This document shows, in pieces, positions 1 through 11,964 of a stretch of DNA of 11,964 nt (position 1 is the stretch's first letter; each line of letters begins with the position of its first letter). The DNA is from Waddliaceae bacterium. GTDB lineage: Bacteria > Chlamydiota > Chlamydiia > Chlamydiales > SLFE01. Where the stretch lies: the NCBI GenBank assembly GCA_963783885.1, contig CAWAPJ010000033.1:1-11964 (forward strand), written 5' to 3'. The position numbers were made by a program, and so were the translations under genes. The notes below the pieces were generated by a model. It ran no database searches. It had not been told where the DNA came from and was given only the letters and a program-made list of their open reading frames with translations.

Positions 1-128
1 AACAAGGCCCGAATAAACGCCCGAGATTCCTGCTATCTGGTAGTTGAAAAAAAAAGAAGCACAAGAGCCCCCAGGCCGATAAGTATGCCTCCAACAGCTC
101 CCGATATAGGCGTAAAGTTTTCCATCAT
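1..128 (-). pseudogene. 5' end of a YeeE/YedE-family (sulfur-compound transport) membrane protein gene, frameshifted in an A9 tract; runs off the window's left edge
   Basis: Not in the ORF track. Hand translation from ATG 128/125 gives MMENFTPISGAVGGILIGLGALVLLFF then STTR* (TAG 35-33). A second frame from 45 reads NYQIAGISGVYSGLV, matching the YeeE/YedE N-terminal pattern FTP..GG.LIGL....L..NGRIAGISG. Confidence 0.8.
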
Positions 129-278
129 CTATAATCTACCATAAAAGACATTTTTGCTTGCAATAGAACCGGTTCAACAGCAACTTGGGTATACCGATGA
201 AATGAGGACTATATTTACGGATTTGATTAATATGTCCTGATTCGGTTTAATAGCGCAAACACTAACCAGGGAGCGATT

Positions 279-1124
279 ATGCAGCCTGTGGCTTTTGGTT
301 GTTTCAAATTGACCGGTCCCAGCGCCCTAGCCGATGCGATAAAAAACGGTTACTCCATTCTCGATTTTGCATCAGCTTACAAGACCCATGAAGCATTTCC
401 GGAAGCGTTGGAAAAAACAACGGGCACCTTCAAGGGAGAGATTCACTCGAAAATCACTTTAGGGGAGATCAGGGACAAGGGGTGCGAAGAGGTAGTCGCC
501 TCTGTTCTTAGAGAGCTGCAAGTGGATGTTCTTGATGTCCTCTACCTGCACGCTCCGGACGCGATCTCTAAAGAAACCCTAAATCATCTGCAGGGATTAA
601 AAAAAGAGGGGAAGATCAGAAATGTCGGACTTTCCAATGTGGATTTATCTCAGCTGCAGGGGCTGGAGAAAAAGGGATATCTTCCCGATTATGTTCAGGT
701 CGAGATCAGCCCCAGGTGCTATGACGAACAATTGATTCAATACTGCCGGAGTAAACAAATAACTCTCGTGGGATACCGCCCCTTAGGAAAAGGCTGTCAT
801 TTACATCTTTCCGAACTCATTGATATCGCCCATGAACTCACATTCAAGCAAAAACGTGTTGTCACAACAGCGCAGGTCATCCATCGCTGGTGCCTTCAAA
901 AAGGAATCATCCCCCTGACAAAATCAAACAGCTCTCTTCACCAAAAAGAAAACAGAAACATCTATGACTTTGCGCTCTCTTCAGGTCAAATGGAGACTCT
1001 CAACAGCCTACAGGAAAAATATGGCCCAGAAAAAACTTGTAATTGGGCACAATTTGTCAAGCCGGAGGACCTGCAGGCGGCAAATACTTGGATGGGTATT
1101 GATGAAAAGACAAATTTCATTTGA
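279..1124 (+). CDS. Aldo/keto reductase family oxidoreductase
   Basis: 281 aa with AKR motifs: DFASAY (catalytic Asp/Tyr), SK, LDVLYLHAP, GKIRNVGLSN, QVEISP, YRPLG, AQVIHRW..QKG. GGAG RBS upstream of the ATG. Confidence 0.93.
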   Translation: MQPVAFGCFKLTGPSALADAIKNGYSILDFASAYKTHEAFPEALEKTTGTFKGEIHSKITLGEIRDKGCEEVVASVLRELQVDVLDVLYLHAPDAISKETLNHLQGLKKEGKIRNVGLSNVDLSQLQGLEKKGYLPDYVQVEISPRCYDEQLIQYCRSKQITLVGYRPLGKGCHLHLSELIDIAHELTFKQKRVVTTAQVIHRWCLQKGIIPLTKSNSSLHQKENRNIYDFALSSGQMETLNSLQEKYGPEKTCNWAQFVKPEDLQAANTWMGIDEKTNFI

Positions 1125-1926
1125 TTCGGAAGGACTCAAGCTGGTCGGCGATTTTTATTTCGTCGATAAAGAGGTCCCTACCCTTATACTCCTTCATGGC
1201 ATGAGCTTTTATTCTTTCGAGTATGAAAAGTTGGCGCCGCTTCTTTCCAAGCAGAACTTCAATGTTTTGGCTTTTGATTTTCGATGCCACGGGAACAGTG
1301 AAGGAAAAAGAGGGGATTGGAGATTAAAAGGGCTTGCCAAAGATGTCGCCTGCGCCCTCAATTTCCTTGAAGGACAAGTCAACGGTCCGATAGGCGTGTT
1401 CGGCAACAGCTTAGGGGCTGTTGTCGCCGTCTATGCAGCGGCCCGGGATTCGAGAATCCGATCTTTGGCCTGCTGCAATACAGCGACGAGTCCATCGAAG
1501 GCTTTGTATACACCATTTCGCAAAGTCCTTTTGTTTTTGATGAAAATCGTTTCAAAAGCTGTTCCCTTTACCCTAAATGTCAGTTATTTTATTCCCACTT
1601 CACTTGTTTTATCCGATAAAAGCCTTATCGAGCGTATCGACAATGACCAAAAGGTATTTGAGGCAAGAAGATTTACCGCCGACACCTATTCGGAAATGGT
1701 CCTTTGGGACGCGTCGGAAGAAATAAAAAAAACCGACATCCCTATTTTGGTCATACGCGGAACCAAAGACAGGCTTCAGCCTGCATCGCAGTCGGAGATG
1801 CTTTTTGCTGCGGCCGGAGGGCACAAGCAGCTCAGATTAATGGATGCCGGGCATGCGCCCACTTTGGAAAATGCCGAAGAGCTCTCTCAAATACTTAGCG
1901 AATGGTTTAAACACTTGTCTCAATAA
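1102..1926 (+). CDS. Alpha/beta-fold hydrolase (lysophospholipase/serine aminopeptidase S33-like)
   Basis: LLHG oxyanion motif, FDFRCHGNS, nucleophile elbow GNSLG, C-terminal GTKD and AGH. Start moved from 964 to ATG 1102 (MKRQISFDSEG), which overlaps the AKR end by 23 bp. Confidence 0.9.
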   Translation: MKRQISFDSEGLKLVGDFYFVDKEVPTLILLHGMSFYSFEYEKLAPLLSKQNFNVLAFDFRCHGNSEGKRGDWRLKGLAKDVACALNFLEGQVNGPIGVFGNSLGAVVAVYAAARDSRIRSLACCNTATSPSKALYTPFRKVLLFLMKIVSKAVPFTLNVSYFIPTSLVLSDKSLIERIDNDQKVFEARRFTADTYSEMVLWDASEEIKKTDIPILVIRGTKDRLQPASQSEMLFAAAGGHKQLRLMDAGHAPTLENAEELSQILSEWFKHLSQ

Positions 1927-1952
1927 ATCCGATCGGGATATTCTGCTTCTAT

Positions 1953-2813
1953 ATGACGGCAAGGGTTTGGATTTTTTGTGCGCTGTTGATTTCTGCGGCC
2001 ATATTGTCTGCCGGTTCGGATGATGAGCCTCCAGAAATCGGGAATTTTTCTCTCCCCGCTTCCCAGCAGGTGGGTCCCTTTTACAGCTTTGGAGATTTGA
2101 TTATTGATAAAGGACAGGTTCAGTTTCTCTTTTATGTGCAGGATTTAAGAGGGAAAAACAGTTCGTACATCGATATATACCCGACACTTATCTACGGCGC
2201 TACTGATAACACCACCCTATCGTTTGCAGTTCCTGTTGCTTCTTACAAAGAGGAGAATTCTGCCTCATCGGGTTTTGAAGATCTCTATTTTCAGGTTGAG
2301 TATGCCTTTTATACGGCGAGCACAAAGACTTATGCTGATCAGGCCACAGTGGTCGCTTCTGTTTCTGTTCCTACAGGGTCTGCAGACGAAGATCCCATGA
2401 CAGGCTTCGGAAATCCGGGATATTTTTTGGGAATGACATTGAATCGAATGACAGTCGATTGGTTTGCATTTATGAATTACGGGGCCTTGTTCAATCCCAC
2501 ATTTAAATCTTTAGATATAGGGGATCAATATTATTACCAGTATGGACTTTCACGGGTGATCTCGACCTGGAAGGGGTGGCTTTTTGCCTGGCTTTTGGAG
2601 TTGGATGGGACTTACACCAAACAAAATCGTATCAACGGCGTTTTGGATCCCGATTCGGGAGGAAATGAGGTTTTGTTAATTCCCTCCCTTTGGATATCCT
2701 CTGAAAAGATTATCATACAATTCGGAGCGGGATATCCCATTTATCAGAATTTGAATGGCAATCAGCCGACCAGCCGATATCTTATTGCCGCAGATTTCTT
2801 ATGGACTTTTTAA
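1953..2813 (+). CDS. Exported protein, probable outer-membrane beta-barrel ('transporter'/MetA-pathway-like family)
   Basis: N-terminal signal peptide, aromatic-rich alternating beta-strand pattern, motifs SGFEDLYFQVEY, SVPTGS and DPDSGGNEVLLIPSL, and a C-terminal Phe (ADFLWTF). Confidence 0.7.
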   Translation: MTARVWIFCALLISAAILSAGSDDEPPEIGNFSLPASQQVGPFYSFGDLIIDKGQVQFLFYVQDLRGKNSSYIDIYPTLIYGATDNTTLSFAVPVASYKEENSASSGFEDLYFQVEYAFYTASTKTYADQATVVASVSVPTGSADEDPMTGFGNPGYFLGMTLNRMTVDWFAFMNYGALFNPTFKSLDIGDQYYYQYGLSRVISTWKGWLFAWLLELDGTYTKQNRINGVLDPDSGGNEVLLIPSLWISSEKIIIQFGAGYPIYQNLNGNQPTSRYLIAADFLWTF

Positions 2814-3360
2814 AATTTCCTTCGCCCATCATCTTGTATGCGACATTGCGGCTGTCGACATTGGTTTTTAAAAGAGACCCTTCATAAGGCTGCTCGTAGG
2901 TTTCAAAAAAAGTTCTCGGTTCTTCTTTTTTAAATCCTTGCCGGGTTGAATGGCAGAGCAGGCCGCTTGCCGCCAAGGCCACATGTCCTACTAGTTTTTC
3001 GCATTGTCTATTTTTGGCGAAGATAAGGTCCCCATCGCGGAGGCTGCGCGGGGTAACATAAAGAAGCTTCCATCGATGAATTTTCAACAGCATCCTTGGC
3101 ATGTCGCCGATATAGTAGACAGGAAGTTTTGCATGGGCGGCCTGCTGGATGATATAGGCGACTGCCGTTAAGCAGTCTGTCGTATGAGGCGCCTCTTCAA
3201 GAGTTGTCTTCTTTTTGTACTTGGATAAGTTGAGTTCTTTAAGGGATTGACAAAGTTTTTCCCTGTCAAACACAAGAGATTCGTTGCGAATAACAAATAT
3301 ATTGAATTCAGCTCCTAAAATTCTAGCAAAAGAGTAAAGACTTTTTGGTTTTTTTGGCAA
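2782..3360 (-). CDS. NlpC/P60-like (papain-fold) cysteine hydrolase; start codon uncertain
   Basis: DC63LTAVAY, GDLIF, GH126VAL and H137S match the NlpC/P60 Cys-His-His layout. The only in-frame start near the 5' end is TTG 3360. The 3' end overlaps the convergent gene by 32 bp. Confidence 0.7.
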   Translation of the reverse strand: MPKKPKSLYSFARILGAEFNIFVIRNESLVFDREKLCQSLKELNLSKYKKKTTLEEAPHTTDCLTAVAYIIQQAAHAKLPVYYIGDMPRMLLKIHRWKLLYVTPRSLRDGDLIFAKNRQCEKLVGHVALAASGLLCHSTRQGFKKEEPRTFFETYEQPYEGSLLKTNVDSRNVAYKMMGEGNFKKSIRNLRQ

Positions 3361-3409
3361 GTTTTCATAAATAGTTGCTTTCTTTGAGTTAATTTTTTAC
3401 GTTGAGATT

Positions 3410-3682
3410 ATGAGAGTCCATAGACTAATTTTTTTGCTGCTCACAACTGTTTTTCTAAACTTAGAAGCTTGTTCCAGGGTTTTCTGGGACAATGCAGCAA
3501 GCAAAGTGGCCACTCGTACAATGGATCTTTATACCAATGAAGATCCTCAGTTTACTCTCTCTCCCCGAGGAATTCCTAAAACCGGAGGAGACCTTCAAAA
3601 TCCTGCAAAGTGGACCTCGAAATGGGGAAGTGTCGTGGTCACGGCTTTTAAAAAACCTGTCTCTGGAAATAACAGATTATAA
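3410..3682 (+). pseudogene. Truncated linear amide C-N hydrolase (choloylglycine hydrolase / penicillin V acylase, Ntn fold)
   Basis: Signal peptide ending LEA, then the nucleophile Cys in CSRVFW, RTMD, PRG and WTSKWGSVV. It stops at 90 aa, before the conserved (D/E)GMNEKGL motif; full-length members are over 300 aa. Confidence 0.82.
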
Positions 3683-3688
3683 TCGCTG

Positions 3689-3916
3689 CTAACGCACAAT
3701 AGGGCCTCTGATTTCCGGATTTAATATCTCAGGGTTCCTAATTACAGGGTCTCTTATTACCGGCCCTCTAATTTCAGGATCTCTAATGATAGGATCTCTC
3801 ACCACAGGGCCTCTTGGGAAGGCTCTTATGGCGACATCCGAATTTTGAGCTATGGCATTATCCGGAATTAAGAAAAATGCTGAGAAAATAATGGAAATAA
3901 TAACTAATTTACTCAT
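3689..3916 (-). CDS. Small secreted protein with 8 tandem R-[GDN]-P-x-[IV] pentapeptide repeats
   Basis: GAGG RBS upstream of the ATG, signal peptide ending AIA, then RGPVV RDPII RDPEI RGPVI RDPVI RNPEI LNPEI RGPIV R*. Many differences between DNA units are synonymous. Confidence 0.8.
   Translation of the reverse strand: MSKLVIISIIFSAFFLIPDNAIAQNSDVAIRAFPRGPVVRDPIIRDPEIRGPVIRDPVIRNPEILNPEIRGPIVR
3692..3814 (-). repeat. Degenerate 15-bp tandem repeat, 8 copies (coding)
   Basis: Units such as AGAGGCCCTGTGGTG, AGAGATCCTATCATT, AGAGATCCTGAAATT and AGAGACCCTGTAATT on the minus strand. Confidence 0.9.
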
Positions 3917-4072
3917 GATATTTTCCTCTAATAATAACCTATTACTATAATATTAATTATAATATTTTTTATTTTAAAAACAAATAACAAATTGTTTTTT
4001 GTGTTTGCAGGATAATTCTTAGTTGTTGAATATCAGTCACATACAGTTAAAAGAGCCTATTGTTTCCAGATA

Positions 4073-4081
4073 GTAACAAAA
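4073..4081. repeat. Target site duplication, left copy (GTAACAAAA)
   Basis: Identical to 4690-4698 and abuts the left IR. A 9-bp duplication is typical of IS903-group elements. Confidence 0.92.
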
Positions 4082-4140
4082 GGCTTGGTTGCACAATTCA
4101 CCACAGAGCCCACAAGAGCGCACAGAGAGAATATGAGAGA
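4082..4140 (+). repeat. Extended left inverted end: 18-bp IR plus three CACAGAG-type repeats
   Basis: CACAGAG 4102-4108, CACAAGAG 4111-4118, CACAGAG 4121-4127. Hand alignment to the revcomp of 4632-4689 gives 46/59 identities. Confidence 0.85.
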
Positions 4141-4146
4141 TTTGCT

Positions 4147-4484
4147 TTAAGCTGCTATTAATTCACTTTCAGGCATTCCCAGCCTTGTCATTATGTTTAG
4201 TGCTTCGCATTTTTCCCTTGATTCAGCCCTTTGAGTTTCCAGGGTTCTGCTTCTTAAATGATTTCACTAGAGTCAGGACAAACTGCTAAGTGGAGTTTTC
4301 TCCATGTTCGCCTTTTACTATAACCATGCTGCCTAACCTTCCACTCACCTTCTCCATATACTTTCAAACCGGTTGAATCGATTACAATATCGGTTACATT
4401 TTTTCCAGAAACCTTTTTCAATTCTTGTCCAAGCAATCTTGCTCTTCGACAAATTTGGGTATAAGAAGGGATGGGTAAACCCAC
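4147..4484 (-). pseudogene. IS5/IS903-group DDE transposase remnant (two fused fragments)
   Basis: 4484-4257 reads GLPIPSYTQICRRA...IDSTGLKVYGEGEWKVRQHG.SKRRTWRKLHLAV (first catalytic Asp region). 4257-4147, in another frame, reads LRSRTLETQRAESREKCEALNIMTRLGMPESELIAA* (typical C-terminus). The N-terminus and the rest of the catalytic core are absent. Confidence 0.93.
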
Positions 4485-4486
4485 AG

Positions 4487-4627
4487 ATAAAATCTGTGGC
4501 TAATCTCTTGCCTGTGCATGAAGCCCAACTTCTATCATATCTTAAGCATAATGGTGGTGGCAGGGGTTTGCTTATCAATTACAATGTAAAACTTCTTAAA
4601 AATGGGATTAGGCGACTAATCATTTAA
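4487..4627 (+). pseudogene. C-terminal fragment of a GxxExxY (PD-(D/E)xK nuclease-like) protein
   Basis: IKSVANLLPVHEAQLLSYLKHNGGGRGLLINYNVKLLKNGIRRLII* matches the family C-terminal pattern E-[LI]-K-[SA]-V...P-[IV]-H-E-A-Q-L-L-[TS]-Y-L-K...G-L-L-I-N-F-N...G-I-x-R. Confidence 0.88.
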
Positions 4628-4631
4628 TTCC

Positions 4632-4689
4632 TCTCCCATAATCTCTCAGTGAGCTCGGTGATCTCAGTGGTGATTTATGCAACAACGCC
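4632..4689 (-). repeat. Extended right inverted end: three CACnGAG repeats plus 18-bp IR
   Basis: CTCAGTG 4645-4651, CTCGGTG 4654-4660 and CTCAGTG 4663-4669 (9-bp period), followed by the IR at 4672-4689. Confidence 0.85.
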
Positions 4690-4698
4690 GTAACAAAA
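4690..4698. repeat. Target site duplication, right copy (GTAACAAAA)
   Basis: Identical to 4073-4081 and abuts the right IR. Confidence 0.92.
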
Positions 4699-4748
4699 TC
4701 AAGATGAAGGACTTTAGAAGATGCTGAATATAAAGAATACAAACTAAA

Positions 4749-5798
4749 TTAAACGCCTGAAAAGCTTTCGGGTTTAGGGAAGCGGGTCTGTTCTTTTCGA
4801 AAGCGCTCATAATGCAGAGTTTCTGTCAGGGCAAGGAAAATCCCAATCAGGATAATGACTCCCCCTATGATTTGCGCTTTTTCGGGTATCTCTTGCAAAA
4901 TCAGGTAGGCAAAAATGACTCCCGCGATTGGAGTGAACGCATTAGTGATAGCCAGGTCGGCTGATTTCGTTATTTTAATGGCTTTATGCCAGCAGTAGAT
5001 ACCTCCGGCTATGATTATCCCGCCATAGAGCAGCATCCATTCCCATAGGACAGGCGCGAAGATATCGATAAAATGAACCCATCCAAGCATGATCAGGACA
5101 ATGACAAAAAAGATGCACGCACCCACAATCATGCGAAAGACGCTATAGATTCCCTCGGGCACATCCTTGAGATGCTCCCGGCTAAGCTCTACGGCAAGCA
5201 CGGTAAAGAGAACGCCCAGCGCCACGCATATCTCGCCGCTTAATGGGAGTGTGACGAGAAAATGAGAGACAGGGTTATTGCCGATGTTGATCATCGTCAT
5301 TTTCATCGGCATTGGCATCGCCTCGGGTTGATGGAGGAAAAAGGTAATGGCCACCCCTAACACACCCAGGCTTGCGCCTAAGATAGTCCCTTTAGCCGGA
5401 CGTTCTTTGAGCAGGAAAAAGCCAAGAAGAAGCGTGAGGGGAATATCCAAAGTGGAGATAAGCACCACATTAATAACTTCGGTCAGCATCAATCCCAGAA
5501 AAAAAAACGTTGGTCCCAAGACTCCCGAGAAAAAAGCCAGCAGCGTCATCATCAGCCACTCGGAGGTACGAACTTTCTTTACTGTCGCTTTATTCCAGAT
5601 TTTCCAATTAACGGCCAGCAAGGTAAAGCCTGCGATCAGGTTTCCGGTGAAGAGCACATTGCAAAAGGAAATGGGATTGCGTCCATCGATAAGGTTATGA
5701 GCGCCGATATCGCCAAGTTTAGCGATCACCGAATTGGCAGCGGCAAATACTAGCATGGAAATCCACAGAAAAGCGACTCCTTTTATACGCAGGTTCAT
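4749..5798 (-). CDS. DMT/EamA-family transporter
   Basis: 349 aa with about 10 hydrophobic segments in two EamA halves (LLKERP..G; PIAGVIFAYLILQEIP..AQIIGG). N-terminal GRNPISFCNVLF.GN motif. Confidence 0.9.
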   Translation of the reverse strand: MNLRIKGVAFLWISMLVFAAANSVIAKLGDIGAHNLIDGRNPISFCNVLFTGNLIAGFTLLAVNWKIWNKATVKKVRTSEWLMMTLLAFFSGVLGPTFFFLGLMLTEVINVVLISTLDIPLTLLLGFFLLKERPAKGTILGASLGVLGVAITFFLHQPEAMPMPMKMTMINIGNNPVSHFLVTLPLSGEICVALGVLFTVLAVELSREHLKDVPEGIYSVFRMIVGACIFFVIVLIMLGWVHFIDIFAPVLWEWMLLYGGIIIAGGIYCWHKAIKITKSADLAITNAFTPIAGVIFAYLILQEIPEKAQIIGGVIILIGIFLALTETLHYERFRKEQTRFPKPESFSGV

Positions 5799-5860
5799 AC
5801 CGGTACTTTAGATAAAAGCCCTATAATCATCAAGCGTAAAGGGTTCTAGTTGATTCTGGC

Positions 5861-7084
5861 TTAAGACGCATCAAGAATTGACTCGATTAGAACAAGTTGC
5901 GAATCTGTTAAAAGGACTGGTTTCCCTTCATTTGTTTTAGCAATATCCTCTGCAAGGATAAGTTGGAAAATCTTGATAATATTCCTCTGTTCTTCCAAGA
6001 ATTTAGGATTCTCTTCGATAAGGTTATAATCTTCTATAAGATCTGAAATGACTTTTGATCTCAGAAAGTTAGAGAATGTTTTGAATTTTTTTTCTGTATT
6101 TTCAAAATCATTGCATTCGATATCTGTTTTGGCATTGGAGATTGCGCTCTTCACGGTTACCATGATTTGTATCAATCCTTTGCTTGCTTTATAGATGCAA
6201 TTGCCAGTCTTTTGCTTTTGCTTTTCAAACTCATCTGATATTTGATTTGTCAAAGATTCAATTTCGTTATAAGTATAGTGGAAATCTTCTTTTGTCAGCT
6301 GGTGTCTTTGGATAATCTTTTCTAAAGAATTTTTCGAAATATCCTTTTCGAGTTTATATATCTTTATGGATTCATAATTCGAATCCCAGTAAATCATTTG
6401 GCGATTAATAAAAGCGAAGGCGACCCCGTGCCAGTTATATCCGCCGATAACAAGCACAGGCTTTTTTCCTGAGTTGACAGCTGCTACAGCATTCGATAAA
6501 CTTTTAGTGGTTATGCGGTGGTGGCTTAAAGTTGAGTTGAAATGCTCTAAGATCCATTGTTTATCGTCTTCAGAAAAATTGCTTGAATGTTTGGAATCGA
6601 AAAACTCTTTCAAATAATTCCACAGGAAGGGATGTAAAAAATCTTCACAACTTCCTTCATAATCATATTTCTTGTTATTCACTGGAAATTTGCCCTTGAA
6701 ATTTAACACATGACCGATAAATTTGTTCCGAATAATTCGATAGAGGTCAGGGTTCACTTTTTTGAGTGTTCTAATATTTTGACGGCTAAAGATTTCAGGA
6801 TTCTGCCAAGCATAAAGGCTGACAATTTTTCGGAATTTTGCAGTCCCTTGAACCTCGCCGAAAGTACCATAACCAGCTCTATCCCGGCTGCCTTCAGGGG
6901 AAAAGCCGGGCGAAGAAGCAATAAGATGATAAGCTGAATTTATGTGCCTGAGATATATCAAATCTGGAATAGATTTTTTGACGGTAACCGTGCTGCAGTT
7001 TCTCAAGGCCATTTTATTATCGGCTTGAACGGGTTTGCCTTTATCACTTTCAAACTTAATTGAACGTATATTATTTATATTCAT
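5861..7084 (-). CDS. Hypothetical protein with a putative His-Asp-Cys cysteine-protease-like domain; candidate secreted effector
   Basis: 407 aa, AT-rich. GGYNWH219GV, IYWD234S and Q291KTGNC296 give the H-D-(Q)-C order. Confidence 0.6.
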   Translation of the reverse strand: MNINNIRSIKFESDKGKPVQADNKMALRNCSTVTVKKSIPDLIYLRHINSAYHLIASSPGFSPEGSRDRAGYGTFGEVQGTAKFRKIVSLYAWQNPEIFSRQNIRTLKKVNPDLYRIIRNKFIGHVLNFKGKFPVNNKKYDYEGSCEDFLHPFLWNYLKEFFDSKHSSNFSEDDKQWILEHFNSTLSHHRITTKSLSNAVAAVNSGKKPVLVIGGYNWHGVAFAFINRQMIYWDSNYESIKIYKLEKDISKNSLEKIIQRHQLTKEDFHYTYNEIESLTNQISDEFEKQKQKTGNCIYKASKGLIQIMVTVKSAISNAKTDIECNDFENTEKKFKTFSNFLRSKVISDLIEDYNLIEENPKFLEEQRNIIKIFQLILAEDIAKTNEGKPVLLTDSQLVLIESILDAS

Positions 7085-7206
7085 ATTTTGTTAAAATTAA
7101 TTAATATTAATTTTAATAAAAAATCGTAAAGAATTAATAAAGATTTAGGCTATGAGGCATCATTGACGGGCATAAGAGGGGCGGACACACGCTAATGGCG
7201 GCATCT

Positions 7207-9558
7207 TTACAGCTGTCTTAAGATTGCAGGATCATTTTTCAATGTAGAGCTGGCATATTCAAGGGCTTCAGAATCCTGTCTTGCGGCAGCTAAAACAACC
7301 TCCCTATCCCTTTTCAATTCATCACTTGCAAACATAAGAGCCAACCCATTTTCCCTTACGGCAGCTAAAACGACATCTTTGTCTGCTCGCAATATGGGGT
7401 CTGCGAATTCTAAATCCAATCCGCCGCCTATAAATATTCCACCAAATGAATCAGACCTGAAGCTTTTTTGAGTGACAGCAGCCAAGACAATATCTTTATC
7501 CTTCCTCAGTCTTGGACTAACATATTCTAGAGCTGCACTGGATTGTCTTACAACTTTCAAAACAAAGTCCCTATCATCTTTTAAACTATCGCTTGCATTC
7601 TTGAATGCAGGACCTGACAGCCTAATAGCTTCTAAGACAATTTCTTTGTCGTTTTTCAGAATTTCATTTGCATATTCAAGGGCATGAAAACTTTGTTGCA
7701 CGGCCTTCAAGACGACATTCCTATCAGCGCGTAATTCTGCGCTCGCAAAGCGAAAAGGGGTTTCCCAAATCTTGCATCTTGTTTGGAGTGCAGCCATAAC
7801 AATTACCTTGTCGCCTTTGAGCCTTTCGCTGGCATGTTGAAGAGCCCAGACGTTCTGTCGCACAGCTGCCAAAACTATTTTACTGTTGTTTTTAAGTCTA
7901 TCGCTAGCATATTGAAGCGATTCTCCATCATTGCAAACGGCTGCCAAAACAACATCTATGTTGTCTTTCAGTTTTTCGCTAGCATTCTTAAGCTCGCATC
8001 CACTCTGTCGCACGGCTGCCAAGACGACCTCTTTGTCATTTTTTAAAATATAGTTCGTATATAGAAGAAGCCGGCCAATGGGTATTCTTCGTGCCTGCAT
8101 TGCTGCAAGAACAATCTCTTTTTTGCATCTGAGCCTAAGGCTAGCATCTTGGAAGGCATTGCCATTTTTTCGAACAGCCGCCAAGACAACATCTCTGTCA
8201 TCTTTTAAACTGTCGCTAGCATATTGAAGCGCCAAACCTCGTTTTCGAACAGCCGCCAAGACAACACCCTTATCATCTCTAAACTCTTTGCTGGCAGCTG
8301 CAAGAGCATTTTTGCCGCAATAATAATAGTCGGATTGAACTGCCGCCAGGACAATGTCTCTTATCCCTTTGAGTCTTTCACTTGCATATTGAAACACGCC
8401 CCCGTTGATTTGCACGGCAGAAAGGATAAAAGCAAAGTCGTCTAAATATTGAGAGTTACCTGGTTTAAGGCTTGTATCCCATATTGTACCACATCTGTCA
8501 CTTTCCATGTATTTCAGGATTCCATTAACAGGAACAGCATTTCTTCTGTTTAATTTTGCCGAAAGAGCAGCTAATGCTACGTCAACGTCTTTTCTAAGGT
8601 CGATATTAATTTTTGGAAAATTCCAACCCGATTGTTTTGCTGCTGCGATGGCTATATCCTTATCAGCTTTTAATCTATTGCTCACAAAATGAAAATTGTG
8701 ACCAGCAGGGCTTTGCAATGCTTCCAAGGCAACTTCTTTGTTATCACGCAGTTTCTTGCTTGCAAATTCAAGAGCATATCCATTGCTTTTCAGGGCTGCT
8801 ATAACAAGGAGTTTATCATCTCTAAATTTTTCATTAGCATACTTAAGAGCATATCCATTTTGTTTTACCGCCGCAAAGACAATGTCCCGTTTTTCTTTCA
8901 ACGCATCGCTTGCATATTGAAGAGCAAGGCCCCATCGGCTTACTGCGGCCAAGATAATGTCGTGGTCATTCCTTAGTTTCTTTCCCGCATACTTTATATT
9001 TTTGCCGTTTTCCATTATGGCAGCAAGGACGATTTCTTTGTTGTCTGAAAATTTGCCTTGCTTTAAAAGATGTATTTTTATTTTGCGGATTTCAAAAAAA
9101 GTTTTGTATTCGAGGCTTTCATACTTATATTGGCTCTTCAAGAATTTCAAGTTTGAAAAGACTTTTAATTTATATTCATTGTAATTATCAGACAGAGCGG
9201 GAAGGCATATAGATTTGGCAAGATCCTTCCATAAGAAAGGATGATTGCTGAGCTGCTCGAAACGCCTGCAGACAAGAGGCAGTTTTATTAATGTTGTAAA
9301 ATCAACATATGAAAATATGTGCAACAAAAGTTCTTCAGCCAAGGAAGAAATGGTCCTTTTGATATTCCACCCCTTAAACTGAATAGCTATTTGGTTAAAT
9401 TCTTCTGATGAAAATAGGCGCGAGTATATTTCTCCGGAAGGTAAACGTGCGACGACACTGATCTGGCTTCCTTCAGGCGAACTATTATCGCATTGACGAT
9501 TTTCAGTGAATGTATAACATTCGGTGGAACTGATGATATTAAGATTATTGGGTTCCAT
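7207..9558 (-). CDS. F-box domain plus DUF4116 tandem-repeat protein; candidate effector
   Basis: F-box ISSLAEELLLHIFSYVDFTTLIKLPLVCRRFEQLSNHPFLW (9351-9229), then 22 repeats of ~25 aa (DKEIVLAAVxQNGxALQYASxxLK). Start placed at ATG 9558 rather than 9636 to leave a divergent intergenic region. Confidence 0.88.
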   Translation of the reverse strand: MEPNNLNIISSTECYTFTENRQCDNSSPEGSQISVVARLPSGEIYSRLFSSEEFNQIAIQFKGWNIKRTISSLAEELLLHIFSYVDFTTLIKLPLVCRRFEQLSNHPFLWKDLAKSICLPALSDNYNEYKLKVFSNLKFLKSQYKYESLEYKTFFEIRKIKIHLLKQGKFSDNKEIVLAAIMENGKNIKYAGKKLRNDHDIILAAVSRWGLALQYASDALKEKRDIVFAAVKQNGYALKYANEKFRDDKLLVIAALKSNGYALEFASKKLRDNKEVALEALQSPAGHNFHFVSNRLKADKDIAIAAAKQSGWNFPKINIDLRKDVDVALAALSAKLNRRNAVPVNGILKYMESDRCGTIWDTSLKPGNSQYLDDFAFILSAVQINGGVFQYASERLKGIRDIVLAAVQSDYYYCGKNALAAASKEFRDDKGVVLAAVRKRGLALQYASDSLKDDRDVVLAAVRKNGNAFQDASLRLRCKKEIVLAAMQARRIPIGRLLLYTNYILKNDKEVVLAAVRQSGCELKNASEKLKDNIDVVLAAVCNDGESLQYASDRLKNNSKIVLAAVRQNVWALQHASERLKGDKVIVMAALQTRCKIWETPFRFASAELRADRNVVLKAVQQSFHALEYANEILKNDKEIVLEAIRLSGPAFKNASDSLKDDRDFVLKVVRQSSAALEYVSPRLRKDKDIVLAAVTQKSFRSDSFGGIFIGGGLDLEFADPILRADKDVVLAAVRENGLALMFASDELKRDREVVLAAARQDSEALEYASSTLKNDPAILRQL
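7234..9045 (-). repeat. Coding tandem array of ~75-bp DUF4116-type repeats (22 units)
   Basis: Protein periodicity of 25 aa. An exact 25-bp DNA match TTTTCGAACAGCCGCCAAGACAACA occurs at 8167-8191 and 8242-8266, 75 bp apart. Confidence 0.9.
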
Positions 9559-9629
9559 ATAAATCTTTCGTTTGATATTAAATATTACATTAATAAGCAT
9601 AAAAACACAAGACTTTTTTCTGAAAAGAA

Positions 9630-9658
9630 TTGACATTTTCCTTAATTAATTACACAAT
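9630..9658 (+). promoter_or_regulatory. Putative sigma70-type promoter for the 9684 gene
   Basis: Perfect -35 TTGACA (9630-9635), 17-bp spacer, -10 CACAAT (9653-9658, 4/6), with an AT-rich upstream region. Confidence 0.55.
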
Positions 9659-9683
9659 TATGTTCAAAAAAAAGAGTGTAATT

Positions 9684-11024
9684 ATGCAGGTATCAAATTC
9701 AGACTTTAGGCTAAGCGTTAACAATCGGAATAGACCTTTAGGTACATTCTATACCGATAAAGAAATCGTGAATGGGATAATCGCTGTTGTCAAGTGGCAT
9801 TATAGTGATTTACCGTCAGGAAATCAGGCTTTGGACATAGTGAAGTCTCGGTGTCAAAACTTTTTTCACAAAGTCAACACAAAGAATTTCTCAACGGCAA
9901 ATCTTACTCTAAATGATTATATAAATTTTTCAAAATTCTTTCATTTAGATGTCCTCGACCACGAGAGTTACTTGAACCGGCTGTGCAATCGGAGGACAGT
10001 TATCGTCAATGATACCTATTTTGAGCTGTGGTCTTCAGATCAGCGGCGCTATATGACAAACAAATTTCAGACAATAACTTTATCTGGTGCCAATGAATCA
10101 CTGACCATCGACGGGAACATCCTTATCTATGAAAGTGATCACTCATTTACTGAAATCAAGTTGCATTATATTGCCAAGTCAGCACTCTACAGCTTACAGA
10201 GAGTTATTGATCAAGAGAAAAAAGTTGCAGCTGAATGGAAAAGGAGGTCTGAAGCTGCTCGTATCAAACAGCAGCAGGAAAGAGCAAGAATTCAGGCAGT
10301 TTACCGAGTGAGCATTCAAAAGCACTTCAAGGATACTTACGGCTTTTTTATCAATAAAGACTATCGGAATATTCAATACCCCACACCTGAAGAACAGCGG
10401 GAGATTCGGGCTCTTGATGCTTATAAACAATCCATCAGTCATATAATCGATAATATGAAGATAATCGACAATCTTTATGAGGGACTTACTCAGGCATTAT
10501 ACAAACACAGACATTCTATTTGGGATATTGTAGCCGGTAAACAATTCACTCAAACTCAAACTGAAAGAATGGCTTATTTAAAGCTTGCTTTTTTTGAACT
10601 GGCGAAAACAGCCTGCAAAAGGAACATTATTATGAACAACTACGATCCGTTGATAAATAAAACATCGGATCTAAGAAATGTTGTACGGACGTCATTTTTG
10701 ATCGATCATCACAGATGCTCTCGATGGTCGCCGGCGAGACTGGGAAAGACCAAACTTCGCAGGGCTCTTGAGCAAAGGATGCAGTTCCAAGATCCTGCCA
10801 CTAACCTTAATTTGCATGTTGTACAATACATTCCAATACCCGGCATGAATCTCCGCCTGTTCATACCTAGAGATTTACAAATTAATTCTGCAGACAGAAA
10901 CTCTTACTTTGGAGCGCTGATGGAGCGGAGAGTTACAGGCGGTTACGATCATGGATTGTCTATACAGGTTTTAATGTCTTGTCGGAATTTTTTTTCAAGG
11001 TCTAATTTGGCATATCTTCCTTAA
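9684..11024 (+). CDS. Hypothetical protein with a central charged helix/coiled coil
   Basis: Long ORF with no recognised family; segment LQRVIDQEKKVAAEWKRRSEAARIKQQQERARIQ. ATG 9684 is preferred because it lies downstream of the putative promoter. Confidence 0.75.
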   Translation: MQVSNSDFRLSVNNRNRPLGTFYTDKEIVNGIIAVVKWHYSDLPSGNQALDIVKSRCQNFFHKVNTKNFSTANLTLNDYINFSKFFHLDVLDHESYLNRLCNRRTVIVNDTYFELWSSDQRRYMTNKFQTITLSGANESLTIDGNILIYESDHSFTEIKLHYIAKSALYSLQRVIDQEKKVAAEWKRRSEAARIKQQQERARIQAVYRVSIQKHFKDTYGFFINKDYRNIQYPTPEEQREIRALDAYKQSISHIIDNMKIIDNLYEGLTQALYKHRHSIWDIVAGKQFTQTQTERMAYLKLAFFELAKTACKRNIIMNNYDPLINKTSDLRNVVRTSFLIDHHRCSRWSPARLGKTKLRRALEQRMQFQDPATNLNLHVVQYIPIPGMNLRLFIPRDLQINSADRNSYFGALMERRVTGGYDHGLSIQVLMSCRNFFSRSNLAYLP

Positions 11025-11039
11025 CCATAATTGTTTAGA

Positions 11040-11741
11040 CTATATAAGGGGGCCTGATACGCGGCTTACCACTTGAAGACGGCGCTGCTCAAACTGTTTT
11101 TTTGCCTCAGAATGCTCAAGTTCGGCTTTTTTGCATTTGGAATATAGTTCGGCGACATGAGCCTGATGTTGAGGGTTGTTCAAATTGAGCGAAGAAGGAT
11201 CGCCTGTTTTTTCCAGCTTGTTAAATTCTTCGAATTCGAGGATATCAAGCAACTCGGCCAGATGCTTATTCATTTCTTTATAGGCTTTAGATTTTTTTTC
11301 AGAAATACTGGCTGCTTGGGAGTCTAGCTGTTCTATCTTCATTTTTCCTAAATCGATTGGGTTTACGCGGCTGGAGGTTATCCCTTTATCGACCTTGAAA
11401 AATACTGAAGAATAGCCGGGCCTTGGCATCGCAATGCGGCGAGCTCCATTGTCCATATCTACCTCTCCAAACTCGATGTTGACGACACCTTGAATTTTGC
11501 CCACAGTCTTGATCCCTAGAAAATTCGACCTATGGTTAGTGAACCGGCTTAAACCAATCAAATTGTGTTTGGAAAAATCGATTTCTGAAGCGATTTTTTC
11601 TGCCGATAGAGATCTGTTGACACATAGGTTGGTCAATTCCTCTTTGTTTCGCACAACCGAGAAAATGGTGCCCGGTGAATTCTGAAAATCCCTTTTGGTG
11701 TGTCCAATGACTGTATAGGGGATATGTTGTTGATTAACCAT
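11040..11741 (-). CDS. Hypothetical protein: N-terminal PrcB C-terminal-like domain plus C-terminal coiled coil
   Basis: AAGGA RBS upstream. VVRNKEEL...EIDFSKHNLIGL...SVFFKVDK resembles the PrcB-C pattern (V.I.s.eel...IDFsk..vi.v...y.ivkv.k). Helical heptads follow residue ~133. The gene is well supported; the domain call is tentative. Confidence 0.65.
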   Translation of the reverse strand: MVNQQHIPYTVIGHTKRDFQNSPGTIFSVVRNKEELTNLCVNRSLSAEKIASEIDFSKHNLIGLSRFTNHRSNFLGIKTVGKIQGVVNIEFGEVDMDNGARRIAMPRPGYSSVFFKVDKGITSSRVNPIDLGKMKIEQLDSQAASISEKKSKAYKEMNKHLAELLDILEFEEFNKLEKTGDPSSLNLNNPQHQAHVAELYSKCKKAELEHSEAKKQFEQRRLQVVSRVSGPLI

Positions 11742-11964
11742 AAATTCCTTAAGTTAAATTAACCTTATCAGATAGATAACAGTTTTTCTATCATTTAGGC
11801 AACAGAATCTATCGTTTAGATGTAAAATCATATATTGTCAATTTCATGATCCAATGCGGCTTAGGATTGAAGGAAGGGGTATATTGTTCAAGTTTTTTGA
11901 ATCCGGCCTTTTCATAAACATGAACGGCTTTATGATTGTTGATTTTCGGATCAATCAAGTTTTA

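What the first reader, a model, noticed from the sequence alone, without database searches (positions are those of the whole stretch)
4073..4698. IS903-group element carrying a divergent GxxExxY nuclease-like passenger: candidate composite mobile system
Seen in the sequence: one pair of IS903-type IRs with a perfect 9-bp TSD encloses the 3' part of an IS5 transposase reading leftward and the 3' part of a GxxExxY gene reading rightward. Each stop codon sits 4-6 bp inside an extended inverted end (4147-4149; 4625-4627). Established: canonical IS903-group elements encode only a transposase, and GxxExxY proteins are PD-(D/E)xK-fold proteins of unknown function. Inference: the ancestor was a two-gene element (IR <tnp | GxxExxY> IR) expressed from a central divergent promoter, since deleted. 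GxxExxY may be a functional partner (end processing, targeting, regulation or addiction) rather than chance cargo. I do not know of a described element with this layout.
Basis: partly seen in the sequence, partly recalled or inferred. Interest (0 to 1): 0.85.

Follow-up and report, generated by a model that had tools for sequence, protein, structure and literature searches.

The report
Two-gene IS903-type jumping gene, decayed copy
The window holds a broken 608-base copy of a 1.56-kb jumping gene from a chlamydia-like bacterium whose intact copies carry a transposase plus a small GxxExxY nuclease gene, and whose ends fuse ordinary IS903-type repeats to the short-word arrays that normally bracket free-standing GxxExxY genes.

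Summary
Window 4082-4689 is bounded by a perfect 9-bp duplication and about 60-bp inverted ends. It holds 3' pieces of an IS5/IS903-type transposase gene and of a GxxExxY (PF13366/TIGR04256) gene.

The inferred two-gene ancestor exists. The same genome has 9 full-length 1,564-bp copies (98.6-100% identical), all with intact divergent genes for a 314-aa transposase and a 134-135-aa GxxExxY protein. Seven of the 9 have distinct perfect 9-bp duplications.

New here: each end is a 19-20-bp IS903-type repeat joined directly to three CAC[ACT]GAG words at 8-9-bp spacing. Free-standing GxxExxY genes carry the same kind of inverted arms (65 of 76 loci against 1 of 73 controls). So does a GxxExxY cassette inside an IS630-family element.

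The layout marks one transposase clade. Every close relative I could assess has it, and sister elements without GxxExxY lack the words. Both genes are under purifying selection.

My reading: the DDE transposase moves the unit, and GxxExxY plus arms is a nested cassette fixed in this lineage. A direct role in transposition is untested.

Earlier scan notes described GxxExxY/arm cassettes on other DNA. None described this hybrid.

The parts
4073..4081 (.). Left copy of the 9-bp target-site duplication (GTAACAAAA)
   Evidence: D11
4082..4100 (+). Left terminal inverted repeat, IS903 type (19 nt, starts GGCTTGGTTGC)
   Evidence: Compare the IS903B repeat found.
4101..4142 (+). Left subterminal arm. 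Words CACAGAG (4102-4108), CACAAGAG (4112-4119) and CACAGAG (4122-4128), plus an inner GAGAG..TATGAGAGA part.
   Evidence: The same design is seen in free-standing GxxExxY cassettes.
4147..4265 (-). 3' end of the transposase gene (C-terminal residues, stop at 4147-4149). Equals reference positions up to 196.
4256..4494 (-). Middle part of the transposase gene (reference 542-780). ORF 4254..4484 holds the DSTGLKVYGEGEWK region. The segment for reference 196-542 is deleted at about 4256-4265.
4485..4494 (.). Deletion junction at the 10-nt direct repeat AGATAAAATC. It removed the 5' third of the transposase gene, the intergenic region and the 5' two-thirds of GxxExxY (reference 780-1372).
   Evidence: The junction is identical in the C28 and C32 copies.
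4487..4627 (+). 3' third of the GxxExxY gene (profile positions 73/74-116, stop at 4625-4627)
4631..4670 (-). Right subterminal arm. Words read on the minus strand: CACTGAG (4663-4669), CACCGAG (4654-4660), CACTGAG (4645-4651).
4671..4689 (-). Right terminal inverted repeat, IS903 type (reads GGCGTTGTTGC... on the minus strand)
4690..4698 (.). Right copy of the 9-bp target-site duplication
   Evidence: D11

Best explanation
Window 4082-4689 is a dead, non-autonomous remnant of a 1,564-bp insertion sequence of the IS5 family, IS903 group. The host is a Waddliaceae-like chlamydial genome. The intact element has this layout: an IS903-type terminal repeat (19-20 bp), an arm of three CAC[ACT]GAG words, the transposase gene (314 aa, reading outward to the left), an 84-bp intergenic region, the GxxExxY gene (135 aa, reading outward to the right), a second arm, and the other terminal repeat.

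Shown: the unit moves as one piece and makes 9-bp target duplications, as expected of an IS903-type DDE transposase acting on the terminal repeats. Shown: the arms and the GxxExxY gene are the same module that occurs free-standing in many phyla and inside an IS630-family element. In this IS903 lineage the upstream arm lies beyond the transposase gene, so the arms bracket both genes and abut both terminal repeats.

Inferred, about 60%: GxxExxY with its arms is a nested cassette that became a fixed part of this lineage. Its PD-(D/E)xK nuclease acts on its own word arms, by binding or cutting. It is kept by selection on that activity and is not needed for the transposase chemistry. One possible by-product is the conversion seen between the two ends.

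The window copy lost both promoter-proximal gene halves by a deletion between two copies of a 10-nt direct repeat. It later lost a second piece of the transposase gene.
For: Full-length copies: blastn finds 9 copies of 1,561-1,567 bp at 98.6-100% identity. Seven of the 9 have perfect, mutually different 9-bp duplications. All 9 have a 314-aa transposase ORF and a 134-135-aa GxxExxY ORF.

Families: PDDEXK_3 8e-42, TIGR04256 1.3e-43, IS5 model NF033579 1.2e-85, DDE_Tnp_1_5 1.4e-33. The transposase is 43-44% identical over 99% of its length to annotated IS903/IS903B transposases. The IS903B repeat starts GGCTTTGTTGAATAAATC in a 1,057-bp element.

All 16 TIGR04256 matches in the genome lie in copies of this element.

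Arms: the same three-word design sits at both ends of every member whose ends I could read. These are own types A and B, L182, L183 and L202 at both ends. L027, L030, L184, L185, L186 and L194 show it at the transposase end, and L103 and L117 at the GxxExxY end. L185, L186 and L194 have degenerate words. Eight GxxExxY-less relatives (L029, L187, L188, L191, L193, L196, L197, L211) have only the short repeat.

Free-standing cassettes: 65 of 76 GxxExxY loci have an inverted repeat across the gene above the 95th percentile of shifted-window controls, against 1 of 73 controls. The repeats are made of CACAGAG-like words (examples).

IS630-family carrier: five copies of about 1,765 bp at 99.8-99.9% identity, TA-flanked, with arm-GxxExxY-arm as passenger.

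Clade: in the transposase tree (127 rows), an 8-row clade (SH-aLRT 87) holds the own element. Seven of the 8 have GxxExxY beside the transposase gene, and the 8th (L186) has the words but only 79 bp upstream.

Selection: dN/dS is 0.04-0.07 for GxxExxY and 0.08-0.12 for the transposase (own vs L182, L183). D79, E89, K91, E39, Y42 and Q103 are invariant in 39 sequences.

GxxExxY is kept without its own transposase: type-B GxxExxY (C6) has pN 0.016 against pS 0.181, while the type-B transposase genes examined are interrupted, truncated or carry stops.

Non-autonomous derivatives: three type-B copies share one deletion junction, and two of them have distinct duplications. A 378-bp gene-less type-A derivative also has its own duplication.

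End conversion: the C6 left end carries the right-end words. The two L183 arms carry identical words and spacers through the inner ATTATGAG part, and both L202 arms share 8-bp spacing.
Against: No experiment or direct computation shows what GxxExxY does, and binding to the words is inferred only from co-occurrence.

Retention of GxxExxY in all 11 assessable members with at least 65% transposase identity fits an element-level need for it equally well. So do the arms held about 20 bp from both termini and the intergenic motif shared by the two genes.

Deletion derivatives can be mobilised in trans by intact copies, which supply both proteins. They therefore do not show that GxxExxY is dispensable.

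I could not reconstruct how an arm came to lie between the left terminal repeat and the transposase stop.

The trees are quick-search trees with moderate support (SH-aLRT 87 and 94). Two further carriers (L190, L194) lie outside the core clade, so more than one capture is possible.

Two of the 9 full-length copies, and the C32 and C6 copies, lack a duplication.
Confidence: 0.6

Rival explanations
1. GxxExxY is a true second subunit of the transposition machinery. In the manner of TnsA with TnsB in Tn7, the PD-(D/E)xK nuclease would recognise the subterminal words at both ends and cut the strand that the DDE transposase does not. Alternatively it would control synapsis or transposition frequency.
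For: The catalytic D-E-K residues are intact and invariant. The words sit at both ends about 20 bp from the termini in all members read. Retention is clade-wide and selection is strongly purifying. The genes are divergent with a conserved shared intergenic motif. All 9 full-length copies keep both genes intact.
Against: The same gene with the same arms occurs with no transposase nearby in most loci (65 of 76 with arms; L102 and L109 sit among housekeeping genes). In the IS630-family carrier the arms bracket only GxxExxY, not the element ends. Sister IS903-group elements with the same repeat type are about 1.1 kb and have no words and no GxxExxY. Type-B GxxExxY stays under purifying selection beside dead transposase genes. 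From my own knowledge, IS903 transposase needs no second protein.
Confidence: 0.22
2. GxxExxY is ordinary host-beneficial cargo, for example a restriction-like or defence nuclease. The element would then be a transporter IS with no link between cargo and ends.
For: The fold is a generic restriction-endonuclease-like PD-(D/E)xK. The best VIA-align rows are a CinB nuclease domain (Z 7.7) and R.SwaI (Z 7.6). The best Foldseek rows are Hjc at E 6.8e-3 and Cas4 SSO0001. Transporter ISs with passenger genes are a described class (PMC3129680, passages read).
Against: The cargo brings its own inverted word arms, which are kept at both element ends. There is no match to any PADLOC defence model or PHROG. 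No methylase or other partner gene lies in the 1,564 bp. The family is listed as function unknown (PMC3424549, table passage).
Confidence: 0.1
3. The window structure is a one-off product of a nested insertion and deletion, with no two-gene element behind it.
For: The window copy itself holds only gene fragments.
Against: There are nine intact two-gene copies in the same genome and 13 right-end matches in a same-genus genome. Diverged two-gene relatives also exist: L027, L103, L182, L183 and L202.
Confidence: 0.01

Closest known systems
IS903 / IS903B (IS5 family, IS903 group)
   Same: DDE transposase with DDE_Tnp_1_5 and DDE_Tnp_1 domains, about 310 aa, 43-44% identical over 99% of its length. 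The terminal repeats begin GGC(T/G)TTGTTG, as in IS903B. The target duplication is 9 bp (the 9-bp figure for IS903 itself is from my own knowledge).
   Different: It is 1,564 bp with two genes, against 1,057 bp with one. Its inverted ends are about 60 bp because a three-word arm follows each 19-20-bp repeat. The closest GxxExxY-less relatives lack these arms.
Transporter IS (tIS): an IS carrying passenger genes between its terminal repeats (PMC3129680, passages read)
   Same: A non-transposase gene lies inside the terminal repeats and moves with the element.
   Different: The passenger is the same in a whole transposase clade and is under strong purifying selection. It brings its own repeat arms, which occupy both element ends.
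Free-standing GxxExxY cassettes: TIGR04256/PF13366 genes bracketed by inverted word arrays. I found no paper describing them. They were noted earlier by this scan (e1-5128797, e1-993041, e1-5096326, e1-3537355).
   Same: The protein family is the same, at 50-79% identity. The word type (CAC.GAG), the 8-9-bp spacing and the three-word arms match. In L102 (71% identical protein) the inner part of the arm also resembles that of the IS.
   Different: In the IS a transposase gene lies between the upstream arm and GxxExxY, and each arm is capped by an IS903-type repeat. Movement leaves 9-bp duplications at the repeats.
Tn7 TnsA/TnsB (heteromeric transposase: a restriction-enzyme-fold nuclease plus a DDE protein; from my own knowledge)
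   Same: A PD-(D/E)xK-fold protein is encoded next to a DDE transposase inside one transposon.
   Different: There is no sequence or specific fold match to TnsA in the rows returned. The DDE protein belongs to another family. No functional link is shown.
REP/RAYT (REPIN) systems (from my own knowledge and the earlier notes)
   Same: A single small enzyme gene is flanked by inverted repeat units, and gene-less palindromic copies lie elsewhere in the genome (C28:64021-64140 and C40:1138-1235; hairpin z-score -5.5).
   Different: The enzyme is a PD-(D/E)xK nuclease, not an HUH Y1 transposase. Here the gene rides inside a DDE transposon.

Membership tests
IS5 family, IS903 group | DDE transposase of the IS903 type (DDE_Tnp_1_5 N-terminal region plus DDE_Tnp_1 core) | tested here: met
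   PF13737 1.4e-33, PF01609 1.7e-20, NF033579 1.2e-85 against a cut-off of 140 bits. It is 43-44% identical to annotated IS903/IS903B transposases.
IS5 family, IS903 group | Terminal inverted repeats of about 18-20 bp beginning GGC | tested here: met
   The ends begin GGCTTTGTTGC and GGCGTTGTTGC. The IS903B ends in L267 begin GGCTTTGTTGAATAAATC and GGTTTTGTTGAATAAATC.
IS5 family, IS903 group | 9-bp target-site duplication | tested here: met
   Seven of 9 full-length copies have one, as do the window, C28 and C16 copies.
IS5 family, IS903 group | About 1.05 kb with the transposase as the only gene | tested here: not met
   The element is 1,564 bp with a second, divergent 135-aa gene. IS903B is 1,057 bp.
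GxxExxY protein (TIGR04256 / Pfam PDDEXK_3) | Match to the family profile above its cut-off over the full length | tested here: met
   The full-length copy scores 148 bits against a cut-off of 35 and covers profile positions 2-115 of 116. The window fragment scores 37.3 bits over positions 73-116 only.
PD-(D/E)xK nuclease superfamily | Core fold with D...(D/E)xK catalytic residues | tested here: met
   D79, E89 and K91 are invariant in 39 sequences. The model has pLDDT 91. Fold matches are to PD-(D/E)xK nucleases, Z up to 7.7. Catalytic activity was not tested.
Transporter IS (tIS) | A gene unrelated to transposition lies between the terminal repeats and moves with the element | tested here: inconclusive
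   The gene lies inside the repeats and moves with the element. Whether it is unrelated to transposition is the open question.
MITE-like non-autonomous derivative (the window copy) | Both ends kept, no functional transposase, target duplication present, cognate transposase elsewhere in the genome | tested here: met
   fragments with stops; duplication; intact copies elsewhere. At 608 bp with gene fragments, it is a deletion derivative and not a classical short MITE.
Tn7-like heteromeric transposase (TnsA-type nuclease plus DDE subunit) | The nuclease subunit is required for end cleavage and interacts with the DDE subunit | not testable with these tools
   It needs transposition and cleavage assays.

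The most novel reading that the evidence does not exclude
The GxxExxY nuclease and its word arms are a second end-recognition module working together with the DDE transposase. The nuclease would read the three words about 20 bp inside each terminus. It would then either cut the non-transferred strand or set the choice between cut-and-paste and replicative products. That would make this a two-protein transposon built from an IS903-type element. It would also give the large orphan GxxExxY family its first mechanistic role, namely sequence-word-guided cleavage at inverted arms.
Probability: 0.2. Interest if true: 0.85.

Novelty: new variant of a known kind. Interest (0 to 1): 0.6.

Why it matters
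GxxExxY (PF13366/TIGR04256) is a large protein family found across bacteria and archaea with no known function. The only statement about the family itself that my searches found is a table entry reading 'Unknown' (PMC3424549).

This element puts the gene and its characteristic repeat arms inside a recently active insertion sequence. The copies are near-identical and the insertion sites are clean. That gives a compact 1.56-kb natural construct in which the role of the nuclease and of the arms can be tested by standard transposition and DNA-binding assays.

It also shows that an IS can take in another repeat-plus-enzyme module so fully that the module's arms become part of the IS ends. The same module has entered at least two IS families in related chlamydial genomes.

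The transposase clade is common in metagenomes. The 112 best clusters listed are at least 64% identical to the own transposase, and none carries an IS name. So this may be a sizeable unnamed IS group.

Tried and rejected
1. A complex prediction of transposase with GxxExxY (alignments A3 and A2) returned 'no answer' (score 0.00, mark 0.32). I treat it as no evidence either way.

2. A sequence search of solved structures found nothing significant (best E 0.38, RelE). Foldseek gave no row at E <= 0.001. VIA-align gave only middling Z values up to 7.7. So there is no specific structural relative, only the general fold.

3. A consensus promoter and terminator scan of the full-length copy found no promoter-like site in the 84-bp intergenic region, and counts equalled the shuffles. 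This does not inform on chlamydial promoters.

4. Exact empty site. The same-genus genome G001 has the flanking genes with 69 bp between the matched blocks, against 762 bp in the window. The intergenic sequence is too diverged (72-86% in the flanks) to show a single GTAACAAAA. This shows absence of the IS at the syntenic place, not a precise empty site.

5. My first automatic repeat finder missed or mis-called several ends. I read the ends by eye instead.

6. I considered origin scenarios: cassette inserted into the IS, IS inserted into the cassette, and a compound of two copies followed by deletion. None gives the observed order (repeat, arm, transposase gene, GxxExxY, arm, repeat) in one step, so the origin stays open.

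7. Searches failed because my coordinates included stop codons. I repeated them with corrected coordinates.

8. PADLOC and PHROGs gave no hit for GxxExxY.

9. Literature. 'GxxExxY' is held by 3 papers, 2 of them listed. I read one passage, and the mention was incidental. 'PDDEXK_3', 'PF13366' and 'TIGR04256' are held by 2 papers. For 'IS903', 'passenger gene' and 'IS5 family', 120 papers hold at least two terms and 20 were listed; I saw titles and abstract starts only, and none concerned such an element. I also searched 'Waddliaceae', 'insertion sequence', 'transposase', 'IS5' and 'transporter IS', 'passenger genes', 'ISfinder'.
Full report
OBSERVATION.
- GTAACAAAA occurs at 4073-4081 and 4690-4698 (D11).
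- Directly inside it lie inverted ends, 4082-4113 and 4658-4689 (32 nt, 78% complementary). They continue inward to 4134-4142 / 4640-4648 (I1 and I17).
- On the minus strand a transposase frame ends at 4147-4149. ORF 4254..4484 holds the DSTGLKVYGEGEWK region.
- On the plus strand ORF 4373..4627 ends with a GxxExxY C-terminus.
- HMM scans confirm both. PDDEXK_3 scores 1e-08 and TIGR04256 2.9e-09 for 4373-4624. DDE_Tnp_1_5 scores 5.2e-07 and the IS5 model NF033579 1.1e-20 for 4257-4484(-).

THE INTACT ELEMENT EXISTS. The window is contig C33 of a 2.16-Mb, 46-contig assembly (88.9% complete).
- Searching that genome with the 626-bp segment gave 50 matches.
- One full-length copy (L006) has a 314-aa transposase ORF on the minus strand. 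A divergent 135-aa ORF starts 84 bp from the transposase start codon. Both lie between the same ends.
- The 135-aa protein matches PDDEXK_3 (8e-42) and TIGR04256 (1.3e-43, profile 2-115 of 116). The transposase matches NF033579 (1.2e-85).
- blastn with this copy finds 9 full-length copies of 1,561-1,567 bp at 98.6-100% identity (type A). All 9 have intact ORFs of 314 aa and 134-135 aa.
- Seven of the 9 have perfect 9-bp duplications, all different from one another.
- A second, older subtype (type B, 83-95% identical) includes the window copy and copies on C6, C12, C28 and C32. All type-B transposase genes examined are interrupted, truncated or carry stops.

THE WINDOW COPY. It equals reference positions 10-196, 542-780 and 1372-1577.
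- The 780/1372 junction lies at a 10-nt direct repeat, AGATAAAATC, present in both genes. The junction is identical in the C28, C32 and C33 copies.
- C28 and C33 have different perfect duplications, while C32 has none. So a deletion derivative lacking both gene starts has spread, presumably helped in trans.
- A 378-bp gene-less type-A derivative on C16 also has its own duplication.
- In the same-genus genome G001 the flanking genes are present without the element. There are 69 bp between the matched blocks, against 762 bp in the window. The spacer is too diverged for a base-exact empty site.

THE ENDS ARE COMPOSITE. Each end is a 19-20-bp repeat beginning GGC(T/G)TTGTTGC. It is followed at once by three CAC[ACT]GAG words at 8-9-bp spacing and a short GAGAG-rich inner part.
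- The outer repeat is of the IS903 type. The transposase is 43-44% identical over 99% of its length to annotated IS903/IS903B transposases. An IS903B copy is 1,057 bp with ends beginning GGCTTTGTTGAATAAATC.
- The inner arms are not an IS903 feature. Eight related elements without GxxExxY (L029, L187, L188, L191, L193, L196, L197, L211) have only the short repeat at the transposase end. Those whose two ends I could pair are about 1.09-1.16 kb.
- The arms are a GxxExxY feature. I took the 80 closest GxxExxY loci in the genome collection and tested 76 of them; 4 lacked room or a clean hit. In 65 of the 76, an inverted repeat spans the gene with a score above the 95th percentile of shifted-window controls. 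Only 1 of 73 controls reached that score. The repeats consist of CACAGAG-like words.
- The IS903-borne loci (L101, L103, L117) are among the 11 that fail this test, because their upstream arm lies beyond the transposase gene.
- The free-standing cassette L102 (Parachlamydiales, protein 71% identical) sits among housekeeping genes. Its arms resemble those of the IS down to the inner part.

A SECOND CARRIER. In another Waddliaceae genome, five copies of an IS630-family element share about 1,765 bp at 99.8-99.9% identity. The element has a DDE_3 transposase (2.1e-34) and TA flanks.
- These copies carry arm-GxxExxY-arm (62% identical protein) as a passenger between the left end and the 3' end of the transposase gene.
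- Here the arms bracket only GxxExxY.

DISTRIBUTION AND HISTORY.
- Of the 80 closest transposase loci in genomes, GxxExxY lies beside the transposase gene in 9. Eight come from one Waddliaceae assembly with identical transposases. The ninth is L027 (68% transposase, 70% GxxExxY identity).
- Of 80 metagenome loci, 9 have GxxExxY upstream. They are L181, L182 (86/87%), L183 (71/87%), L202 (74/69%), partial hits at contig ends in L184, L185 and L189, and the more distant L194 and L190. In L190 the gene is on the same strand as the transposase gene.
- From the GxxExxY side, L103 has both genes and L117 is a deletion derivative.
- I built a quick maximum-likelihood transposase tree. Of 160 loci, 147 had at least 280 aligned residues and no stop, which gave 126 distinct sequences plus the own element. 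L028, L030, L032, L062, L189, L202 and L211 were among those dropped.
- In that tree the own element lies in an 8-row clade (SH-aLRT 87). Seven of the 8 have GxxExxY. The eighth (L186) has the words but only 79 bp upstream.
- In a GxxExxY tree (84 rows; three short partials and loci with stops were dropped), a 16-row clade (SH-aLRT 94) holds 9 IS903-borne, 5 IS630-borne and 2 free-standing (L102, L109) proteins.
- A same-genus genome has a free-standing copy, 79% identical, directly after an mreC-like gene.
- The protein database lists 112 clusters at 64% identity or more to the transposase. None has an IS name.

SELECTION.
- By my Nei-Gojobori script, dN/dS is 0.04 and 0.07 for GxxExxY and 0.08 and 0.12 for the transposase (own vs L182 and L183). 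Synonymous sites are saturated against L027.
- Type-B GxxExxY on C6 differs from type A at 5 of 311 non-synonymous and 17 of 94 synonymous sites (pN 0.016, pS 0.181). The type-B transposase fragment on C32 carries stops. So GxxExxY is kept even where its own transposase gene is dead.
- D79, E89, K91, E39, Y42 and Q103 are invariant in 39 aligned proteins.
- The predicted structure is confident (pLDDT 91.2). It matches PD-(D/E)xK nucleases only generically: Hjc at E 6.8e-3 and Cas4 SSO0001 by Foldseek; a CinB nuclease domain at Z 7.7 and R.SwaI at Z 7.6 by VIA-align.

OTHER OBSERVATIONS BEARING ON MECHANISM.
- All 16 TIGR04256 matches in the genome lie in copies of this element.
- Double-word arrays occur 47 times in the genome, against 1.6 in shuffles. 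Thirty-six are in IS copies.
- The 11 outside include two gene-less arm-loop-arm elements, C28:64021-64140 and C40:1138-1235. The first folds as a DNA hairpin with z = -5.5.
- The two ends of one element tend to resemble each other. In L183 the words and spacers are identical through the inner ATTATGAG part. In L202 both arms have 8-bp spacing.
- The C6 copy has the right-end words in its left end. This points to conversion between the arms.
- The intergenic region holds a motif (AAATTAGAGTATT-like) conserved across lineages.

INTERPRETATION. Shown:
- A recently active IS903-group element moves as a 1,564-bp two-gene unit with 9-bp duplications.
- The window copy is a decayed derivative of it.
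- GxxExxY and the word arms form one module, which also exists on its own and in an IS630-family element.
- In this IS903 clade the module's arms have become part of both ends.

Inferred:
- The DDE transposase alone performs transposition.
- The nuclease acts on its own arms and is kept for that reason.
- Arm-to-arm conversion may follow from that activity.

I put about 60% on this reading. I put about 22% on a real role of GxxExxY in transposition, by cleavage of the second strand or by control. I put about 10% on plain host-useful cargo. I could not work out how the left arm came to lie between the terminal repeat and the transposase stop.

NOVELTY. ISs with passenger genes are a described class (PMC3129680, passages read), and the IS903 group is classical. 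I found no description of an IS903-group clade with a fixed GxxExxY gene and composite ends. I also found none of the GxxExxY/arm module itself. ISfinder and paper supplements could not be consulted. Earlier notes of this scan reported the arm-bracketed GxxExxY cassettes on other DNA, and I re-tested that on my own sample. None reported this hybrid.

Noticed in passing
L104-L108 (about 2331-4094 in each locus): In another Waddliaceae genome, an IS630-family element of about 1,765 bp is present in five copies at 99.8-99.9% identity. It is TA-flanked, has ends beginning TATACCTCT, and carries an arm-GxxExxY-arm cassette as a passenger.
   Followed up: partly
own genome C6:40376-41471 and C28:22407-23037 (L268 655-1494): An abundant IS982-family element of about 1.09 kb (NF033520 3.6e-43; dozens of copies) is nested at the same position of the transposase gene in two type-B copies. 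The pattern of this insertion and of the shared deletion among C6, C28 and C32 needs either recurrence or recombination.
   Followed up: partly
own genome C28:64021-64140 and C40:1138-1235 (L269): Two gene-less arm-loop-arm elements are built from the same CAC.GAG words and lie outside any IS copy. The first folds as a DNA hairpin (z = -5.5). The only GxxExxY genes in this genome are the IS-borne ones.
   Followed up: partly
G016 contigs C44 (93891-94738), C30 (108988-109814, 90341-90819) and others: A genome of another family in the same order has many weak hits to the GxxExxY 3' end and arm at spacings of about 345 bp. This suggests tandem arrays of arm-bearing units.
   Followed up: no
own genome C6:39949-40020: The left end of this type-B copy has the left-type terminal repeat but the right-end word set. 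This is direct evidence of sequence conversion between the two inverted arms.
   Followed up: partly
L264 1227-1777 (same-genus genome G002): A free-standing GxxExxY gene (79% identical) lies directly after an mreC-like gene. Its downstream arm resembles the transposase-side arm of the IS and is followed by a degenerate repeat-like stretch and the start of another arm.
   Followed up: partly
L187, outside the transposase-side end: A GxxExxY-less sister element has CACAGAG-like words in its outer flank. This hints that this IS group may insert near word arrays.
   Followed up: no
L006 1152-1235 and relatives: A conserved motif (AAATTAGAGTATT-like, then TTTG..GCAAG) lies in the 84-bp region between the divergent start codons. 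It is a candidate shared promoter or operator.
   Followed up: partly
window 3689-3916 (-): A 75-aa ORF has a hydrophobic N-terminus and repeated IRDP/IRGP/IRNP peptide units. It has no Pfam hit.
   Followed up: no

Follow-up and report, generated by a model that had tools for sequence, protein, structure and literature searches.

Positions 4082-4689 of the window, the whole 11,964-nucleotide stretch of Waddliaceae bacterium DNA analysed here, are a non-autonomous, doubly deleted copy of a 1564-bp insertion sequence (IS) of the IS903 group (IS5 family). Taking all the evidence together, the best explanation is probably that this copy is a deleted IS derived from an IS903-group element merged with a GxxExxY nuclease cassette. 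The heptamer arrays at its ends have been shown to be inverted cassette arms, foreign to the IS903 toolkit: such arrays stand at stand-alone GxxExxY genes and are absent from the 25 plain chlamydial IS903-like loci examined and from IS903B, and they are therefore cassette arms rather than transposase sites.

The intact element and its deleted derivatives

An intact example of the element (G000:C8:142412-143975, 1564 bp) carries two divergent genes, a leftward one for a transposase of 314 aa and a rightward one for a GxxExxY protein of 135 aa, in the order 18-bp inverted repeat, arm, transposase gene, 84-bp divergent intergenic region, GxxExxY gene, arm, inverted repeat. The right arm directly follows the GxxExxY gene, as in stand-alone cassettes, and the left arm lies past the transposase gene. 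Nine full-length copies, 98.7-100% identical, are present in this genome.

The transposase matches NF033579 (IS5 family) with 287.5 bits, against a cut-off of 140, and a protein search of plasmids aligned it over 99% of its length with annotated IS903B transposases at 44% identity; its gene matched nothing in a nucleotide search of E. coli genomes. The element has a DDE transposase, terminal inverted repeats of ~18 bp and a 9-bp target duplication, as expected of the IS5/IS903 group, but not the simple-IS layout of ~1.05 kb with a single transposase gene. With 1564 bp and two divergent genes, it is therefore a passenger-carrying variant and not a simple member of the group. IS903B likewise has a DDE transposase (~310 aa), 18-bp terminal repeats starting GGC..TTGTTG and a 9-bp target duplication; it differs in its size of 1056 bp, in that the element here has a second, divergent gene (GxxExxY), and in its ends, which are alike for 18-19 bp only, compared with ~59 bp here, because a 39-bp repeat arm follows each inverted repeat. 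Among plain chlamydial IS903-like elements, 18 could be delimited; they measure 1040-1229 bp, and in them the repeats are present and the words absent.

Mobility is recorded in target site duplications. A perfect 9-bp duplication, GTAACAAAA, which is absent from the earlier note on this DNA, flanks the window copy (4073-4081, 4690-4698), and of the 14 copies in which both ends are present, 10 have a perfect 9-bp duplication, among them the window copy and a 378-bp derivative on contig C16; two 248-bp miniature inverted-repeat elements (MITEs) in genome G126 also have a 9-bp target duplication. Because these duplications sit directly outside the tips, even in the dead 608- and 378-bp derivatives, the DDE transposase has been shown to mobilise the element through its outer GGC...GTTGC tips. 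All signs of mobility in this genome implicate the transposase, and none implicates the arms. In the related genome G301, the orthologous intergenic site is without the element, with flanks 84-86% identical, an intergenic region too diverged for a base-precise empty site to be demonstrable.

The features of the window copy, whose dead, internally deleted state the earlier note does not mention, are listed in Table 1. With respect to the full-length element, window 4082-4265 corresponds to positions 1-184 and window 4256-4494 to positions 530-768. The second deletion removed the transposase N-terminus, the divergent intergenic region and GxxExxY residues 1-88, and its junction is common to copies on C28 and C32. 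Among the remaining pieces, 4251..4496 matches the Pfam families DDE_Tnp_1_5 (1.8e-7) and DDE_Tnp_1 (3.6e-6), and the GxxExxY relic matches PDDEXK_3 (1.4e-8; profile positions 74-116 of 117). No Rfam family was found in the window or in one full-length copy, and sites resembling promoters or terminators are no more frequent than expected by chance. With its termini intact and a target duplication around it, but lacking a functional transposase while autonomous copies stand elsewhere in the genome, the window copy qualifies as a MITE or non-autonomous IS, on which intact copies could act in trans; it differs from a typical MITE in being larger than most, in retaining recognisable pseudogene pieces of both genes and in having one deletion junction in common with two other copies.

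Table 1. Features of the deleted copy, in window coordinates
Feature	Position	Strand	Remarks
Left target site duplication GTAACAAAA	4073..4081	.	9 bases before = 9 bases after element
Left terminal inverted repeat, IS903 type, 18 bp GGCTTGGTTGCACAATTC, + 2-bp AC linker	4082..4101	+	IS903B repeat = GGCTTTGTTGAATAAATC
Left arm, three inward words CACAGAG-CC-CACAAGAG-CG-CACAGAG	4102..4127	+	Middle word has one base extra
Left arm tail AGAATATGAGAGA	4128..4140	+	Conserved between both ends
Transposase pseudogene piece, residues 277-314 of full-length protein (C-terminus), 92% identity	4150..4263	-	tblastn, frame
First internal deletion junction	4256..4265	.	Full-length positions 185-529 missing
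Transposase pseudogene piece, residues 81-162, with first D of DDE motif region	4251..4496	-	
Second internal deletion junction, at 10-bp microhomology AGATAAAATC	4485..4494	.	Full-length positions 769-1359 missing
GxxExxY C-terminal relic, residues 89-135, 96% identity	4484..4627	+	Stop codon kept
Right arm tail, read inward AGATTATGGGAGA	4632..4644	-	
Right arm, three inward words CACTGAG-AT-CACCGAG-CT-CACTGAG	4645..4669	-	
Right terminal inverted repeat, IS903 type, inward GGCGTTGTTGCATAAATC, + AC linker	4670..4689	-	16/18 = IS903B repeat
Right target site duplication, 9 bp	4690..4698	.	Equals left copy

Word arrays at the ends and at stand-alone GxxExxY genes

The inverted ends of the 608-bp element are alike far beyond its 18-bp repeat. 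Aligned globally, the first 59 bases and the reverse-complemented last 58 are identical at 46 of 59 positions with one 1-base gap, the same figure that the earlier note had given for a symmetry reaching well past the repeat. A repeat search of the window returned two adjoining inverted pairs, 4082-4113/4658-4689 (32 nt, 78%) and 4116-4140/4632-4656 (25 nt, 84%). Of the 41 positions past the 18-bp repeat, 32 agree between the ends; 4919 random 40-mers taken from the window averaged 19.3 and never exceeded 29.

Each end is built in the same order: first an IS903-type inverted repeat of 18 bp, then a linker of 2 bp, then three CACnGAG words pointing inward, and last a tail of 13 bp, AGAwTATGrGAGA, which is conserved at both ends after the third word and is not mentioned in the earlier note. 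The earlier description of three such words per end with a 9-bp period is accurate for the right end (periods 9 and 9) and for the inward polarity; at the left end, the extra base in the middle word leaves two strict heptamers and one 8-mer, spaced by 9 and 10. Between the two arms of the window copy, all 18 of the core positions agree, and only 1 of the 7 free positions does. Triple arrays number 36 in the genome, compared with 0 in each of 10 genomes simulated with a second-order Markov model, and 32 of the 36 in this genome abut the IS repeat. The other four form two repeat-less, gene-less, intergenic hairpins (z -5.3 and -7.6).

Word arrays are common beside GxxExxY genes in general. In a sample of 80 of 551 confirmed GxxExxY loci, spanning many phyla, the density of inward words is 8.98 per kb upstream and 12.47 downstream, compared with 0.33 and 0.29 far away, a 27- to 43-fold enrichment that agrees with the proposal in the earlier note that inverted CACnGAG arrays flank stand-alone GxxExxY genes. 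At least two words on both sides were found inward at 35 of these 80 loci and outward at 3. In Chlamydiota, at least two strict words stand on both sides of 13 of 30 GxxExxY loci, with an IS903-type repeat nearby in only 3 of the 30, and an IS903-type transposase is adjacent in only 6 of the 111 GxxExxY loci examined, all 6 of them chlamydial.

The distribution at transposase genes is the reverse. In a set of 30 transposase loci, taken from 300 sampled Chlamydiota genomes, arrays occur at none of 25 plain IS903-like loci, among them the nearest sisters, L115 and L120 (transposase identity 54-59%), and there are none at the ends of IS903B. Arrays and a GxxExxY gene or relic come together in five hybrid IS903-like loci (L111, L112, L113, L116 and L131, the last covering only the transposase end with its array). 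Thus, neither a lack of enrichment near GxxExxY genes nor arrays in IS903-group relatives without GxxExxY, the two outcomes that would have spoken against the earlier proposal of a hybrid element, was observed, and that proposal is upheld by the five hybrid loci and the 25 plain ones.

Compared with stand-alone chlamydial GxxExxY cassettes, the element has the same protein family, 7-base word, inward polarity and 9-base period, and in the cassettes L032 and L034, words, period, tail and polarity all match. It differs from them in that its arms enclose a transposase gene as well as GxxExxY, and in that the arms are bounded by IS903-type repeats and the whole is transposed by the DDE mechanism with 9-bp duplications.

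The GxxExxY protein and the history of the module

The GxxExxY gene product scores 148 bits with TIGR04256, against a cut-off of 35. It is a small protein with an intact E-D-E-K motif, and among 67 homologues, G36, E39, Y42, D79 and K91 never vary, and at least 90% of the homologues retain E89. Its predicted fold is that of a PD-(D/E)xK nuclease: the structure model has a pLDDT of 92.3, and its structural neighbours are almost all restriction-endonuclease-like nucleases, including Cas4, Hjc, R.SwaI and the CinB nuclease domain (Z up to 7.6). The fold searches gave middling scores (Foldseek best E 4.4e-3, VIA Z at most 7.6), enough to back the nuclease fold class but no narrower assignment; among solved structures, a search by sequence returned no relative (best E-value 0.38). 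Between subfamilies, the gene differs at 17 synonymous and 5-7 non-synonymous sites (dS 0.21, dN 0.016-0.024), and this dN, far under dS, indicates that the passenger gene is kept. The family is very large and present in bacteria and archaea, to which a 2012 survey of PD-(D/E)XK proteins, in the portion available, adds viruses, listing GxxExxY (TIGR04256 / PF13366) as 'Unknown' (PMC3424549). In the available text of PMC8934634, the name GxxExxY is used and no function is assigned, and our literature search found no description of its function.

The two halves of the element have different relatives. The transposase nests among plain IS, and the GxxExxY gene nests among stand-alone chlamydial cassettes. 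Moreover, relative to the hybrid locus L112, the element of this genome has a pS of 0.335 in the transposase and 0.73 in GxxExxY (nucleotide identity ~90% versus ~76%), an unequal divergence which indicates that the GxxExxY module has a history separate from that of the transposase; synonymous sites are saturated in all pairs except this one and that of the element with subfamily B. In a second hybrid lineage, with CACCGAG words, the transposase groups with plain elements and GxxExxY with CACCGAG-type stand-alone cassettes, and judging from these groupings, fusion of IS and cassette may have arisen more than once.

Across hybrid lineages, the arrays sit 2-12 bp inside the inverted repeat at both ends, and the word cores are conserved; the earlier claim that the arrays are integral at the transposase end as well is thereby borne out in every hybrid lineage examined. 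Where both ends are available, the outer two words are intact at both, namely in the element of this genome, in L113, L116 and L047, and in the MITEs of G126 (the genome containing L131). In the left arm of the element itself, and in L113, L047 and L033, the middle word has degenerated; an exception to the intact outer words is L112, available for its left end only, in which the first left word has an extra base. Word cores match between arms and between diverged lineages while spacers drift, and the cores survive in lineages with transposase identities of only 55-68%, a conservation partly conditioned on how the arrays were found. Gene conversion between ends could mimic selection on words within a genome, and co-occurrence of words and gene is also expected from plain co-inheritance.

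In the copy on C6, the left arm bears the right-arm word set; end-to-end gene conversion does occur, as seen in this copy. Several accounts of how arms came to surround the transposase gene were considered and set aside: insertion plus inversion, and two insertions plus deletions, find no support beyond the chimeric end of the C6 copy, and conversion from end to end has that single chimeric end in its favour. An inner relic of a left arm upstream of GxxExxY in the IS was likewise rejected; the leader THTTEEANQKRND is loosely like the translated cassette arm TTELTEPTERREND, and the DNA alignment is unconvincing.

Possible roles of the arms

There is roughly an even chance that the words are recognition sites of the element's own GxxExxY, which would read them word by word and not via arm-to-arm pairing. 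The word-by-word reading rests on two observations: both arms retain the CAC and GAG cores despite differing in the fourth base and the spacers, and 1.45 kb separates the arms. The cassette might ride the insertion sequence for mobility, the GxxExxY module might be exchangeable between elements, and, with the arms just inside the transposase ends, both sets of termini would enclose the same DNA.

A fuller version of this scheme can be advanced only tentatively: a two-layer mobile unit with a REPIN/RAYT-like layout and a PD-(D/E)xK enzyme, concentric within IS903 ends, in which GxxExxY would act on words in duplex DNA and selection would keep the words. GxxExxY might pair the ends, even 1.45 kb apart, or might nick them and so lead to gene conversion and to swapping of GxxExxY modules. 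As far as the available text on REPIN/RAYT goes (PMC3116915), the likeness consists in a single small gene between inverted copies of a short repeat and in gene-less inverted doublets folding as hairpins elsewhere in the genome, of which there are only two here. It is a likeness in layout only, as the fold here is PD-(D/E)xK and not that of an HUH (Y1) tyrosine transposase, each arm consists of 7-base words in phase instead of one palindrome, and the gene is multi-copy in this genome and carried by a DDE insertion sequence.

An unlikely alternative is that the arms act only by pairing with each other, as an ssDNA or RNA hairpin, and that in the IS they are functionless cassette relics kept alike by gene conversion among the many copies. 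REP/REPIN elements and the stems of rRNA intervening sequences would be analogues; the two gene-less, repeat-less arm pairs fold as strong hairpins, many stand-alone cassettes have perfectly complementary arms (e.g., L092 and L110), and the conversion in the C6 copy would fit as well. However, the arms of the IS, far apart as they are, mismatch at 6 of 7 free positions with every core position kept, and core persistence across the diverged transposase lineages is far beyond the reach of conversion within a genome. In stand-alone cassettes, the two arms have the same base at only 104 of 173 free positions, a weak indication, as the count is conditioned on intact cores.

It is quite improbable that the arrays are instead additional sub-terminal transposase sites native to the IS lineage, with their likeness to GxxExxY flanks secondary. 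Multiple end-binding sites serve Mu or Tn7, and the close and constant position of the arrays inside the inverted repeats would suit such a role, as would their retention in all transposed derivatives (the window copy, C16 and the two 248-bp MITEs of G126). This retention says little, since internal deletions rarely reach sites less than 60 bp from the tip; moreover, the same arrays flank GxxExxY genes with no IS903-type transposase beside them, the 25 plain relatives, nearest sisters included, are devoid of them, and IS903B manages with its short repeat. Lastly, chance or low-complexity likeness beside an ordinary 18-bp inverted repeat, which the short and purine-rich words might suggest, is refuted by the array counts, the simulated genomes and the alignment control, as well as by the recurrence of arrays at both ends of every copy, and has a negligible probability.

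With the arrays taken as cassette arms, the element resembles the transporter IS described in the available part of PMC3129680, ordinary IS with a transposition-unrelated gene inside the repeats; it differs in that the passenger is the core of a repeat-bounded cassette, whose arms lie at the IS termini in a concentric arrangement. In the literature search, no description was found of cassette arms placed at IS termini or of a GxxExxY cassette. For IS biology, the element shows cleanly how a selfish element can lie within another with termini that nearly coincide, and its cassette arms explain why the inverted ends of this IS903 relative extend over 59 bp rather than 18 bp. For GxxExxY, an orphan family, the hybrid IS offers a handle: it is a natural experiment in which cassette arms stand 1.45 kb apart beside well-understood transposase ends, in a recently active, multi-copy element with dead derivatives and swapped modules for comparison, and its small, defined DNA makes binding or cutting of the words by GxxExxY, and pairing of the arms, directly testable.

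Ends and decay of the window copy and its intact parent

The element at 4082-4689 of the window has inverted ends that are much longer than the IS903 repeat. The earlier note had counted an extended symmetry of 46/59 positions by hand, and global alignment returned the identical figure, with one gap. Past the outer 18 bp, 32 of 41 positions match between the ends, against a maximum of 29 among 4919 random 40-mers of the window. From outside to inside, each end is built of an 18-bp GGC..GTTGC inverted repeat (IR), the dinucleotide AC, three words and a 13-bp tail, words and tail being referred to here as an arm. Three CACnGAG heptamers had been proposed for each end, which holds for the right end and falls short at the left, where the middle word is longer by one base.

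Features of the window element, of an intact copy and of the hybrid loci
Feature	Location	Strand	Details
608-bp element	window 4082-4689		inside perfect 9-bp direct repeat
9-bp direct repeat GTAACAAAA	window 4073-4081, 4690-4698		target duplication flanking element
Inverted pair	window 4082-4113/4658-4689		32 nt, 78%, repeat search
Inverted pair	window 4116-4140/4632-4656		25 nt, 84%, repeat search
Left words	left end		CACAGAG, CACAAGAG, CACAGAG; periods 9 and 10; middle word +1 base
Right words	right end		CACTGAG, CACCGAG, CACTGAG; periods 9 and 9
13-bp tails	both ends		left AGAATATGAGAGA, right AGATTATGGGAGA
Transposase pieces, window element	residues 277-314 and 81-162	minus	IS5/IS903-type DDE
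GxxExxY relic, window element	C-terminal 47 residues	plus	
Transposase gene, full copy C8:142412-143975	element positions 69-1010	minus	314 aa
Intergenic region, same copy	between divergent genes		84 bp
GxxExxY gene, same copy	element positions 1095-1499	divergent from transposase	135 aa
L111			hybrid; window genome's own element
L112			hybrid; transposase identity 92%
L113			hybrid; transposase identity 68%
L116			hybrid, deletion derivative; 68%; last GxxExxY residues kept, period-8 arrays at both ends
L131			hybrid; 55%; three CACCGAG words between repeat and transposase stop

The interior holds gene debris only; the copy in the window is dead, a derivative whose insertion is nevertheless clean. 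It consists of positions 1-184, 530-768 and 1360-1564 of the full element. The second deletion junction, which lies within a 10-bp microhomology (AGATAAAATC), took out the promoter region together with the N-terminus of the transposase and residues 1-88 of GxxExxY; because the copies on contigs C28 and C32 have the same junction, this deletion predates the spread of its carriers. The first deletion was found in the window copy alone.

Nine full-length copies of 1561-1564 bp, with a mutual identity of 98.7-100%, are present in the window's own genome (2.16 Mb, 46 contigs, 89% complete), and in the copy resolved in the table the IR and arm structure is present at both ends. The transposase scores 287.5 bits against the IS5 family model NF033579 (cut-off 140) and is 44% identical to annotated IS903B transposases across 99% of its length, and the GxxExxY passenger scores 148 bits against TIGR04256 (cut-off 35). 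Perfect 9-bp duplications flank 10 of the 14 two-ended copies, among them the one in the window and a 378-bp derivative on C16; the exceptions are those at C32, C6, C8:142412 and C1:101558 (the last with a rearranged tip). The element moves by DDE transposition at its outer tips with 9-bp duplications and has been recently active, and its non-autonomous derivatives have moved in trans.

In the related genome G301, the orthologous intergenic space is without the element, and as the intergenic DNA is too diverged, no base-precise empty site is demonstrable there; at least 18 copies occur at other sites in G301. Identity of the IS between the two genomes (92-100%) exceeds that of the flanking host genes (84-86%), which suggests a recent transfer of the IS between these lineages. 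A degenerate 2560-bp copy (C6:39949-42508) has a left end that pairs a left-type repeat tip with the right-arm word set, so conversion between element ends occurs; this is the sole direct hint on how the transposase gene, too, ended up between the arms.

A second IS903-like family in the same genome (C19:3470-4640, C43:22650-23040) is without words, has a different repeat (GGCCTTGTTCTCTAATCGCGC...) and encodes a transposase 48% identical to that of the hybrid element; at C19:3478 and again at C1:101558, an end of this family is joined in a chimeric junction to a truncated tip of the IS that carries GxxExxY. Elsewhere in the window, an 809-aa ORF (7207-9636, minus strand) combines an F-box at the N-terminus with 17 DUF4116 repeats (Pfam E 2.3e-181), an architecture that is eukaryote-like and typical of amoeba-associated bacteria. 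An aldo/keto reductase ORF (279-1124, plus strand) and an alpha/beta hydrolase ORF (964-1926, plus strand) overlap, in different reading frames, over 161 bp, which may reflect a miscalled hydrolase start or a frameshift.

Word arrays as arms of GxxExxY cassettes

That inverted arrays flank stand-alone GxxExxY genes had been put forward in the earlier note, and this was borne out by a survey of the best 80 of 551 confirmed loci in a species-representative genome collection. These loci span Chlamydiota, Chloroflexota, Acidobacteriota, Bacteroidota, Planctomycetota, Verrucomicrobiota, Proteobacteria and methanogenic archaea, five of them (L034-L038) being copies in a single genome. The density of inward words is 8.98 per kb across the 180 bp surrounding the GxxExxY start and 12.47 per kb over the 160 bp past the stop, versus 0.33 and 0.29 per kb, respectively, more than 300 bp away. 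At least two inward words stand on both sides in 35/80 loci and on one side only in 19/80, the outward arrangement occurring in 3/80; many of the remaining loci have variant words (CGCCGAG, CACAAAG, CACGAAG) or periods of 8, 10 or 11. Because of this enrichment, the arrays are recognized as the arms of a GxxExxY cassette rather than as IS903 features.

Plain IS903-like relatives lead to the same assignment. IS903B, taken from a plasmid record, is 1056 bp long with 18-19-bp repeats (GGCTTTGTTGAATAAATC), to which the right repeat of the hybrid element corresponds at 16/18 positions; its ends have nothing in common past these repeats and no words. Transposase relatives were detected in 77 of the 300 Chlamydiota genomes searched, and among the 30 loci listed from this search, on which the comparison rests, five (L111, L112, L113, L116 and L131) are hybrids. 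Arrays in IS903-group elements without GxxExxY, the counter-observation named in the earlier note, were seen at 0 of the 25 plain loci, which have not even a two-word array; the 18 of these that could be delimited are, by reading, 1040-1229 bp long with GGCnTTGTTGC-type repeats and no words. TIGR04256 was detected in 102/300 Chlamydiota genomes, and among the 30 listed loci at least two strict words occur on both sides in 13, on one side in 7 and on none in 10, an IS903-type repeat standing beside the arm in three. An IS903-type transposase adjoins 6 of the 111 GxxExxY loci examined, all six chlamydial. With arrays that flank GxxExxY genes and are absent from plain relatives, the element is a hybrid of an IS903-type IS and a GxxExxY cassette.

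In the window's genome, 36 triple arrays are present versus none in each of 10 second-order Markov simulated genomes, and 32 of them directly follow an IS repeat. The other four form two gene-less, intergenic inverted pairs without an IS903 repeat, C28:64021-64141 (L178:1522-1642) and C40:1138-1236 (L179:1138-1236), with hairpin z of -5.3 and -7.6. No stand-alone GxxExxY gene was found in this genome, all 17 tblastn matches lying within IS copies.

Several stand-alone cassettes merit description. L034-L038 (~2390-3000) are five copies of one cassette whose flanks are identical over more than 100 bp on each side, and hence sit in a larger repeat, and in L034 and L039 an ORF runs in frame through the left arm (TTELTEPTE...), fitting a 9-base period of three codons. 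In five acidobacterial genomes (L083, L086, L090, L094 and L102, ~2400-3000), a cassette with period-8 CACGGAG arms occupies, as read by eye, a common position flanked in each genome by the same pair of conserved genes, of which the upstream one ends ...GVLQT and the downstream one starts ...KLVECPRDAWQG.

History of the fusion

In a 27-row transposase tree, the hybrids whose sequence was long enough, four in all, group as a single clade (SH-aLRT 99) inside the plain elements, and one state change suffices. When L131 is added (30 rows), it groups with L120 and L139, both plain (support 94), as a neighbour of the four-hybrid clade and not a member of it; the AU test does not reject one clade for all five (p 0.25). 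In the GxxExxY tree (99 rows), all five IS-borne genes fall inside a clade of 25 (support 95), interleaved with 19 stand-alone chlamydial cassettes and one verrucomicrobial cassette. Grouping the five together is rejected (AU p 0.017), and without L169 is not (p 0.21).

L169 and L131 belong to one genus, and their CACCGAG words are common with the stand-alone neighbours L142, L145 and L150. In the same genus, genome G126 has two 248-bp MITEs (L180:1470-1720, L191:1472-1720), both with a 9-bp target duplication, in which an IR with three CACCGAG words at either end encloses a GxxExxY C-terminal relic. Insertion of a gene has cost the hybrid IS copy in G126 (L131:1000-1500) the N-terminus of its transposase; the end of this gene, by eye, encodes what we take to be a CxxC...CxxC zinc-ribbon as in TnpB-type proteins.

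Between the own element and L112, nucleotide identity falls from ~90% to ~76% at the gene boundary, with pS 0.335 and pN 0.034 for the transposase genes and pS 0.73 and pN 0.076 for the GxxExxY genes. Taken together, both trees and this divergence indicate that the cassette derived from the chlamydial cassette pool, that it was captured at least once, perhaps twice, and that the GxxExxY module has probably been exchanged since.

The GxxExxY protein and its putative sites

Among 67 homologues, G36, E39 and Y42 of the name motif, D79 and K91 are invariant and E89 is conserved in at least 90%, and these residues make up a complete PD-(D/E)xK active site. Structural neighbours of the AlphaFold model (pLDDT 92.3) are almost all restriction-endonuclease-like nucleases: Foldseek returned Cas4 SSO0001 (E 4.4e-3) and then Hjc resolvases, and VIA-align returned the CinB nuclease domain and R.SwaI (Z 7.6), followed by Cas4, BglII and Hjc (Z 6-7). 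With middling scores, these matches confirm the fold class only; sequence search found no relative among solved structures. In print, the sole entry found on the function of the family is 'Unknown', in a 2012 PD-(D/E)XK survey (PMC3424549).

The left and right arms of the window copy are identical at all 18 CAC/GAG core positions, one inserted base aside, but at only 1/7 free positions (fourth bases and spacers). Two subfamilies in the genome (GxxExxY dS 0.21, transposase pseudogene ~83% identical) differ by one spacer base per arm, one further base in the right tail and four positions of the 20-bp left repeat. L113, L047 and L116 retain intact outer words, and each has a peculiarity of its own lineage, either a degenerate middle word or period 8, in both arms. 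Since cores and outer words are kept while spacers and fourth bases differ, the pattern appears to fit word recognition better than arm-to-arm pairing, conversion and motif-based ascertainment inflating it. The subfamilies' GxxExxY genes differ by 17 synonymous versus 5-7 non-synonymous changes, showing purifying selection inside the IS.

In transposase, repeats and duplication the element agrees with the IS903 group, but it departs from the simple one-gene, 1-kb layout and is a passenger-carrying ('transporter') IS as the term is used in PMC3129680. The cassette layout resembles REPIN/RAYT (PMC3116915), whereas the cassette enzyme has a different fold. No published description of the cassette or of this IS903 hybrid was found in the full-text literature, subscription journals and ISfinder being outside reach. 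The observation originally made on the ends of the element is confirmed, and the interpretation attached to it, which included possible GxxExxY binding of the arrays, is partly supported.

There is about an even chance that the element's own GxxExxY protein binds, and perhaps cuts, the words one by one as putative sites. More tentatively, the cassette would gain mobility from the IS, with arms placed just inside the transposase ends so that the DNA enclosed is the same for either set of termini, and the arms may serve as break or homology points for exchange of the GxxExxY module.
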